Source of the DNA: an uncultured candidatus Porisulfidus sp.
GTDB lineage: Bacteria; Pseudomonadota; Gammaproteobacteria; Poriferisulfidales; Oxydemutatoraceae
Length of the DNA: 64,000 bases
Direction of reading: 5' to 3'
Assembly: GCA_965215125.1 (NCBI GenBank)
Contig: OZ244052.1
Location: 480,001 to 544,000 of the forward strand
Shown here: piece by piece, positions 1-64,000 of the stretch
How positions within the stretch are numbered: the first letter of the stretch is position 1
How the letters are laid out: every line of letters starts with the position of its first letter
Notes under the pieces: generated by a model
What the model was told of the DNA's origin: nothing
Seen by the model: only the letters and a program-made list of their open reading frames with translations
Database searches by the model: none
Made by a program: the position numbers and the translations under genes

Positions 1-843
1 GAATAAAGGTTCCTGCGGTTCAAAATTTTGGAGGCTAATATTGCGTTCTTTCAAATCCGCAACAGAAAGCCACGGCTTAAATTTTTTATCCAACAACGAT
101 TCGTAGTCGCCGCCTATCTCCACATAAACTCCTACCGGCTTTTGCGACATCCAACCGTGTCTTTTTATATAATTAGCTACGCTACCGATTGCATCGGCCC
201 GACTATTCCATAAATCTCTGACACCGTCATTATCAAAATCAACCGCATAACTCCTATAACTGCTTGAAATAAATTGTCCCGTTCCCATGGCACCGGCGTA
301 AGAGCCTTTGAGTTTATCGCATTGCAGTGTACTTTCTTGACGACACAGTAACAAAAACTCGCTTAGTTCCTGCTTAAAAAAATCGGCTCTGCGAGGATAA
401 TCAAAACCTAAGGTGACCAGTGTGCTGAATACCGGAAAACTACCGGTGTTTCTTCCATAAAAGGTCTCTACACCGATAATTGCAACGATCAGTGATGCCG
501 GCACACCGAACTCCGTCTCGGCTTGCTCTAGAAAATCCTTATATTGTTCCCGAAACAATACACCACCGCTAATGCGCAACGGGGTAATAAATATTTCTTT
601 GTATTCCGGCCACGGCTTAGCCTCCGCCGGCCTATCCATCGCCGCAATCGCTCGCTCTTGTTTTATCGCACCTTTGAATTTTTGCTCTAGATCGGCACGG
701 TCAAATGCGTGCATAGCGACCATCTGATCTATATAGGCTTTAACATCGTCGCGTTTATAGTAATCCTCGGCAGCCGTGAAATCGGCCAGCAATAGAATTA
801 AAAAAATACTAGGCAACAAACGCGCATACAAAAATACATTCAT
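1..843 (-). CDS. mltB: Lytic murein transglycosylase B (runs off the left window edge)
   Basis: Not in the ORF track. Manual translation from ATG at 843 (ATGA overlap with the rodA stop) gives MNVFLYARLL...AMDRPAEAKPWPEYKEIFITPLRISGG...; position downstream of rodA is typical. Confidence 0.9.
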   Translation of the reverse strand, partial: MNVFLYARLLPSIFLILLLADFTAAEDYYKRDDVKAYIDQMVAMHAFDRADLEQKFKGAIKQERAIAAMDRPAEAKPWPEYKEIFITPLRISGGVLFREQYKDFLEQAETEFGVPASLIVAIIGVETFYGRNTGSFPVFSTLVTLGFDYPRRADFFKQELSEFLLLCRQESTLQCDKLKGSYAGAMGTGQFISSSYRSYAVDFDNDGVRDLWNSRADAIGSVANYIKRHGWMSQKPVGVYVEIGGDYESLLDKKFKPWLSVADLKERNISLQNFEPQEPLF

Positions 844-1985
844 AATCTCTGACTCATCATCGGGCGGTGCCTAAGTACCGATATTAACATACCGAAAGAT
901 GCCAATACCGATACGACCGAACTTCCGCCATAACTCATTAACGGCAAAGGCACACCTACAACCGGTAGTAGCCCGCTAACCATGGCAACACTAATAAAAA
1001 AGTAGGTAGCAAAAGAAAATGTCAAGCTCCCTGCCAACAGGCGACCGAAATAATCCGCTGCGTTGAGTGTGATTATTATACCCCTAACAACTATGGCAAG
1101 GTATATTAAAATCAATAAACAGCAACCTATAAAACCAAATTCTTCGGCAAACACCGAAAAAACGAAATCGGTTGAATGTTCGGGAACAAAGCCCAAATAC
1201 GACTGGGTGCCGTTCAACCAGCCTTTACCCCATAGCCCCCCCGAACCGATGGCAACCTTTGATTGATAAATATGATAACCGCCTTCGGCAAGGTAATTTT
1301 CCGGGTTTAAGAACACGATAATACGCTGCCTTTGATATTCGTGTAGCGAGTCCCATATCGGTACCGACAAAGAAGCCAACAAGACTACAAATAATAGAAT
1401 CCACGACCATCGTATGCCGGCTAAAAAGATGACCCATGCAGCGGAGATAAAAATTAACACCGATGTGCCTAAATCGGGTTGTTTGAGAACTAAAATAATC
1501 GGTATCGCTACAACAATCAGTGCCAACAATATAGAACTTAACGACGGTGGATAGTGCTCACGACTTGCGAATATCTTGCAAAGGAATAAAGGCACCGCAA
1601 ATTTAAGTATCTCCGACGGCTGGAAGGTTAGCAACCATAGATTGAGCCATCGTTGCGCGCCTCTGCCCACTTCTCCTACAATTAATACAAAAACTAGAAG
1701 TATCAAACCTGCGGCATATAATAACCATGCCCATCTGCGATAAACGATCAAAGGCACCGACGCAAACGCGATAAAGCAGACAAAGCCTATAGCCAAGCGC
1801 CACCCTTGCTTCCATAACAACTCGGTACTTTGCCCTCCCGAACTGTATAGCATGATTAAACCCAAACACGATAACGTAAGAAGCAAAATCAATAGCGGAT
1901 AATCTATCTTTGAAAATATATCTCTCGCTAAAATTCGTAATTTAACAAAGGAAATGACATTCCAATTAGTAACATCGGTGACCAT
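840..1985 (-). CDS. rodA: Rod shape-determining SEDS glycosyltransferase RodA
   Basis: GAQRWL, FQPSE, QPDLGT, GSGGLWGKG, PEHSTDF and PLMSYGGSS motifs; follows PBP2. Confidence 0.97.
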   Translation of the reverse strand: MVTDVTNWNVISFVKLRILARDIFSKIDYPLLILLLTLSCLGLIMLYSSGGQSTELLWKQGWRLAIGFVCFIAFASVPLIVYRRWAWLLYAAGLILLVFVLIVGEVGRGAQRWLNLWLLTFQPSEILKFAVPLFLCKIFASREHYPPSLSSILLALIVVAIPIILVLKQPDLGTSVLIFISAAWVIFLAGIRWSWILLFVVLLASLSVPIWDSLHEYQRQRIIVFLNPENYLAEGGYHIYQSKVAIGSGGLWGKGWLNGTQSYLGFVPEHSTDFVFSVFAEEFGFIGCCLLILIYLAIVVRGIIITLNAADYFGRLLAGSLTFSFATYFFISVAMVSGLLPVVGVPLPLMSYGGSSVVSVLASFGMLISVLRHRPMMSQRL

Positions 1986-3839
1986 CTATTCGATATGCTC
2001 TAAAGCACTTAGAGTCGTTTTTCCGAAATAGGCATCTAAGACTCGGCGAGCAACCGGAGCTGCATATTTTGAACCGCTACCGCTATGCTCAACGACGACC
2101 GCAATTGCAATTTCCGGTGTCGACGGTGGTGCAAAGCCGATAAACATCGCATGGTCACGCAACTCTCTCTGCAATTCAACTTCTTTTTCTTTCTTTCTAT
2201 CAAGAATACGACGAGTTTGTACGGTACCGGTTTTGCCGGCAATTTTATATTCGGCAAATTGCCCGATTCTATAAGCGGTTCCGTTGGGACGGTGTACCGT
2301 ATCGATCATCGCGTCTATCACATAATCCCAATCTTGTTGCGAATTATCACTGAGCTGTACGGGTGATTCGGGTGTTTTCTTTTGCCACTCGGTCCGCCCT
2401 GTTTTGCGGTGTGCCTGCACTAAATAAGGAGTTACTTTTTTTCCTCTATTGGCAAGCGTTGCGGTCATTACCGCTAGCTGTAAGGGGGTTGCCAATAAAT
2501 AACCTTGTCCTATGCCCATCATGATCGTTTCTGCCGGAAACCATTTTTCGTTGCGTTTAGAATATTTCCAGTGCGGGGTCGGCACCAAACCCGACGCCTC
2601 GGAAGTCGTATCAATTTTTGTTTTGTTTCCTAATCCAAATTCCTCAAGGAAAGAAGACAATTTCGACACACCCATGCGATAGGCGACATCGTAAAAGAAT
2701 ACATCGCACGACTGCGTTATCGACAAACTTAAATCGACTAAACCGTGTCCGTCCTTTCGCCAATCTCTGTAATGACGTTTGAAACCGGGAATCTGATAAT
2801 AAGGGCCCGCATACATCCGATACGACGGATCCACGATTTTGAATTTCAAAGCAGCCAATGCGACTACCGGCTTGAGCGTAGAACCGGGTGCATACTGTCC
2901 ACTAAGCGCACGATGAAAAAAAGGATTAAATGAATTATCGGCGTTTAGCTCTCGGTATTTTTTCTCCGAAAAACTATAGGTAAATAAATTAGGGTTGAAG
3001 GTCGGCTTACTAACCATCGCCAACACACCACCGCTACGCGGATCCAATACCACAACCGCCCCTTGATGTTCTGCCAATGCCTCGTAGGCAGCCCGCTGCA
3101 AGTGAGTATCCACAGTCAACATAATATCGTCGCCGGCCTGCGCGGGACGCAAATCGGTACTTGCGAGTATCTTTCTATGCGCATTAACCTCCACTCTACG
3201 CAAACCTAATTTTCCGCGTAGCATAGGTTCATAATATTTTTCTATGCCGGTCTTGCCTATATCATCCCGACGCAAATAATTTTTTTTATCAATTCTGCCT
3301 AAATCTTCGGAATCTACGGTACCGACATAACCTACGACATGCGAAAACAAATCATTCTCGGGATAATAACGAACTAGACGACCGACGACTTCTAGTTCCG
3401 GCATACGATAAAGTTCGGAAGCTATCCGTGCCACTTCCTCCTCGAATAGATTGGAGCGTAAAACCAATCTGTGGGAATTCGGATTTGTCCTAATTCTATT
3501 TTCCAAATCGGATAGTGCTCGGGCATCTAGATTCGACAAACTTTGCAACTTTTCTATAACGGTATCTCTATCGGTAATTAGATCGGGTAAAAGTTCGAGG
3601 TCGTAGCTCGTGCGGTTTCCCGCCAGGACCCGCCCTTTGCTATCGTATATAAGTCCACGCTGTGGGCTAATAGAAGTTAGATCGAAGCGATTGCCGTCCG
3701 ATGTTGTTTGATAGTCGCTATATTGGGTAACTTGCAAATTATATAAGTTATATAGCAGTAATGAGAGCAACCCCAAAATAATAATGGCAGCGGTTATAAC
3801 TCTAGCCTTAAAAAGTCGCTTGGGTATATAATCCGCCAC
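1986..3839 (-). CDS. mrdA: Penicillin-binding protein 2
   Basis: N-terminal TM, RGLIYD, PGSTLKP (SxxK), SCD (SxD), KTGT. Confidence 0.97.
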   Translation of the reverse strand: MADYIPKRLFKARVITAAIIILGLLSLLLYNLYNLQVTQYSDYQTTSDGNRFDLTSISPQRGLIYDSKGRVLAGNRTSYDLELLPDLITDRDTVIEKLQSLSNLDARALSDLENRIRTNPNSHRLVLRSNLFEEEVARIASELYRMPELEVVGRLVRYYPENDLFSHVVGYVGTVDSEDLGRIDKKNYLRRDDIGKTGIEKYYEPMLRGKLGLRRVEVNAHRKILASTDLRPAQAGDDIMLTVDTHLQRAAYEALAEHQGAVVVLDPRSGGVLAMVSKPTFNPNLFTYSFSEKKYRELNADNSFNPFFHRALSGQYAPGSTLKPVVALAALKFKIVDPSYRMYAGPYYQIPGFKRHYRDWRKDGHGLVDLSLSITQSCDVFFYDVAYRMGVSKLSSFLEEFGLGNKTKIDTTSEASGLVPTPHWKYSKRNEKWFPAETIMMGIGQGYLLATPLQLAVMTATLANRGKKVTPYLVQAHRKTGRTEWQKKTPESPVQLSDNSQQDWDYVIDAMIDTVHRPNGTAYRIGQFAEYKIAGKTGTVQTRRILDRKKEKEVELQRELRDHAMFIGFAPPSTPEIAIAVVVEHSGSGSKYAAPVARRVLDAYFGKTTLSALEHIE

Positions 3840-3851
3840 TATTGGTAAATG

Positions 3852-4379
3852 CTATGATTTATAACGTTTGATGCTTTCGCTAATCTCTTGCTGCATTTTT
3901 TCGGGTGCCAACCAACCTTCTACTTTTACCCATTTATCGGCCTCGAGCTTCTTATAATGTTCAAAAAAGTGGACAATTTGATCAAGCAGATTTTGGTCCA
4001 ACTGTTCTACACTTTCTATGTGGTCGTAGCCGCTATTCATACCTTTTTTAGGCACTGCCAGCAATTTAAGATCACGGCCCGATTCATCGCTCATGTCGAG
4101 CGCACCCAAAGGGCGACTCGGTATCACACACCCTACCATCAAAGGCACCGACGTGACAACTAAAACATCCAAGGGGTCACCATCCTCGGAGAGAGTTTGA
4201 GGAACAAAACCATAATTTGCAGGGTAATACATAGGAACATTCATAAACCTGTCAATCCATACCGAGTTACTCTCTTTATCCAGTTCGTACTTGATGGGAT
4301 CGGCATGCGCCGGTATTTCTATGACAACGTTCAGTACCTCGGAAGTTGAGTCGGTCGCAGGTATTCTGTCTATATTCAT
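3852..4379 (-). CDS. ppa: Inorganic pyrophosphatase (family I)
   Basis: YPANYGFVPQTLSEDGDPLDVLV and HFFEHYK. Start moved to the ATG at 4379 (MNIDRIP) to avoid overlap with grxD. Confidence 0.95.
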   Translation of the reverse strand: MNIDRIPATDSTSEVLNVVIEIPAHADPIKYELDKESNSVWIDRFMNVPMYYPANYGFVPQTLSEDGDPLDVLVVTSVPLMVGCVIPSRPLGALDMSDESGRDLKLLAVPKKGMNSGYDHIESVEQLDQNLLDQIVHFFEHYKKLEADKWVKVEGWLAPEKMQQEISESIKRYKS

Positions 4380-4392
4380 GTTCTGAGATCTT

Positions 4393-4722
4393 TTATTGTT
4401 GAGCAGATGTTGCAACGGCATCGGTCACCATTTTCTGCAACTCACCTTTCTCAAACAGTTCAACCACGATGTCACACCCACCGACCAATTCACCGTTGAT
4501 ATAAATCTGGGGGAATGTAGGCCAGTTTGCAAAACGGGGTAGATTCTGAAAAATATCGGGATCCAACAATACATTGACATATGCGAATTCATGACCGCAA
4601 TGTTGCAACGCCATAGCTGCCCTACTTGAAAAACCACATTGCGGCATCTGAGGGGTACCTTTCATATAGATAATAACGGCATTATCTTCAACCTGTTTTT
4701 TAATTTTGTCCATTATATTCAT
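4393..4722 (-). CDS. grxD: Monothiol glutaredoxin Grx4
   Basis: KGTPQMPQCGFS, WPTFPQIY and GGCD motifs. Confidence 0.96.
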   Translation of the reverse strand: MNIMDKIKKQVEDNAVIIYMKGTPQMPQCGFSSRAAMALQHCGHEFAYVNVLLDPDIFQNLPRFANWPTFPQIYINGELVGGCDIVVELFEKGELQKMVTDAVATSAQQ

Positions 4723-4848
4723 TGAGTTTCTCCAATCATAAAATCATTAAATTATATACAAAGTAAGCATTATCCTATTGTACAAGGCTTTGACGGAGAT
4801 ACAATATGACGGACGAAATAAAAACTCGTCCTTATTGAAAGGTCTAAA

Positions 4849-5661
4849 TCAATAGAAAGCTGTGCGGCGGCGGTGATAGTATTTGACATCGCGAAACGAT
4901 GCCCTGCCTTCTTTACCGACACCCATATAGAGTTCTTGTATATCCTCGCGTTCCATCATCTCTTTTGCACTACCTTTGGTAACAACACGGCCGTTTTCTA
5001 TAACATAACCGTAATCTGCATAATTTAAGGCGATGACCGCATTCTGTTCGGCAACCAAGAAACTAACCCCTTCATTCTTATTTAAGTCCCTGACTATCCT
5101 AAACACCTCTTCGACAAACTGCGGTGCTAATCCCATAGAGGGTTCATCCAAAAGGATAAGGCGCGGACGCGCCATCAGTGCGCGACCTATCGCAGTCATT
5201 TGTTGCTCGCCACCCGATGTGAAACCGGTTAGACTTTTACGTCGATCCCGAATACGCGGAAAATACTCGTAGACTTTTTCTAAATCTTCTTTTATTTCGG
5301 CTTGGGTTGCCGTCTTTCTTATAAAAGAACCCGTTAATAGATTCTCTTCGACGCTAAGACGAGGAAAACAGTGGCGCCCCTCGAGAACCTGAACCACGCC
5401 TCCTTTGACTAGATCGTACGGCATCATTTCGGCAATATTATCACCGTTGTATTCTATAGAACCTTTGGTCACCACACCTCGTTCGGCATGTAATAAATTT
5501 GAGCATGCTTTGAGTGTAGTGGTTTTTCCGGCACCGTTGGCACCCAACAACGAGACGACACTCCCTTCGGGCACTTCCAAGGTTACACCGCGCAATGCCA
5601 GTATCACCTGACTATATACAACTTCTATGTTTTGTATCGATAGTAGTATTTTTCCTACCAT
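4849..5661 (-). CDS. Branched-chain amino acid-type ABC transporter ATP-binding subunit (LivF-like)
   Basis: Walker A GANGAGKTT, SGGEQQM, LLDEPSMGLAP, EQN. Confidence 0.92.
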   Translation of the reverse strand: MVGKILLSIQNIEVVYSQVILALRGVTLEVPEGSVVSLLGANGAGKTTTLKACSNLLHAERGVVTKGSIEYNGDNIAEMMPYDLVKGGVVQVLEGRHCFPRLSVEENLLTGSFIRKTATQAEIKEDLEKVYEYFPRIRDRRKSLTGFTSGGEQQMTAIGRALMARPRLILLDEPSMGLAPQFVEEVFRIVRDLNKNEGVSFLVAEQNAVIALNYADYGYVIENGRVVTKGSAKEMMEREDIQELYMGVGKEGRASFRDVKYYHRRRTAFY

Positions 5662-5682
5662 AGCTTATCTTGATTCTCGATT

Positions 5683-5721
5683 AAAAAAAGAGGGCAGGAA
5701 GATATTTAATCTCCCTACCCT
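5683..5721 (-). terminator. Putative intrinsic terminator or attenuator between the SBP and ATPase genes
   Basis: Imperfect hairpin (agggcaggaagat/atctccctaccct) followed by a T run on the minus strand. Confidence 0.55.
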
Positions 5722-5749
5722 TATTCACATATAATTGATTATTTATGAA

Positions 5750-7111
5750 TTAAATATCGAAGTTATCTCTATCTTCCGGATTGTTGCAATCGCGTTGCTT
5801 GAACTCAGGATTTTCTTCAACGTATTTTGCGGCGTTTTCATTCACGACTTGGCGAGAAAAATCGCTACTGCCGTCAATCCAATCGCTAATCAACTTCCAC
5901 TCGCGTGCATTGGCATCCCATTGCTGGAAACGTGCCAAGTGCACAGCTGCATGATCCATGCAGGTTACCTGTATAGGCGGTACGACATCCATCAGACCCA
6001 TTTCGTTCAGATCATCTTGGGTTAAGTGGATGTTTTCAAAACCCCAGCGCACTTGTGCGCTTGAAAGTTCTTTACCGAAACGCTTTTGCGCAACACGGAT
6101 TGCCTCCGAAGACATAACCGCAGCCCAAAGGCCTAAGTTCCAGTAGACACTCCCTATGCGAGAACGATCTTCCAGATCACCTTTGCCTCGGTTGTAAAGA
6201 CTTTCGATAATTTCCTGGGCCACCGGGAAATCGGTACCGGCACGATGCACTGTCACCGCTTGATAGCCGTCCGCCGTTTTACCGGCAGGAATTACATCTT
6301 CGTCCGAATTGCTCCACTCGTTGCCGATTAGATTAGACACCGAGTAGCCGGTGCGAGCGGCAGTCTGCATAGCGACCGGATTCATAACACCCCAACCTCT
6401 TAAAAAGACATAAGCGGGCTTGAGTTTACGAATCTTCAGCCATTGAGAACCTTGCTCGTTACCGGGGTGGGGAACTTCTATAGGCTCGTGTGTGAAACCG
6501 TATTGCTCACCTAATCCGGTCAAGAACTCATTGGCTTCACGGCCATAAGGCGAACCGTGATATAAGGTCACGATAGTCTCACCTTTGAGTTTATCCATGC
6601 CTCCCATTTGCTGACCCATGTGCTTAATCGTTGCAAAAGCAAAGTCATAAGCATTGGTGCCCAAAGGGAATTGATAAGGGAAAACATCGCCGCGTTCGGT
6701 TTCCGTTCTACCGTGGTTTACACTGATAATGGAAATTTTATCACGACGTCCTTGCTCAATTAGGCCGGATGATATACCTACACTCAGAGGGTCAAAATAA
6801 AGAGCTTCACCTAAGTCACTTTTCTTTTGACGGTGATAGCATTCTATACCTTTAGTTCTGTTGTATTCTGTTTCGCATTCGTCCCAGACTACCTTGACGC
6901 CACCAATACCACCATCGCGCTCGTTCAAGAGCGTGTAGTAGTCAATGATGCCTCCAAAATAGCCGGTACCGCCTGCGGCATAGGGACCAGTTCGGTAGAC
7001 AGGCATAGGAACATAGTATTGCGCATCAGCTCCATGATTGCCTGCAGCTGCCGGGAGCGAACCCAACAACATGGTTACCATCGTGGTCGTAAGTACGAGT
7101 AATTTTTTCAT
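5750..7111 (-). CDS. ABC transporter substrate-binding protein (LivJ/type I periplasmic binding fold)
   Basis: Signal peptide MKKLLVL...AAA, YRTGPYAAGG, NERDGGIGG, WGVMNP. Start set at 7111, after a GGAGGA RBS. Confidence 0.88.
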   Translation of the reverse strand: MKKLLVLTTTMVTMLLGSLPAAAGNHGADAQYYVPMPVYRTGPYAAGGTGYFGGIIDYYTLLNERDGGIGGVKVVWDECETEYNRTKGIECYHRQKKSDLGEALYFDPLSVGISSGLIEQGRRDKISIISVNHGRTETERGDVFPYQFPLGTNAYDFAFATIKHMGQQMGGMDKLKGETIVTLYHGSPYGREANEFLTGLGEQYGFTHEPIEVPHPGNEQGSQWLKIRKLKPAYVFLRGWGVMNPVAMQTAARTGYSVSNLIGNEWSNSDEDVIPAGKTADGYQAVTVHRAGTDFPVAQEIIESLYNRGKGDLEDRSRIGSVYWNLGLWAAVMSSEAIRVAQKRFGKELSSAQVRWGFENIHLTQDDLNEMGLMDVVPPIQVTCMDHAAVHLARFQQWDANAREWKLISDWIDGSSDFSRQVVNENAAKYVEENPEFKQRDCNNPEDRDNFDI

Positions 7112-7231
7112 TATTTCCTCCATAATTACTTTTGATCAAAAGTCACTGCGTCCTTGCAGCTTCCTTACTAAAATTTTAACTAGTTACTATTAACTAATTA
7201 ACTAGGCTCCCTTAAGCTCTCGTCCTTGAGA
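7112..7231 (-). promoter_or_regulatory. 5' leader with multiple GGA motifs in hairpin loops (CsrA/RsmA-binding-like)
   Basis: Minus strand has TCTC-AAGGAC-GAGA (7231-7218), GCT-TAAGGG-AGC (7217-7206), AAGGAAG, CTGC-AAGGAC-GCAG (7159-7146), then ATGGAGG overlapping the RBS. Confidence 0.6.
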
Positions 7232-7411
7232 AATTGCATAATGGAGTCTATCTAAACGAAGTAACCTACCATATATTCAAACATACTGCAATAATTCACA
7301 AAAATTATATTAAATTACTATGTTTTACTTGCCTCGATGGTGTGTAATATATTAATTTTAGCTGTTTCATGCGACTTTTGAATTTATGATAGACCACGCC
7401 CGCAGAGGCAG

Positions 7412-7686
7412 AATAGAGCCGCCGATTGAACCGGTAGGTTAATCGGCAATTCAATGATGTCCGTCCTAAAGTTTAATACTTGCACAAATCCAATCGCTTT
7501 GCGCCACCCGATAATGGTTTCCATATTTGACAACCACCCCGTCAGGCTCAATAGAACCGCCGATTGAACCGGCAGGTCAATCGGCGTGACTTTGTTCAGA
7601 ACCTCAACATGATTGCTAATCGCATGCATTGCAAAATGCATAGGCCACCCCTCCGAAGGAGGGGAATGTACCGTCCTACAGTTTGT
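7412..7686. repeat. Mosaic of REP-like palindromic repeats (families A, B and C)
   Basis: Two AGAACCGCCGATTGA..TCAATCGGC units (7412-7447, 7550-7610), CAACCACCCCGTCAGGC (7531-7547), CCCCTCCGAAGGAGGGGAAT (7644-7671) and GTCCTACA. Confidence 0.85.
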
Positions 7687-7821
7687 AGATACTTTTTCAA
7701 CGACCTGATTTCATTTTATTGTAACATATACACTTGAAAATTCTTGAAATTAAAAATACCGCCCCTACATGTTAGTCAATTTGTTGTAGCACACATACCA
7801 ACGAACAATCAAAACTCATAA

Positions 7822-8940
7822 ATGCTGAATACTCTTCTCAAAAAAAAGTATCAAGTGCTTCTCGAAAAAGCGGATATAAAAATTAACGGCACCCGACCCT
7901 GGGACATACAGGTGCACAATGAAGATTTATACAAAAGAGTATCGCTACAAGGTTCCCTAGGTTTAGGCGAAGCCTATATGGACGGTTGGTGGGAATGCGA
8001 GCGCATAGAACAACTGGTGGTGCGAGTCTTCCGGTCCAAGATCTACGGTTCTATGAAATCCTTCTCGTATTTATACGATTTTTTTCTAAGTGTATGCCTC
8101 AATTTGCAGAAGATTAAGCGCGCTTTCCGCGTCGGAGAACTACACTACGACTTGGGTTACGAATTATTCGAAGCAATGCTCGATAAGCGTATGATTTATA
8201 GTTGCGGCTATTGGAAAACGGCAAATAACCTCGACGATGCGCAGGAGGCGAAACTCAAGCTGATCTTTGATAAGTTATTATTGAAACCCGGTATGCATCT
8301 GCTTGATATAGGCTGTGGTTGGGGTGGTGCCGCTCGCTACGCCGCCGAACATTACGATGTTTCGGTAACCGGTATTACAATTTCTAAAGAGCAAGCGCAC
8401 TACGCACAAAATAACTGTCGCGGACTACCCATAGAAATACATCTGCAAGACTATAGAAAATTGAATACACAATACGATCGTATTTATTCAATAGGAATGT
8501 TCGAACATGTAGGCTATAAAAATCACAAAACTTACCTTCAAGCCGTACGCAATGCTTTAACACCGGAAGGTTTATCGGTACTCCACACTATCGGTAACAA
8601 TACGACGAATTATATTACCGATCCTTGGATCTCCAAATATATATTCCCCAACTCTCTGATCCCTTCCGCAAAACAAATCACGACCGCTTGCGAAGATCGC
8701 TTCGTAATAGAAGATTGGCAAAATTTCGGGCTTGATTATGCCGAAACATTACTCGCATGGTTCGGTAATTTCAACGCACATTGGGAAAAACTAAAGCAAA
8801 GTTACGACCAGCGTTTTTACAGAATGTGGAAGTATTATTTGCTAAGTTGTGCCGGTGCTTTCTTGGCAAGGGATTGCAATACTTGGCAAATCGTCTTATC
8901 TCCGAACGGCACTCGGCAGTGCTATCACGCACCTAGATAA
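7822..8940 (+). CDS. cfa: Cyclopropane-fatty-acyl-phospholipid synthase
   Basis: GSLGLGEAYMDGWW, HYDLG, YSCGYW, LDIGCGWGG, GMFEHVG, RMWKYYL. Confidence 0.95.
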   Translation: MLNTLLKKKYQVLLEKADIKINGTRPWDIQVHNEDLYKRVSLQGSLGLGEAYMDGWWECERIEQLVVRVFRSKIYGSMKSFSYLYDFFLSVCLNLQKIKRAFRVGELHYDLGYELFEAMLDKRMIYSCGYWKTANNLDDAQEAKLKLIFDKLLLKPGMHLLDIGCGWGGAARYAAEHYDVSVTGITISKEQAHYAQNNCRGLPIEIHLQDYRKLNTQYDRIYSIGMFEHVGYKNHKTYLQAVRNALTPEGLSVLHTIGNNTTNYITDPWISKYIFPNSLIPSAKQITTACEDRFVIEDWQNFGLDYAETLLAWFGNFNAHWEKLKQSYDQRFYRMWKYYLLSCAGAFLARDCNTWQIVLSPNGTRQCYHAPR

Positions 8941-8944
8941 CGCT

Positions 8945-8975
8945 AAAAAACCGGGGCAATGCGCACATGCCCCGG
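8945..8975. terminator. Terminator hairpin between convergent cfa and comEA
   Basis: aaaaaa-ccggggca..tgccccgg, giving a U tract on the minus strand. Confidence 0.7.
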
Positions 8976-9006
8976 AATCCACTGAGAGATATGATATATA
9001 AATCCC

Positions 9007-9360
9007 TTAGTTCTCTTTATCTACCCTAGAGCGAGTTACTTTCGGGATAGGTACTTCCTCGGTAGGCATAACGTGTTCAATCGGTAAAACTTCGTTCTCT
9101 CGATCGGTTCCTACGCTTAGCATATCTCTATTTGCTTCTAAAATTGCCAATCCTATACCGTTCACCTTCAACAGATCGTCGACACGCTCGAAATGACCGT
9201 GCTTATCTCTGTATTCAATGATCGCAGCCGCTTTCACCGAACCGATATTATGCAATTCCGTAAACTGCTGCATCGTTGCAGTATTGATGTTGACCTCGGC
9301 ATGAACAAAAGCGGTAAAGCAAAAAACTGCCGTTGTCATAATAGTTTTAAGTAAATACAT
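9007..9360 (-). CDS. comEA: ComEA-family helix-hairpin-helix DNA-binding protein
   Basis: Signal peptide followed by VNINTA..L.NIG.VKA.AIIEYR..HG.F..VDDLLKVNGIG. Confidence 0.88.
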   Translation of the reverse strand: MYLLKTIMTTAVFCFTAFVHAEVNINTATMQQFTELHNIGSVKAAAIIEYRDKHGHFERVDDLLKVNGIGLAILEANRDMLSVGTDRENEVLPIEHVMPTEEVPIPKVTRSRVDKEN

Positions 9361-9485
9361 AGTTTTTCTCCTTTAAGTTAATGAAAAGGACTATCTTAAA
9401 ACCCTACATAATGGCAATTTTCGGCAATCCGTTAAACGGTAGCAAATATCCGACGAACGGTCATAGACCGTTTGTATACTGAATG

Positions 9486-9670
9486 ATAGAACCGCCGATT
9501 GAGCCAAGTAAACCCGCCACTTGAGCCGGTAGGTCAGTCGGCGTGACTTCGTACGAAATCTAAATATCGTGTCCATTAGGGATATTACATATACCAAAAT
9601 CAATCGGCGTGACGTCGTACAAAACCTCAACATCGGTATGTAGGACGGACAAGCTAGGGCTTGTCCTCAC
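9486..9670. repeat. Mosaic REP-like repeats (families B and C)
   Basis: ATAGAACCGCCGATTGAGCC..., CAATCGGCGTGAC..AACCTCAACAT (matches 7579-7610) and GTAGGACGGACAAGC..GCTTGTCC. Confidence 0.8.
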
Positions 9671-9721
9671 AGGCATAAAGTCATAGGGTGTGCAAATCGG
9701 ATACCTTATATGATGCAATGA

Positions 9722-10927
9722 TTATTTACTTTCAGTCTTTTCCTGCGTATCCTCCACTAGATCTATAGAATCACTGCTGTCCCAAGTATGGCAACTAGGG
9801 CATTGCCAATAGAGTTGGTGTGCCTTAAAGCCGCATTTTCCACACATATAAAAATAATCCGAACTGAGGTTTGCGTTGATCTCGTCAATCATCTGACGAA
9901 TCATTTTATCTTCGAATAAATTGGTTCCTTTGAGTTTCTCTTCCATGAAAATCTTCAACACTTGCAACGGTGCGCGCTTAGTCTTTATTAAATAGAGTAA
10001 AAACTCCTCGGCTTCGTCTATACGCTCTGCTTCAAACAAAGCCTGTATGTAATTCACTATATATAAGACGGTCATATCTTTGATATCCAAGTTTTTTACA
10101 TAGCGTGCATATTCACCCGGATTATACGGTGAAAAACATTTTTTAATTTTGGGCAATAAGATATCCGCATAGCCCGGGTAATCCGAAAAAGCCTGAGAAT
10201 AGTACTTTAGTGCTTTTTCTCTATCTTGCTTGCTCAATGCCAGATCCCCTTGAATAATCTCTACCCTGATAGACGATTGCTTGAATGCTTGTGCTTTGGC
10301 TAAATACTTCTGAGCTTTGCCGTAGTTATGCTCGGACAATTCTTTTTCGGCAAGTTCACAGTAGTAATGAACGATATGTCGGCTATAGTCCGTACCCAAA
10401 GTCCGCAATCGCTGCGCACATGTAATAGCCTGATGCCAAGATTTCTCGGTCTCGTAAATCGCGACCAAACACCGATAGCCTCTTTGGAGCGTTTCCGGTG
10501 TACCTATCTTAATCAACCGCTTGAATATCTCTTCGGCATTGCTCAGTAAACCGGCGTGCAGATAATCCTGCCCCAATTCGTACAGTGCTTCGGACTTGGC
10601 TGTATCGCTCAAAGGTGCGCGTTGTATAAGATTGCTGTGTATACGAATCGCTTTTTCCAGTTCGCCTTTGCGACGGAATAAATTTCCCAATAAAACATGA
10701 GTTTCCAAAGTCGTCGTGTCGACTCGAAAAAATTTAATGAAAACCTCTACGGCTTTATCGGTTTGTTGATCGAGTAAATAATTTAGGCCTTTGATATATT
10801 CGGGCGCAATACTGCGCTTAGCATTGTCACGCTGGCTACTACAAGCCTGCCATCCGCTCAATGCCGCTATCGGTAATAGTGCAATCGGCACTAAAACCCA
10901 ATACCAGTCAAATACTAAATTCCCCAC
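9722..10927 (-). CDS. lapB: Lipopolysaccharide assembly protein B (TPR repeats plus rubredoxin-like domain)
   Basis: YIKGLNYLL..Q.DKAV, LGNLFRRKGE, ELGQDYL.AG and C-terminal CGKCGF...WQCPSC. Confidence 0.93.
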   Translation of the reverse strand: MGNLVFDWYWVLVPIALLPIAALSGWQACSSQRDNAKRSIAPEYIKGLNYLLDQQTDKAVEVFIKFFRVDTTTLETHVLLGNLFRRKGELEKAIRIHSNLIQRAPLSDTAKSEALYELGQDYLHAGLLSNAEEIFKRLIKIGTPETLQRGYRCLVAIYETEKSWHQAITCAQRLRTLGTDYSRHIVHYYCELAEKELSEHNYGKAQKYLAKAQAFKQSSIRVEIIQGDLALSKQDREKALKYYSQAFSDYPGYADILLPKIKKCFSPYNPGEYARYVKNLDIKDMTVLYIVNYIQALFEAERIDEAEEFLLYLIKTKRAPLQVLKIFMEEKLKGTNLFEDKMIRQMIDEINANLSSDYFYMCGKCGFKAHQLYWQCPSCHTWDSSDSIDLVEDTQEKTESK

Positions 10928-10981
10928 TATACATCACCGTTTTTAATACTACCGATACCGACAGCCGGTTTCGCCGTGTGC

Positions 10982-11326
10982 TCAGTCGTTATCGGCATTA
11001 TAGCCACCCGCTACAGTATCGTCGGGATCGACTCTGTTCAGGCGTTGGTTGACTATGCTACTGGGTTTGAAGTGAGGAATGTTTCGCCCGGAAACATGAA
11101 CGATTTCTTTGGTTTTCGGATTACGCATGGTTTTAGGCTTCTTAAAATGTAAAGTAAAGGAACCAAAGCCGCGAATCTCTATACGCTCGCCTAGGCTCAG
11201 TACCTGACTCAAATAATCAAAAGAACTCTGCACGGCGAGCTTAACATCCTCGTTCTGCAACCGATCTTGTTTGTCCGCTATTCGCTCTATCAAATGCGAG
11301 CGACTCACTACTGATTCGGAGTCCAT
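10982..11326 (-). CDS. ihfB: Integration host factor beta subunit
   Basis: GERIEIRGFGSF, RNPKT, PHFKP; directly downstream of rpsA. Confidence 0.88.
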   Translation of the reverse strand: MDSESVVSRSHLIERIADKQDRLQNEDVKLAVQSSFDYLSQVLSLGERIEIRGFGSFTLHFKKPKTMRNPKTKEIVHVSGRNIPHFKPSSIVNQRLNRVDPDDTVAGGYNADND

Positions 11327-11344
11327 CGGATTTCTTTTAGTACC

Positions 11345-13030
11345 TCAATTTTTGCTGGAGAACAATCCTTTAATAACATCCCCCAATGAAGTCTTAGCAG
11401 GCTTCTTGGTGGTATAGCCTTTGGCTATTTCTTTTTGTTCGTCTTTCTCTTTTCTCTTTACCGATAAATTGATTCTACAATTTCTTCTATCAATACCGAT
11501 GATTTTAGCTTCTATTTCTTTTCCTTTTTCTATTTCTATTCCAACCGGGGAATCCTCGCCGTCTTTCTCATGCACCAGCTCGGAATACGGTATATATCCT
11601 CTCACGTGCTCGGCCAAATTAATCATCACATATTTGTCACCCGCACTTATCACCGTACCTTTCACGACCGAACCTTTGGGATATATGTTTAGATAATCAC
11701 CCATAGGATCTACGTCAAGTTGCCTAATGCTCAAAGAAACCCTGTTACGCTTAACATCGACTCCTGTTAGAGCAAACTTAACCGTATCACCTTTTTTATA
11801 TTTGCGTATCGCTTGTTCGGGGTGTTCTATATTAGAAATATCATTAATGTGAACCAAACCGTCTATACCGAAATCTCCCAAACCCACGAAAATTCCGAAG
11901 TCGTTGATAGATTTAATCCGACCTTCCATTTGGGTTCCGGGCGAATGTGCCTTAGCAAACTCTTTCCATGGGTTCGGAACACACTGTTTAATACCCAGCG
12001 ATATTCTACGTTTCTCTTTGTCAATATCAAGTACCATGACATCTATCTCTTCACCTTCGGATACGGCTTTAGACGGGTTTATAGTTTTATTTACCCAGTC
12101 CATCTCGGAGATATGCACTAAACCTTCCACATTGTCTTCTATTTCTACGAAACAACCATAATCGGTGATGCTGGTGACCTTGCCCTTGATACGTTCCCCT
12201 TTAGGGTAGCGTTCAATTAATCTATCCCATGGATCTTCACTCAGCTGCTTGAGTCCCAAAGAGATACGATTCTTTTCTTTATCAACCTTAAGTATTTTGA
12301 CATTGATCTCATCACCCACGGATAATACTTCGGAGGGTCGGTGTATGCGCTTCCATGCCATATCGGTAATATGAAGCAACCCGTCAAAACCGTTAAAACC
12401 GACAAAGGCACCATAATCGGTAATATTTTTTACTACGCCTTTTACAACCGTTCCACTTTCCAAATTTTTCAGCATTTCTTCTCGATCAATGCTTCCTTCC
12501 GTTTCTAACGCCGCCCGTCTTGAAATAACAATATTATTACGATTACGGTCGAGTTTGATCACCTTAAAATCTAAGGTTTTGCCTTCAAGATGCTCAAGTT
12601 CGCGCGTCGGCTGTATATCGGCTAGAGAGCCCGGTAAGAAAGCCTCTATACCCAAAATGTAGACTATAAATCCTCCTTTAACTCTCCCTTTCAGGACACC
12701 TTGAACCGTGCTACCAGCCTTGTAGATCTCCTCCAACCGCTGCCATGCTTCAATAATCTTCGCTTGTTCACGGGATAGCACCGTCTCGCCGAAACCATCC
12801 TCTAGACTTTCTACGGCGACTTCCACAAGATCTCCTTCATTGACCTCCAGTTCACCGTCGGTGTCGTAAAATTGCTCTATCGGTATAACACCCTCCGATT
12901 TTAATCCCGCATTAACAATGACACTGGTTTTGGTAATATCGGTTACCTTCCCTTTAATCAGAGAACCTATATCTATCTTTTGATTTTGCATTTTCTGCGA
13001 ATCAAAAATATCGGAAAAATTTTCCATCAA
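11345..13030 (-). CDS. rpsA: 30S ribosomal protein S1
   Basis: Repeated S1 domains (KNITDYGAFV, DGLLHITDMAW, EGLVHISEMDW). Confidence 0.97.
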   Translation of the reverse strand: MMENFSDIFDSQKMQNQKIDIGSLIKGKVTDITKTSVIVNAGLKSEGVIPIEQFYDTDGELEVNEGDLVEVAVESLEDGFGETVLSREQAKIIEAWQRLEEIYKAGSTVQGVLKGRVKGGFIVYILGIEAFLPGSLADIQPTRELEHLEGKTLDFKVIKLDRNRNNIVISRRAALETEGSIDREEMLKNLESGTVVKGVVKNITDYGAFVGFNGFDGLLHITDMAWKRIHRPSEVLSVGDEINVKILKVDKEKNRISLGLKQLSEDPWDRLIERYPKGERIKGKVTSITDYGCFVEIEDNVEGLVHISEMDWVNKTINPSKAVSEGEEIDVMVLDIDKEKRRISLGIKQCVPNPWKEFAKAHSPGTQMEGRIKSINDFGIFVGLGDFGIDGLVHINDISNIEHPEQAIRKYKKGDTVKFALTGVDVKRNRVSLSIRQLDVDPMGDYLNIYPKGSVVKGTVISAGDKYVMINLAEHVRGYIPYSELVHEKDGEDSPVGIEIEKGKEIEAKIIGIDRRNCRINLSVKRKEKDEQKEIAKGYTTKKPAKTSLGDVIKGLFSSKN

Positions 13031-13045
13031 ATTATCTTGCCTCTT

Positions 13046-13720
13046 TCAGTTTAATTCAACCTTTACTACATCCATCAGCTCATCTACAACTTCGGCTATA
13101 GATAGATGCGTTGTATCCAATACAACTGCATTATCGGCGATTTTCAATTGCGCAATAGACCGTTCGCTATCGCGTTGATCCCTCTGTAGTAATTCTTTAT
13201 TTAGCGTGTCTAGTTTAGCATAAATACCGCGTTGTCTCAATTGTCGATATCTTCTACGGACACGCTCTTCTATATCTGCCTGCAAGAATATCTTCAACGG
13301 TGCATCGGGAAAAACGACCGTTCCCATATCGCGTCCATCCGCCACCAACCCGGGCAAAGCCCTAAACCGCCTCTGCATCGGCAACAAAGCATTGCGCAAG
13401 GCAACACTTTCTCCTGCCGCCGAGGCGATCTCGGCATAATCTTCGCCGTAAATATCGTCTTCCACAGGGATGCCGTTTAAGTAGGTCTGAATCTGCTCGC
13501 CATCTAAGATAAATTTTAGGTCGGTAGCGGCGACCAAAGTTTCTATTTCCAAAACATTATCTAAGGCAATATTCCGTTTATAGAGTTGCATACCTAGTAC
13601 ACGATACAAAGCACCGCTGATCAAAATGTGATAACTCAGCTTTGTCGCTAAGCGACGAGCGATCGTGCTTTTGCCCACACCCGAGGGACCGTCTATTGCA
13701 ATGACCGGTATTTCTGCCAT
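13046..13720 (-). CDS. cmk: Cytidylate kinase
   Basis: IAIDGPSGVGKST and ADGRDMGTVVFPDA. Confidence 0.96.
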   Translation of the reverse strand: MAEIPVIAIDGPSGVGKSTIARRLATKLSYHILISGALYRVLGMQLYKRNIALDNVLEIETLVAATDLKFILDGEQIQTYLNGIPVEDDIYGEDYAEIASAAGESVALRNALLPMQRRFRALPGLVADGRDMGTVVFPDAPLKIFLQADIEERVRRRYRQLRQRGIYAKLDTLNKELLQRDQRDSERSIAQLKIADNAVVLDTTHLSIAEVVDELMDVVKVELN

Positions 13721-13721
13721 C

Positions 13722-15017
13722 TTATACGGATAGATTAAACCCTATGCTATTCGCTGTTCCAACGAAATCGGGAAACGAAGTTTCAATATTTCGGCATCGG
13801 CGTACGGAAATAACATCGCCGGCAACGGCACCCGCCACAGCGAACGCCATGGCCACGCGATGATCGTCAAAACTCTCCACCACGGCACCTTTTAAGCGAC
13901 CCCCTTCTATGGTCATCCCGTCGCGATGAACTTCAACCGCAATCCCGCAACTACGCAAACCTTCCGCCATCGCCGTGATGCGGTCGCTTTCTTTGACCCT
14001 CAGCTCTTCGGCACCACGCAAATGTGTGTATCCTTCGGCGCATGCCGCAGCGATAAATAAAGCCGGAAATTCATCTATAGACGACGGCACCCAATGTCTA
14101 GGGATATCCACACCTTTTAGTTTTGCGAAGCGTACACGCAGATCACCGACCGGTTCGTTGCAGACGAGCTGCCGATCCAGTATCTCTATGTCGGCACCCA
14201 TACGGCGAAGAATCCGTATTGCACCGCTGCGCGTATCGTTTAAGCCTACGTTTTCTATAACAATATCGCTATTCGGAACTATAGAAGCTGCGACTATCAG
14301 AAATGTAGCCGAAGAAATATCACCCGGCACATCGATGTGCGTTGCTTTGAGGCGACTGCCTCCCGTCAAGCGCACCATAAGCCCTTGCCGCTCAACCCGA
14401 TAACCAAAGTTACTCAACATTCGTTCGCTGTGATCACGGCTCGGCGTCGGTTCAACGATAACGGTCTCTCCGTGTGCATCTACGCCGGCGAGCAATAATG
14501 CCGATTTGACTTGTGCGCTTGCAATCTTCAGTTCGGTACGCACGCCCTGCAGATGTTTGACGGGTTTGATAATCACCGGTGGCGTACCGTGTTCCGAAGT
14601 ATCAATATCTGCGCCCATCTTCAATAGAGGATCAACGACTCGGCGCATCGGACGACGGCTTAAGGAAGCATCGCCGCTTAAGGTTAGCGAAATTTTCTTT
14701 CCCGCCAACAATCCGGTGAGCAGGCGTATAGAAGTTCCCGAATTACCCAAATCTATAACTTGATCGTCGGCGCATAATCCGCCGCTACAACCGTGCACTC
14801 GTATTAAATCATCTGCAGACTCTATGTGCACCCCCAATCGGATTAGGGCTTGCATCGTTGCCAGGCAATCGGCACTATGCAAAAAATTAGATACCTCGCT
14901 GATACCGTCGGCAATCGCGGCAAACATTAGTGCGCGATGGGATATTGACTTATCGCCGGCAACACCGACTATGCCGTTCAAAGATTCGACAGGGCTGGAA
15001 TAAAGGGTGTCCGGCAT
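13722..15017 (-). CDS. aroA: EPSP synthase (class II)
   Basis: GDKSISHR, LGNSGT, SAQVKSA, RDHSERML, ELRVKESDR, DHRVAM. Confidence 0.97.
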   Translation of the reverse strand: MPDTLYSSPVESLNGIVGVAGDKSISHRALMFAAIADGISEVSNFLHSADCLATMQALIRLGVHIESADDLIRVHGCSGGLCADDQVIDLGNSGTSIRLLTGLLAGKKISLTLSGDASLSRRPMRRVVDPLLKMGADIDTSEHGTPPVIIKPVKHLQGVRTELKIASAQVKSALLLAGVDAHGETVIVEPTPSRDHSERMLSNFGYRVERQGLMVRLTGGSRLKATHIDVPGDISSATFLIVAASIVPNSDIVIENVGLNDTRSGAIRILRRMGADIEILDRQLVCNEPVGDLRVRFAKLKGVDIPRHWVPSSIDEFPALFIAAACAEGYTHLRGAEELRVKESDRITAMAEGLRSCGIAVEVHRDGMTIEGGRLKGAVVESFDDHRVAMAFAVAGAVAGDVISVRRCRNIETSFPDFVGTANSIGFNLSV

Positions 15018-15054
15018 CGTTATATTTTTAAGCGCATTATGCGAAAATTTCGAG

Positions 15055-15921
15055 TTAGTCTTTGAGATTCAAATTTTTCTTTTCGGCTACCGTTTTTTCC
15101 AATAATTCGAGCAACCGGTCGTTGTGTTTGCTTTCTATCATCTTGCGTATTGCACACACGCTTTTCTCAAAGGCTTTTATAGATCGGAGTAGATAACCTT
15201 CGTTTGCAATAAATACATCTCGCCACATCGTCGGATTACTCGCTGCGATACGCGTAAAGTCTTTCAAACCACCGGCGGAAAAACCGGTGTTTACACCGGA
15301 CTGCTCCAGCGAGTTTATCAGTGCATAAGCGACGATATGCGGCAAGTGGCTCGTCGCAGCAAACAATTCATCGTGCCGTGCCGCCGATAATACTTCAATT
15401 TTAGCCCCGACTTTGCGCCACAAGTCTCTTACTACATTCACTGCGATCTCGTCGGTTTGTTGCTCCGGCGTTAGAAACACATATCGCGAAATAAACAAAT
15501 CCTTTGCTGCCGTAACCGGGCCGCTATTCTCGGTTCCTGCGATAGGGTGCGCCGGTACCATGCGAGTAGGCATATTGCCCCAAACCGAACACGCATCGGC
15601 GATTACACTGCACTTAACACTACCTACATCGGTGATGACAGTCGACTCGGCTGCGCTTTTGATATGCTCAAAAATACTGCGAACTGCACCTATGGGCGTT
15701 GCCACAACTAAAATATCGCAGTGTTCGACAAGCGCAAGCGGGTTCTCTTTGAATCCGTCAAATGCCGCCCTTTCCATCGCCTGCCTTGCGTGCGTCTCGT
15801 CGGTATCGCATCCTAAGATACTTTGATCGGGGTCATGATTTTTTAGTGCCAATGCCAACGACGTACCGATTAGACCGGTACCGACGATGCCGACAACGGA
15901 ATGATCTATGTCTTCCATCAT
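15055..15921 (-). CDS. tyrA: Prephenate/arogenate dehydrogenase
   Basis: GTGLIG, TDVGSVK, HPIAGTE, SHLPH, DFTRIA. Confidence 0.93.
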   Translation of the reverse strand: MMEDIDHSVVGIVGTGLIGTSLALALKNHDPDQSILGCDTDETHARQAMERAAFDGFKENPLALVEHCDILVVATPIGAVRSIFEHIKSAAESTVITDVGSVKCSVIADACSVWGNMPTRMVPAHPIAGTENSGPVTAAKDLFISRYVFLTPEQQTDEIAVNVVRDLWRKVGAKIEVLSAARHDELFAATSHLPHIVAYALINSLEQSGVNTGFSAGGLKDFTRIAASNPTMWRDVFIANEGYLLRSIKAFEKSVCAIRKMIESKHNDRLLELLEKTVAEKKNLNLKD

Positions 15922-17042
15922 TCGCGTTCCAGTATTCGCTTTAGCGTCTCTAAAAAACGTCGGTTTTGTTCCGCAGAACCTACCGTCACTCGTAAATGCC
16001 GTGGCATATCGTAATTTTCTATCGCGCGTATAATCACACCCTGTTCCAACAATGCATTATAAATTACCGGTGCCCGGGCTCCGACTTCTATGCATAAAAA
16101 ATTAGCCGCCGACGGCAAACAATTCAAACCTAGTTTGTTACATCCGTCCGATAAATAAGCCAAACCTTCGCTATTCAACCGTATGCTCTTCTCGAGATGT
16201 GCCGTATCGTCGAGTGATGCAATCGCGGCTTTCAACGCTAAAACATTATTATTAAAAGGTTGACGCAAGCGGTTGAATAAATCGGCAATCTCAACCGATG
16301 AGAATGCATAACCTATGCGCAAACCGGCGAGTGCATAAATTTTAGAGAAAGTTTGAGTAACAATCAGGTTCGGGTATTCATCCAACCACTTTGACATATC
16401 GGGATAGTCGGAAACTTGTGCGTATTCTGCATACGCTTGATCGACGACAACGACGATATGCTCGTCTATAGACCGCATGAACTTTCTAAGATCGCCTTCT
16501 TTAAGCCAAGTGCCTGTGGGATTATTGGGGTTGGCAATAAATACAACTGCGGTACGCTCGTCTATCACATCTAAAAAACGGTTCAAGTCGTGTCCGTAAG
16601 GCATCTCGTCATCGGTGGTTCTCGGTATCGCCCGATGCGCTGCCGCACCCGAGATTCGGGTTGCCAAAGCATACACTTCGAAGGCATGCTCGGAATAAAC
16701 TGCATTTTTACTTTTATCCAAAAAGCAACGGGCAACGAATTCCAACAACTCGTTAGAACCGTTGCCTAGAGTAATCCGGTTGGCCGAAATACCGTGCCGT
16801 TCGGCAAGCCTGGCTTTGAGTAGCAAGCCACTACCACTCGGATAAAGATGTACCTGATCGGCGTGGTCGCCCATCGCTGCTATCGCATGAGGGCTGGGAC
16901 CCAAAGCGTTCTCGTTCGAGGACAGCTTAATCGCTTCAAGTGTCGTAGACGATTTCCCCAAATCCTCGACACTCTTACCCGGTTGATAAGGTTTTATATC
17001 GAGTAAGGGGGGCAAGCAATGTTGTTCGGGCTTAAAAGTCAT
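15918..17042 (-). CDS. hisC: Histidinol-phosphate/aromatic aminotransferase
   Basis: YQPGK, KLSSNEN, ANPNNPTG, TFSKIYALAGLRIGY. Confidence 0.94.
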   Translation of the reverse strand: MTFKPEQHCLPPLLDIKPYQPGKSVEDLGKSSTTLEAIKLSSNENALGPSPHAIAAMGDHADQVHLYPSGSGLLLKARLAERHGISANRITLGNGSNELLEFVARCFLDKSKNAVYSEHAFEVYALATRISGAAAHRAIPRTTDDEMPYGHDLNRFLDVIDERTAVVFIANPNNPTGTWLKEGDLRKFMRSIDEHIVVVVDQAYAEYAQVSDYPDMSKWLDEYPNLIVTQTFSKIYALAGLRIGYAFSSVEIADLFNRLRQPFNNNVLALKAAIASLDDTAHLEKSIRLNSEGLAYLSDGCNKLGLNCLPSAANFLCIEVGARAPVIYNALLEQGVIIRAIENYDMPRHLRVTVGSAEQNRRFLETLKRILERE

Positions 17043-17547
17043 CGTTTTTTGTCTCTATCGGTAGTTGATTATAAAATCCTAAACATCCATCCTCTATCAA
17101 ATCGAATATATGCGTATAAACATTCATCGCATTGTCCGTCTCTTGCATCAATACCTCTTGATTGCCGAAGTATTTTGAATAAGACATTATATACTCGGGT
17201 TTGTTGTTCCCTTCCATCCAACGCCGAACCGGTTCATAATGCGCTTGTTCAAAGATGAATACCCGATTATAGCTTTGCGGGTTCAGATCTCGCAACGGTG
17301 TTGAACGATAAGCGGATAAATCATAGCCACGCCTTGAAGCAACATCGTTTATCATTGCATCACAGGGGCAACCGTAGCAAGCCTGAATACCTGCCGAGTC
17401 AACATGCATCGCCAGGGATGTTTGATTTTTAATATACTCGAAAACCGCGTGTCCGACGATCGAACGACACGTATTCAGAGCACATACGAAAAGTAATGCC
17501 GGGGTATTAAACTGTGTCTTCGGCGGTCTTGGCATCCTCTTTTTCAA
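17032..17547 (-). CDS. Low-molecular-weight protein-tyrosine phosphatase-like protein (divergent)
   Basis: P-loop [11 protein letters not shown] (CX5R) and VDSAG. Start is uncertain because it overlaps the rpoC 3' end. Confidence 0.7.
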
Positions 17548-20500
17548 GAGTGCTTTGCAGGTTCATTTCAAATGCATCCATTAAATTTTTCTCGGGAACA
17601 TCCCAAGCCGTGCCCGCCGGAATCAAGCGACCGACGATTACATTCTCCTTTAATCCCCTTAGCATATCTCGGGAACCTTTGATCGCCGATTCGGTCAATA
17701 TCTTCGTGGTCTCTTGGAAAGAAGCTGCGGAAATAAACGATTCGGTCGATAAAGAAGCTTTTTTGATGCCTTGTAGTAATGCCTCGTACTTAGCCGGTTT
17801 TTTGCCCGCAGCTTCAAGATTTTTATTAATCTCTGCGAGCTTGATTTTTTCTACGGTGTCGTCTACCAAATAATTGCTGTCGCCGGGGTTTACTATACGC
17901 ACCCTGCGCATCATCTGCCTGATAATGACTTCTATGTGCTTATCGTTAATTTTCACGCCTTGTAGTCTATAGACATCTTGTATTTCTTTGACCAAATAAT
18001 CTGCCATTTCGTTGATGCCCAGTAACCGTAAGATATCGTGCGGATTTCTCTCACCTTCGGATATGACCTCACCTTTCTCTACATACTCACCTTCGGCGAT
18101 TTCTATGCGACGCCATTTAGGCACCATTACATGATGCATTTCTTGCTTACCGGTGATAACTATTTTTTGCTTGCCGCGAATTTCTCTATCAAAACTAATA
18201 GTGCCCGAACACTCTGCCAAAATAGCCGCTTCTTGAGGAATGCGAGCCTCGAATAAATCGACAACTCTCGGCAAGCCTCCGGTGATATCACGTGTTTTAG
18301 AACTCTCTTGCGGAATACGAGCGATGGTGTCGCCGATATTGATCTTATCTCCATCGTCTACGGTGACTATCATGCCCGGCATCAACCGATAGTGTGCCGT
18401 TCTACCGTCGCCTAGCCTTATTTCCTTACCTTTTTGAGTGATAGAAATCGCCGGTGTTTGATCTTTTACCCCGGGCATGACCACATAGGTACTCATTCCG
18501 GTCATATCGTCGGTTTGTTTATAAACGGTGCTACCCTCGGTGAAATTTTCTAAACTAATTGTCCCTCTGGTTTCGGCAATGACCGGATGTGTATGGGGAT
18601 CCCAGTTGACAATGACCGTACCGGCTTGCACGGCATCTCCTTCTCTATGGCTCAAACGCGCACCGTAAGGAATTTTGTAACGTTCTCTCTCGTTACCCGC
18701 CTCCGTAACGATGCTAATCTCTCCGGATCGGGAGACAACGACGTAATCATCTTTGTGTTTTATCAGCTTGACTTTGTGTAGACGAATAATACCGTCGGTT
18801 TTGGGCGTAATACTATTGACCGAAACCGAACGGCTTACCGCACCGCCTATGTGAAAAGTTCTCATCGTCAGTTGGGTACCCGGCTCGCCTATAGATTGTG
18901 CGGCGATAATACCTACCGCTTCTCCTTCGCTCACTAAACTACCCCTAGCCAAATCGCGCCCATAACACATCGCACAAACACCGTGAGCAGACTCGCACGT
19001 AATAGGAGATCGCACTTTAATTTGGTCTACACCGTATTTCGTCAGCAACGCGACTTCTTTCTCGTCCAGCAACGTGTCTTTTTCAATAATTGTCTTTTTA
19101 TTCACTTTTAGATCTTCTGCGAGCACTCTGCCCAGAGCACGCTCGGACAAGCTCTCCACAACTTCCCCACCTTCTATATTAGACTTCAGATAGATACCTT
19201 CATTGGTGCCGCAGTCTTTCTCAATGACAATAACATCTTGTGATGCATCAACCAATCGGCGCGTTAAATAACCCGAGTTAGCCGTTTTAAGTGCGGTATC
19301 TGCAAGACCTTTGCGGGCACCGTGCGTAGAAATAAAGTACTGCAAAAGGTTTAATCCTTCTCGGAAATTTGCGGTAATCGGCGTTTCAATAATAGAACCG
19401 TCGGGTTTCGCCATTAGGCCGCGCATCCCGGCGAGTTGTCGAATCTGTGCAGCGGAACCGCGAGCTCCCGAGTCCGCCATCATAAATATAGAGTTGAACG
19501 AAGGTTGAGGGGACTTTTTACCTTTGTGATCCTTGACTATTTCGGTACTCAATTCGTCCATCATGTGGGATGCAATACGGTCGTTGGCATTAGACCAAAT
19601 ATCAACCGTTTTGTTATATTTTTCACCGCTGGTCACTAATCCTGCTGCGTACTGACGCTCTATATCTTTAACTTCGTTCTCTGCTTCGGTTAAAACAGCT
19701 TGTTTATCGCGAGGAATAACCATATCATCGACACCGAAAGAAATTCCCGCCTTTGTCGCATAATAAAAGCCGGTATACATTAGTTGGTCGGCAAAGACCG
19801 CAGTCGCCTTGAGCCCTGCTTCTCTATAACTCACATCTATAAGCTCCAGTATACGGCGTTTATCCAATACTCTATCAACCAATTCAAAAGCTAATTCCTC
19901 GGGTAAAATACGAGACAAGATGGCACGGCCGGTCGTGGTTTCGGTTAGCTGTAACCGACTTTTTCCCGGTATTTTCAGACGTACTTTAATTTTTGCATGC
20001 AAATCAACTTGCTTGGTTTCATAAGCTCGCTGGACTTCATCCAAATCGGCAAATAGACTTCCTTCGCCTTTGGCATTGATGCGCTCACGCGTCATATAAT
20101 ACAAACCCAAGACGATATCCTGCGTAGGAACGATGATAGGAGATCCACTCGCCGGTGAAAATATATTGTTGGTGGACATCATCAAGCAACGCGCTTCGGC
20201 TTGAGCCTCTAGAGACAAAGGCACATGCACCGCCATTTGATCGCCGTCAAAATCGGCATTAAAGGCGGTACAAACCAAAGGATGCAACTGTATTGCCTTG
20301 CCTTCGATCAAAATCGGTTCAAATGCTTGTATACCCAAGCGGTGCAGAGTCGGTGCTCGATTTAACAGCACCGGGTATTCTCTGATAATTTCGTCTAAGA
20401 CATCCCAAACTTCCGGACCTTGTTTTTCAACCAACTTCTTGGCATTTTTGATCGTGTCTACAACCCCTCTCAGATAGAGTTTGCTATAGATAAAAGGTCT

Positions 20501-21634
20501 AAACAACTCCAGTGCCATTTGTTTAGGTATCCCGCACTGATGGAGCTTTAGCGAAGGTCCTACGACAATGACCGAACGCCCGGAATAATCAACGCGCTTG
20601 CCGAGTAAGTTTTGGCGAAACCGTCCCTGTTTGCCCTTAATCATATCGGCTAGGGATTTCAGCTGTCGTTTATTGTTGGCAACGGCGACGCGACCACAAC
20701 GACCGTTATCGAGCAACGCATCGACCGATTCCTGTAACATACGCTTCTCGTTGCGCACGATAATATCGGGTGCCTTGATTTCGAGCAACCGTCTTAAACG
20801 ATTGTTTCGGTTAATGACCCTACGGTACAAATCGTTTAAGTCCGAACTTGCAAAACGACCGTCGCTCAAAGGCACCAGAGGACGCAAATCGGGCGGTAAT
20901 ATAGGCAACACCGTCAAAACCATCCATTCGGGCTTGTTACCCGATTCTATAAAAGATTTGACGAGTTTAAGACGCTTGGTCAAACGTTTGATCTTCGCCT
21001 CGGACTTGGTTTTGGAAATATTTTCCCGCAACTCTATAGTTTGTTTTTCTAAGTCCAAATCTTGGAGCAACCTCATAATGGCTTCCGCCCCCATACCGAC
21101 CTCGAACTGCTCGCCTTGTTCTTCGATGATGTCAAAGTATTCATCGTCGGTGAGTATTTGCTTTACTTTCAAGTCGGTCATGCCACTATCGAGTACTACA
21201 TGACTTTCAAAATACAAAACGCGCTCTATATCGCGCGGTGCCATATCGAGTAACAGCCCTATTTTGGAAGGAAGCGACTTAAGGAACCAAATATGGACGA
21301 CCGGGCTGGCAAGATCTATATGTCCCATCCGTTCTCGCCGGACACGCGAAAGGGTTACCTCAACGCCGCATTTTTCACAAACCACGCCGCGGTGTTTGAG
21401 ACGCTTATATTTACCGCACAGACATTCGTAATCTTTAATAGGTCCGAAAATTTTAGCGCAAAACAATCCGTCGCGCTCGGGTTTTAAGGTTCTATAGTTA
21501 ATCGTCTCCGGTTTTCTTACTTCGCCGTAAGACCATGAACGAATTTCATCCGGAGATGCAATACTAATCTTTAGAAAATTAAATTTTTTCTCGTCGTACT
21601 GCGATTTTTTTAGTATGTCAAATACACCTTTCAT
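17507..21634 (-). CDS. rpoC: DNA-directed RNA polymerase beta' subunit
   Basis: NADFDGDQM, Zn-binding [25 protein letters not shown]. Confidence 0.99.
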
Positions 21635-24600
21635 CTACTTCTCTCCTTAATAATCTTAAGACTCTTAGACTCTTTCTGCTCGAGATCCATATTGAGACCT
21701 AAAGAACGTATTTCTTTGACCAAAACATTAAAAGACTCGGGAATATTCGCTTCGACATTGCAGTTGTTATTGACTATGCTTTTGTACACTTTATTCCGTC
21801 CGCGTACATCGTCCGACTTAACGGTCAGCATCTCTTGCAAAACATGCGCAGCACCATAAGCCTCGAGTGCCCATACCTCCATCTCACCGAAACGCTGCCC
21901 GCCGAACTGTGCTTTACCTCCCAAAGGATGCTGAGTAATCATGCTATAAGGGCCTGTGGCACGTGCATGCATTTTGTCGTCAACCATATGATTTAACTTC
22001 ATAATATACATATAGCCAACCGTAATCGGTCTGTCGAATAAATCGCCGGTTCGCCCATCTTGCAAAACTGCCTGTCCGGATTCCGGCAATTCGGCCAAAG
22101 ACAACATGCCTTTTACTTCCTTTTCTTTAACACCGTCGAAAACCGGTGTTGCAATAGGTATGCCATTGCTTAAATTATCGGCTAAACTTAATATTTCCTT
22201 ATCTTTGATCTTTTGCAAGTTTTCCCTGTGAACCATATCGCCTTCGTTATAATCATAAATTTTCTGGAGGAAATTGCGTATCGTAGATGCTTTATCGCCG
22301 CCGCTACGCATCTTTCCGATATTCCATCCCAAAGCCTTGGCAGCCCACCCTAAGTGAGTCTCTAATACTTGCCCGACATTCATCCGAGAAGGCACACCTA
22401 GCGGATTCAATACAATATCCACCGGCGTGCCGTCTTCTAAATAAGGCATATCTTCGGTAGGGACTATCGCCGACACGACCCCTTTGTTACCATGCCGACC
22501 GGCGAGTTTATCCCCCGGTTGTATGCGCCGTTTGACCGCTAGATAAACCTTGACCGTTTTCAAAATATCGGGCGGCATCACATCGCCGGCTTGTAACTTA
22601 TCCTGCTTTTTCTTGAAATTCGCTTCTAATCGCGCCCGTTGCTCTTTCAAACGCTTTGCCAATTTTTCCAGCTGCAAACTCACTTCATCGTTTTGCATCC
22701 GTATGCTAAACCATTTGTCGCGCTCCAGTTGGTCCAAGTAAGGCTGTGTGACTTTCATGCCTTTTTCCAATGCATTCGGACCCCCGGCTACGATCTTGTT
22801 GAAGATTAAATTTTTAACCCGATTGAAAACATCGTTTTCGTAGATACGCAACTCGTCGTTATAGTCTTTGCGCGCCTTTTCTATCTCCTGCTTTTGTATC
22901 TCTTTCGCACGATTATCCTTGGGGATGTCTTCCCGAGTGAAAATTTTAACGTCGACGACAGTACCCTCTATACCGGAAGGCACGCGTAAAGAATTGTTCT
23001 TTACATCCGAAGCCTTTTCGTCGAATATCGCCTGTAGCAATTTTTCTTCCGGCGTTAAAGGACTCTCGCTCTTCGGTGTCACTTTGCCGACTAAAATATC
23101 ACCGGATTTGACTTCGGCACCCATATAAACGACACCGGAATCATCTAATTTAGATAATAGACTTTCGCTAACATTCGGTATATCGGCAGTAATTTCTTCG
23201 TCACCCAGCTTGGTGCTGCGTGCCACGCAAGTAAGTTCCTCTATATGAATAGAAGTAAAACTATCTTCCTCTACGACGCGATCGGAAATGAGTATGGAGT
23301 CTTCATAGTTGTAACCGTTCCACGGCATAAAAGCTACCAATACATTCTTGCCCAAAGCCAACTCTCCTAAATCGGTTGCCGAACCGTCGGCTAAAACATC
23401 TCCTTGCTCTATCGTATCACCGACTTTGACCAAAGGACGCTGATTGATGCAGGTGTTATAGTTTGAACGCATATATTTGGTCAGTTCATAAATATCTACA
23501 CCTGCTTCGTCGGCAGAAACTTCTTTATCGTCCACTCGTACGACAATCCGTGCTGCGTCCACCGTATCAACTACACCACCTCGGCGAGCTACCAATAGCG
23601 CACCCGAATCGGTTGCGACAGTCGCCTCCAAACCTGTTCCCACCAAAGGCTTTTCGCTGGTCAGTAGCGGTACCGCCTGACGCTGCATATTGGATCCCAT
23701 CAATGCACGGTTTGCATCGTCGTGTTCCAAAAACGGAATAAGTGCCGCCGCTGCCGAAGCAATCTGCTTTGGGGAAACATCTATTAATTGCACCTTATCC
23801 GGTGGAAATAAGCTAAATTCGTTATTTTTTCTACACGAAACAAATTCTCCGACTAATTTGTTTTGCTCGTCGACTTCGGCATTTGCTTGCGCAATGACAT
23901 ACTCTCCTTCTTCTATCGCAGATAAAAATCGAACTTTATCGGTGACTACGGAATTCTTAACTTCCAAATAACAAGTTTCTATAAAACCGTAATTGTTAGG
24001 ATGTGCATAGACTGCCAGTGAGTTAATCAATCCGATATTAGCCCCTTCGGGGGTTTCTATAGGACACAATCGACCGTAGTGCGTGGGATGCACATCTCGG
24101 ACCTCAAAACCGGCGTGTTCGCGTGCCAATCCACCCGGACCGAGTGCCGAAATCCGACGTTTGTGGGTGATCTCGGACAGCGGATTATTCTGCTCCATAA
24201 ATTGCGACAGTTGACTAGAACCGAAAAATTCTTTTATCGATGCCGAAACAGGTTTTGAGTTAACTAAATCCTTGGGCTTCAATTTGTCAACTTCTGCCGT
24301 TGCCAGACGTTCTCTAACGACATGCTCAACCCGAACCAAGCCGATTCGCAATGCGTTGCCTACCATTTCACCCACACAGCGTACTCGGCGATTTCCCAAG
24401 TGGTCAATATCGTCCACCGAACCTTCACCGTTATGTATGCTTATGAGTGTTGCGATGACATCGACGATATCCTTCTTGTCTAATGTGTTTGCACCGGACT
24501 TCGAAGTTCTTTTCAGACGACTGTTGAATTTCATGCGTCCCACTTCGGACAGATTGTAACGAGCCGGGTTACTGAATAGATCCACAAATCTAGTTTTGGC

Positions 24601-25764
24601 ATGTTCTTCCGGGGGTTGTTTCTCACCCGGATGCATCCTGCAGTAAATCTCAAAATAAGATGCCAGCTGTGTACGAGGACATATATCGATGTTTAGAGTG
24701 TCCGAAATATAAGGTCCGCGATTGATATCGTTCACATAAATTATTTCAAAACTGTCTATGCCCGAAGCCTCAAATTTTCTCAACCAAGCTTCGGTTATCT
24801 CTTCGTTGACTCTTGCCAGCAGTTCACCGGTTTTAGGATCGACAATGTCTTTCGCATGTACCCTGCCGAATAGGTATGTGCGAGGAATTATCAGCTTTTT
24901 CAGTCTGGATTTTTCCAGCTCTTTAATGTGTGAAATATTGATACGTCTATTGGCTTTGATGATTATGCGAGACGGGGTCTCTATAGCAAAATCCAAAGTC
25001 TGACCTCGCAAACGCTCGGGCACGAGTTCCATGCTATAGGTACCCTTTTCGTATTTAATGGTTTCCAACTCGAAGAAAGTGCTCAATATTTCCTCGTCGC
25101 TCATCCCTAAAGCTCTAAGAAAAACCGTAACGGGTATTTTGCAACGCCTATCTATACGGACATACAAACAATCCTTAGAGTCAAATTCAAAATCCAACCA
25201 AGAACCGCGATAAGGAATGATTCGCGCAGTATAGGTGGACTTACCCGCACCTTGTGTTTTTCTTTTATCGTGTTCAAAAAAGACACCCGGAGAACGATGC
25301 AACTGTGACACTACGACACGCTCGGTTCCATTGATAACGAAAGTTCCGGTATCGGTCATCAACGGCAACTCACCCATATAGACTTCTTGCTCCTTAACTT
25401 CTTTAGGCGCGCCTATTTTGTTCCCGGCTTTCCTCTCATAAAATATCAAACGCATCGTAACATGAAGAATCGCTGCATAAGTACGCCCCCTCAACTGACA
25501 TTCCCTAACATCAAAGAGCGGGTCGCTTAGACGATAGCTGACAAATTCAATAGTTGCCGTCTTGGAATGACTCACTATCGGAAATATAGATTTGAATATA
25601 GCTTGCAAACCTATATCTTTTCTATCCTTTTCGGCTATGTCGCTTTGTAAAAAGTCTTGATATGAAGATATCTGCATCTGCAACATATAAGGAATATGAT
25701 GTCTTTCCACAAATTTTCCGAAACGTTTGCGTATGCGCTTCTTCGCTGTATAGCTATAAGACAT
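21631..25764 (-). CDS. rpoB: DNA-directed RNA polymerase beta subunit
   Basis: [28 protein letters not shown]. Confidence 0.99.
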
Positions 25765-25868
25765 GTGTTAGTCCCCTATGACGGTGATTGCTCGGTGTCG
25801 CGCAATATCGTACACTGGCTGCGTCGCACGCAGCCGGCTTAAATATCATAAACTGCAATTGATTCTGC

Positions 25869-26246
25869 TTATTTAAGTTCAACGGAAGCCCCTGCCTCTT
25901 CCAGTTGCTTCTTCATTTCTTCGGCTTCTTCGGTTGCTACCCCCTCTTTAACGGTGGCTGGTGCGCCCTCAACCAGATCTTTAGCCTCTTTGAGACCTAG
26001 GCTGGTAGCCGCCCTAACTGCTTTGATTACCGCAACTTTGTTATCGCCAAAACCGGTCAATACGACATCAAAAGCACTTTTAGCTTCCTCTTCCGCATCT
26101 GTAGCACCACCGACAGCGACCGGTGCCGCTGCAACCGCAGCCGCCGACACACCGAATTTTTCTTCCATCGCCGAAACTAAATCAACAACTTCCATAACCG
26201 ACATATTAGAAATAGCGTCTAGTATCTCTTCTCTTGAAACAGCCAT
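25869..26246 (-). CDS. rplL: 50S ribosomal protein L7/L12
   Basis: [10 protein letters not shown] and [14 protein letters not shown]. Confidence 0.98.
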
Positions 26247-26291
26247 TTTATTTACTCCTTACTCTATTTATAAATGAACAACTTAAAATCT

Positions 26292-26819
26292 TTAACTTTG
26301 CTCTTTTAGCTCGCGTGTCGCTGCCACGACACGTACTACTTGCACCACAGGTGCTTGAATCGTTCTTAGCAATTTCTCTATCGGTGCCTTCATAACCGCC
26401 ATCATCAAACCAAGTGCTTGTTCGTAAGTCGGCAATTCGGCAAGTTTCTTAAGTTTTGAAATATCGTGTAGCTCACCGTCTAAGGAAATTAGTTTAACTT
26501 CAATATCTTTAATCTCCTTAACAAGACTATGGATGATGCGCGCAGCAGCAGCAGGGTCATCCAACGAAAAGGCAACCATCATAGGTCCCGATAAGTGTTC
26601 GTTCATACAAGCGAAGGGCGTGTCCGCTAGCGCGCGTTGGGCAAGATTATTTTTGATCACCCGAATACGCACACTCTGCTCGCGCGCCTGCTTGCGCAAA
26701 TCGGTCATTCGATTTGCAGCAATGCCGTGATAATCTATGGCTACGGCGGATTTAGCGTCTGCAGCTATTGCTGCAACTTCCTCGACTATTCGTTTTTTGT
26801 CTTCGATCTTTAATGCCAT
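26292..26819 (-). CDS. rplJ: 50S ribosomal protein L10
   Basis: MALKIEDKK, LRKQAR, VIKNNLA, LAELPT; operon position. Confidence 0.96.
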   Translation of the reverse strand: MALKIEDKKRIVEEVAAIAADAKSAVAIDYHGIAANRMTDLRKQAREQSVRIRVIKNNLAQRALADTPFACMNEHLSGPMMVAFSLDDPAAAARIIHSLVKEIKDIEVKLISLDGELHDISKLKKLAELPTYEQALGLMMAVMKAPIEKLLRTIQAPVVQVVRVVAATRELKEQS

Positions 26820-26826
26820 TTTTCCT

Positions 26827-27522
26827 TCAAATTGATAGACAACTACGGTCTATGGTCAAACCCGGCCCCATCGTTGAAGAGACACTTACTTTCTTCAAGT
26901 ATTGGCCTTTAGCAGAAGCCGGTTTTGCTTTAATTACATCACTCAATAGAGTATTGAAATTCTCTTCCAGTTGTTGTGCAGAAAAGGTTCGGCTACCTAT
27001 ACTACAGTGCAATATGCCCGCTTTATCTACGCGATATTTGGCTCGCCCCGCTTTTATACTACGCACCGTCTCGCCGATATCCTTGCTCACCGTACCGTCC
27101 TTAGGGTTCGGCATCAAACCGCGAGGTCCTAATATCTGTCCTATACCGCCGACCACCGGCATTACATCGGGAGAAGCAACAACCGCATCGTAATTAAAAT
27201 CTCCTTGCTTCGCTTTCTCCACCAAATCTTGCAAGCCGACTACATCGGCACCCGCTGCTTCGGCTATCGTGACCTGCTCGCCTTGGGTAAAAACCGCAAC
27301 TTTCACCTGCTTACCTAAACCGTGCGGCAAAGCGGTTGAACCGCGGACCAGCTGATCGTTCTTGCGCGCGTCGACACCCAGCCTAATACTCACATCTATA
27401 GACTCGTCAAACTTAACGCTTGAACATTCCTTCAACAGATCAAAGGCTTCCGATAAGGAATAAAATTCTTGCCTTTCGCACTTCTCTTTTATCGCCTTCA
27501 TTCTTTTTGATAATCTAGCCAT
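26827..27522 (-). CDS. rplA: 50S ribosomal protein L1
   Basis: KFDES, LPHGLGK, LGPRGLMPNPK, STMGPG. Confidence 0.98.
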   Translation of the reverse strand: MARLSKRMKAIKEKCERQEFYSLSEAFDLLKECSSVKFDESIDVSIRLGVDARKNDQLVRGSTALPHGLGKQVKVAVFTQGEQVTIAEAAGADVVGLQDLVEKAKQGDFNYDAVVASPDVMPVVGGIGQILGPRGLMPNPKDGTVSKDIGETVRSIKAGRAKYRVDKAGILHCSIGSRTFSAQQLEENFNTLLSDVIKAKPASAKGQYLKKVSVSSTMGPGLTIDRSCLSI

Positions 27523-27524
27523 AA

Positions 27525-27956
27525 CTAAATTCCCTCAACCGTGATACCCATACTGCGCGCACTACCGGCAATGGTTCTAACCGCTGCGTCGATCTCCGCC
27601 GCAGTCAGGTCGGCTTGCTTGGTCTTGACTATTTCCTCTATTTGCGCACGAGTGACTTTGCCCACCTTTTCCATATTAGGCGTACCGCTACCTTTAGCGA
27701 TGCCGGCAGCTTTTTTCAACAACACCGTTGCCGGGGGCGATTTAATAATGAAACTAAAACTGCGGTCATCGTATACCGTAATCACTACCGGCACCGGCAT
27801 TCCTTTTTCAAAGTCACCGGTGCGACCGTTAAATTCCTTACAAAAATCCTGTATCGGCAAGCCGTGCTGCCCCAAAGCAGGACCCACCGGAGGGCTTGGG
27901 TTAGCCTCGCCTGCGGGTATCTGCAACTTTATATAAGTTTTTACTTCTGCTGCCAT
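27525..27956 (-). CDS. rplK: 50S ribosomal protein L11
   Basis: [15 protein letters not shown] and IAGSARSMG. Confidence 0.98.
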
Positions 27957-27967
27957 ATTCTATGCCT

Positions 27968-28504
27968 CTAAATCTTCTCAACCTGATTAAAGGTAATCTC
28001 CACCGGGGTAGAACGGCCGAAAATCTGCACACTCACCTGCAGCCTATTCTTTTCGTAATCCACCTCTTCGACAACGCCGTTAAAATCGTTAAAAGGCCCT
28101 CCGGTCACGCGGATTACCTCACCAACCTCATACAGTATCTTGGGTTTAGGCTTGCTTGCATCTTCTTTTATACGACTGATGATACTCTTAATTTCCTTAT
28201 CCGGAACCGGTGTAGGCCTGCTCGGTGAACTACCGATAAAACCTACAACTCTAGGCACACCGTTCACCAAATGCCAGGTGCGTTCGTCCATAACCATCTC
28301 TATTAACACATAACCGGGAAAAAATTTTCGTTCCACTTGATGTTTTTTTCCCGAACGCATCTCAATCACGGTCTCTTTGGGTATCATAATTTCGCCGAAA
28401 CAGTCCTCCATTTTGTCTCGCTGTACTCTCTCTTCCAAAGATTTCTTTACCGAACTCTCGTATCCGGAGTATGTCTGCACTGCGTACCATTCCATTTTAG
28501 TCAT
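27968..28504 (-). CDS. nusG: Transcription termination/antitermination factor NusG
   Basis: WYAVQTYSGYE, KFFPGYVL, GPFNDFNG, IFGRSTPVE. Confidence 0.98.
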   Translation of the reverse strand: MTKMEWYAVQTYSGYESSVKKSLEERVQRDKMEDCFGEIMIPKETVIEMRSGKKHQVERKFFPGYVLIEMVMDERTWHLVNGVPRVVGFIGSSPSRPTPVPDKEIKSIISRIKEDASKPKPKILYEVGEVIRVTGGPFNDFNGVVEEVDYEKNRLQVSVQIFGRSTPVEITFNQVEKI

Positions 28505-28507
28505 TAT

Positions 28508-28867
28508 TCACTTAATAACGATTTGCATAAACCAAGCTAAAAACAAATCCAGTGCCCACAAAAAGAGAGCCACTATTAAAACAACGGCAAAGATCAGTAA
28601 AGTTGTATGAATGGTCTCGGCCTTTGTAGGCCATACCGTTTTTTGCAACTCAACCTGCGCACCCTGCAAAAAAATCGCCGTATTCTTACCTGGTTTTGTT
28701 AAAAAGAATAATACGACAGCGACCACAACCATTGCGAGTATAGCAAGCACGCGATACAGCAATATCTCATCCGACAAATAATAGAATAGGGCAAGTCCTA
28801 CCGCTAAAGACAGAAACACACCTGCCAATTTAATGCGGTCCATCAATAAATCATTCGTGTTTGCCAT
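28508..28867 (-). CDS. secE: Preprotein translocase subunit SecE (3-TM form)
   Basis: ELQKTVWPT motif; lies between tRNA-Trp and nusG. Confidence 0.93.
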   Translation of the reverse strand: MANTNDLLMDRIKLAGVFLSLAVGLALFYYLSDEILLYRVLAILAMVVVAVVLFFLTKPGKNTAIFLQGAQVELQKTVWPTKAETIHTTLLIFAVVLIVALFLWALDLFLAWFMQIVIK

Positions 28868-28902
28868 TGTATGTCCTCCTTAATTAAGTCGCCGAACTCC
28901 GG

Positions 28903-28975
<73 letters not shown>

Positions 28976-29033
28976 ATTATGACCCCATAAACTATACATC
29001 ATAGAAAACGCTGCAATTTATTCAGCTAACAGT

Positions 29034-30227
29034 TTATTCTATGATTTTAGCTACTACGCCTGCGCCTACCGTGCGACCCCCTTCCCTGATCGCAAAACGC
29101 AAACCCTCTTCCATCGCAATAGGTCCTATTAAACTCACCGCCATCTTTACATTGTCCCCCGGCATCACCATCTCTACACCGGCCTCCAATTCTACCGCAC
29201 CGGTCACATCCGTCGTCCTAAAATAAAACTGCGGTCTGTAGCCTTTGAAAAACGGCGTGTGCCGACCGCCTTCCTCTTTAGACAATATATACACCTCCGC
29301 CTCGAACTTCTTGTGCGGCGTGATCGAACCCGGCTTGCACAACACCTGACCTCGCTCTACTTCCTCTCGCTTCGTCCCTCGCAACAACACCCCGACATTG
29401 TCTCCGGCACGACCTTCGTCCAACAGCTTCCTGAACATCTCTACCCCCGTACAGGTCGTCTTGTTCGTGTCTCTTATTCCTACAATCTCTATCTCGTCTC
29501 CTACTTTCACAATCCCTCGCTCTATGCGACCGGTCACCACCGTCCCCCGTCCCGATATCGAGAATACATCTTCCACCGGCATCAGATAGTCTCCGTCTAT
29601 CGCTCGCTCCGGCTCCGGGATATACTTGTCCATCTCCGTTATCAACTGCTCTATCGACGGCACACCCATCTCCGAGCTGTCTCCTTCCAACGCCTTCAGT
29701 GCCGAACCCGTCACAATCGGAATATCGTCTCCCGGAAACTCGTAGTTGGACAACAACTCGCGCACTTCCATCTCTACCAACTCCATCAACTCCTTATCGT
29801 CTACCATGTCCGCTTTGTTCAAATACACGACGATATGCGGCACACCCACTTGGCGTGCCAACAAAATATGCTCTCGCGTCTGGGGCATCGGACCATCCGC
29901 CGCACTCACCACCAAAATCGCACCGTCCATCTGTGCTGCGCCGGTTATCATGTTCTTGATATAGTCGGCGTGCCCCGGACAATCCACATGCGCATAGTGC
30001 CTCGCTTCCGATTCATACTCTACATGTGCCGTCGCTATCGTTATCCCTCGCTCTCGTTCCTCCGGCGCATTGTCTATCTGCTCATACGAACGATACTCGC
30101 CGGCACCCTGCTGATCCAACATCACTTTAGTCATCGCCGCCGTCAATGTCGTCTTGCCGTGATCTACATGCCCTATGGTTCCCACATTCACATGCGGCTT
30201 CGTTCTTTCAAATTTCTCTTTAGACAT
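29034..30227 (-). CDS. tuf: Elongation factor Tu
   Basis: [36 protein letters not shown]. Confidence 0.99.
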
Positions 30228-30253
30228 AATTTATTCCTATACTAAGTTATTGA

Positions 30254-30328
<75 letters not shown>

Positions 30329-30353
30329 GAGCAAACGAGGGCCGCAAAACATC

Positions 30354-30427
<74 letters not shown>

Positions 30428-30496
30428 CATTATAACTATAACTAAAGATCCCACTACACTGCTCTTTATCATCACTTCCACTAAGCCGGCCATAAC

Positions 30497-30578
30497 TGGA
30501 GGGGGTAGGATTTGAACCTACGAAGGCATAGCCAGCAGATTTACAGTCTGCCCCCGTTGACCGCTTGGGTACCCCTCC
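30497..30578 (-). tRNA. tRNA-Tyr(GTA); 3' CCA not encoded
   Basis: GGAGGGGTACCCAAGCGGTCAACGGGGGCAGACTGTAAATCTGC..GGTTCAAATCCTACCCCCTCCA followed by GTT; has a variable arm. Confidence 0.95.
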
Positions 30579-30693
30579 ACAATTAGTGAATTGCGGATTA
30601 TCCCAAAAAATCAAGCGATTTGCAAGTATAACATATTTTTAATGTACATGCTAGAATAAAGAATAATATTGTAAAAGGGGGATATTTATAGCG

Positions 30694-31668
30694 ATGAACA
30701 ATACAAAACCACTTAAAGTAGCGATTACCGGTGCAGCCGGCAACATCGGTTATGCACTTGCTTTTAGAATTGCAAGCGGCGCGATGCTGGGTTCTCATCC
30801 CGTTATACTACGCCTGATTGAGGTCAAACAAGCCGAGAAACAACTCAATGGTGTGATGATGGAACTGGACGACTGCGCTTTTCCTTTACTCGATGCCTGC
30901 ATCGGTACGAGTGACACGGAGGCGGGTATGGAAGATGTGGATATTGCTATCCTGGTCGGATCGAAACCTCGAGGACCGGGCATGGAGCGCAAAGACTTAT
31001 TGAAAGATAACGGTGAAATTTTCAAGCGTCAAGGACAGATATTAAATGCAGTTGCATCCAGAGAAGTCAGAGTGCTCGTCGTCGGCAACCCGGCGAATAC
31101 CAACGCACTCATCGTATACCGGAATGCGCCGCATCTAAACCCCAAGCAATTTAGCTGTATGACGCGATTAGACCACAATCGGGCATTGACGATGATGGCC
31201 AAAAAATACGACACAGCCGTTGAGCAGGTAAAGAAAATGATTATTTGGGGAAATCACTCGGCAACCCAATTTCCCGATCCACTGCACTGCGAAATAGATG
31301 CAAAAGCCATACAGCCGGATCACGACTGGGTGGAACAAGAATTTGTTCCTGCAGTGCAACAGCGCGGTGCAAAAGTTATAGAAGCACGCGGCGCATCATC
31401 GGCGGGCTCTGCGGCAAACGCAATCGTCGATCATGTACGCGATTGGACCTTAGGCACCGCCGAGAACGATTGGGTTAGCATGGGAGTCGTCTCCGACGGT
31501 CATTACGGCATAGAACCCGGCATCATCTATTCCTTCCCGGTTACTACGAAGAACGGACAATGGCGTATCGTGCCCGACCTAGCGGTCAACGACTTTGAGA
31601 CTAAAATGATGTTAGAGACCGAAAAAGAATTGAACGAAGAACGTTCGACTGTTGCACACTTACTCTAA
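30694..31668 (+). CDS. mdh: Malate dehydrogenase (type 2 MDH family)
   Basis: [42 protein letters not shown]. Confidence 0.96.
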
Positions 31669-31714
31669 GTTATTTCAGTTTCTAGGGGATTTGTTATATT
31701 GTTGCGATTTACTC

Positions 31715-31745
31715 CAGGGGGTGGGGTTAATAGCCCCACCCCTGT
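31715..31745. terminator. GC-rich hairpin between convergent mdh and porin genes
   Basis: cagggggtgggg-ttaatag-ccccaccccctg. Confidence 0.7.
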
Positions 31746-31750
31746 ATACA

Positions 31751-32530
31751 TTACCAGCTACTTGATACCGAAAAAACGACTGCCTCGCAAAAATCATCGT
31801 GTAAACCATTAGCTTCGCATGCCTCGTCGGATGCATCTTGCCACGACAAATCAAATGTCAATATATCGATAGACTTGGATACACCGATTGCATAATATGT
31901 GTAATCAAATCCATCGTTAAGTTTGTCGCCATCCACATCTTGATAACCAACTTGAACATAAGGATCTACCATATCGGGAATACTGAAGCCGAGGCCACCG
32001 TGTACCCAAATCCCTGTATCATTTTCGCCATAAAAATCCGGCGAATAGGCAATGCCTATATCCGCGGATGGTTGATACTCGGTATCCCAAGTGTAGCTCA
32101 ACGCACCATAGACTTCTAAAAAGTCATAGTCATTACCTGCATCCTCATTCTGGTCGGGATAAATATAGTATAAAGCACCGACATCCCAGCCTAATCCGTT
32201 TTGGAACTCACCTGACATACCACCGTAGACATCAATTTCAAGCGACGGCGCATCGGAGGTTCCTCCATTAAACTCTAGGCTGGAAGCCCATACGCCCAAA
32301 TAGAAGCCCGATTCATGCGAATAATCAAATCCGCCCTGCAATGCCGGATCCTCGTTGGTTTGAGAAATTCCACGGTAGACATAGTCGGATGTGAGTGTCA
32401 CATTCGCGCTGAAACTATGGGGTGAATGTTCATCCGCAAAAGCGGAAGGAACATAGGTAGTAAATAATAGGAATAATAAGCCTGCGATAGAAGCCTTATT
32501 AGCCCTACTAAAAATAGATAGATATTTCAT
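31751..32530 (-). CDS. TorF/Gcw_chp-family putative outer-membrane beta-barrel
   Basis: SANVTLTSDYVYRGISQT..PALQGGFDY..SGFYLGVWAS, EIDVYGG; signal peptide; aromatic C-terminal residue. Confidence 0.85.
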   Translation of the reverse strand: MKYLSIFSRANKASIAGLLFLLFTTYVPSAFADEHSPHSFSANVTLTSDYVYRGISQTNEDPALQGGFDYSHESGFYLGVWASSLEFNGGTSDAPSLEIDVYGGMSGEFQNGLGWDVGALYYIYPDQNEDAGNDYDFLEVYGALSYTWDTEYQPSADIGIAYSPDFYGENDTGIWVHGGLGFSIPDMVDPYVQVGYQDVDGDKLNDGFDYTYYAIGVSKSIDILTFDLSWQDASDEACEANGLHDDFCEAVVFSVSSSW

Positions 32531-32573
32531 TTTAATAACCTCACTATAATTGATCTTAATAACGAATAATAAT

Positions 32574-32592
32574 TAGAATAATTATCATTATC
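32574..32592 (-). promoter_or_regulatory. Putative Fur box upstream of the TorF-like gene
   Basis: GATAATGATAATTATTCTA matches 16/19 positions of GATAATGATAATCATTATC and lies 43 bp upstream of the start. Confidence 0.65.
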
Positions 32593-32693
32593 ATTATTAT
32601 ATTAAATCATTGTTAAGAAGTCAATAAATGGTTTATAAAAATCACAATCGCGTGGCACAGGCGATTGGGATCGCGCACAAGCACGGTACTGAT

Positions 32694-33299
32694 TCATTCC
32701 TTATTTATTGATGCTTCCACATCGCCAGTGGCATAACTTCCGGTTATCTCACCCATCGATAAGTTTGAACCCACTAAACCGCCTACTCTAGAACCTCCGG
32801 TAATATCTATATTTAGCAAACCCACATTGGCAATATCAACCCCGCTACTCGTATAGCGGAACAAACCTACAAAGTTAGTATCGGATCTGCTAATCATCAG
32901 ATTAGATATCATATAGCCGTTGCCCTCAAACGTTACCGTAAAAGGATTGTTGCTAGGGTTATTGAAACTTACGTAACTTCCAATCGGTTACCAACCCGCT
33001 CCCGTAGTCCATTTGCTTTTATTTGACGGGGCATTGCGATAGCTTGTATTATCGTTGAAGTCCAAGTCTCGGGTTAATTCATAACCCCTACAACCGCCCG
33101 GTGCACAACCGGTAGTGATCTCTACTGCGGTCTCACTTAACTGCAAACTACTACCATCCAACCGGTAGCACATTGCGTTTAGAGTTTCCAAATCGTTGAC
33201 CTCTATTAGACCGTCGTCGTCAATGTCTACATCGGTAGAGGTTTGGGCGTATAGATTCGTGCCGAGCAACACGAGTAGGATGGTTATATAGTTTTTCAT
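32694..33299 (-). pseudogene. Truncated secreted GLUG-motif surface protein with an in-frame TAA
   Basis: The two track ORFs are in one frame: ..DIDDDGLIEV..GCRGYELTRDLDF..GAGW*PIGS..FEGNGYMISNL..VGLF..VGGLVGSN..SYATGDV, then an abrupt end. Confidence 0.8.
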
Positions 33300-33556
33300 A
33301 ATTACCTCCTTGATAATTAAGTGCTATTAATTTACTAACTCACCCGCCCCCCGGATAAATTGCCGTTAAGATAAACGATCTTTAATTTTTAATCAAGCGC
33401 AATTAACTTGATAGGGTGCCCCACAATGATTTGCGTAATTGGGTGGTGCAAGTGGTTAGGAGGGAAGATCAGAACTGACAACGATAATTTTATCCTTGTT
33501 TAATTGCGTAGGTAATGATACTATGCTATCACATTACACTGATATATAAAAAAACC

Positions 33557-34600
33557 ATGCTTAAAAGACTTTTTTCCCTTTTTTCGGATGATTTATCTAT
33601 AGATTTAGGTACCGCAAATACACTGATATGTATGAAGGGCCGAGGCATTGTGCTCGACGAGCCGTCGGTGGTCGCAACGCGCATCAACAGCCACGGCTCC
33701 ACGGTGAGTGTTGAAGCTGCCGGGCGTACTGCCAAAGAAATGCTAGGCAAAACACCCTCTAATATAAAAGTCATCAGACCTTTGAAAGACGGCGTGATAG
33801 CGGACTTTACGACAACCGAAAAAATGCTTCAGATGTTTATACACAAAGTCCATAAAGGTAAATTGCTTAAATCGAGCGGCAGGGTTCTTATCTGCGTTCC
33901 GTGCGGTGCAACCCAAGTTGAAAGACGCGCAATTCGCGAATCGGCACTCGGTGCCGGTGCGAGCAAAGTCTATTTGATAGAGGAACCTATAGCTGCTGCG
34001 ATAGGCGCGAACCTCCCTATCAGTGAAGCGCAAGGTTCAATGATTTTGGATATCGGCGGCGGCACATCCGAAGTCGCAGTACTATCCCTCAACGGTATCG
34101 TTTATTCGGCTTCGGTTAGATTTGGAGGTGATAAGCTGGACGAGGCAATTATAGACTATATGCGCCGCCAATACGGCGTGATGATCGGCGAAGCTACCGC
34201 AGAGCGAGTCAAAAGTTTTATCGGCACCGCCTACCCGGCCGCAGAGATTATAGAAACCGAGATTCACGCCCGTGAGGTCGCCGGCGGTATCCCGAAAAAC
34301 ATTACCGTAACCAGCAACGAAATCTACGATGCGATGAAAGAAACACTGAACAATATCGTCCTTGCGGTCAAAAAAGCACTCGATGAAACGCCGCCGGAAT
34401 TAAGTTCCGATATAGCCGAACGCGGCATCGTCTTAACCGGCGGCGGTGCTTTGTTAAAAAACTTGGATGTCTTGATTACTCAAGAAACAACTATCCCTGC
34501 GGTCATCGCCGACGAACCCTTGACTTGCGTCGCTCAAGGAGGTGGAAAAGCACTAGAGTTATTAGACGAAAAGAAAGTCACTTTCCTTTACGAGGAATAA
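33557..34600 (+). CDS. mreB: Rod shape-determining actin-like protein MreB
   Basis: [35 protein letters not shown]. Start set at MLKRLF. Confidence 0.97.
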
Positions 34601-34617
34601 AATCGGAGCATCTAAAG

Positions 34618-35454
34618 ATTAAAGAATTATTTAGTCCTCACAACCTTACTTCCAAGCTGATTTTTTTTATAGCTTTATCTGTAGTACTGATAATAACCGA
34701 TTATCGATTTAGCTATCTGGATAGAGTACGCTACCACGCCGATATATTCGGCTATGCAATTCGCTATGTTGCAAATCTACCCTATATCACTACACTGCTA
34801 ACATACGAGTATTTACAAGAACGCTCGGAGTTGCTGGACAGAAAAGATCAACTGCAAAAAGAAAATGTCAAACTTCATGCGGAATTATCCAAAATGTCCG
34901 CGCTCGAACACAAAAACCGTCATCTACAAAATTTATTAAACCTACTCGAAGGCAACAGCGATAAAAATTTTACGGTGGTTAAACTGATCGGGGTATATTC
35001 TTCTTTAATAGAACAAAAAATTATTATCAACAAAGGCAGTGCGGACGGTGTCTATATAGGACAACCGGTACTGGGTATAAACGGCATCATCGGACAAGTC
35101 GGAAAATTGACTCCGATTAGCGCAACGGTCATATTAATTTCCAGTCCGGGTTTCACGGTGATGGGAGAAATCGAACGCTCCAGTTTGCGAGTGGTCGTGC
35201 GCGGCATCGGTAATGCAGAACGATTGCAGTTACTTTATGTACCGACAACCGCAGATATTGAGATCGGCGACCAAATCGTCACCTCGGGCCTAGATCATAA
35301 ATATCCTTATGGGTACCCTATAGGAACGGTACTGAGTATAGAGAAGCCGGCAGGAAACAGCTTTTCTACGATTCATATTAAACCGAATGCCAAACTCAAC
35401 CATAACCTAGAGATGTTACTGGTTTGGCCGACCCGAACAATGACACAACAATGA
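34618..35454 (+). CDS. mreC: Rod shape-determining protein MreC (probable ATT start)
   Basis: TM, coiled coil, INKGSADGVYIGQPV, GDQIVTSGL..YPYGYPIG. No in-frame ATG near the mreB stop; GGAG-9nt-ATT AAA GAA TTA TTT. Confidence 0.9.
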   Translation: MKELFSPHNLTSKLIFFIALSVVLIITDYRFSYLDRVRYHADIFGYAIRYVANLPYITTLLTYEYLQERSELLDRKDQLQKENVKLHAELSKMSALEHKNRHLQNLLNLLEGNSDKNFTVVKLIGVYSSLIEQKIIINKGSADGVYIGQPVLGINGIIGQVGKLTPISATVILISSPGFTVMGEIERSSLRVVVRGIGNAERLQLLYVPTTADIEIGDQIVTSGLDHKYPYGYPIGTVLSIEKPAGNSFSTIHIKPNAKLNHNLEMLLVWPTRTMTQQ

Positions 35455-35457
35455 ACG

Positions 35458-35964
35458 ATGCTTAAGAAAAAAACACAGTTCATACAGCACGAATACATAC
35501 TCGTATGGGGGAGTATATTCTTTGCTCTAATCATGGATGTACTGCCGTTGCCTCAGTGGGGATACTTTTACTGGCCTAGTTGGACCTTACTCGCCGTTAT
35601 TTATTGGGTACTCGCCCTGCCTTACAGATTCAATATCAAATTTGCATGGTTTACCGGGCTATTGGTCGATTTTATGTATGGCACTTGGCTGGGACAAAAT
35701 GCACTACTTTATACTTTAATTGCTTATGCGGTAATTTTACTTCATAAGCGTTTACGCTTTTATATTCCACAACAGATGTTGTTTATCGCTATGACACTCG
35801 GTCTTTATATACTCCTTACTCTATGGATCGAAGGCATGCGCGATGCTTCCGACAGCAGTTGGGAAAAGTTATATTCGGTTGTCATCGGTATGTTTGCTTG
35901 GCTTTGGGTCTACGCAGTATTGCGCTATTTGAGGCGCAAATTCTACTATTCGGCACACGGGTAA
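35458..35964 (+). CDS. mreD: Rod shape-determining protein MreD
   Basis: PSWTLLAVIYW..LP, AWFTGLLVD...G..LGQNAL; follows mreC. Confidence 0.92.
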   Translation: MLKKKTQFIQHEYILVWGSIFFALIMDVLPLPQWGYFYWPSWTLLAVIYWVLALPYRFNIKFAWFTGLLVDFMYGTWLGQNALLYTLIAYAVILLHKRLRFYIPQQMLFIAMTLGLYILLTLWIEGMRDASDSSWEKLYSVVIGMFAWLWVYAVLRYLRRKFYYSAHG

Positions 35965-37025
35965 GAACCTAATAATTTATAAAACGCAGCTTCTGCTCGG
36001 AGCTTGGCAAGCCCTTTTTTGATATGTGGTTCTTCACAGTGCCCTTCCATATCCAGAAAAAAAGCATATTCCCATTTGATACGGCGCGACGGACGCGATT
36101 CTATACGCATCAAACTGATACCTTGTTCGGCAAGTATCTGCAATAAGCCGGCGAGGGTCCCCGAGCGATTTTCGGTTGATACCAAAACGCTGGTCTTGTC
36201 GCGACCGCTGGGGTTCGGATATTGATTACCCAAAATCAAAAAGCGCGTCGTGTTTTGTACGTTGTCTTCTATATCTCCGGCTAATATATTGAGTTGATAT
36301 AATTTTGCCGCATGCGCGCTCGCAATCGCCGCCGCATCGCGGTCTCGCTCGAGTTGCCGAATGGCTTGGGTGCTACTCTCGGCGTTGATCCGTACACTGT
36401 CGGGGAGGTGCGTATTAAGCCAATAGCGACATTGAGCGAGAGATTGAGAGTGCCCGTAGACTTTGGCTACATCCTCGATACGGCTTTGTTTACCGAGCAA
36501 GCAATGGTTGATGCGCAATTCCACCTCGCCGACTATTTTTATATCGGTCTCCATAAAGCAATCCAAAGTGTTGCTTACGCTACCTTCGCTGGAATTTTCC
36601 ACCGGCACCACACCGTAATACGCCCGGTTTGCCGAGATATATTGAAATACTTCTTCTATCGTGGCGCACGACTCCAACGAGACGGCATGACCGAAATGCT
36701 TGAACACGGCTTGCTCGGTATAGGTTGCTGCAGGACCTAAGAAAACAACGGTGAGTTTTTTTTCGAGTGCCCTACACGCCGATATGATTTCTCTAAACAG
36801 CATCGATAAAGTAGCATTAGGTAATGGTCCCGGATTGTTCGATAATAACTCGCTTAAATGTGCCGCCTCTCGGTCGGGACGATAGGTGCATATATCTTTA
36901 TTCTCCTTTTGCTTTGCATGCCCTATGTCTATTGCATGTTGCGCTCGCTCGCCGAGCAGTTTTAATATACGCGCATCTACTGCGTCTATTTGCGCTCGTA
37001 ATTTCTCTATCTCGTCGTCTTTCAT
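35946..37025 (-). CDS. pheA: Chorismate mutase/prephenate dehydratase (P-protein)
   Basis: LRAQIDAVD..YRPDRE, VPVENSSEGSV, NTTRFL, RIESRPS. Confidence 0.96.
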   Translation of the reverse strand: MKDDEIEKLRAQIDAVDARILKLLGERAQHAIDIGHAKQKENKDICTYRPDREAAHLSELLSNNPGPLPNATLSMLFREIISACRALEKKLTVVFLGPAATYTEQAVFKHFGHAVSLESCATIEEVFQYISANRAYYGVVPVENSSEGSVSNTLDCFMETDIKIVGEVELRINHCLLGKQSRIEDVAKVYGHSQSLAQCRYWLNTHLPDSVRINAESSTQAIRQLERDRDAAAIASAHAAKLYQLNILAGDIEDNVQNTTRFLILGNQYPNPSGRDKTSVLVSTENRSGTLAGLLQILAEQGISLMRIESRPSRRIKWEYAFFLDMEGHCEEPHIKKGLAKLRAEAAFYKLLGSYPCAE

Positions 37026-37040
37026 TACACGGCTTGCCTT

Positions 37041-38147
37041 TTACATTTTGCGTTCAAAATCTTTCATAAATTCCACTAAGGTCTCGACACCCGAAATCGG
37101 CATCCCATTATACAGGCTCGCGCGTATACCCCCGGTATGGCTATGCCCTTTCAATCCCCAGAGACCGTGTTGCTCCGCTTGACTTATAAATTGCTGCTCG
37201 AGCGTGCTCGTAGGCAGATTGAATAATACATTAACCCGAGAACGATATTGCGTAGAAATAGGATTTGTATAAACCGAAGAACCGTCTATGCAATCGTATA
37301 TCAAAGCCGAACGTTGCAGGCATCGCTTTTGCATTTCCGCCACACCGCCCTGCGCCTCTATCCATTCCAGCATCAGGTTCGCCACCAACCACGAAAAAAC
37401 CGGCGGTGTAGTCGGTCTAGAGTTCGTTTCATGTAATTTATTATAGTCGTACAATGCGGGGGTTAAGGGATGGCGCGGTGACGATAAGGCTTCGCGTGCG
37501 ATGATGATATAAACCAAGCCGCCGACGCCGGCATTCTTTTGCGCGCCGGCGTATATCATCCGGTGCGAACTTATGTCTATCGTACGGGTTAGAAAATTGG
37601 ATGTCATATCGGCTACCAGGCTCCCGTCGCCTATATGCGCTTCGGCAAAAAACTCAAATCCGCTAAGCGTTTCGTTTGAAACATAATGGCGATACACCGC
37701 TGCCTCGCTGAGCTGCCATGTTTCGGGATCGGCTAAAGACAACGGCGACTGTTCGGAGATAGAAGCGACGATTTTGAGCTTGGTATCGGGGAGATACTTT
37801 TTAGCTTCGGCAACGGCGTACTCCGACCAATAACCGGTATTAAAATAATCGGCATGCTTATCTTGAGCGAGATTCATCGCCAACGCTGCGTATTGGGCAC
37901 GGGTGCCGCTCGACGAAAATAATACTTCGTAGTCATCGGGAATATCGAGTAGCTTGCGTAGTCTATCTTGCATGCTTTGCACGACCTCGTCGACATAAGC
38001 GGTTCTATGCCCTATCTCTAAGAGTGGTACCGGATGCTTTTCGCAAACTAGCTGTCGGGCTTTCTCCAATACGGCTTCCGGTAAAACCGCAGGTCCGGGA
38101 GAAAAATTATAAAGCGACATATAGATCGCGTGTTGCTTAGGTGTCAA
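37041..38147 (-). CDS. serC: Phosphoserine aminotransferase
   Basis: NFSPGPAVLP, NETLSG, ADMTS, YAGAQKNAG, GGIRASLYN. Confidence 0.95.
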   Translation of the reverse strand: MTPKQHAIYMSLYNFSPGPAVLPEAVLEKARQLVCEKHPVPLLEIGHRTAYVDEVVQSMQDRLRKLLDIPDDYEVLFSSSGTRAQYAALAMNLAQDKHADYFNTGYWSEYAVAEAKKYLPDTKLKIVASISEQSPLSLADPETWQLSEAAVYRHYVSNETLSGFEFFAEAHIGDGSLVADMTSNFLTRTIDISSHRMIYAGAQKNAGVGGLVYIIIAREALSSPRHPLTPALYDYNKLHETNSRPTTPPVFSWLVANLMLEWIEAQGGVAEMQKRCLQRSALIYDCIDGSSVYTNPISTQYRSRVNVLFNLPTSTLEQQFISQAEQHGLWGLKGHSHTGGIRASLYNGMPISGVETLVEFMKDFERKM

Positions 38148-38165
38148 CCCTACGGTAAGCGACGA

Positions 38166-40706
38166 TCATTCCTTGTCTATGCGTACTATTTCCGATAGCT
38201 TTGCATTATCGTCGAGCCGTATCAGCCTGACACCTTGCGTATTACGACTTACGGTAGAGATAGTAGACACTCGGGTGCGAACCAGTACGCCTTTATCGGT
38301 AATCAGCATGATCTCGTCGTCTTCGGCAAAAGGTAATGCTCCTATTACCTTGCCGTTGCGTGTGCTGGTTTTTATAGAAATCGTGCCCATACCACCGCGC
38401 CGCTTGGTAGAAAACTCTTTTGCGTAGGTGCGCTTGCCGTAGCCATTCTCGGTTGCGACCAAAACTTTGGTCTGCGCCTCGTCTTTTTCCGATAAACAAA
38501 TCAAAGAAATAATTTTCGCCCCCTCACGTAGCCGCATTCCTATTACGCCACGGGCTATTCTACCCATCGAGCGTATGTCGGATTCCTTAAAACGAACCGC
38601 ACGCCCCACATCGCTGAACAGCATGATTTCTCTCGCACCGTCGGTTAATACCGCGCCTATCATTTTGTCGCCTGCTTTCAGATTGATTGCTCTGATACCG
38701 TTGCTGCGCGGTCTGGAAAACGCCGTCAGTGGCGTGCGTTTGATGATTCCTCTTTCGGTTGCCATCGTAATATACAACCCTTCTGCATAAGATTCTATCG
38801 GTAGTATCGTAGTGATACGCTCATCCTCACCGAGTTTGAGCAGATTGACCAAAGGTTTGCCTCTGGCGATGCGTCCGGCTCTAGGCAATTTATAAACCTT
38901 GAGCCAGTAGAGTTGTCCTAGGTTGGAAAAACATAATAGGGTGTCGTGCGTACTCGCAACGAACATCATTTCTATAAAATCTTCTTCTTTGACGGCGGTT
39001 GCCGCCTTTCCTCTGCCGCCTCTGCGCTGGGCGCGATAATGATCGGGCGGTTGTATTTTGGCATAGCCGGCATGCGATATCGTCAACATCATATCCTCTT
39101 CGGTAATCAGGTCTTCCTCGTCCATATCTACCGATTGATCTACTATCTGAGTTCTGCGCTCGTCGCCGTACTGCTTCTTAATATCCCTTAATTCGTCGCA
39201 AATCACTTTCATCAAACGATCGGGGTTGGAAAGTATTTCGAGTAGATCCAATATCAATGCAATAAGTTCCTCGTAATCGGAGACTATTTTGTCCTGCTCC
39301 AATGCGGTCAAGCGATGGAGTTTTAGGTCTAGTATCGCTTGTGCCTGTTGTTCGGATAGATGATAGCCGTCTTCGTGTAAGCCGAATTCGGCAGGCAAAG
39401 TGTCCGGTTTGGATATCACCGCATCGGCTTTCTCCATGAGCTGCATAACCGCCCCCGGTTTCCACGCCCGTCCCATCAGCGCGCGTTTGGCATCGGCCGA
39501 TGTCTGCGAACTTTTTATCAGCGCGATCACCTCGTCTATATTGGCAAGCGCGACCGCCAAGCCTTCCAAAAGATGTGCTTTGTCCTTGGCTTTGCGTAAT
39601 TCAAACACGGTGCGTTTGGTGACCACATCACGGCGATGCCGCAAAAAGGCCTCTAAAATTTCCTTGAGGTTAAATAGCTTCGGCTGGCCTTGCTGTAGCG
39701 CAACCATGTTGATGCTGAACGTCGATTGCATCTTGGTGTGTTTGTACAGATTATTGAGTATGATTTCGCTGTTCTCTCTGCGCTTTAATTCGATAACCAC
39801 GCGCATGCCCTCCTTGTCGGTCTCGTCGCGCAGTTCGGAAATACCTTCAATTCGTTTTTCTTTAACCAAATCGGCAATCTTCTCGAGCAACTGCGCTTTA
39901 TTAACCGCATACGGCAGTTCTTCGATGATAATACGCTCATGTTCTCCTTTTTTCACCGATTCTATTTTGCATTTGGCGCGCATCACCGCCCGTCCGCGTC
40001 CGCTACGATAGGCTTCGTGCAACCCTTCGCGTCCGTTGATAATAGCGGCGGTCGGAAAATCCGGTCCTGGAATGTAGCGAATCAAATCGTCTATGGATAT
40101 ATCCGGGTTCTTCGCAAGTGCCAAAACTGCGTCAATCACTTCGCCCAGATTATGGGTCGGGATATTCGTTGCCATACCGACTGCAATGCCCGCAGAACCG
40201 TTGACCAATAAATTCGGCACTCGCGACGGCAAGACTACCGGTTCTTTCTCGGAATTATCGTAATTGGGAACGAAATCGACCGTCTCTTTATCTATGTCGG
40301 CAAGCAGTTCGTGTGCTATTTTTGCAAGCCTGACTTCGGTGTAGCGCATCGCCGCAGGGGCATCACCGTCTATAGAACCGAAATTACCTTGTCCGTCTAT
40401 CAACGGATAGCGCAAAGAGAAAGTTTGTGCCATCCGCACTATGGTATCGTATACCGCATTATCGCCGTGCGGGTGATACTTACCTATCACATCGCCGACG
40501 ATGCGTGCCGATTTCTTATACGCCTTGTTCCAATCGTTATGAAGTTCATGCATCGCATAGAGTACGCGTCTATGCACCGGCTTCAAACCGTCGCAAATAT
40601 CGGGCAAAGCACGGCCTATAATGACACTCATTGCGTAATCCAAATAGGATTTACGCATCTCGGCTTCTAAACTAACCGGAAGAATTTCTTTGGCAAAATC
40701 GGGCAT
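38166..40706 (-). CDS. gyrA: DNA gyrase subunit A
   Basis: [15 protein letters not shown], GyrA box QRRGGRG. Confidence 0.98.
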
Positions 40707-40746
40707 GGTTATTTAAGATACGCGAGGGTAGTTATGCGGCATTACT

Positions 40747-41736
40747 TCAAGAATCAATTTTAATCTCGAACAAGGTAGGCCAGTTCTTGCCGGTCACATA
40801 AAGTTTTTTGCTTTTTGCATCATAAGCGATGCCGTTCAAGACACCGGTTTTCGTTTTAGCCCTCACTTCGTCCAATAATTCCTTGAGGTCTAGATAAGAA
40901 GTAACTACACCTGTTCTAGGATTAATTATCACGATTTTATTTCGTAACCACACATTGGCATAAATTCTTCCGCCCACCCATTCAAGTTCGTTCAGATATT
41001 TAAGCGGGCGGCCGTTCTCGGTCACCGATATGCGCTTGATTTCCTTAAAATTATTAGGATCCATATATTTCAATATATCGGAACCATCGCTCATAATTAA
41101 TTCTTTGCCGTTGCTCGTTATCCCCCAACCCTCACCTCTATATTGAAGTTGTCTTCTAAACCGCAGCGTGTCCGCGTCGTAGACCATCAGCACCCCTCTT
41201 CTATAAGTAAGTTGATAAAGAGAATCTTTGAGACGCGTAACACCTTCGGCAAAAAGATGCGGCGGTAATTCCTCTTCCGCCAACACTTCGCCGTCTTTGA
41301 GGTTCACCTTACTCAACGACGATTTTCCGTAACCACCACTGCTTGCTATCAATGTATCGCCGTCTACTATCAGCCCCTGAGTAAAAATCTCTTGACGATG
41401 CGGAAAACGATTAACTACATTGTAATCCAGTAGCTTGGCTTGTCTAACTCGGTTTTCTCTAGCTTCTATCCGCCGCATGATGGCTTGAATGTCTCTTTCC
41501 ATACGCTCGCCCTCACCGGTAGGCTCCGTTTCGGCAATATCTTGCTCACCGGTATCCGCTTTTTCAGCTTCATTTTTGGTACTTGCGGAGCTGTCTCCTA
41601 TATCGTCGGGCAATAGGCGAATTTCGGTTTGAGTCGTGCCTTGGACATCTTCTTCTTGAGCGTACACAGGATGTAATTGGATTAGACCTAACAAAAGGGA
41701 TATTAAGAATAAATAGTAGATACGGTAATATTTCAT
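40747..41736 (-). CDS. Glutaminyl-peptide cyclotransferase (beta-propeller type) with an acidic N-terminal extension
   Basis: FTQGL, FAEG, QLTY, GEGWG, MSDGS, LNELE, ANVW, LNGIAYD, VTGKNWP. Confidence 0.9.
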   Translation of the reverse strand: MKYYRIYYLFLISLLLGLIQLHPVYAQEEDVQGTTQTEIRLLPDDIGDSSASTKNEAEKADTGEQDIAETEPTGEGERMERDIQAIMRRIEARENRVRQAKLLDYNVVNRFPHRQEIFTQGLIVDGDTLIASSGGYGKSSLSKVNLKDGEVLAEEELPPHLFAEGVTRLKDSLYQLTYRRGVLMVYDADTLRFRRQLQYRGEGWGITSNGKELIMSDGSDILKYMDPNNFKEIKRISVTENGRPLKYLNELEWVGGRIYANVWLRNKIVIINPRTGVVTSYLDLKELLDEVRAKTKTGVLNGIAYDAKSKKLYVTGKNWPTLFEIKIDS

Positions 41737-41875
41737 TTAAAGATATTATTAAATAATCTTATTATTATAAGCTATTTTGGGTAATGTTTGCACGATTAAC
41801 TGCGTTTACTCACTAATATTATGGAAACCATTATTTGTTGACGCAAGGCGGTTGGGTTTGTACCGAACGGTAGTT

Positions 41876-41947
41876 AAGGGTGGACAGATATATTAAACCC
41901 CGGCTTATTTGATATAAGATAAACGCTTATGCAAGTCCACCCCTACG
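41876..41947. repeat. GTAG-type REP-like hairpin remnant (family C)
   Basis: aagggtggac....gtccacccctac arms. Confidence 0.5.
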
Positions 41948-42005
41948 GGTGGTTTGCAAAAATTGGAGGTGAAGTTTTAACTTGGGGTTGACAAAACATT
42001 ACTTT

Positions 42006-44321
42006 TTAATTATCGCCCGACGGCGATAAGGAGTTAGGGCGGTTGCGCCAATAACGTTGCTCGTGCATACGATACGATTGTAAGTCGAAGTTTCGGTCGG
42101 TCGGAAAATCAAAAACCAATGCGCCGGCCTTAGCGGTATCCAATACCTGAATACCTCGCTCGTAATAGCGCGCTACGATATCGGCTCTCGGCAACGCAAA
42201 GCGATTGCGATAACCGGAGGTGACTACCGCAAGCAAAGGGGAGACTGCCGATATAAATTCGGGTGTCGAAGAAGTACGGCTACCGTGATGCGGAACGAGC
42301 AACACATCGCTCGGCAAAGACGGGTGATGCGACAAAATGCGCTCCGCGGCTTTCTCTATGTCGGCGGTCAACAGCAACGAATGTCTACGGTTGGAGATAC
42401 GCAATACGCACGATGCATTATTGCCCTTATAAATAGTGTCGGATTGAGGATAGAGTATTTCAAAACGTACATCGTCCCAAACCCAAGATTGACCTTGAAC
42501 GCAAGGTTCGAAGCGACGGTTGTCAACCGTTAAGGGTTCACCGCCGAGCAAACGGTGCGGTGAGATATGCCGCATCAGCACTTCGGCACCACCGGCGTGA
42601 TCGTTGTCGGCGTGCGATACGACCAAGGTATCAACTGTATTGATACGGCGAGAACGTAAGTACGGTAAAACCACGCTATCCATCGTGTTGAATCCCGAAC
42701 GATAGTATGGCCCGGTATCATAGATTAGAGTATGTTCTCGTGTGCGTACTAAAACCGACAAGCCTTGCCCCACATCAAAAAATACGACCTTAAAAGCACC
42801 CGAAGGCAGCGGCGACGGTGTACTAAAAAACGGCAATAACGGAAATAGTAGTAATAATGCCAGCCAACGCGCAGGCTTTTTTCTTAATACGATAAACAAC
42901 AAAATACCGGATAAGGCAAATAATGCCGTCAAATTGTCTATGTAATGAAACCATCTTAAGTCATGACTTGCAAACCAACCGTTGATTTGCCATAACATCT
43001 CAAACAACAAGTCGGCAAGCTTTATAAAAAATGACGCGATCGGTTCACTCAGCATAAAAGAAGCAACGGCAATCAACGAGCACGGCAATACCAAAAAGGC
43101 GGTCAAGGGAACGATTACCATATTGGCTAGCGGCGAAATCGCTGCGCCTTGAGTAAAAAACAATAGAGAAGGTATTATCATTACCGTGGCAATATACGCT
43201 TGCATGCCGAACCATAATTTCCATCCTTTTAGGTTCGGTGCAATCAATAAGAAAAATGCGATCATTGCAACGGCAGCAAACGACAACCAGAAGGAAATGG
43301 ACAAAGTTGCCGAGGGGTCGTATATAAGAATCAGTAATAAGGCGACGGTCAAAGATTGCGATAAAGATATTTTGTACCTAAAGAAGTTGGCACAGACGAT
43401 ACATATCAGCATAATCAAAGCCCGCTGCGTGGGCACCGAAAAGCCGGCGAGTGCCGCATAGGCGATCGCTACCGGCAATGCCCCGAGCAAAGCGACATCG
43501 CGAGACGGATATAAATAACGACTCAAAAAGAAATAACGCCATAGACGTTCTATCAACACGAAAAACAGACCGAAAACCATACCGATATGCAAACCCGAAA
43601 CGGCAAATAAATGATGCGTGCCGGTGGCACTTAGAATTTCTCTTTGCCGATTCGACAAAAGCGAACTCAAACCCAAAGTGATGGCGGCGATGGAATCAAC
43701 TTGGGCGTATAGATGCCTATACGACTCCAGCTTATCAAAAAGCCGTTGCCGCCATCGTTCAAGGCTATATCCCGATACCGTCGCCGATGCCTCGAGCTTT
43801 TGATAAGAAACTACATATCCGGTAGCTTCTATGCCTTGCATCGTCAACCAACGTTCATAATCAAAGGTGTTCGGATTGGCAAAACCGTAGCGAGCTTTTA
43901 ATTTGATTTTGGCGCGTAAAAAATCCGAGACCTTTATCGGCTCTCCATAACGATAAATGCTCGCTCTAACACGCTTGGGGAAAGGCTGGTCTGCATCGGG
44001 ATGTTCTATCACCTTCAATATAAATTGTGTGCTACCCGTTCGCCGAATAGGAATCGTTACAACCTGAGCTACGACTTCAACAGTCTTCCCTTCCCAAGCA
44101 CTTGCGACTTCGCCTTCGGTATCCAATGGTACGGCGTAAGCAGTCCAAAATAAACCCAAGCAAAAACCAACCAATAAACGCCACCTTAACTTAGAAGAGA
44201 ATAATAAAACACCGAATATCAAAAAAATCGGACTATGCACTTTCGGGAGTACCGGCGAAAGTTGTAGAGATAAGTTTCCTGCCAAGAAAGAAAACGCAAA
44301 AATATAGATCGTAGATAGCAT
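42006..44321 (-). CDS. comEC: DNA uptake channel ComEC/Rec2
   Basis: NPNTFDYE, HLFAVSGLHIG, SVPTQRALIM, DVGQG, SHADNDHAGG, VPHHGSRTSS. Confidence 0.95.
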   Translation of the reverse strand: MLSTIYIFAFSFLAGNLSLQLSPVLPKVHSPIFLIFGVLLFSSKLRWRLLVGFCLGLFWTAYAVPLDTEGEVASAWEGKTVEVVAQVVTIPIRRTGSTQFILKVIEHPDADQPFPKRVRASIYRYGEPIKVSDFLRAKIKLKARYGFANPNTFDYERWLTMQGIEATGYVVSYQKLEASATVSGYSLERWRQRLFDKLESYRHLYAQVDSIAAITLGLSSLLSNRQREILSATGTHHLFAVSGLHIGMVFGLFFVLIERLWRYFFLSRYLYPSRDVALLGALPVAIAYAALAGFSVPTQRALIMLICIVCANFFRYKISLSQSLTVALLLILIYDPSATLSISFWLSFAAVAMIAFFLLIAPNLKGWKLWFGMQAYIATVMIIPSLLFFTQGAAISPLANMVIVPLTAFLVLPCSLIAVASFMLSEPIASFFIKLADLLFEMLWQINGWFASHDLRWFHYIDNLTALFALSGILLFIVLRKKPARWLALLLLFPLLPFFSTPSPLPSGAFKVVFFDVGQGLSVLVRTREHTLIYDTGPYYRSGFNTMDSVVLPYLRSRRINTVDTLVVSHADNDHAGGAEVLMRHISPHRLLGGEPLTVDNRRFEPCVQGQSWVWDDVRFEILYPQSDTIYKGNNASCVLRISNRRHSLLLTADIEKAAERILSHHPSLPSDVLLVPHHGSRTSSTPEFISAVSPLLAVVTSGYRNRFALPRADIVARYYERGIQVLDTAKAGALVFDFPTDRNFDLQSYRMHEQRYWRNRPNSLSPSGDN

Positions 44322-44372
44322 GAAAATATCATAAGTAGCTTAAAATATGCGTGGTTAACAAAACTGCCGAAG

Positions 44373-44912
44373 ATGCCTAAAAAACTGATAAAACGACTTT
44401 CCCCGAAAATGCATGAGATGCGAGCACATCCTCAGCTAAAATACCTCAATACCCTGATTCACAAAGAAAATCTATGGCATGTCAACCGCAACTCAATCGC
44501 CAACGCCTTTGCCGTCGGGTTATTCTGCGTATTTATTCCGATACCTTTTCAAATGATCCCGGCAGCATTGATCGCGGTTTGGGTCGGTGCGAATATCCCG
44601 GTGTCGGTATTACTCGTGTGGATTAGCAATCCGCTCACGGTCGCACCGATATTTTATCTATGCTATAAACTAGGACAGCTGATATTGCAAACACCGATGA
44701 GTGAATTTCATAACTCGTCGGATATGAATCAAATTATGAAAATTAGCCATCTATGGCAACCCTTCTTATTGGGTTGCTTTGTTATGAGTTGTATATCCTC
44801 TATAGTCGGATATACAGTAGTTAAAGTTTTATGGCGTATACATATAATCTCTTATCTAAAGCAGCGCCGCATTAGAAGAGATAACGGCACCGATGCCTAT
44901 AAAAGCAAATGA
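44373..44912 (+). CDS. DUF2062 family membrane protein
   Basis: LWHVNRNSIANAFAVGLF, PIPFQM, WISNPLT; divergent from comEC. Confidence 0.85.
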   Translation: MPKKLIKRLSPKMHEMRAHPQLKYLNTLIHKENLWHVNRNSIANAFAVGLFCVFIPIPFQMIPAALIAVWVGANIPVSVLLVWISNPLTVAPIFYLCYKLGQLILQTPMSEFHNSSDMNQIMKISHLWQPFLLGCFVMSCISSIVGYTVVKVLWRIHIISYLKQRRIRRDNGTDAYKSK

Positions 44913-45952
44913 GATATCTATTACTCGATATAAAAAAACCGCTTAGAAATATAGAGCACGCACTCGGCATATTAAGCAATGCCGTCCGAGAAGCGGTGTA
45001 CCTGAATAGAACCCTCGTTGTCGGAACATTTACTATCGGTGCCGGCGGCAACTTCGGCAATAAGCTCAAAAATACCGGTTTCGATCGTTATGTGGACTTG
45101 GACAAAACCCAAATATGCAAAATAATAGACGGCGATATCACACAGCTTAACGAACCGTTTCACTATATCAATGCAGAAGATTTCGATCTAAAAGCATATT
45201 CCGACAACGAAGTGCTATCGGTGAAAAATAAACTCATTTCTACAGATTTGAATCATCAATACGAAGTAATCGCCCGAAAAATAACTGCCGATAAATATAG
45301 CCATAGTTATGAGGATATTTTAGTACGCTTTCCCGTTTCAACCGAAGTTGATCGCCTCAGCGATATCGTATTAAATGCTATGGGAACCAGCCTTGAAGCA
45401 GCAAAACAACGGGCGGAGATTCACTATGGCGTTGATTATGCGGCAAACTCCGACTTTTACCAAACAATGGCACCTCAACATCCAACTCATTATGCATGCC
45501 TCTACTTGCAATATGATAATACTAAGGTTACACCCGAAAAATTATACGCAAGCGATATTCGCCAAATCCGAGCCCTATTCAATCGGGCAAGAATAACCAA
45601 AAATAGAACCGTTTATGTTATATCGGACATCGATGATGCCGATTATTTTGAACCCCTTAAAAAACAATGCACCCTATATCGGTACTACGACTTCCCGGAA
45701 TTAGAAGCCCTGGTTTCCGACAAAAATAAAAAGAGAATTGATAGCGCGATGCTTTACTCGGTGGAAAAAAATATTCTGCAATACGCCGCTATTAAAATGA
45801 TTCCTTTTGAAGATCTATCCGGCTTCCCTATAATCTATAATAATTCTTCCCACACTACCCCTCGGCGATACAAGTTTTTATCATGGTATAAATCTTTAAT
45901 CGGGCGCACTACGCAATACGATGGAAACAAGCGACAAATATCTGATATTTGA
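44909..45952 (+). CDS. O-fucosyltransferase-like (GT-B) protein, paralog 1, degenerate motif I
   Basis: Aligns by eye with the next ORF (EAV.L.R.LV, YI.E.DFDL.AY, YRY.DFPEL.ALV, AMLYSVEKNILQY); VYVISD resembles motif II. Confidence 0.5.
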   Translation: MRYLLLDIKKPLRNIEHALGILSNAVREAVYLNRTLVVGTFTIGAGGNFGNKLKNTGFDRYVDLDKTQICKIIDGDITQLNEPFHYINAEDFDLKAYSDNEVLSVKNKLISTDLNHQYEVIARKITADKYSHSYEDILVRFPVSTEVDRLSDIVLNAMGTSLEAAKQRAEIHYGVDYAANSDFYQTMAPQHPTHYACLYLQYDNTKVTPEKLYASDIRQIRALFNRARITKNRTVYVISDIDDADYFEPLKKQCTLYRYYDFPELEALVSDKNKKRIDSAMLYSVEKNILQYAAIKMIPFEDLSGFPIIYNNSSHTTPRRYKFLSWYKSLIGRTTQYDGNKRQISDI

Positions 45953-47129
45953 TACCACAAATTGCTTTCCGGCCGGACTGGATCATAAGCTCAGTACCTT
46001 AAAATGTGCTATCAAAGAAGCTGTGCGACTAGATAGAGTCCTCGTTCTGAGAAAATTCGCTATATGGCATTACCAAAATCTCGTGTATAGCCAAATCACC
46101 GTCGCCGATATCAAAAACAAACCCGAATACAAAAATATCAAATTTAAAAGTTATATCAATTTAGCAAAAACCGAGATATACAAACTAGGAAATAACGGAG
46201 ATATATCGAGAATAGAAAAACCTTTGCGCTACATAAGCGAGGAGGATTTCGATTTAAGCGCATATACCGATAATCCCGAAGCCGTTCTCAAAACCGGCAA
46301 CTTCGTAGGCGAATTCTCTAAGCATGCCCCTACACCGATCAATGAACATTTGCTTATTATGGAAAACAACGAATGTATTACTTCGCAACAAAACAGTCGA
46401 TATAAAGTCATAGTACGCAGAACGAATTGCTATCGGTACGACGACGGTGCCGACCGTCTGTTGGTAAGTCTTCATCCCTCGGATGAAGTTGAACATCTAA
46501 GCGACATCGTTCTAAAATCTATAGGCACCAGCCTCGATAGCGTGAAAAAACGCTTTTCCTTTTACCACAATGCGCCTCTACAAAAAGAACAAAATAACTA
46601 TAAAGTAAAATTTTCACGGGAATATCCGCTTTATTACACCTGCTTACATGTACGAGGCAACGATTTACTCAAGCATATCAGTACTCAATACGGTGCGAAC
46701 CAAAACAACCTAAAGCGCAGCCTCAAAAACGCAATACCCGAAGGCTCGATAATATACCTGATGTCGGATATCGCCGAGCCTCGCTATTTTGATTTTCTAA
46801 ATAAAAACTACACCGTATACCGATATTTCGATTTTCCGGAATTAAAGGCTTTGGTTATTAATAAAGACAAAAAAGAGAGCGACAACGCAATGCTCTATTC
46901 GGTAGAAAAAAATATCCTACAATACTCGCACATTAAGATAGTACGAGCAAGGGCATGCCCTAAACTTCTATATACAAATTCTTCACATACAATCCCTCGG
47001 TGGTTCAAATTTATAGCTATTTATAAATACCTAACAACCGATTTCGTAAAACGAGATTATTTCTATAAACCCAATTTACTACTTCGACATATCATAAGAG
47101 AGTTGAGAGCCAATACACCTCGACATTAA
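45921..47129 (+). CDS. O-fucosyltransferase-like (GT-B) protein, paralog 2
   Basis: AGLDHKL, CLHVRGND (HVRxxD fucosyltransferase motif I) and IYLMSD (motif II). Confidence 0.6.
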   Translation: METSDKYLIFDTTNCFPAGLDHKLSTLKCAIKEAVRLDRVLVLRKFAIWHYQNLVYSQITVADIKNKPEYKNIKFKSYINLAKTEIYKLGNNGDISRIEKPLRYISEEDFDLSAYTDNPEAVLKTGNFVGEFSKHAPTPINEHLLIMENNECITSQQNSRYKVIVRRTNCYRYDDGADRLLVSLHPSDEVEHLSDIVLKSIGTSLDSVKKRFSFYHNAPLQKEQNNYKVKFSREYPLYYTCLHVRGNDLLKHISTQYGANQNNLKRSLKNAIPEGSIIYLMSDIAEPRYFDFLNKNYTVYRYFDFPELKALVINKDKKESDNAMLYSVEKNILQYSHIKIVRARACPKLLYTNSSHTIPRWFKFIAIYKYLTTDFVKRDYFYKPNLLLRHIIRELRANTPRH

Positions 47130-47145
47130 ATTTATGCAACTTTAT

Positions 47146-47193
47146 GACCACCCCGTCAGGCACAGCCTGCCACCCCTCCACAGGAGGGGAATG
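47146..47193. repeat. REP-like double hairpin, family A (full copy)
   Basis: GACCACCCCGTCAGGCACAGCCTGCCACCCCTCCACAGGAGGGGAATG, between convergent genes. Confidence 0.85.
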
Positions 47194-47216
47194 AATTATG
47201 TGGACGCAGTGGCTAG

Positions 47217-47792
47217 CTAGCGGCTTGCTTTCGCAATCGCTTCAAAATCTACGCCTTTATACATAAAGCTCTGTTTTTCAAACAGCTTGTCTCCATATTG
47301 GGTGACCCAATCTTTGTGGAAGCTCAAGGTATATTCCGGAGGCGGCATCACATTGAAAATCACATCGTATTTGTCGGTAATCTCGCCGGGCAATGCCATA
47401 TTACGCGCGTAGTGCAGATTATCGACCAAGTTGATATGCGGCACCAAATCCACATTTGCTATTGCGCCGGTCTTCGGATTGATAACTTGTGCGGTAATGA
47501 CTAAATACCCGACAAAGCCGCCCGCCGGGGTGCCCTCGGGAATAGAATCTTCGTCGTCTGCCCAATTAACTCGTGCTTCTATATGCACATGCGTTTTACT
47601 CTCCTCCAGATGGTAATTCGCCGGTGTGATCGTATCCTTAACGGCACCCTCAAAGATGAATTGTATACCCGGCTCTATCATCTCTTCGCCGATGACCAAT
47701 TCAAGTGCATGCGATTGGGTCATAAATAATACCGAAAAACACAATATAACGCCTCGGTAGAATTTATTCATCGTTCCAGTTAAAGTTTTCAT
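47217..47792 (-). CDS. Periplasmic P19/Tp34/FtrA-like iron/copper-binding protein
   Basis: Signal peptide; HVHIEARV, GGFVGYL, HYARN, PP...FHKD resemble the P19 HLEAD/PYL/HYGxN/RHxD pattern. Confidence 0.65.
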   Translation of the reverse strand: MKTLTGTMNKFYRGVILCFSVLFMTQSHALELVIGEEMIEPGIQFIFEGAVKDTITPANYHLEESKTHVHIEARVNWADDEDSIPEGTPAGGFVGYLVITAQVINPKTGAIANVDLVPHINLVDNLHYARNMALPGEITDKYDVIFNVMPPPEYTLSFHKDWVTQYGDKLFEKQSFMYKGVDFEAIAKASR

Positions 47793-47834
47793 TTATTTAT
47801 CTCCTCTATGTTGGTTTAATAATCAATGCTAATT

Positions 47835-48560
47835 TTACGCCCTTTTAAGCCAAAGAAAAACGCCTGTGGCAGAAAGGAATAGTAAAAGCAACGCTACGAA
47901 ATCGGCAATAATAATACCTGCGGTGCCGAATAGACGACCGCTGTGGAAATCAAGCAATGTGCGTTCCCAGCTTATCAAATGATTATTGGCGTGCGTAATA
48001 ATGGTTTCTCTCAAATACATCGGCACTTCCGTGCTGTTGACGGGTGCCGACCATGTTATTTGTGTGCCACTATAAACCTGCCAATCTTGCAGATATTTAT
48101 CTACCTGCCAGTTGTTGCGTAGACCGCCGATGATAATAGCACCCTCTCGGTTGTATCCTATCCTACGCATCACGGAGGGCAATCCGTTTAGAACGGAGAG
48201 CCTGTCTACTATCTCGCCGCGTTGCGATAGCAACCATAGTTTGTTATCTCCCACAATCCAAACATAGGTTTCACCCTCCACAACACCTTGTAAATTATTT
48301 AGTTCGATGTTGGAGACGGGAAGTCCGTCCATATAGAGGAAAGAGCCCGCTTGCGAAACCCAGCGCTTATCGGTCTTATAATCTACCGTATCTTGGTCTT
48401 GGATCTTCGCACCGTATAAATAACCGGACAGCGAAGACGGAATATAACGTTGATCTAAATCGAACCAATCGGTATGTTGTATTGCCAATCCCGTCATCAC
48501 GAAAATTAATAAAAATATAAAGCTTCCGATGCCTATGCTACGATGTAATTTGCGGTACAT
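47835..48560 (-). CDS. PepSY-associated TM helix domain membrane protein
   Basis: RKLHRSIG..MTGL at the N-terminus and LLDFHSGRLFG..TGVFLW at the C-terminus. Confidence 0.85.
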   Translation of the reverse strand: MYRKLHRSIGIGSFIFLLIFVMTGLAIQHTDWFDLDQRYIPSSLSGYLYGAKIQDQDTVDYKTDKRWVSQAGSFLYMDGLPVSNIELNNLQGVVEGETYVWIVGDNKLWLLSQRGEIVDRLSVLNGLPSVMRRIGYNREGAIIIGGLRNNWQVDKYLQDWQVYSGTQITWSAPVNSTEVPMYLRETIITHANNHLISWERTLLDFHSGRLFGTAGIIIADFVALLLLFLSATGVFLWLKRA

Positions 48561-48583
48561 AATCGGCTATCATACTACACGGG

Positions 48584-49114
48584 TTATGGTACGACCGATT
48601 TGTGTAGCATCAGAGCAAGCCTTGCCAGTTTGGTGACCGCACGCACCGACAAAGTAGCGCCCGAGATATTATCTATACTGCGATCAAGTTTCAAACTGCC
48701 GGTTAACTTTGCATCGGTAAATTGATCGGCAAACGAATCATAACGCACTTCCCAGCCGCGACTCTCACGAAAGATTAACACTTTGACCTCTTTTATACGA
48801 TCCGCATCGATAGAAAAACCACTGGTGATTGGTCGCTCTTTACCGATCTCTTCCAATATCCAAACACTGCGATTATCTTTAAGCCAATAGCGGATTCTGA
48901 ATTTACTATATCTATGACCGAGTATGCCTTTGATCGAATCCTTAATCGTCTGGTCGGGATAAAGCATAGAAGGCTCGGGAGGATCATCGTCGAAGTGGCG
49001 AGACACAAACGCATCCGGTGCCTCGTAAATACTCTCTATTGCCAGAAGCGGCGCGCGAGGTTGAACGAGTAATAACGCCGCACACAAATAGAAAGCCCAC
49101 TTCGATCGGTTCAC
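48584..49114 (-). CDS. Extracytoplasmic FMN-binding (flavinylated) protein
   Basis: Signal peptide, EIGKERPIT, FRESRGWEV, IDNISGATLS (SGAT flavinylation motif). Confidence 0.88.
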   Translation of the reverse strand: MNRSKWAFYLCAALLLVQPRAPLLAIESIYEAPDAFVSRHFDDDPPEPSMLYPDQTIKDSIKGILGHRYSKFRIRYWLKDNRSVWILEEIGKERPITSGFSIDADRIKEVKVLIFRESRGWEVRYDSFADQFTDAKLTGSLKLDRSIDNISGATLSVRAVTKLARLALMLHKSVVP

Positions 49115-49417
49115 CTCCCAAGCCTCCGTAAAATCAAATTCGCGTCTTAGCTCTTAAAATACCGAGGGTCTCGGAAACTTCGCGCCGACCATACATCGTG
49201 TTACAATGCCTGCGGCGGCGCGCAAGATACTCGGTTTGTTACCGAGACCCATACAAGTAAACCGTCTCATTAGTGCCGGTATCAAAGGTTTTGAGGCAAG
49301 TCGCTCCAAATGACTGGATACAAAAGACATAAAAGTATCTACCGTTTTCCGTGTCAAAGTAGCACACTTAACGTGGAGGATTGAAATACAACTACCGTTG
49401 AACACTGAAAAACGCAT

Positions 49418-49531
49418 TGAAGTCGACTCGCCTGCAAAACCCGAAGAAAAGTTATAGTTAAACGCCATTTCCCTGAAGTCGACTCGCCTGCAAAACCCGA
49501 AGAAAAGTTATAGTTAAACGCCATTTCCCTG
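49418..49531. repeat. Perfect 56-bp tandem duplication
   Basis: tgaagtcgactcgcctgcaaaacccgaagaaaagttatagttaaacgccatttccc at 49418-49473 and again at 49474-49529. Confidence 0.95.
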
Positions 49532-49533
49532 TA

Positions 49534-50973
49534 TCAAAACTCATAACCGACGCCTAAGTTGAAGCCGTCGAAGTCACTGTCGCGATCGCCTGCATTATCG
49601 TGTTCACGATCTACGAGGTCCATTTTTAGAACCGCACTCTCGCCTAAGTAATAATTGAAGCCCACACTATATTGGTCAAATTCATCTTGCGAGCGTCCAC
49701 CCTCAACATCTTCGTAGCGCGCAAAGATACCAAAATTGGGAGTCAACTTAAAAGAAGGTTCTACATACCAACCCTGTTGCTGGTCGTAATCGGCAACTTT
49801 TATCGGGTTAGGAATCCTAGTCCCGCGATTATTAGGATCTTCTATTTGAGAGTCCACATCTACATCCCAGGCGGCGTATAAAGCCCTGAGACCGAATGGT
49901 CCCCGACTGTAGACGATGTGTGCCTCATAAAGTATGGCATCGTCTACAGTGTCACGACCGATAGCACCAGTACTCCCTTGAGTGATATCCGATTGATACT
50001 GCACACTTGCTGCCAGCTCGAGACCCGGCATCCCGGTGTATTTGACACGACCGGTGAACGCAAGATCGTTGGCAGTGGCATTGGCAGTTTTTTGCCTACC
50101 CGAGCGAAAACGTAATTGAGGACTAGGTACAATCTCAGTATTTGGCACAATTGTAATAGTATCACCATCTATATCATTATCACCATTATCATCGACGATA
50201 TTAATTATAGAGGTATCTCTGCCTTCATCTTTAATAACCCTTGTGTTATAAGCTCTGGCAGGAACTTCTAATCCTTCGTGCAACGCAAGATCAATGGTAA
50301 ATCCGTTATCCATGCGATGTGTGAAGCCGATACCGCCTGCCCACCAGGTTGTCGGAACGATAACATTTTCAACGGTATTGCGTTCAACACCGTAAAAAGT
50401 CGGGGGTTCGTGAGTTTCGTTTAGAATACCGACGGGCAATAGAAAAACACCTGCGCGAGCGGTATTGCGTTCATCAAAATCATATTCTATGAAAGCCTGC
50501 TCTAGTTCAACTTCTCCCGGCTGACCGTCTCCGGCGAGCGCATGCTCTAATTCAACTTCGGAAAAAAACCTCAACCTATCGGTGAACTCATGACCGAAAA
50601 ATAGTACGAAGCGATGAAAGTCTAATTGCCTGAAATTATTACCGCTGTCCCGACTCCAGTTATTATAGTGCAGTTCACCATAACCTCCCATTGAGGTTTT
50701 GTCCCAGAAAGAAGATTGACCACCACTGTACGACTCAACTGCTTCGGCAGTCACTTCAACCGCTTGCTTATTCTCTTCCACATCTTGATCGATTGCCTCC
50801 AATTTCTGTTGCATCGATTCTAATTGTGCTTGCAACGCTCTCATCTGTTGTTTAAGTACGTCAATCTCATCTGCTTGAGCAACAGCTTGGCAAGGTGCAA
50901 TCATTAACGATAAAAACAAACCGGTCATAAAGCAATAAATTTTTGTTCGTTTCTTATTAAATAAATGTTTCAT
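49534..50973 (-). CDS. OprO/OprP-like outer-membrane porin with N-terminal coiled coil
   Basis: GGYGELHYN, DFHRFVLFFGH.F, SEVELEH, GEVELEQA, NETHEPPTFYGVERN, C-terminal GVGYEF. Confidence 0.82.
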   Translation of the reverse strand: MKHLFNKKRTKIYCFMTGLFLSLMIAPCQAVAQADEIDVLKQQMRALQAQLESMQQKLEAIDQDVEENKQAVEVTAEAVESYSGGQSSFWDKTSMGGYGELHYNNWSRDSGNNFRQLDFHRFVLFFGHEFTDRLRFFSEVELEHALAGDGQPGEVELEQAFIEYDFDERNTARAGVFLLPVGILNETHEPPTFYGVERNTVENVIVPTTWWAGGIGFTHRMDNGFTIDLALHEGLEVPARAYNTRVIKDEGRDTSIINIVDDNGDNDIDGDTITIVPNTEIVPSPQLRFRSGRQKTANATANDLAFTGRVKYTGMPGLELAASVQYQSDITQGSTGAIGRDTVDDAILYEAHIVYSRGPFGLRALYAAWDVDVDSQIEDPNNRGTRIPNPIKVADYDQQQGWYVEPSFKLTPNFGIFARYEDVEGGRSQDEFDQYSVGFNYYLGESAVLKMDLVDREHDNAGDRDSDFDGFNLGVGYEF

Positions 50974-51268
50974 AAATACAAACTCCTTTTCTAAATCTAA
51001 ATAATAATAATTCTAATTACAATTATAAGTAATGTTATTATTATGTTTATTATTTAGATGTCAATACCTTTATGAAAATATTTTTTATAGATATTCAAAG
51101 GGGGTTGGGGGGCTTATTTCAAGGATGTGACGTTACCCCATTTTTAGGGCTACCGGCAAAGTCAGTTTTCATGCTGTTGTCTGCGCAAATACACTGGGGA
51201 GTTTATTTAGGATTACGATTTCTCAGTTATAATGGCTATAATAGCAAATCCTATAAATATAGGAGTAA

Positions 51269-51541
51269 ATGAAGTTGTCAGAAATCGCGCTATACAACGC
51301 ATTGACTAAATTAGGACTAAAGCACGACGAAGCAAAGGAGGCTGTTACCGATGTTGCTAGTTCAAAGGATGTGGCAACTAAGGCAGATTTAGCAAAGTTA
51401 GAAACAAGGCTAATAGAAAGAATGGCAGAACAAGAAACAAAGCTAACGCGGCAAATGTATGCTATGGCAGGGGTAATCATTGGAGCGATTGGGGCAATAA
51501 TAGCCGTCGCTGGATTGATGATAAGGGTTTTTATGATGTGA
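51269..51541 (+). CDS. Small coiled-coil plus C-terminal TM protein (DUF1640/CCDC90-like)
   Basis: AGGAG RBS; LYNAL.KLG...EA, VATKADLAKLETRL, hydrophobic C-terminus. Confidence 0.7.
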   Translation: MKLSEIALYNALTKLGLKHDEAKEAVTDVASSKDVATKADLAKLETRLIERMAEQETKLTRQMYAMAGVIIGAIGAIIAVAGLMIRVFMM

Positions 51542-51588
51542 AGCACATATATTTACAACCAACAGTAGCAGCGAGACAATAACAACAT

Positions 51589-51681
51589 AACCCCTCCACA
51601 GGAGAGGAATTAGATTGTGCAAGCACAACACGTTACGGGCGGACATGTTAGTCCGCCCCTACAAGCTCAATCGGCGGTTCT
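51589..51681. repeat. Composite A+C+B palindromic repeat
   Basis: CCCCTCCACAGGAGAGGAAT ... CGGGCGGACATGTTAGTCCGCCCCTACAAGCTCAATCGGCGGTTCT. Confidence 0.8.
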
Positions 51682-51683
51682 AA

Positions 51684-53261
51684 TTAGCTGTCAAAAATTA
51701 TTCTGAAACCTAGATACGGTGCCTTGAACGAAGCAGGAAGAGGATTTTCAAAATCAATGCGGGCGGTTGCTTCTCCCGGCAGTATGTAATTACCGCCTTT
51801 GGCAATAATCGCAAAACCTTGTCCGGCGGTGCTTAGGCTTTGTGTCCATTCCGAAACATTGCCACCCATATTGATGACACCGGCAGCATTGATATCGCCG
51901 TTCTGCTCCAGAGCGGAGAGCGGTTTTATCAGTTGTCTCTCGGCAGTGGCCACATAGTCGGGATTAAAGGTGTTGCCCCAAGGATAAGAGTAGCTACCCA
52001 TTGAAGAGGCGGCAATCCATTCGAAATTATTCGGCAATCTTCCGCCTGCCCAATTTGCAAATGCATAAGCCGACCACCAATCTATATCGGTTGCCGGCAA
52101 GTCGTCGTTTTGATAATCGTCCAACCACGGCGGACTATAATCGTGTTCTTCGGGCTCCTTCTCGTTTGCATAAAGCCCGTAGCGCACCAAGGGATCGTTG
52201 ACGAAACGTCTGTATTGCGCTCGGGTCACCTCGTGGCGCAATATCCGAAAATCGTTATGGCGATGTTTTTTATCAACCAGTTTTCCAATGATATCGAGTT
52301 GTTTGCGGGATAACCCCGACCCCAATAGTCCCGGTATCTTAGCGTCGTCGGGGAGACCGATACGATACTGCCCTGCATCTACACGTACCGTTTGCGGATG
52401 TTTTTCGGTCCACGGTATTTTCTTCGGTTGCTCGTCGTAAACACATCTGAAACTCACATAAGGAGAACGATACTTCGCTTCCACGGTACGATAAAAATTG
52501 TTTAAGCTATAAATCTCGTAGGGTTTGTTATATGCGTTGCCACCGTGTATACTCGGCTTCGCTTCCGCGTCAATACCTTGCGCCCATTCGGATGCGACAT
52601 TACCCAGATTGTGTATACCCTGCGGTGTATCCATCTCCTTATGCAAACCGCAGCGTTGTGCGGCGTTGAGCCTAGGGTCCAAATACGGCCAACCCTCGGA
52701 GTTGAAGTCGTTCCCCCACGGATAAAGCCGACCTTCGGAACCGCTTGCAATCGCAATCCATTCCGTACGCGTCGGCAGTCGCCCACTGCTCGCTTGACAA
52801 TAAGCATACGCGTCGTAATAGCTAACTCCGTTTGCAGGCGCATCCAAACGGCCGCTAATTTTGTGGTCTCGGCTTATGCTCCTATAAGACCAATTTTCAG
52901 GTTGTTCGGGATGTGCTATATCGGTCGGGTTATAAAGTGCATACCATTTTTCAAAAGTATAGAAATCCTTTTGCCGTACTTCGCATTGATCCACCCATAA
53001 AGGAGGCAACTGCACATTGCGCTCGGATTCCTTGAATATCGGATCAAAAGAGCGGATGCGCCCGAAGGCATATAGATACTCGCTCAAAATTGCATCCAGT
53101 TGCGCACCGCGCGCTTGAGTGGTTTGATCATCTTGGGATATATCAACCTGCACCGTATCAAATTGATAAAAAGCGGTACGCAGTTTATATAAACTAAATA
53201 CCGATAGTGCAATGATTATTGCTGCTACGAGTAGACTCCCCAGTACAGAGGCCGGCTTCAT
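51684..53261 (-). CDS. Membrane-anchored protein with two tandem FGE-sulfatase (SUMF1/C-type-lectin fold) domains
   Basis: N-terminal TM; two copies of EV...P...[VI][SD][YW]..AYA[YF]...GRLP...EW...YPWGN...G..N[LM]..N.SEW...GGN..FR. Confidence 0.85.
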   Translation of the reverse strand: MKPASVLGSLLVAAIIIALSVFSLYKLRTAFYQFDTVQVDISQDDQTTQARGAQLDAILSEYLYAFGRIRSFDPIFKESERNVQLPPLWVDQCEVRQKDFYTFEKWYALYNPTDIAHPEQPENWSYRSISRDHKISGRLDAPANGVSYYDAYAYCQASSGRLPTRTEWIAIASGSEGRLYPWGNDFNSEGWPYLDPRLNAAQRCGLHKEMDTPQGIHNLGNVASEWAQGIDAEAKPSIHGGNAYNKPYEIYSLNNFYRTVEAKYRSPYVSFRCVYDEQPKKIPWTEKHPQTVRVDAGQYRIGLPDDAKIPGLLGSGLSRKQLDIIGKLVDKKHRHNDFRILRHEVTRAQYRRFVNDPLVRYGLYANEKEPEEHDYSPPWLDDYQNDDLPATDIDWWSAYAFANWAGGRLPNNFEWIAASSMGSYSYPWGNTFNPDYVATAERQLIKPLSALEQNGDINAAGVINMGGNVSEWTQSLSTAGQGFAIIAKGGNYILPGEATARIDFENPLPASFKAPYLGFRIIFDS

Positions 53262-53422
53262 AGCCTTTTTTTGCCTCCTTTACCTAGGAGCTTACCGCCT
53301 TTCAGACCGCCGCCTCTCATTAGACCGCCGCCTCTCATCAGACCACCGCCCATCAATCCACCACCACCGGATCTGCCTAGGAACCTAGATAGCAAACGAA
53401 ATAACATAAACATTCCTCTCAT
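53258..53422 (-). CDS. 54-aa cationic glycine-repeat peptide (not in the ORF track)
   Basis: GGAGG-AAAAATT-ATG; MRGMFMLFRLLSRFLGRSGGGGLMGGGLMRGGGLMRGGGLKGGKLLGKGGKKRL*; its stop overlaps the FGE gene start (ATGA). Confidence 0.75.
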   Translation of the reverse strand: MRGMFMLFRLLSRFLGRSGGGGLMGGGLMRGGGLMRGGGLKGGKLLGKGGKKRL

Positions 53423-53492
53423 AATTTTTCCTCCGTGCTTTTATCGTAAATCCATTATAAACAGATTGGCAGTAAAATGGTGACTACGCAAA

Positions 53493-53519
53493 CAACCACC
53501 CTGTCAGGCGCGCCTGCCA
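53493..53519. repeat. Partial family A repeat
   Basis: CAACCACCCTGTCAGGCGCGCCTGCCA. Confidence 0.7.
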
Positions 53520-53532
53520 ATCCACTGCCCAT

Positions 53533-55269
53533 CTATGCGGTAGTTCCGATGAATCTGCGCAACACGCCGAACAGTAGCAACAACGCAGCAAAACCGTAGA
53601 ATAGGAGTGCTTCGTTTTCCTTTCTATAGGGAACGCTGGGATAATGCGTCATCACCTGCGTTTGGGCAACGGTTACACTGTTTTGATCAGCCGCAAACCG
53701 CAAACTACCGTCTCGATTGATCGCCGCATAAACGAAAGCCAGCAGATAATCGTCCCTTTGCGGTGATACGATAGTTGCAATACGCCACTGATATTGATCG
53801 GGATCGGCTTGTTTGCGAGGCAATAAAATAATACTGTCCTTATCTAGGTTTATTTTTAACCCTTTATAAATCGCCGGATAAAGTCCCACATGCATTCTAA
53901 CGACGGCATCCCCGGGTAAGTCGGGAAAAGGCATTTGTTGCGAATTATTCAACAGCAAAGCATTCTCCAGCAGTTGGTTCGGATGCACCGCCAATGCCGT
54001 CACATCGTTATCCTCGGTTTGCTGCTCCACATACAAAGGATTTTTATCGTCACCGGATGTCGGGAACATCACGCTTTTAAGATACTCGTAGAAGTTGATC
54101 TCTTCGTCGCTCAATGTCGGCATCATTGCCGCAGGTAGCAATATGTCGTCTGCAAACTTGAAATTTTGCAACATCAAATAATTTCCTTCGCCGACAGAAC
54201 GTTGTGCTTTTTCCATAAATTGAAAAAGTGCCGCTAAAATGTTTGCGTATTCTAGTTCCTCGCCGTTCTCGTCGCCCTCCGACATATTGAGATATACATA
54301 CTCCTGTTCTTTCTCCGAAGACGACTTTGCCGAAGACGGCGTTGCAGTTCTAAACCGCATGACACTCGGGAAATTACTACTTTGGTTCCCTCGCCCTAAG
54401 CTCTCCGCCATCATCTTTGATAAAGCATCAAACATCTCATCGGCAGGTTCGTCCGATCCGCCCCCACTATACTCTTCGCTTTGAGAGTCGGCATTCTCGG
54501 CATCGTAAGCGAGATCGTCAAAGGGATAATTTTCATCGCTGGTCACCGCACCAAGCGAAATATCGGCAGGCATATCTTCCCATATATTCTCATTATTGCC
54601 TCCCTCGCCTTCGTTTTCTCTAAACTGCTCGGAGTTACCCGGTTGTTCCGAGTCATCTTCGCTTGTTTCATCGGATTCGGCAATTACTTCTCCCGCACCG
54701 GGTTCGCTTTTGTTGTCATCCTCTACAGGATTGCCGTCATAACCGATGAAGTGCCAATGGCGAGGCATCGGCCCGTAATCTCCGATGATAGACATAGTCA
54801 AATAAAACGTACGGATATCGTAAATATCTATGCGTATATAACTTCTTTGTATAGGATTCATCTTTGCCAAAAATTTATCAAACGCATTATCGGGTTGCAA
54901 TAACTCATCGCGGCTGAATCTCTGCTTTGTGTAATAATCCTGTATATAATCGGAGTGCAGTTCGATAATCGGCATAATAGAAGGATGCGGATTGGCATCC
55001 ATAGGACTGTTGACATAATCGTGTAGCCTAGCCGGCTTAGAGGTCGGCAGACCGTTCATCACCACCGAGGTTGCTAAATCGCGGCTGAGCAATACCGATA
55101 TATCTTCTACTTCGCTGATACGCGCCTCTTCTTGTTCGTGCTCGATCATCATCGTAAGCACGATCAAAATGATAATCATCGCAACGCTGTTTGCCAGAAT
55201 GTCCGCTAACGCGATGCCGGCAAAGCCGGGAAGTAGGCTTCCTTTTCGTGATTGCGCCGCCGTTGCCAT
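53533..55269 (-). CDS. Hypothetical 578-aa membrane protein with MotB/ExbD-like N-terminal TM (Asp), acidic linker and C-terminal TM
   Basis: IALADILANSVAMIIILIVL; D/E-rich middle region; C-terminal LLFYGFAALLLLFGVLRRF. Confidence 0.6.
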   Translation of the reverse strand: MATAAQSRKGSLLPGFAGIALADILANSVAMIIILIVLTMMIEHEQEEARISEVEDISVLLSRDLATSVVMNGLPTSKPARLHDYVNSPMDANPHPSIMPIIELHSDYIQDYYTKQRFSRDELLQPDNAFDKFLAKMNPIQRSYIRIDIYDIRTFYLTMSIIGDYGPMPRHWHFIGYDGNPVEDDNKSEPGAGEVIAESDETSEDDSEQPGNSEQFRENEGEGGNNENIWEDMPADISLGAVTSDENYPFDDLAYDAENADSQSEEYSGGGSDEPADEMFDALSKMMAESLGRGNQSSNFPSVMRFRTATPSSAKSSSEKEQEYVYLNMSEGDENGEELEYANILAALFQFMEKAQRSVGEGNYLMLQNFKFADDILLPAAMMPTLSDEEINFYEYLKSVMFPTSGDDKNPLYVEQQTEDNDVTALAVHPNQLLENALLLNNSQQMPFPDLPGDAVVRMHVGLYPAIYKGLKINLDKDSIILLPRKQADPDQYQWRIATIVSPQRDDYLLAFVYAAINRDGSLRFAADQNSVTVAQTQVMTHYPSVPYRKENEALLFYGFAALLLLFGVLRRFIGTTA

Positions 55270-55273
55270 CGCT

Positions 55274-55798
55274 TTACTGCCTCTTGATAACGCGGTCTAT
55301 ATAAGGCGGGATATCGTCGAGCGAGACCGACTTCAATAATTCGCGATCGGCGATAATCCAACCTATAGTCAATTTGTCCCGTATCGTAGGCATTGTCAGA
55401 CGCATACATTCTCGGGCTATTGCCATCGTTCTAACACTGCCTTCCATGATAATAAAGATGAGTTGCTGTTTGGGCTTACCGTAAATCTTTCTGGCGTAGC
55501 TCGCAAAAGGACTATTGGGCGCGCAAATCTGGTCTTGTTTTAAGACATCGCCACTTTCCACAATGCGCAATTCATCGGGAAAAGTCAGTATGGAATAACC
55601 GGTGCCCTGCACACCCCAACTCACTTTGTAATCCCCTTCGGTGTTTATCCCCTCCAAACGTTCCTGTAACGAAAGCTGAGAAAAAGTGTTTATCAGTATA
55701 AACAAAACCAAAAGCAGAGCAAAAACACCGCCGAAAATCTCAACCATCGGCGCGTTGTTTTTCTCTTGATCCTTGAGGCTATCATGACGACGCATCAT
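55274..55798 (-). CDS. Hypothetical ExbD/TolR-like single-TM protein
   Basis: Basic N-terminus, then NNAPMVEIFGGVFALLLVLFILI (compare ExbD NxxPxxD..L.LL..F); 6 bp downstream of the TolQ-like gene. Confidence 0.55.
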   Translation of the reverse strand: MMRRHDSLKDQEKNNAPMVEIFGGVFALLLVLFILINTFSQLSLQERLEGINTEGDYKVSWGVQGTGYSILTFPDELRIVESGDVLKQDQICAPNSPFASYARKIYGKPKQQLIFIIMEGSVRTMAIARECMRLTMPTIRDKLTIGWIIADRELLKSVSLDDIPPYIDRVIKRQ

Positions 55799-55804
55799 TT
55801 CATC

Positions 55805-56845
55805 TTAAGGTCTAACAGCGAGTATCCGGTTTTCGTAGTTCGTTAGCAGATTGTTCTCCCATCGCTGTATGATGGTTTGTAACAAAGTCAACACGATGCT
55901 CAAAGACAAAGCAATCAATGTTGTATCAAAAGCAATTCCCAACGGGGCTATCGCATCGCCCAACTGATTGGAAAGATTGGCTAAGCCTTGCTGCTCGCCG
56001 ATAATCTTTTGTATACCGTCGGATGCAAGCGAGATACCGTAGACGGTACCTATAAAACCCAAAATAGGAATAGACCAATTGAAATAACGAGGCAAAATAT
56101 AGAAATCCGCCGACTTTTTCCAGATCAAATCAATATAGGTATCCTTCGTTACGGAGTTTCGATCGTCCAGCAAGCGATGGTAAGTGCGCATCAACAACGA
56201 GCGGTCGGGCTTGTTGATCAGCCGCTGCTCGTTCCATAGCGTATAGCTCTTGCTTAGCAACAGGATCAGACCCCAGCAGAACAGTAGAATAGTGAGCGGC
56301 GGTATAAACCCGCGAGCCAAAAACTTATTCGTCACTACTATCAGATCCGGATAACGAACCGCAGTGTTATAAATCATCAGCAGTATCGTCGTAGATAAAA
56401 TAATCGCAACCGCCAATGTCAGTACTAAGGGAGGACCCGAGAGTATCGACTCAAGTTTGCGCACCAAATCCTGCTGATATTCCGAGGAGGTGTTATGGTT
56501 GAGTAGTATATAAAATATATACAACGCAATGACCGAACTCAATAACGGCAGAGACTTCTCGGGCGTATAACCGTCGGATAGCAAAACCTGATTATTGAGC
56601 AACGGGATGAATACCTGATAAGTAACGATTAGGCTAATGGCAATCAAAGACAATAATATTAAAAAGCTCAACACCTTGAGCATAGTCTGTTTCTTTAACA
56701 TCAGTCCGGCAACCGACAATAAAGCAATCGCTAGACCTACTCCCAAACCGCCATTCGCAGAATAGCCTATGTTAATGCCCAAACTGATAAACGCGGCGGG
56801 GAATAGTACAAACGATGTGATAATAATAATAATTTGGTTCAACAT
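55805..56845 (-). CDS. MotA/TolQ/ExbB proton-channel family protein with extra N-terminal TM helices
   Basis: WSIPILGFIGTVYGISLA and LGIAFDTTLIAL signature helices. Confidence 0.85.
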   Translation of the reverse strand: MLNQIIIIITSFVLFPAAFISLGINIGYSANGGLGVGLAIALLSVAGLMLKKQTMLKVLSFLILLSLIAISLIVTYQVFIPLLNNQVLLSDGYTPEKSLPLLSSVIALYIFYILLNHNTSSEYQQDLVRKLESILSGPPLVLTLAVAIILSTTILLMIYNTAVRYPDLIVVTNKFLARGFIPPLTILLFCWGLILLLSKSYTLWNEQRLINKPDRSLLMRTYHRLLDDRNSVTKDTYIDLIWKKSADFYILPRYFNWSIPILGFIGTVYGISLASDGIQKIIGEQQGLANLSNQLGDAIAPLGIAFDTTLIALSLSIVLTLLQTIIQRWENNLLTNYENRILAVRP

Positions 56846-56922
56846 AACAATACAACTATTTTATATAAAGTTTCAGGTGGGAAATTAAATTATAATACAT
56901 TCTATGGCTATCGGTGTGCGTT

Positions 56923-57516
56923 ATGATAAAAATTATTCCCTTAAAAAATTTAAGTAATCATTTTATTAAAGGATATGCTTTGTATCCGCCTTTCCCTACG
57001 GATACCCGAACGGCAATTTTCGCACTCGGGTGCTTTTGGGGCGCGGAGCGTTGCTTCTGGCAACAACCGGAAGTTTATCTAACCGCAGTGGGCTATGCCG
57101 GCGGAGCGACTGCCAACCCCGACTATCGAGCGGTTTGTAGCGGTAACACCGGGCATACCGAAAGCGTGCTGGTCGTGTATCACGACAATCAAAACACCGA
57201 TACGCATAGTGTCTACGAAAAACTGCTCAAGATTTTCTGGGAGACTCATGACCCGACCCAAGGCATGCGACAAGGCAACGACATCGGCAGCCAATACCGC
57301 TCCGCGATATTTTGCTTCGACGACTCCCAATACCAACTAACACTAAAAACACGCGAAACCTATCAAGCCCGTCTAAACCGATCGGGCTACGGACAGATTA
57401 CAACCGAAATCATTCGCACCGCAGATTTTTACTACGCAGAAGATTACCACCAGCAATATCTTGCCAAAAACCCCGGCGGCTATTGCGGCTTAGGCGGCAC
57501 CGGCGTTCGCTTGTAA
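56923..57516 (+). CDS. msrA: Peptide methionine sulfoxide reductase MsrA
   Basis: [44 protein letters not shown]. Confidence 0.96.
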
Positions 57517-57536
57517 ATTGAGTCTTTCACAAAGCA

Positions 57537-58595
57537 TTAGCGGCAGCGAACGCTATATCTAAGGTAGTGATATGTAGTATGCGCACAAGGTGGAGTAACT
57601 ACTCGTAGCTTCATTCGCCGATGTTTGTATAGCACCCACGGAATCTGGTCTATTGCCAGAATGTGAGGGGCAAGGGCCGAGTACTTCCATTTCATTGCAG
57701 ATGCTTGATTTACTAAATAAGCTGTAGCCGAGTAAGGCTCATATATCGGTTCGGCGATACGATGATGCTCGTTTATTGGTTCCAAACTAGTTTTTCGAGG
57801 TGCCGCACCGAGCTGAATCAAACTATGAAGTGCTAGAAATCCGTGCAGTCTTTCATACGCCTTCCTAAAATATCTACTTTCAGTCCAAGGTAAAAAGAGT
57901 CTATTTGAAATGATTGTTTTTATAATCTCCTCTTGTTTTATTTCATACTCTTCAAGAATTTGCTCGATTCTTTGCGACTGCCTAGGGTATAAATCGGAGT
58001 CAATACTATAATGCTCTAATAGTTTTTTTATTTGGTGAACTCTTTTTTGACGTTTCAATGATAATAAAGATCTAATAGCTATTTTTAAGAATGATGAATA
58101 ATTGAACTGAGGCGTTTTCACTACTAATCCTGCCAAATATGACCAGTTGGTAGGTTGGCTAACAAGTAGCAATACATCCCATTCCAGTTTAGGGGCGATT
58201 CTAAGAACCTCGGGGAAAGTTGGCAACAAGGTAGCATCGTCTTCTAGTATGCATGCCCACTCAATACCATTTTTGACCATCAAGTCATAAATTTTGATAT
58301 GGCTTAATAAGATAGCAATTTGACCTAGGTTGGCATTTTTCCAGTTTTTGCCTTTCTCGGTTTTCGCATGATTAACGATCGCAGCATATTTGTTTTCTAA
58401 AAGCGATTCATCAATGCCTAATGATTGCGCAATCCGCATGCGATATGCTTTTGATTCCAGTTCATGTTTATCAATGTCGTCTACCTCTACAAACTGATAC
58501 TCCAAACCGAAAGGATCTAATTGTCTTTGTATATGTAACCTACGCTCGGGGTTACGCTTTAGATTAATAACATAGATAGGAGAAAAGGTTGCCAT
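57537..58595 (-). CDS. Glycosyltransferase family 25 (LPS/LOS biosynthesis) with long internal insertion
   Basis: IYVINLKRNPERR, GQIAILLSH, ILEDDA, SATAYLV, AIDQ. Confidence 0.85.
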   Translation of the reverse strand: MATFSPIYVINLKRNPERRLHIQRQLDPFGLEYQFVEVDDIDKHELESKAYRMRIAQSLGIDESLLENKYAAIVNHAKTEKGKNWKNANLGQIAILLSHIKIYDLMVKNGIEWACILEDDATLLPTFPEVLRIAPKLEWDVLLLVSQPTNWSYLAGLVVKTPQFNYSSFLKIAIRSLLSLKRQKRVHQIKKLLEHYSIDSDLYPRQSQRIEQILEEYEIKQEEIIKTIISNRLFLPWTESRYFRKAYERLHGFLALHSLIQLGAAPRKTSLEPINEHHRIAEPIYEPYSATAYLVNQASAMKWKYSALAPHILAIDQIPWVLYKHRRMKLRVVTPPCAHTTYHYLRYSVRCR

Positions 58596-58668
58596 TATGG
58601 TTGTTTGAAATTAGAATTCGCTTCGTATTATAAAGTATCTCCGACAGTAAGTGCTATTGCAAGGCGAC

Positions 58669-58716
58669 ATTCCCCTCCTATGGAGGGGTGGCAGGCGTAG
58701 CCTGACGAGGTGGTTG
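58669..58716. repeat. Family A repeat (inverted full copy)
   Basis: ATTCCCCTCCTATGGAGGGGTGGCAGGCGTAGCCTGACGAGGTGGTTG. Confidence 0.85.
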
Positions 58717-58730
58717 TGGCGTGTCCACAC

Positions 58731-58799
58731 TTTTACTCAATCTAATGAGTATTTTTACTCAATGCATTGAGTATTTTTACTCAATCTAATGAGTATTTT
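58731..58799. promoter_or_regulatory. Three tandem 22-bp units, each holding an 18-bp palindrome (operator-like)
   Basis: TACTCAATCTAATGAGTA (58734), TACTCAATGCATTGAGTA (58756), TACTCAATCTAATGAGTA (58778). Confidence 0.75.
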
Positions 58800-58824
58800 C
58801 ATATTTCTGTGCTATGCTTAGCTT

Positions 58825-60012
58825 ATGGAAGGATTAAAACATAAAAGACCCCAATTTAAGACCTTAAAAAACCGCCTCAGAGAGCCTAGGCGATTTATAC
58901 AGTGTCTTTTAGGTCCTAGACAAATAGGAAAAACTACACTCATCCGACAAATCCTAAAGACCTTCTCTTCTAAAAGTTCCCTTTATTTCAGTGCCGACGA
59001 CCCCGCCATGCAAAGCCACGAGTGGATTCGTCAAAAATGGCTGGAAGCTAGGCTTTTAGAAAAGCAACATAAAAAAGATATATTACTCGTCTTTGACGAG
59101 ATCCAAAAAATCGCTTCGTGGTCGGATGTAGTGAAATCTCTCTGGGACGAGGACACACGAACACGAACGAAAATCAAAGTTGCCATCTTAGGTTCATCTC
59201 CCCTGCTATTACAAAAAGGTCTCACCGAAAGCCTTGCCGGACGCTTTGAGGTTTTAAGGCTGGGGCATTGGTCTTTTGCCGAAATGAAAAAAGCCTTCGG
59301 CTTCGGTATCGACGAATACATCTATTACGGAGCCTACCCGGGTGCTGCAGCCCTGATTCACGACGAAACACGATGGCGAGACTATATCGTCAACGCCTTG
59401 GCCGAAACCGTTTTATCAAAAGATATCCTATTACATCATCAAATCAATAAGCCTGCCTTATTGAGACAACTCTACGCCCTCGCCACTCAATACTCGGGAC
59501 AAATTCTCTCTTTTCAAAAAATGCTGGGACAGCTTCACGACGCAGGAAATACCACAACCCTCGCACACTACTTGGAACTACTCTCTGTGGCCGGTCTCGT
59601 CTCGGGACTTCAAAAATTCTCTTCCAACACACTGAGAAAAAGACTCTCAAGCCCCAAACTTCAAGTCCAAAATACTGCCCTTATAACAAGCTCGCTGGGA
59701 GAAAGTTTTAGCAATATAAAAGAAACCACATACTGGGGACGGATAGTAGAGTCTTGCGTGGGGGCTTACCTCTGGAACCTATGCTTTGAGGAAGGCGGGG
59801 AACTTTATTATTGGAACGAGCAAGCCAAAGAAGTGGACTTCGTCCTAAAGAAAAACAACAAAATAACCGCAATCGAAGTGAAAAGCGGACACAAAACCGG
59901 ACACCTCAAAAGTTTAGAAACCTTTCGCAAAAAACACAAACCCAATGAGACACTCGTCGTAGGCGGAGAGGGAATCCCGCTTGCAGATTTTCTGAACGGG
60001 AGAGCATTTTAG
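58825..60012 (+). CDS. AAA_14 ATPase with DUF4143/nuclease-like C-terminus
   Basis: GPRQIGKTT, VFDEIQ, LGSS, ESLAGRF, GAYPG, EVDFV..AIEVKSG. Confidence 0.88.
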   Translation: MEGLKHKRPQFKTLKNRLREPRRFIQCLLGPRQIGKTTLIRQILKTFSSKSSLYFSADDPAMQSHEWIRQKWLEARLLEKQHKKDILLVFDEIQKIASWSDVVKSLWDEDTRTRTKIKVAILGSSPLLLQKGLTESLAGRFEVLRLGHWSFAEMKKAFGFGIDEYIYYGAYPGAAALIHDETRWRDYIVNALAETVLSKDILLHHQINKPALLRQLYALATQYSGQILSFQKMLGQLHDAGNTTTLAHYLELLSVAGLVSGLQKFSSNTLRKRLSSPKLQVQNTALITSSLGESFSNIKETTYWGRIVESCVGAYLWNLCFEEGGELYYWNEQAKEVDFVLKKNNKITAIEVKSGHKTGHLKSLETFRKKHKPNETLVVGGEGIPLADFLNGRAF

Positions 60013-60019
60013 CCTTTTC

Positions 60020-60205
60020 ACGGGGTGGTTAATTCCCCTCCTGGGGAGGGAAATGTACCGGCACTATATTTGTGCGGATATGAGACGACCACCCTAAGGG
60101 CGGGCATCACTGAATCGCCGATTGACCTATCGGGCAGACATGCGAGTCTGCCCCTACAAGCTCAATCGGTGGCTCTGTTCTGCACCTACAAAGAGAGGAA
60201 TGTAC
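60020..60205. repeat. Composite A+B+C palindromic repeat
   Basis: GGGGTGGTTAATTCCCCTCCTGGGGAGGGAAATGTAC, GCCGATTGACCTA and CGGGCAGACATGCGAGTCTGCCCCTACAAGCTCAATCGG. Confidence 0.8.
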
Positions 60206-60225
60206 ACCCAACGCTAATGGCTGTT

Positions 60226-61200
60226 TTATAACCCTGCTTGTATTAGGTCGTGCATGTTGATAGCCCCGACGAGTTTGGTGTTTCGGTCAAAGACCGGCAG
60301 CGCATTGACTTTCCTTGCCTGCATCAGTTGCAGGGCTTCTATTGCCAGGGTGTCCAGTTTGACCGATTGGTAGGGATGGGTCATGAGTTGGTCTATGGGG
60401 GTTTTCAAAAGTTCGGTGTTGCGGTTTAGTGTGCGCCTTAAATCGCCGTCGGTGAAAACACCGACTACTTGATCCGCCTCACCGATGACGAGTGTCATAC
60501 CCATACCTTTAGCCGATATTTCGTATAAGGCATCCACCAACAATGTTGACGAAGCTACTTTAGGGACGGCATCGCCGGTGCGGACTAGGTCGCCGACTTT
60601 GAGCAGTAACTTTCTACCCAAATGACCGCCCGGATGTGCGCGGGCAAAATCTTGGGTGGTAAAGCCTTTATTCTGCAATAGTGCTATTGCAAGCGCATCA
60701 CCCATCGCAAGTGCGGCAGCGGTGCTTGCGGTAGGTGCCAAACCCAACGGACACGCCTCTTGCTCTACGCGGGTATTCAAACAAACATCAACGGCGCGTC
60801 CCAATGTAGAGTCCGGTGTACCGGTCAGTGCGATCGTTTTGATTGCGATGTGCTTAAACGAAGGTAGCAAACTATTGATCTCTTCGGTCTCCCCCGAATA
60901 GGAAATGATGACGGCAACATCTTGGCTATCGATCATACCCAAGTCGCCGTGACTTGCTTCGGCAGGATGCAGATAAAATGCTTTGCTGCCGGTGCTTGAT
61001 AAGGTGGAGCTGATTTTGTTTGCGATATGGCCGGATTTGCCGATGCCGATTAAGATAATGCGTCCGCGACATTCTATTAGGCAGCGACACGCAGCGACAA
61101 ACTTTTGGTCGATTTGTGAACGAAGTTTTTGTATTGCGCCCGCCTCTATATCCAATACCTCTAAGGCAAGTTGTTTAATTTTATCCGAGTTGAGTTTCAT
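60226..61200 (-). CDS. kdsD: Arabinose-5-phosphate isomerase (KpsF/GutQ family, SIS plus CBS domains)
   Basis: GIGKSGHIA, HPAEASHGDLG, EACPLGLAPTAST, HPGG.LG, FTDGDLRR. Confidence 0.95.
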   Translation of the reverse strand: MKLNSDKIKQLALEVLDIEAGAIQKLRSQIDQKFVAACRCLIECRGRIILIGIGKSGHIANKISSTLSSTGSKAFYLHPAEASHGDLGMIDSQDVAVIISYSGETEEINSLLPSFKHIAIKTIALTGTPDSTLGRAVDVCLNTRVEQEACPLGLAPTASTAAALAMGDALAIALLQNKGFTTQDFARAHPGGHLGRKLLLKVGDLVRTGDAVPKVASSTLLVDALYEISAKGMGMTLVIGEADQVVGVFTDGDLRRTLNRNTELLKTPIDQLMTHPYQSVKLDTLAIEALQLMQARKVNALPVFDRNTKLVGAINMHDLIQAGL

Positions 61201-61312
61201 TCGATTTGCCCACCTTGTTGATGGATTTTATCATATCGAGGTAGATGTAGGTTTTTGAAAGAATACTGTTTGCAAGGATAATGTGTTTACCCACCAAATT
61301 TATTTTAACTAC

Positions 61313-61539
61313 CGTAGGGGAATGTGCTTGTGCAAATACGCGGCGACCACCCCATGGGAAGGCTTTACATTTTGTACTATGTATCAAGGTTCTGCACAAT
61401 GTCACGCCGATTAACCTACTGGCTTAATCGGCGGTTCTCTTGCGCCTGCCATCCCTCCAAAGGAGGGGAATGTACTAGTTCAGACCGCGGCGACCACCCC
61501 GTCAGGCGAAGCCTGCCACCCCGCCGAAGGAGGGGAATT
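61313..61539. repeat. Mosaic of family A, B and C repeats
   Basis: GTAGGGG, GCGACCACCCC, TGTCACGCCGATTAACCTACTGGCTTAATCGGCGGTTCT, GCCTGCCATCCCTCCAAAGGAGGGGAAT, and a full family A copy at 61490-61539. Confidence 0.85.
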
Positions 61540-62551
61540 ACTCTAGTACCGCACTCACTTCTTGTTGGTAGAGCAAACCGATATAGGCGGAGAAAAAGAG
61601 CAATATCAAAACGCCTTTGACGCGATACAGGCAATAACGTTGCGGGATTAAAAACAGTATCAACAATAATAAGGTGATCATCGCATTAACAAAAAAATCT
61701 CTATACAGAACTTCGCTTCTCATCTGTGCATCGCCGACCATCGCAATCGCACCGATAACGCCCAAACCGTTGAACAAATTAGAGCCTAAGATATTACCGA
61801 CTGCGATATCCTCGCGTTTTTTCCATGCGCTCACCAACGATGTGACGATCTCGGGCAAACTGGTGCCCAATGCAGTCATTGTCAAACCAACCAATAATTC
61901 GCTAACCCCGAAGTGATTGGCAATGCCGATCGCCGACCATACAATTAATTCCGCTGCGCCGACCAATACTGCGGTGCCTATGAGTATATGTAGCCACCCT
62001 TCTCGATGACGGCTTTGCCCGTCGTCTTCGTATTCGTCTGCAGTGCGTATCATCCAATACATCAATGCAACCAGAATCAACAACAAGAGCAATCCGTCTA
62101 CGAAATCAAGCTCAAAGTTCGCTTGCACTTGCGTCGTTTGTCCCAGCGTGCTAAACAATGCAAAGACATCTTTGAAGTCAAGTTGCCAATCCATTGCCAA
62201 CAACCATACCGCCAAGATGGCGATGCCCAGCATGCTAAACTTCTTAAGAAAGATATGCCGTTTGATATGGATCGGTATGACCAATGCCGCCAATCCCAAC
62301 CCTAAACCTATATTGGCGATATTGGAACCGATCGCATTGCCCAGCGCAACTTCGGTCGCGCCGCGCAGTGCTGCCAGCATAGAGACAAAAAACTCGGGTG
62401 CCGATGTGCCTAAGCCGACGATAACCATGCCGATAATCAACTGCGATATTCTATAGCGTTGGGCAATGCCTACGGCACCTTTGATTAGAAGGTTTGCCGA
62501 CCAAATGATTAAAGCCAAGCCGGCGAAAAAAGCAATTAATTGGATTAGCAT
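61538..62551 (-). CDS. yrbG: Ca2+/Na+ antiporter (CaCA family, YrbG)
   Basis: Alpha repeats GTSAPE..GNAIGSN and GTSLPE..GNILGSN; next to kdsD. Confidence 0.92.
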   Translation of the reverse strand: MLIQLIAFFAGLALIIWSANLLIKGAVGIAQRYRISQLIIGMVIVGLGTSAPEFFVSMLAALRGATEVALGNAIGSNIANIGLGLGLAALVIPIHIKRHIFLKKFSMLGIAILAVWLLAMDWQLDFKDVFALFSTLGQTTQVQANFELDFVDGLLLLLILVALMYWMIRTADEYEDDGQSRHREGWLHILIGTAVLVGAAELIVWSAIGIANHFGVSELLVGLTMTALGTSLPEIVTSLVSAWKKREDIAVGNILGSNLFNGLGVIGAIAMVGDAQMRSEVLYRDFFVNAMITLLLLILFLIPQRYCLYRVKGVLILLFFSAYIGLLYQQEVSAVLE

Positions 62552-62610
62552 ATTATGGGTTCTAAAATAGTGACCTGTTTATTAAAAGTATCTATGCTAA
62601 TATATTGTAC

Positions 62611-64000
62611 ATGGAACAAGCACTTGATATTGCAAAAAGCGACCTGCTCGCGCCCGCCGAAATAGACGAACATCATTTGCAAAAAGTGCTATCCTCTCTG
62701 ATGGTTCCGGGCGTAGACGATGCCGAACTTTACTTCCAGCACGGTCGCCGAGAAGCATGGTCCTTAGAGGACGGCATTGTCAAAGAAGCGGATTTTAGTC
62801 TGGATAGAGGGGTCGGTGTTCGGGCGGTCAGCGGCGAGAAAACCGGTTTTGCTTATGCCAACGAAATCGTTATGCCGGCATTGACTACGGCAAGCGAAAC
62901 GGTGCGATATATCGCTCGCTCCGGAAACACCCATGCACTTCAGAGTTGGCAAGCCCATAGCATGCAAAGGCTCTATGACTTTGACGACCCGCTGGCGGGC
63001 ATGGCGGCACAAGACAAAACCGATTTGCTCTATGCCGTAGATACACGAGCAAGGCAATCGGATCCTCGCATCAAACAAGTGATGGCATCCTTATTAGCGA
63101 GCTACGATGTGGTTTTAGTCGTCTCTTCCGACGGTACTTTTGCAGCCGACATACGACCTTTGGTGAGGCTCAATGTCGCAGTCGTGGTTGCCGACAAAGA
63201 GAGGAGAGAGTCGGGCTATGCCGGTGCCGGCGGACGTTTTAGCTACCAAGAGTTATTGCAAAAGCATACATCCGAAAGCGTGGTGGACGAAGCGGTCAGG
63301 CTCGCACTACTCAACCTAGAGGCGGTGCCGGCACCGGTCGGCGAGATGGTCGTCGTTTTAGGACCGGGTTGGCCAGGCGTTCTGTTGCACGAAGCCATCG
63401 GGCATGGGCTAGAAGGTGATTTTTGCCGCAAACGCACCTCGGCGTTTTCAGACCGCATCGGCGAGCGCGTCGCAGCTTCGGAAGTGACGGTCGTCGACGA
63501 CGGCACGCTTAACGGGCGACGCGGTTCGCTCAACATAGACGACGAAGGTACTGCCACGCAATGCACCACATTAATAGAAAAAGGCATACTCAAAAATTAT
63601 ATGCAGGATAAAACCAATGCTCGCCTGATGAATGTTCAACCCACCGGCAACGGACGCCGTCAATCGTATGCCCATCTGCCGATGCCGCGTATGACCAATA
63701 CCTATATGCTCAACGGGCAACACAGCCCCGACGAGATCATCCGCTCGGTGGATAAAGGCATCTACGCAGTTAACTTCGGCGGCGGGCAAGTTGATATTAC
63801 CTCCGGCAAATTCGTTTTTTCGGCAAGCGAAGCCTACCGTATAGAAAACGGTTCCGTAGGTGCGCCGGTCAAAGGGGTATCGCTGATAGGACACGGTCCC
63901 GACATCCTCACTAAGGTCTCAATGGTCGGCAACGATATGAAACTGGACAACGGAATCGGTTCTTGCGGCAAGCACGGCCAGCTGGTGCCGGTCGGCGTAG
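62611..64000 (+). CDS. tldD: Metalloprotease TldD (runs off the right window edge)
   Basis: Not in the ORF track. ATG at 62611; manual reading shows GVGVRAVSGEKTGFAY, LGPGWPGVLLHEAIGHGLEGDF, PMPRMTNTY, GSCGK.GQ.VPVG. Confidence 0.93.
   Translation, partial: MEQALDIAKSDLLAPAEIDEHHLQKVLSSLMVPGVDDAELYFQHGRREAWSLEDGIVKEADFSLDRGVGVRAVSGEKTGFAYANEIVMPALTTASETVRYIARSGNTHALQSWQAHSMQRLYDFDDPLAGMAAQDKTDLLYAVDTRARQSDPRIKQVMASLLASYDVVLVVSSDGTFAADIRPLVRLNVAVVVADKERRESGYAGAGGRFSYQELLQKHTSESVVDEAVRLALLNLEAVPAPVGEMVVVLGPGWPGVLLHEAIGHGLEGDFCRKRTSAFSDRIGERVAASEVTVVDDGTLNGRRGSLNIDDEGTATQCTTLIEKGILKNYMQDKTNARLMNVQPTGNGRRQSYAHLPMPRMTNTYMLNGQHSPDEIIRSVDKGIYAVNFGGGQVDITSGKFVFSASEAYRIENGSVGAPVKGVSLIGHGPDILTKVSMVGNDMKLDNGIGSCGKHGQLVPVGV

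Follow-up and report, generated by a model that had tools for sequence, protein, structure and literature searches.

Only a few ion-driven motors of the 5:2 type are understood, namely the flagellar stators, Ton, Tol, the gliding/T9SS machinery and Zorya. TolQ has three transmembrane (TM) helices. In the Myxococcus gliding motor AglR-AglQ-AglS, one TolQ-like subunit is combined with two different TolR-like subunits, and in the GldK/L/M/N (PorK/L/M/N) system of the Bacteroidota T9SS the long periplasmic partner of a 5:2-type motor contacts an FGE-fold protein that is not an enzyme. A further class, in which a TolQ-like motor has transpore-helix vWA (TPH-vWA) proteins as a heterologous pair, has been predicted; as far as the main text of that paper goes, the partners end in vWA domains and a tolR-like gene is absent, and the words FGE, sulfatase and sponge do not occur in it (Williams-Jones et al., Mol Biol Evol 2025, PMC12204202). 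Here we describe an operon in a window of 64,000 nucleotides that is most likely a new variant of proton-driven membrane motors, joined to a lectin-like membrane protein. A published description of this operon was not found in literature searches, in line with the initial annotation of the window, which had called it a candidate undescribed system. Among the Pfam, PADLOC and NCBIfam models, none for Zorya, T9SS, Ton/Tol or flagellar systems fits it.

The five co-oriented minus-strand ORFs reported in that annotation are all present, with the spacings and motifs it quoted. According to the ORF coordinates, g1 (55805-56845, 346 aa), g2 (55274-55798, 174 aa) and g3 (53533-55269, 578 aa) follow one another at distances of 6 and 4 bp, and they contain the motifs PILGFIGTVYGI and AFDTTLIAL (g1), NNAPMVEIFGG (g2) and IALADILAN (g3). 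A 110-bp spacer (53423-53532), which contains a hairpin at 53479-53500 and an RBS-like GGAGG preceding the next gene, separates g3 from the small ORF g4 (53258-53422, 54 aa), which overlaps g5 (51684-53261, 525 aa) by 4 bp, seen as ATGA in the alignment. About 75 bp past the g5 stop codon on the same strand lies a terminator-like hairpin (51591-51607; 7 pairs, 5 of them G-C, and a T-rich tail), which is a pattern match only; the 8 terminator-like sites in the region are not above the 6.1 ± 2.7 found in shuffled sequences.

The arrangement is far beyond chance, because the same gene order is found again in dozens of other genomes. Among 80 public loci found with g1, tblastn detected g2 in 75 loci, g3 in 74 loci and g5 in 64, of which two are truncated by the end of a contig; a further 10 loci stop before g5 could appear. 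The downstream order g2-g3-g5 is kept across most of the 80 loci, and 33 of the 64 g3/g5 junctions overlap, by 4 bp in 26 cases and by 1 bp in 7, in line with the co-occurrence that had been predicted. The locus consists of a real, tightly conserved four-gene operon (g1, g2, g3 and g5) and one genus-specific small gene. A fifth conserved neighbour was not found, as every further ORF cluster is confined to at most 12 of the 80 loci, save two antisense clusters over the operon, which we read as shadow frames. In four genomes g1 stands apart from g2-g3-g5, and in two genomes g4-g5 lie at least 285 kb from g1-g3; all parts are intact in each case.

The product of g4 is basic and Gly-rich (20 Gly, 12 Lys and Arg, no Asp or Glu) and has no TM segment by Kyte-Doolittle analysis. 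The gene is kept in all five genomes of the source genus with a conserved start region. It contains an 18-bp tandem repeat, and differences in repeat number within the genus are multiples of three bases. It also stays directly upstream of g5 in G001 and G004, the genomes in which g5 has moved away from g1-g3. Outside the source genus it was not found: among 64 other loci with g3 and g5, only L013, which belongs to the same genus, has it. We therefore regard g4 as a genus-specific gene, coupled to g5 by the ATGA overlap and outside the conserved core, and the proposal that its Gly-repeat peptide belongs to the system is not supported for the conserved module.

The assignment of g1 to the MotA/TolQ/ExbB superfamily, proposed earlier from its signature helices, is borne out by several comparisons. 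The match to Pfam MotA_ExbB (PF01618) is weak (E 0.0038, 17.4 bits, below the gathering cut-off of 22.9), and g1 ranks sixth of the six regions found with this model in the whole genome, not over the cut-off. However, 13 of 19 g1 homologues match MotA_ExbB at E ≤ 0.01 (best E 3.4e-5), and residues 253-336 of g1 share 41% identity (E 6e-14) with a TolQ-like protein of the same genome that itself passes this Pfam model (4.2e-12). T267 and T308/T309 are invariant in 19 sequences and also lie in the motifs found across the 80 loci; they presumably correspond to the ExbB/TolQ pore threonines. The g1 family profile matched no solved chain by sequence. Six strongly hydrophobic segments precede the cytoplasmic part (Kyte-Doolittle) and therefore point to five extra N-terminal TM helices compared with TolQ, so that the extra helices reported by the initial annotation exist but number five, not about four. 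g1 is thus predicted to be a channel subunit with about eight TM helices.

Both partner proteins were proposed to carry an N-terminal TM helix, and in each such a helix is followed by what appears to be a TolR/ExbD-like fold, according to a wide structural search with the AF2 models and, for g2, Foldseek. g2 has one N-terminal TM helix (Kyte-Doolittle), and its AF2 model (pLDDT 80.9) gave ExbD 8pek (prob 0.91, E 0.09) and TolR 5by4 as best Foldseek matches. In the wide structural search TolR 5by4_A came top (Z 7.3, rmsd 2.8, 81 aligned), 1.5 Z above the next row, and 2jwk was also among the top matches (Z 5.8). Judged from the model, g2 is probably a single-TM protein with a TolR/ExbD-like periplasmic fold, the match being a middling one (Z below 8, Foldseek E 0.09). 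Sequence models of ExbD, TolR and MotB do not match g2, none of 32 g2 homologues matches the Pfam ExbD models, a PDB sequence search with the g2 family profile retrieved neither ExbD nor TolR chains, and hhalign detected no significant likeness between g2 and g3. Residues C92 and C131 of g2 are invariant.

g3 is the longer partner and is anchored at both ends. It consists of an N-terminal TM helix, a probable TolR-like domain with an invariant HWH, an acidic disordered linker (around residues 177-300, with 36 Asp and Glu against 4 Lys and Arg in 124 residues), an alpha+beta domain towards the C-terminus and a final TM helix followed by a basic tail (TM helices by Kyte-Doolittle; AF2 pLDDT 72.7). 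TolR 5by4_A was again the top structural match for residues 56-176 (Z 6.4, rmsd 3.5, 87 aligned), lying within 1 Z of unrelated helical rows, and a second structural comparison returned common alpha/beta folds at Z 4.3-5.6. None of 31 g3 homologues contains a Pfam family, the sequence models of ExbD, TolR and MotB being unmatched, and among PDB sequences the g3 family profile likewise retrieved neither ExbD nor TolR chains. The family is small, with only 165 members among 1.84 billion representative proteins. Asp23 in the N-terminal TM helix is invariant in the 74 of 74 loci having the motif.

The last gene of the operon, g5, matches Pfam FGE-sulfatase (PF03781) in two stretches (E 1.5e-48) and has an N-terminal TM helix at residues 6-24 (Kyte-Doolittle). 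Its sequence thus predicts a membrane-anchored protein with two domains of the FGE-sulfatase (C-type-lectin-like) fold. That this protein is coupled to the motor partner, as had been suggested, is supported by two naturally occurring proteins (61% mutual identity) in which g3 and g5 are fused; there the last TM helix of g3 and the first of g5, with a short basic loop between them, form a hairpin. A predicted 5:2-type motor, a long periplasmic partner and an FGE-fold protein are features shared with the T9SS as outlined above. In contrast to the T9SS, however, g5 has a TM anchor and not a lipoprotein signal and scores only 19.4 bits with the GldK model TIGR03525 (cut-off 350), and GldL, GldM and GldN families were not reported by Pfam or NCBIfam for the operon proteins. 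In the same genome a second, paralogous operon for a TolQ-like motor likewise encodes a membrane-anchored FGE-fold protein, along with two TM-vWA proteins that bear an Asp. Together with the T9SS, these two operons suggest a recurring partnership of motors and FGE-fold proteins, which to our knowledge nobody has explained so far.

We consider it reasonably probable that the gene products form a machine in the inner membrane that belongs with the 5:2 ion-driven motors (MotAB, ExbBD, TolQR, GldLM, ZorAB), for which we infer a pentamer, its stoichiometry, proton coupling, rotation and an output. By homology, the TolQ-like g1 would assemble into a pentamer whose pore carries a ring of threonines. 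Inside this pore would lie the N-terminal helix of g3, its Asp23 binding a proton, with the TolR-like domain following in the periplasm, and g2, as a second and different TolR-fold subunit, would pair with g3 in the pore or bind beside it. After the disordered linker and a family-specific C-terminal domain, g3 would re-enter the membrane, where its last TM helix is expected to adjoin that of g5, and the tandem, presumably non-catalytic FGE/lectin-fold domains of g5 would thus be kept in the periplasm at the motor. Proton flow via g1 and g3 may move or strain g3, and through g3 also g5, and work would be exerted on a periplasmic or envelope ligand. Of the overall interpretation in the initial annotation, gene co-occurrence, motor kinship and coupling to the FGE-fold protein were supported, whereas two acidic partners as a general feature and the Gly-repeat peptide were not.

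A rotor of two acid-bearing partners had been proposed, and the aspartate of g3 agrees with it, but position 20 of g2 is Glu in 46 loci, Ala in 27 and Ser in 2 (n=75), and hence such a rotor is not general; the TM Glu of g2 is not conserved and seems to be optional, and a lack of conservation of the TM acidic residues is an outcome that the initial annotation had itself named as refuting. With an invariant acidic residue in g3 only, the pore pair could be a g3 homodimer, with g2 outside the pore as a regulator or plug, and we regard this as a serious contender with a somewhat less than even chance. Against this arrangement, g2 has, besides its TolR-like fold, a packing motif (F22-G23) that is invariant where its TM helix begins. 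In many loci the g2 reading frame overlaps or touches g1 at its start and touches g3 at its stop, which suggests matched amounts. Also, heterologous TolR-like pairs are reported for related motors in the main text of PMC12204202. The TPH-vWA motors described there resemble the operon in combining a TolQ-like channel with two different partners that have an Asp-bearing N-terminal TM helix. They differ in that g2, g3 and their homologues contain no vWA family and g2 and g3 seem to carry TolR-like folds instead, g3 has a second, C-terminal TM helix and g1 has five extra ones. The paralogous operon of the same genome, in contrast, fits this predicted class, with a VWA_2 match (E 3.4e-8), and its TolQ-like protein is the only other match in the genome when the g1 protein is used as query. 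One TolQ-like subunit with two different TolR-like subunits is likewise the composition of AglR-AglQ-AglS; however, g3 has four times the length and a membrane anchor at either end, and Glt-type genes are not conserved near the operon among the neighbour clusters of the 80 loci.

It is unlikely that the operon is instead a Ton/Tol-like energiser whose target is an outer-membrane protein encoded elsewhere, with g3 acting as a TonB/TolA-like force transducer as well as a TolR-like subunit and g5 as an accessory. Such a system would share with ExbB-ExbD-TonB and TolQ-TolR-TolA the superfamily channel, a partner with a TM Asp and a periplasmic fold like that of TolR/ExbD, and an extended linker in the periplasm, and other MotA_ExbB paralogues in the genome indicate that it uses systems of this type. 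Yet g3 ends in a TM helix and a basic tail and not in a free C-terminal domain of the TonB/TolA type, g2 and g3 fail the ExbD sequence model, and two different TolR-fold partners and an FGE-fold protein are present where TonB, TolA and Pal/TolB are not. TonB_C and TolA families are absent from g3, and the Pfam scan of the flanking ORFs (about 45.9-61.2 kb of the window) returned porin, MsrA, GT25, AAA_14/DUF4143, FMN_bind, PepSY_TM, Fe2+ transport and SIS/CBS but no TonB, TolA, OmpA or flagellar families, which agrees with the absences claimed earlier for these ORFs. An OmpA-like peptidoglycan-binding domain was not found by Pfam in g2, g3, their homologues or the flanking ORFs, and a receptor gene, peptidoglycan-binding domain or outer-membrane partner is not conserved nearby.

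Returning to the motor reading, a more specific version of it, which we hold to be quite unlikely, is a self-contained proton-driven winch that serves bacteria living within animal hosts. Here g3 would provide a fixed axle inside the g1 ring through its N-terminal helix, while its C-terminal helix, paired with the g5 anchor, would be carried round by the additional outer TM helices of the rotating ring. This turning would reel in the g3 linker of about 120 residues, and the tandem lectin-like domains of g5 would thereby be switched mechanically between binding and releasing a host-derived ligand, for example a sulfated glycan, in the periplasm. We know of no described 5:2 motor in which a single polypeptide is attached at one end to the stator and at the other to the rotor.

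A non-rotary mechanism, with g1 conducting protons or serving as a scaffold to regulate or assemble g5 as an FGE-fold enzyme that acts on a periplasmic substrate, is very unlikely in our view. In NCBIfam the second g5 domain matches best to SenA and EgtB, within their FGE-fold parts (E 2.8e-19 and 7.5e-17, well short of the cut-offs), the PDB relatives of g5 are SUMF2, FGE, EgtB and OvsA (E 2.9e-8 to 4.7e-4), and C93, C155, C204 and C273 are invariant in 30 sequences along with many other residues. However, the closest of these solved relatives by sequence is SUMF2 (1y4j, E 2.9e-8), the non-catalytic FGE paralogue, and a DinB-type iron domain was not detected in g5 by Pfam. In the same 30 sequences, a Cys after the GGN motif is conserved in neither domain; the catalytic Cys pair of FGE presumably follows this motif near the C-terminal end of the domain. 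The invariant Asp of g3 and the Thr residues of g1 point to proton-coupled mechanics instead. Least of all do we expect a Zorya-type anti-phage or conflict system in which the motor senses the envelope and the FGE-fold domains detect invaders, since, despite a MotAB-like TM core as in ZorAB, a patchy spread with transfer signs typical of defence genes and weak matches of g1 to ZorA (E 0.0057 to 0.06; PADLOC ZorA1 E 0.0057, 13.4 bits) and of g2 to ZorB1 (PADLOC, E 0.036), these matches are confined to the shared TM core and far below the cut-offs (NCBIfam ZorA_2, 12.4 bits against 100), the PADLOC and NCBIfam Zorya models found nothing for g3, g4 or g5, a long ZorA tail, ZorC/D/E-like or other effector domains and a sizeable cytoplasmic domain are absent from the four proteins, and the genomic neighbours vary and are mostly housekeeping genes here.

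The operon adds a sharply delimited family of probable motors whose channel has five extra TM helices, and it is unusual in its axle protein anchored at both ends, its second TolR-fold partner with an optional acidic residue and its physically tethered lectin-like protein. Its distribution is patchy: of 400 genomes sampled from the class, 14 contain it, and about a dozen families are represented. Many of the operon-bearing lineages are called sponge symbionts in papers, and the operon is therefore a candidate host-association factor. Signs of transfer of the operon were also seen.

The candidate operon occupies the minus strand of the window in the order g1 (55805–56845, 346 aa), encoding a MotA/TolQ-like channel protein, g2 (55274–55798, 174 aa), a probable TolR-fold protein, g3 (53533–55269, 578 aa), a double-anchored protein, g4 (53258–53422, 54 aa), a small Gly-rich open reading frame (ORF), and g5 (51684–53261, 525 aa), a tandem FGE-fold protein. 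All five same-strand ORFs and all of the motifs quoted in the initial annotation are present; g1 and g2 are separated by 6 bp, g2 and g3 by 4 bp and g3 and g4 by 110 bp, and g4 and g5 overlap by 4 bp (ATGA, as seen in A5, an alignment covering the g4 region). Promoter and terminator scans of the region gave counts not above those of shuffles. Among 21 sequencing runs listed, none was an RNA run, and two labelled 'sponge metagenome' shared only 0.06–0.07 of the words. The operon was compared across loci collected by a pattern-plus-tblastn scan with one genome per species, in which 147 g1 relatives were found and 80 loci kept. Searches with the window proteins (tblastn) detected g2 in 75, g3 in 74 and g5 in 64 of the 80 loci, always downstream of g1 and in unchanged order, which bears out the expected co-occurrence of these genes across genomes; a contig end truncates two of the 64 g5 matches, and in ten loci short contigs end before g5 could appear. 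The g3 and g5 genes are adjacent in 64 loci and overlap by 4 bp in 26 of them and by 1 bp in seven. Clustering of 1,238 ORFs from the 80 loci revealed no further gene in more than 12 loci, save two sets of antisense ORFs that overlie the operon and that we read as shadow frames, and hence the conserved unit consists of the four genes g1, g2, g3 and g5. This unit can be divided. In four loci (L025, L048, L049 and L056) g1 stands alone, and g2, g3 and g5 are found together elsewhere in the same genomes, with g1 absent from roughly 1 kb upstream of g2. In the congeneric loci L014 and L015, gatCAB follows g3, and g5 is found intact (92–93% identical, free of stop codons) at a distance of 285 kb or about 1 Mb. 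The module can thus be cut between g1 and g2 or between g3 and g5 with every part retained. In the congeners G001 and G004 (L014, 13319–13500, and L097, 1181–3075) g3 and g4 have become separated, and the g4-g5 pair is intact and distant; the repeat-bearing g3–g4 spacer seems to be a rearrangement point.

TolQ proteins have a topology of three transmembrane helices (TMs), and the initial annotation had given g1 about four extra ones at the N-terminus. A hydropathy scan finds six strongly hydrophobic segments ahead of the cytoplasmic part; the extra helices are therefore present, but number five relative to three-TM TolQ. The protein scores below threshold against the Pfam family MotA_ExbB (PF01618; E 0.0038, 17.4 vs 22.9 bits) and is the most divergent of six PF01618-like regions in the genome, and a sequence search of solved chains with the g1 family profile returned no match. 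PF01618 is matched by 13 of 19 g1 family members at E ≤ 0.01, and NCBI annotates some close homologues as MotA/TolQ/ExbB family proteins. Residues 253–336 of g1 share 41% identity (E 6e-14) with a TolQ-like protein of 259 aa encoded elsewhere in the same genome, which itself passes PF01618 at E 4.2e-12. Across 19 diverse sequences, T267 (PILGFIGTV) and T308/T309 (AFDTTLIAL) are invariant. By this transitive evidence from sequence, g1 is a relative of MotA/TolQ.

Hydropathy scans predict one N-terminal TM in g2 and an N-terminal as well as a C-terminal TM in g3, and Pfam finds nothing meaningful in g2, g3 or g4. Both g2 and g3 had been proposed to carry an acidic TM residue, whose conservation holds for g3 and fails for g2. 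Asp23 of g3 (motif ALADILAN) is invariant in the g3 alignment A3 (31/31), and a motif count over the 80 loci finds D in all 74 motif-bearing ones, the other six being without g3 at that place or missed by the pattern or at a contig end. The position of Glu20 in g2, by comparison, is occupied by E in 46 loci, by A in 27 and by S in two, and was not found in five; noise in the pattern may explain both S cases. The AlphaFold2 (AF2) model of g2, built from 32 sequences (pLDDT 80.9), shows a long TM-plus-helix followed by an alpha/beta domain. Foldseek ranks the periplasmic domain of ExbD (8pek, prob 0.91, E 0.09) highest for this model and that of TolR (5by4) next. In a VIA search, which is independent of Foldseek, TolR 5by4_A leads (Z 7.3, rmsd 2.8, 81 aligned), with Haemophilus influenzae TolR in second place (Z 5.8). 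For g3, the AF2 model (pLDDT 72.7) starts with a TM helix and continues with a confidently predicted alpha/beta domain (about residues 90–176), a disordered stretch (177–300; 36 D+E in 124 residues), a confident helical-plus-beta C-terminal part (300–548) and a final helix (549–577). The top row of a VIA-wide search is again TolR 5by4_A (Z 6.4, rmsd 3.5, 87 aligned, residues 56–176), with unrelated long-helix rows less than 1 Z away, and structure comparison over the Foldseek list gave only common alpha/beta folds (Z 4.3–5.6). Whole-model Foldseek of g3 found nothing clear (best E 0.083), and an ESM Atlas search with g3 gave no usable match. The match values being middling in both cases, a TolR-like fold is likely for the g2 model and plausible for that of g3. 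At the level of sequence both proteins lie outside the ExbD family: the Pfam family is matched by none of 32 g2 homologues and none of 31 g3 homologues, and profile searches of the PDB with g2 and g3 were empty. BLASTP and hhalign detect no significant likeness between g2 and g3, so a common origin of the two would be argued from fold only. The TolR-like domain of g3 contains a cluster of several His residues that are invariant or almost so (residues 83, 105, 171 and 173; LHDY, ELH and HWH), and a metal site there is conceivable.

With the g3 profile as query, a full HMMER search across 1.84 billion representative proteins yielded 165 relatives at E ≤ 0.001, 156 of them at ≤ 1e-10 and 133 at ≤ 1e-30, and the family is accordingly small and sharp-edged. 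Nine of the longer matches were scanned with Pfam. In P0165 (1118 aa) and P0245 (824 aa, N-terminus cut) tandem FGE domains follow the g3 part, and no Pfam family was found in the other seven. Residues 606–1118 of P0165 align to g5 (37% identity, E 3e-109); P0165 and P0245 are 61% identical, so that a single assembly error is unlikely. At the junction, the last g3 TM, a short Arg-rich loop and the first g5 TM occur in succession. This arrangement fits the topology predicted for the separate proteins, in which the C-terminus of g3 and the N-terminus of g5 would both be cytoplasmic, and argues that g3 and g5 are positioned side by side. A further candidate fusion, in locus L101, was rejected, since its 985-aa open frame is an upstream open stretch in high-GC DNA. 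The middle linker of the g3 part is Gly-rich in P0165 and P0245 (long GGGAGG runs) and not acidic; this genus, by contrast, has an acidic g3 linker and a separate basic, Gly-rich peptide, g4.

The g5 protein has one N-terminal TM by hydropathy scan, followed by two FGE-fold domains, which Pfam detects as two FGE-sulfatase stretches (E 1.5e-48) and NCBIfam as FGE-fold matches to SenA/EgtB. Four Cys residues of domain 1 (C93, C155, C204 and C273) are invariant and would suit a periplasmic, disulfide-bonded protein. Neither domain has a conserved Cys after the GGN motif, a stretch which we take to be the site of the FGE catalytic Cys pair, the closest solved relative by sequence is SUMF2 (1y4j, E 2.9e-8), a non-catalytic FGE paralogue, and Pfam finds no DinB-type domain. 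For these reasons we infer a binding or structural role for g5, not an enzymatic one.

The best-supported reading of the operon is a 5:2-type proton motor. In such a motor, g1 would form the ring and the N-terminal helix of g3 would serve as the Asp-bearing pore helix. As a second TolR-fold subunit, g2 could contribute the other pore helix or act as an outside partner, two placements that we hold about equally possible with a slight lean towards the latter. The g5 protein would be tethered to the C-terminal end of g3. Because no peptidoglycan-binding or outer-membrane part is present, the motor probably acts inside the periplasm, with g5 or a ligand of g5 as its target. Among the rival readings, a Ton/Tol-like energiser that acts on a distant partner would draw on the same TolR-like folds; the flanking ORFs encode a porin, MsrA, a GT25 glycosyltransferase, an AAA_14/DUF4143 ATPase, FMN_bind, PepSY_TM, an Fe2+ transport protein and a KdsD-like SIS/CBS protein, and TonB, TolA, OmpA-like and flagellar families are absent from them, as the initial annotation stated. 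For a Zorya-like defence system there are very weak ZorA/ZorB matches among the operon proteins in PADLOC and NCBIfam searches, which also gave a weak GldK match; a cytoplasmic domain of any size is lacking from all four core proteins, and this speaks against a signalling or effector function. A non-motor role around an FGE-fold enzyme has the SenA/EgtB matches of g5 in its favour and sits poorly with the probable non-enzymatic nature of that protein and with the invariant Asp of g3.

The Gly-repeat peptide g4 had been counted among the parts of the system, and here the proposal gives way: g4 is limited to the genus and is not a core component. The 54-residue product is basic and Gly-rich (20 Gly, 12 K+R, 0 D+E), is built on an 18-bp repeat and lacks a TM in the hydropathy scan. 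It was found in none of the 80 loci by tblastn with the window protein, nor outside the genus among the loci examined; most loci have no room for it because g3 and g5 overlap, and among six loci with a g3–g5 gap of at least 90 bp it is encoded only in L013, from the same genus. Within the genus, g4 is present in all five genomes, even in the one where g5 identity falls to 78%. The GGAGG-spacer-ATG, the N-terminus and the ATGA overlap are conserved in all five copies, and differences in repeat number are multiples of 3 bases (A5). Also, g4 has moved with g5 in both genomes with a relocated g5 (ORF list of G001; G004 in A5). It is probably a real, genus-specific small gene tied to g5.

All 18 other genomes of the window's own family have a g1 match, compared with a full-length match in one of 11 genomes of a sister family; no match of any length was seen in 11 genomes from two other families of the order. 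Of 400 genomes sampled evenly from the class, 14 have g3 at E ≤ 1e-10, spread over about a dozen families. The g5 tree places a row titled Deltaproteobacteria (Myxococcota) amid gammaproteobacterial rows, and its order labels need 2–3 changes each, which suggests some horizontal transfer; a Spirochaetales-titled contig also carries g1–g3. Oxydemutator(aceae), Porisulfidus, Poriferihabitaceae or Spongiihabitans are named in 22 of the 80 record titles, the remaining titles being generic. Spongiihabitans and Porisulfidus are described as known sponge symbionts (PMC12988363), and Spongiihabitans and Oxydemutator are among the dominant species of a sponge (PMC11685487). For part of the family the connection with sponge symbionts is well supported, whereas restriction to sponges is a lead.

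A second motor operon of four genes in a row lies on the same contig outside the window (G000:C1, about 27060–32100 of the window's own genome; L094, 5061–10095). Its products are a 667-aa TM-PEGA-FGE-sulfatase protein, a TolQ-like protein of 259 aa that matches PF01618 at E 4.2e-12, and a pair of differing proteins, each with an Asp-bearing N-terminal TM (FLDV motif), a coiled coil and a C-terminal domain, which Pfam assigns to vWA in the first of the pair. Upstream are a gene for a TPR protein and an ORF resembling that of a lipoprotein. By its predicted domains, this operon matches the motor class of a TolQ-like protein plus a heterologous pair of transpore-helix (TPH) vWA proteins predicted in PMC12204202. 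In the main text of that paper the terms FGE, sulfatase, formylglycine and sponge do not occur, and hence the g1–g5 operon is not described in that main text; sulfatase, formylglycine and vWA do not occur in a survey of MotAB homologues (PMC12505986), and a literature search found no description of the g1-g2-g3-g5 operon. One genome thus holds two TolQ-type motors, each with a membrane-anchored FGE-fold protein. The type IX secretion system (T9SS) also pairs a 5:2 motor with an FGE-fold protein, GldK, and the recurring pairing is worth noting. A special kinship between g5 and the PEGA-FGE protein of the second operon was considered and rejected (E 0.022 only).

Several smaller features were observed around these loci. 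Downstream of the porin gene (49534–50973), co-oriented genes for P19-type Fe2+ transport, PepSY_TM and FMN_bind proteins (47217–49114, minus strand) look like an iron-uptake cluster. Two overlapping small ORFs (49154–49524, minus strand) have identical first 17 residues (MAFNYNFSSGFAGESTS), a hint that a short stretch between the genes for the porin and the FMN_bind protein has been duplicated. In L094, an ORF at 1364–2266 contains the segment QTRSQPPRQATPATPPQEGNVLV repeated three times, and a small ORF of L014 (16842–17006) carries a similar string, PPRQATPATPPKEGNVLMQT; the two may represent a dispersed repeat of the genus.

Follow-up and report, generated by a model that had tools for sequence, protein, structure and literature searches.

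A lineage-restricted small ORF for a glycine-rich polycationic repeat peptide overlaps the start of an FGE-like gene in sponge-associated bacteria

Translationally coupled upstream ORFs, joined to the following gene by an ATGA overlap, have been reviewed (PMC12548453) and made the subject of a dedicated study (PMC13285730). The small ORF described below resembles them in its 4-nt ATGA overlap, in the location of the downstream Shine-Dalgarno sequence inside its own coding region, and in a predicted hairpin that would mask this sequence. Unlike a typical coupled upstream ORF, it is not a conserved operon gene: the repeat peptide that it encodes is specific to one clade and appears to be a recent insertion. 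Bacterial ORFans and small intergenic ORFs of restricted lineage are the subject of two further papers (PMC11188072, PMC12315717). The present ORF is like these in its length of less than 75 codons, its intergenic position, its occurrence in only a few close relatives and the lack of any detectable family; it is unlike them in its frame-specific constraint, its strong Shine-Dalgarno sequence and the existence of a candidate parent, the 3′ end of an upstream 578-aa gene.

Glycine-rich cationic antimicrobial peptides are a class known from animals and plants. Compared by class description, the 54-aa product of the small ORF (P0001) shares with them a high Gly content, a high positive charge, the lack of acidic residues and an amphipathic segment; it differs in being bacterial, chromosomally encoded and without a secretion signal or exporter. 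None of the protein searches run revealed sequence relatives of the peptide outside its clade. The targeting sequences of MinD and FtsA, as well as SpoVM, are in-plane amphipathic membrane-targeting helices. P0001 likewise has a short, cationic, amphipathic predicted helix (hydrophobic moment 0.65) that is too polar to span a membrane, but this helix is N-terminal and precedes a polycationic Gly-repeat tail, and its binding to membranes is a prediction.

Start signals, downstream junction and neighbouring genes

The small ORF occupies positions 53258..53422 on the minus strand of the window (the whole 64,000-nt stretch of DNA analyzed), and comprises an ATG start, 54 codons and a TGA stop. The same start and stop context is found in three homologous loci, L001, L002 and L003. 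An earlier note on this DNA had described an unannotated 54-aa cationic, Gly-rich ORF with a GGAGG ribosome-binding site, and this was borne out by the ORF listing, by the exact translation (54 aa, identical to the string given in that note) and by a GGAGG Shine-Dalgarno sequence (53430..53434, minus strand) placed 7 nt before the ATG and invariant in all four aligned sequences. The reported composition was also reproduced: 20 Gly (37%), 12 Lys/Arg (7 Arg and 5 Lys) and zero Asp/Glu, with a pI of ~12 and a net charge of ~+11.5. P0001 lacks both Cys and Pro and has two Ser residues, S12 (followed by RFLG) and S18 (followed by GGGG). Its core (residues 19-54) is built of G, L, M, R and K only, with one Ser added in the core of L001. 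No other ORF of the window is Gly-dense.

A full GGAGG site is uncommon in the window, yet the motif by itself does not exceed chance: GGAGG-N5-9-ATG occurs 11 times, compared with 6.8 ± 2.3 in shuffled sequences, of which 7 out of 100 reach 11. Reading of the sequence further upstream suggests a candidate −10 box, TATAAT (53454..53459, minus strand), which ends 31 nt 5′ of the small-ORF ATG; it is identical in L002 and L003, reads TACAAT in L001, and is absent from the promoter-scan output for the window. The gene upstream of the small ORF in L002 is divergent, so a promoter must be sited within the L002 spacer. A terminator-like hairpin (53479..53500, minus strand) separates the stop codon of the 578-aa gene from the promoter region of the small ORF.

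The small ORF overlaps the FGE-like start in all four sequences. The small-ORF TGA (53260..53258) and the FGE-like ATG (53261..53259) share the ATGA at 53258..53261 (minus strand), a stop/start overlap of the kind seen in translationally coupled upstream ORFs. The next gene also takes its Shine-Dalgarno sequence from the 3′ end of the small ORF, as had been proposed: AAGGAGG, read at 53280..53274 (53274..53280, minus strand) within the codons K-G-G, lies 12 nt before the FGE-like ATG and is invariant in the four sequences. This site is predicted to be embedded in an mRNA hairpin (53239..53288, minus strand), in which Shine-Dalgarno positions 53278..53273 would pair with codons 4-5 of the FGE-like gene (53252..53247) and the ATG would be located in the loop. 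Each of the four sequences is predicted to form the masking hairpin (41 of 44 cells paired, versus 36-66% in slid controls); the covariation of the hairpin is not significant (one compensatory pair, a score reached by 81 of 500 shuffles). Screening of positions 53100..53700 against Rfam at E values up to 1 gave no match, including none to a leader family. Transcription-attenuation leader peptides are followed by terminator and antiterminator structures ahead of the structural gene; such a leader was rejected as a candidate because the small ORF overlaps the next start with no spacer and because of the lack of a leader match in Rfam.

The downstream gene (51684..53261, minus strand) encodes a 525-aa protein with more than 1200 homologues. 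It carries a transmembrane anchor in its N-terminal part and two domains of the FGE-sulfatase fold (2 stretches in Pfam, E = 1.5e-48). Of 34 aligned homologues, 32 show an N-terminal tail followed by a hydrophobic anchor, and two are N-terminally truncated; the tails are variable, cationic and sometimes Gly/Arg-rich. On the basis of the tail and anchor, the FGE-like domains are probably periplasmic. In the PDB they have only distant matches (E about 1e-8), limited to the N-terminal portion of each domain.

Upstream of the small ORF lies the 578-aa gene (53533..55269, minus strand), which belongs to no known family. The operon begins with a pair of genes spanning 55274..56845: a 346-aa gene with weak MotA/ExbB likeness (55805..56845, minus strand) and a 174-aa gene of no known family (55274..55798, minus strand). 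PADLOC, applied to the five operon proteins, yielded a sole weak ZorA-type match for the MotA-like protein (E = 0.0057). NCBIfam matched neither the peptide nor the 174-aa and 578-aa proteins, and ESM Atlas had no usable match for the peptide or the 578-aa protein. At the level of search listings, no pertinent literature was found on MotA-formylglycine or FGE-sulfatase-ExbB operons, nor on glycine-rich cationic tandem-repeat small proteins. The chromosomal surroundings form a housekeeping region. Among the 44 window ORFs scanned, no maturase, C39 peptidase, dedicated exporter, immunity or secretion gene was identified; the only ABC_tran protein (4849..5661) is encoded beside a periplasmic binding protein, 47 kb from the small ORF.

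Distribution, length alleles and coding constraint

A profile search of 1.84 billion protein representatives returned 2 matches, exclusively from this clade, and a further search returned 2 matches among 880 candidates. The small ORF is present in 3 of 63 homologous loci (L001, L002 and L003), where it was located by a direct ORF scan, as tblastn with the 54-aa peptide gave no match in any of the 63 loci, even in these three. Fused forms of the peptide, sought among proteins of 129-2000 aa, were not found, which is weak evidence by the search's own grading. All carriers are a few closely related sponge-associated bacteria (Ca. Oxydemutatoraceae/Ca. Porisulfidus relatives). In 47 of the 50 loci with a full operon, the stop codon of the 578-aa gene is positioned no more than ~106 nt from the FGE-like start, which leaves no room for the small ORF. 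The estimated distance between the two has a median of −4 nt over the 50 loci (18 at exactly −4), i.e. it is of the same size as the overlap formed by the small ORF. The three motor genes are missing from the 6 kb upstream in L002 and L003, where the small ORF, the FGE-like gene and a porin gene are still found; the small ORF remains linked to the FGE-like gene. The earlier note had held that absence of the ORF from homologous loci would speak against its reading, and absence is largely what the 63 loci display. The small ORF is an orphan and looks like a young addition to the neighbouring system rather than a core part or the cargo of it.

The (GGGLM[R/K])n repeat core extends over codons 19-41 (53300..53368, minus strand). 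The in-frame tandem repeats of 15-18 bp noticed earlier were confirmed by Tandem Repeats Finder, which detected an exact 18-nt array at 53302..53350 (period 18, 2.7 copies, 90% matches, score 84) and a second, looser row at 53295..53337. The 18-nt unit has two matches (≤3 mismatches), against 0.03 expected, and the flanking 15-nt units (GGGLM, GGGLK and GGKLL) are, as judged by eye from the sequence, degenerate copies of it. The number of units differs among alleles, in agreement with the proposal that it varies between strains. Seven alleles of 44-73 aa were distinguished, six of which (49, 54, 56, 60, 66 and 73 aa) differ by whole repeats; the seventh, P0126 (44 aa), departs after residue 32 and ends early, and could be a broken copy. 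Across alleles the units measure 15, 18 and 21 nt, all multiples of 3 nt, so in-frame variation in length is expected even without selection. Amino acid changes among the aligned alleles are conservative (R/K, L/M).

The ORF, its GGAGG and the ATGA are kept in all four genomes (the window, L001, L002 and L003), and the DNA further upstream cannot be aligned. In the small-ORF frame pN/pS ranges from 0.07 to 0.42 over six pairs, with a pooled value of 0.25, an estimate based on four closely related genomes with few, non-independent substitutions and an ambiguous repeat alignment, the carriers otherwise being three metagenome proteins. This is the lowest pooled value of the six frames, the other sense frames giving 0.39 and 1.78 and the antisense frames 0.53-1.89. 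Most differences between the aligned ORFs occur at codon position 3 and the fewest at position 2. The remaining two sense frames are interrupted in every one of the four sequences, by 2-15 stops; a Pro-rich antisense frame is also free of stops in all four. The first 27 nt of the small ORF are invariant and carry no synonymous change. Independent gene calls of the small ORF exist in public data (P0002 and P0003). The ORF is real and, to judge from these patterns, probably coding.

Predicted shape of the peptide and competing readings

The earlier note had pictured an amphipathic leader followed by a repetitive cationic core, and the AlphaFold2 model agrees with it, predicting for P0001 a helix over residues 2-18 (RGMFMLFRLLSRFLGRS; codons at 53369..53419, minus strand) and disorder after it (pLDDT ~83 for the first ten residues, mean 60.9). 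The helix combines the moment of 0.65 with a mean hydrophobicity of 0.01 and bears Arg at positions 2, 9, 13 and 17. Inspection of the sequence suggests that there is no signal peptide, as Arg 9, 13 and 17 break the hydrophobic stretch; composition and model together indicate that the peptide is probably placed at a membrane. Modelling of the FGE-like protein (alignment A1) in complex with the peptide (alignment A3) scored 0.01 against a mark of 0.32, a result of no weight for or against binding. Pfam, NCBIfam and PADLOC assigned the peptide to 0 families and Rfam gave 0 matches.

Several known classes were tried and rejected. KdpF, CydX and AcrZ are single-transmembrane small subunits of membrane complexes and need an uninterrupted, membrane-spanning hydrophobic helix, which is incompatible with the four interrupting Arg residues and the low mean hydrophobicity. 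Double-glycine leaders end in GG and have conserved hydrophobic and acidic positions. With G19-G20 as the cleavage site, P0001 has Arg at −4 and at −8, and it contains no acidic residue; a class II bacteriocin or microcin of this type was rejected on these grounds and for the lack of a C39-peptidase ABC exporter or immunity gene among the 44 ORFs. Resemblances to the tachykinin-like "GLM" and to RGG boxes were dismissed for want of the processing sites or context that define these motifs.

On balance, we consider it somewhat probable that the small ORF is a translated, lineage-restricted gene, born at the junction of the 578-aa and FGE-like genes in one narrow clade, with translational coupling and a membrane-face product as proposed in the following section. 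The same data could be read as an incidental ORF: a G-rich, triplet-compatible microsatellite would have grown in a new 5′ leader of the FGE-like gene, its conservation would reflect recent ancestry together with RNA and DNA constraints (Shine-Dalgarno sequence, hairpin and initiation region), and the peptide, if made, would have no function. The very narrow distribution, the low-complexity product with its predicted disorder beyond residue 18, repeat units that preserve the frame automatically, the coincidence of the C-terminal GKGG codons with the FGE-like Shine-Dalgarno sequence and the 27 invariant initial nucleotides are all compatible with it; so are the equally open antisense frame and the possibly broken P0126 allele, both of which count against our preferred explanation as well. 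This reading is nevertheless rather unlikely, in view of the pooled pN/pS of the small-ORF frame, the conservative nature of the amino acid changes, the full GGAGG kept at ideal spacing from the ATG in all four sequences, and the stops in the other two sense frames. Two further points weigh on the preferred explanation: the FGE-like gene is equipped with an AAGGAGG of its own and may not need coupling, and hairpin covariation falls short of significance.

A membrane-active antimicrobial or host-interaction peptide, similar to a leaderless bacteriocin and released by the symbiont, would suit the charge, the Gly content and the strongly amphipathic predicted helix, and repeat-number polymorphism would fit a diversifying use. 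We regard this as improbable: the substitution pattern is purifying and not diversifying, the gene is embedded in a housekeeping region, neither a signal peptide (by inspection) nor the double-glycine leader consensus can be recognized, and the 44 ORFs include no gene for export, immunity or secretion. The likeness to antimicrobial peptides is physico-chemical only. It is highly unlikely that the peptide forms a frameshift-fused, detachable N-terminal cytoplasmic tail of the FGE-like protein, produced by a ribosomal or transcriptional −1 shift on the A7 run (Lys-Lys-Arg codons; 53266..53272, minus strand) just 5′ of the ATGA. The run is of interest only for this speculative fusion; its length is not conserved (A8 in L001, A6 in L002 and L003), it forms no canonical X XXY YYZ heptamer in the zero frame as judged from the sequence, and the search of longer proteins, weak as its evidence is, gave no fused form. 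What could speak for the fusion is that the −1 frame relative to the small ORF is the one used by the FGE-like gene and is open from 7 codons before the FGE-like ATG, that AAGGAGG followed by six to eight A residues occurs in all four sequences, that the tails of homologues are variable, cationic and sometimes Gly/Arg-rich, and that in L011 (ORF 5125-7722) a ~290-aa low-complexity repeat extension is fused in frame to the FGE-like homologue at the same junction. The earlier note had proposed a RiPP-like precursor, or the substrate or cargo of the FGE-like/MotA-like system. The adjacency and apparent translational coupling to an FGE-fold gene would suit this proposal, as would the layout of a leader with a repetitive core, but it can hardly be upheld. 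RiPP precursors co-occur with a cognate modifying enzyme from genome to genome, and the FGE-like gene stands without the peptide in 47 of 50 operons. The system evidently works without the peptide, for which 47 of 50 homologous operons have no room, and the small ORF occurs without the motor genes in L002 and L003. FGE substrates carry the core motif C/S-x-P/A-x-R, which was found in none of six aligned alleles and is precluded in the window allele by the lack of Cys and Pro. The residues usually modified in RiPP cores include Cys, Ser and Thr, and the repeat core consists of G, L, M, R and K only. In addition, the FGE-like domains are probably periplasmic and the peptide has no export signal, and no other maturase is encoded by the 44 ORFs.

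Proposed origin and significance

For the translated, lineage-restricted gene that we favour, the following course may be envisaged. The 578-aa gene of the ancestral operon would have ended in an overlap with the FGE-like start, so that the two were translationally coupled. Extra DNA would then have parted these genes in the carrier clade, in two genomes of which the motor genes are no longer adjacent. The ATGA junction would now be occupied by the small ORF, which brings a strong Shine-Dalgarno sequence and probably a promoter of its own. Ribosomes ending translation of the small ORF would open the hairpin that masks the FGE-like Shine-Dalgarno sequence and re-initiate at the FGE-like ATG. 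The product would consist of an amphipathic cationic N-terminal helix and a polycationic (GGGLM[R/K])n tail that is disordered and varies in length; it would have no export signal and would most likely reside on the cytoplasmic face of the inner membrane, being made in step with the membrane-anchored FGE-like protein.

More tentatively, we hypothesize how such a gene was born. The C-terminal 14 residues of the 578-aa protein are the best local match to the N-terminus of the small peptide. About 14 of the last codons of this gene, encoding the end of a transmembrane helix and a cationic tail, may have been duplicated together with the junction, gained a start codon and a Shine-Dalgarno sequence, and grown by expansion of a GGN-rich microsatellite into a selected polycationic microprotein that controls translation of the FGE-like gene. 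In the DNA, the 3′ end of the 578-aa gene agrees with the small ORF's 5′ end at only ~20 of 45 positions (by eye), so it is the protein-level match that carries the idea of duplication. Since strains still differ in their number of repeats, the length of the tail may modulate an interaction on the cytoplasmic side of the membrane. In a bolder, less likely version of this hypothesis, the peptide is joined to the FGE-like anchor by a −1 shift on the A-run. L011 offers a parallel to the newborn-gene reading, since the same junction, from the 578-aa stop to the FGE-like transmembrane anchor, gained an expandable, presumably disordered cytoplasmic tandem-repeat segment there. The L011 segment differs in being ~290 aa long, Q/S/G/D-rich (acidic to polar) and fused in frame, whereas the window peptide has 54 aa, is polycationic and is encoded by a separate ORF in another frame.

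The peptide is missing from almost all carriers of the MotA-like/FGE-like system and thus has no bearing on the core function of that system; the conserved four-gene operon is itself uncharacterized and may be a more rewarding target than the small ORF. To our knowledge, few births of bacterial protein-coding genes are both well documented and traceable to a parental sequence. At this locus a clear before-state (the 50 homologous operons) comes together with a candidate source, with repeat expansion that is still under way and with frame-specific constraint, which makes it a compact test case for the birth of small ORFs at operon junctions and their takeover of translational coupling.

Sequence, setting and coding potential of the small ORF

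The 54-codon small ORF (window positions 53422..53258, minus strand) extends from an ATG to a TGA codon and encodes a peptide with 20 Gly, 7 Arg, 5 Lys and zero acidic residues (pI ~12, net charge ~+11.5). On the same strand, a GGAGG motif is located 7 nt 5′ of the start codon. The window contains 11 instances of the arrangement GGAGG-N5-9-ATG versus 6.8 ± 2.3 in shuffled sequences, with 7 of 100 shuffles reaching 11; this is a strong signal, and statistically not an exceptional one. Tandem Repeats Finder distinguished an 18-nt period (2.7 copies, 90% matches; 53302..53350). An 18-nt unit has two matches (0.03 expected), and the outer 15-nt units are degenerate copies of the repeat. No second Gly-dense ORF was found in the 64-kb window. 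The TGA codon overlaps the ATG of the downstream FGE-like gene (51684..53261, minus strand) to form ATGA, and an AAGGAGG sequence lies within the small ORF, 12 nt 5′ of this ATG. The observation of this ORF in the earlier note is confirmed: its translation is identical to the string reported there, and the Gly-rich cationic composition, strong ribosome binding site, in-frame repeats and AAGGAGG supplied by the 3′ end were all borne out.

AAGGAGG and, one base further on, an A7 run (A8 in locus L001, A6 in L002 and L003) lie just 5′ of ATGA (53266..53280, minus strand). Relative to the small ORF, the FGE-like gene occupies the -1 frame, and this frame is open from 7 codons before the FGE-like ATG, a layout that would allow a putative frameshift fusion.

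The cluster that holds the small ORF consists of four minus-strand genes in one orientation, and the ORF falls between genes three and four. The first encodes a 346-aa protein with weak MotA/ExbB similarity (Pfam E = 0.0038, under the gathering score; E = 0.0057 for the ZorA type). The second and third encode proteins of 174 aa and 578 aa (the latter at 53533..55269 and acidic in its middle part), and the fourth encodes the membrane-anchored FGE-like protein of 525 aa, with two FGE-sulfatase stretches (Pfam E = 1.5e-48). Neither the 174-aa nor the 578-aa protein belongs to any Pfam, NCBIfam or PADLOC family. A terminator-like hairpin is present 3′ of the FGE-like gene. Outside this cluster, the window is core chromosome (rpoB/rpoC, tuf, gyrA, mreBC and aromatic amino-acid genes).

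Alignment of the window with L001, L002 and L003, the three other loci carrying the small ORF, showed that the DNA is conserved from ~60 nt before the ATG through the ORF; further upstream, window/L001 and L002/L003 are unalignable. The start codon, GGAGG, ATGA overlap and AAGGAGG are invariant in the four genomes. Differences within the ORF fall mostly at codon position 3 and least at position 2. Nei-Gojobori pN/pS values, calculated from four related sequences with an ambiguous repeat alignment, were 0.07-0.42 over six pairs, and the pooled value for the small-ORF frame (0.25) was the lowest of the six frames (other sense frames 0.39 and 1.78; antisense 0.65, 0.53 and 1.89). The other two sense frames contain 2-15 stops. 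On these grounds it is likely that the small ORF is translated and maintained. A Pro-rich antisense frame of 70 codons with a TTG start (53271..53483, plus strand) is also stop-free in 4/4 genomes; its pN/pS (0.53) exceeds that of the sense frame, and its openness is expected opposite GGN repeats.

Distribution and repeat-number variation

The FGE-like protein has >1200 homologues; an alignment built from 34 of them located 63 loci when scanned against 185,579 species genomes. In most of the 63 loci, synteny is kept among the MotA-like, 174-aa, 578-aa and FGE-like genes. A related Gly-rich ORF abuts the FGE-like start in only three: L001 (73 aa), L002 (60 aa) and L003 (66 aa). The Gly filter picked up nothing else except GC-rich frames in L020 and L033, which are unrelated. 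All three carriers are metagenome-assembled genomes and the closest relatives of the window. L001 (Candidatus Oxydemutatoraceae) encodes an FGE-like protein 95% identical to that of the window, and L002 (93%) and L003 (92%) are from uncultured Candidatus Porisulfidus; both names occur in sponge-holobiont papers, among others. Since its distribution is confined to a few loci, the small peptide is not a conserved part of the operon system.

A word-indexed search with the peptide returned two proteins out of 880 candidates, P0002 (56 aa) and P0003 (49 aa), which share its N- and C-terminus and differ in repeat number. A six-allele profile compared with 1.84 billion representatives matched only P0003 and P0126 (44 aa). 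The latter match covers residues 1-33; P0126 is near-identical to the L002 type through residue 32 (one substitution), and its last 12 residues, followed by a stop, are unrelated to the other alleles. P0126 may be a broken allele; its divergence could reflect a frame break, an insertion or a contig artefact. No longer proteins matching the small peptide were found, this search being weak evidence. The predicted variation of repeat number between strains was thus observed (54 aa in the window, 49-73 aa elsewhere); since the length of every repeat unit is divisible by three, the frame survives length changes even without selection.

The four-gene operon itself (51684..56845, minus strand) is syntenic in ~50 gammaproteobacterial loci (L004-L057). 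Its carriers are mostly sponge-associated metagenome-assembled genomes, together with Vibrio thalassae (L054) and Aliivibrio finisterrensis (L055). A literature search on this operon found nothing, and, as an uncharacterised system, it may merit study of its own. The divergent neighbour of the MotA-like gene is msrA (56914..57516, plus strand), encoding peptide methionine sulfoxide reductase. This adjacency occurs in the window and 12/63 loci, and because 11 of those 12 are without the small ORF, it is not tied to the Met-rich peptide.

The probable coupling junction and a possible origin of the ORF

In 50 loci where both ends could be placed, with start codons picked heuristically, the estimated gap separating the 578-aa gene from the FGE-like gene had a median of -4 nt (18/50 at -4, 27 overlapping, 47/50 ≤106 nt). 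These two genes appear to have been coupled ancestrally. Wider gaps occur in three loci: L001 (466 nt, containing the small ORF), L011 (893 nt) and L044 (672 nt). In L011 the extended FGE-like ORF (5125..7722) starts where the 578-aa homologue stops and carries, before the transmembrane anchor, an in-frame N-terminal extension of ~290 aa with Q/S/G/D-rich tandem repeats. In L044 an inserted 154-aa ORF with hydrophobic segments (5482..5946) occupies the gap, a second, unrelated insertion at this junction.

The 6-kb upstream stretch of L002 and of L003 (1..6000 in each) lacks the three motor-side genes (MotA-like, 174-aa and 578-aa). Genes for an NtrY-like kinase and a sigma-54 activator, along with a DUF4390 gene, occupy this space on the opposite strand; L003 also has an unrelated 343-aa ORF there. 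The porin downstream of the FGE-like gene is kept in both, with a DDE transposase intervening in L002 (7690..9237). The small ORF travels with the FGE-like gene. As the upstream gene in L002 is divergent, the pair must have its own promoter in the spacer of that locus. A candidate -10 box, TATAAT (TACAAT in L001), read by eye and unlisted by the promoter scan, lies 31 nt 5′ of the small-ORF ATG in the window, and we infer a promoter at this site.

The spacers of L001-L003 hold copies of a dispersed intergenic repeat (~100-140 nt, 85-96% identical), possibly REP- or MITE-like. Copies are located in the window (7551..7645, 9600..9671, 61386..61438, 61500..61521, 47168..47193 and 58668..58693), L001 (5582..5681) and L003 (5548..5683, 7655..7790 and 11914..12009). 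Mobile or repetitive DNA has therefore invaded the junction.

In the predicted mRNA fold, the Shine-Dalgarno sequence of the FGE-like gene (GGAGGC) is paired with its codons 4-5, leaving the ATG in a loop. The 226-nt junction segment has a z-score of -1.98 (7/200 shuffles fold as well). A four-sequence consensus fold retains both helices, with 41/44 paired cells versus 36-66% with slid partners; there is only one compensatory pair, and the covariation score is reached by 81/500 shuffles. Together with the ATGA overlap, the predicted hairpin represents a classical translational-coupling layout, and the small ORF would now provide coupling to the FGE-like gene.

The 578-aa homologues end with a transmembrane segment and a short basic tail, and no Gly-repeat tail was found among the C-termini compared. 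The best local alignment of peptide residues 1-22 within the 578-aa protein is at its extreme C-terminus (MFMLFRLLSRFLG vs LLLLFGVLRRFIG, residues 562-575 of 578; score 35). This score was reached by 11/2000 shuffled queries against the whole protein and 27/5000 against its last 25 residues. The alignment suggests that the 3′ end of the 578-aa gene was duplicated along with the junction, followed by repeat expansion. At the DNA level, ~20/45 positions agree by eye, which gives no support, so the duplication is only a lead.

Nature of the predicted product

Residues 2-18 are predicted to form a helix, with a pLDDT of ~83 across the first ten residues, and nothing beyond them is predicted to be structured (mean pLDDT 60.9), in agreement with the amphipathic-plus-repeat architecture previously proposed. 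For this helix the hydrophobic moment is 0.65 and the mean hydrophobicity 0.01. With Arg 2, 9, 13 and 17 read on one face, it is too polar to serve as the core of a transmembrane segment or signal peptide, and the peptide did not test as a single-transmembrane small subunit.

The earlier note had also regarded the peptide as a possible cargo or substrate of the motor/FGE system, or a RiPP-like precursor. Neither proposal held: the ORF is present in 3/63 loci, and the peptide tested negative for membership among both FGE substrates and RiPP precursors. Its ORF likewise failed the test for an attenuation leader peptide, as did the peptide that for a double-glycine bacteriocin. No RiPP maturase, C39 peptidase, bacteriocin exporter or immunity-like gene was found among the 44 window ORFs scanned. 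The peptide resembles Gly-rich cationic antimicrobial peptides in composition only. Of the 34 aligned FGE-like homologues, 32 begin with a short basic tail that leads into a hydrophobic anchor, the other two being N-terminally truncated; according to the positive-inside rule, the FGE-fold domains are probably in the periplasm. A polycation with no leader would remain on the cytoplasmic side. The earlier interpretation thus stands for the ORF, its coupling layout, architecture and repeat variation, and falls for cargo, substrate and RiPP.

No curated family for the ORF or peptide was found in Pfam, NCBIfam, Rfam, PADLOC or ESM Atlas. The ORF behaves like the translationally coupled upstream ORFs described in PMC12548453 and PMC13285730, and like the lineage-restricted intergenic small ORFs in recent surveys (PMC11188072, PMC12315717). 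It is a clade-specific, probably young small gene, and its main interest lies in the possible birth of a gene at a coupling junction.
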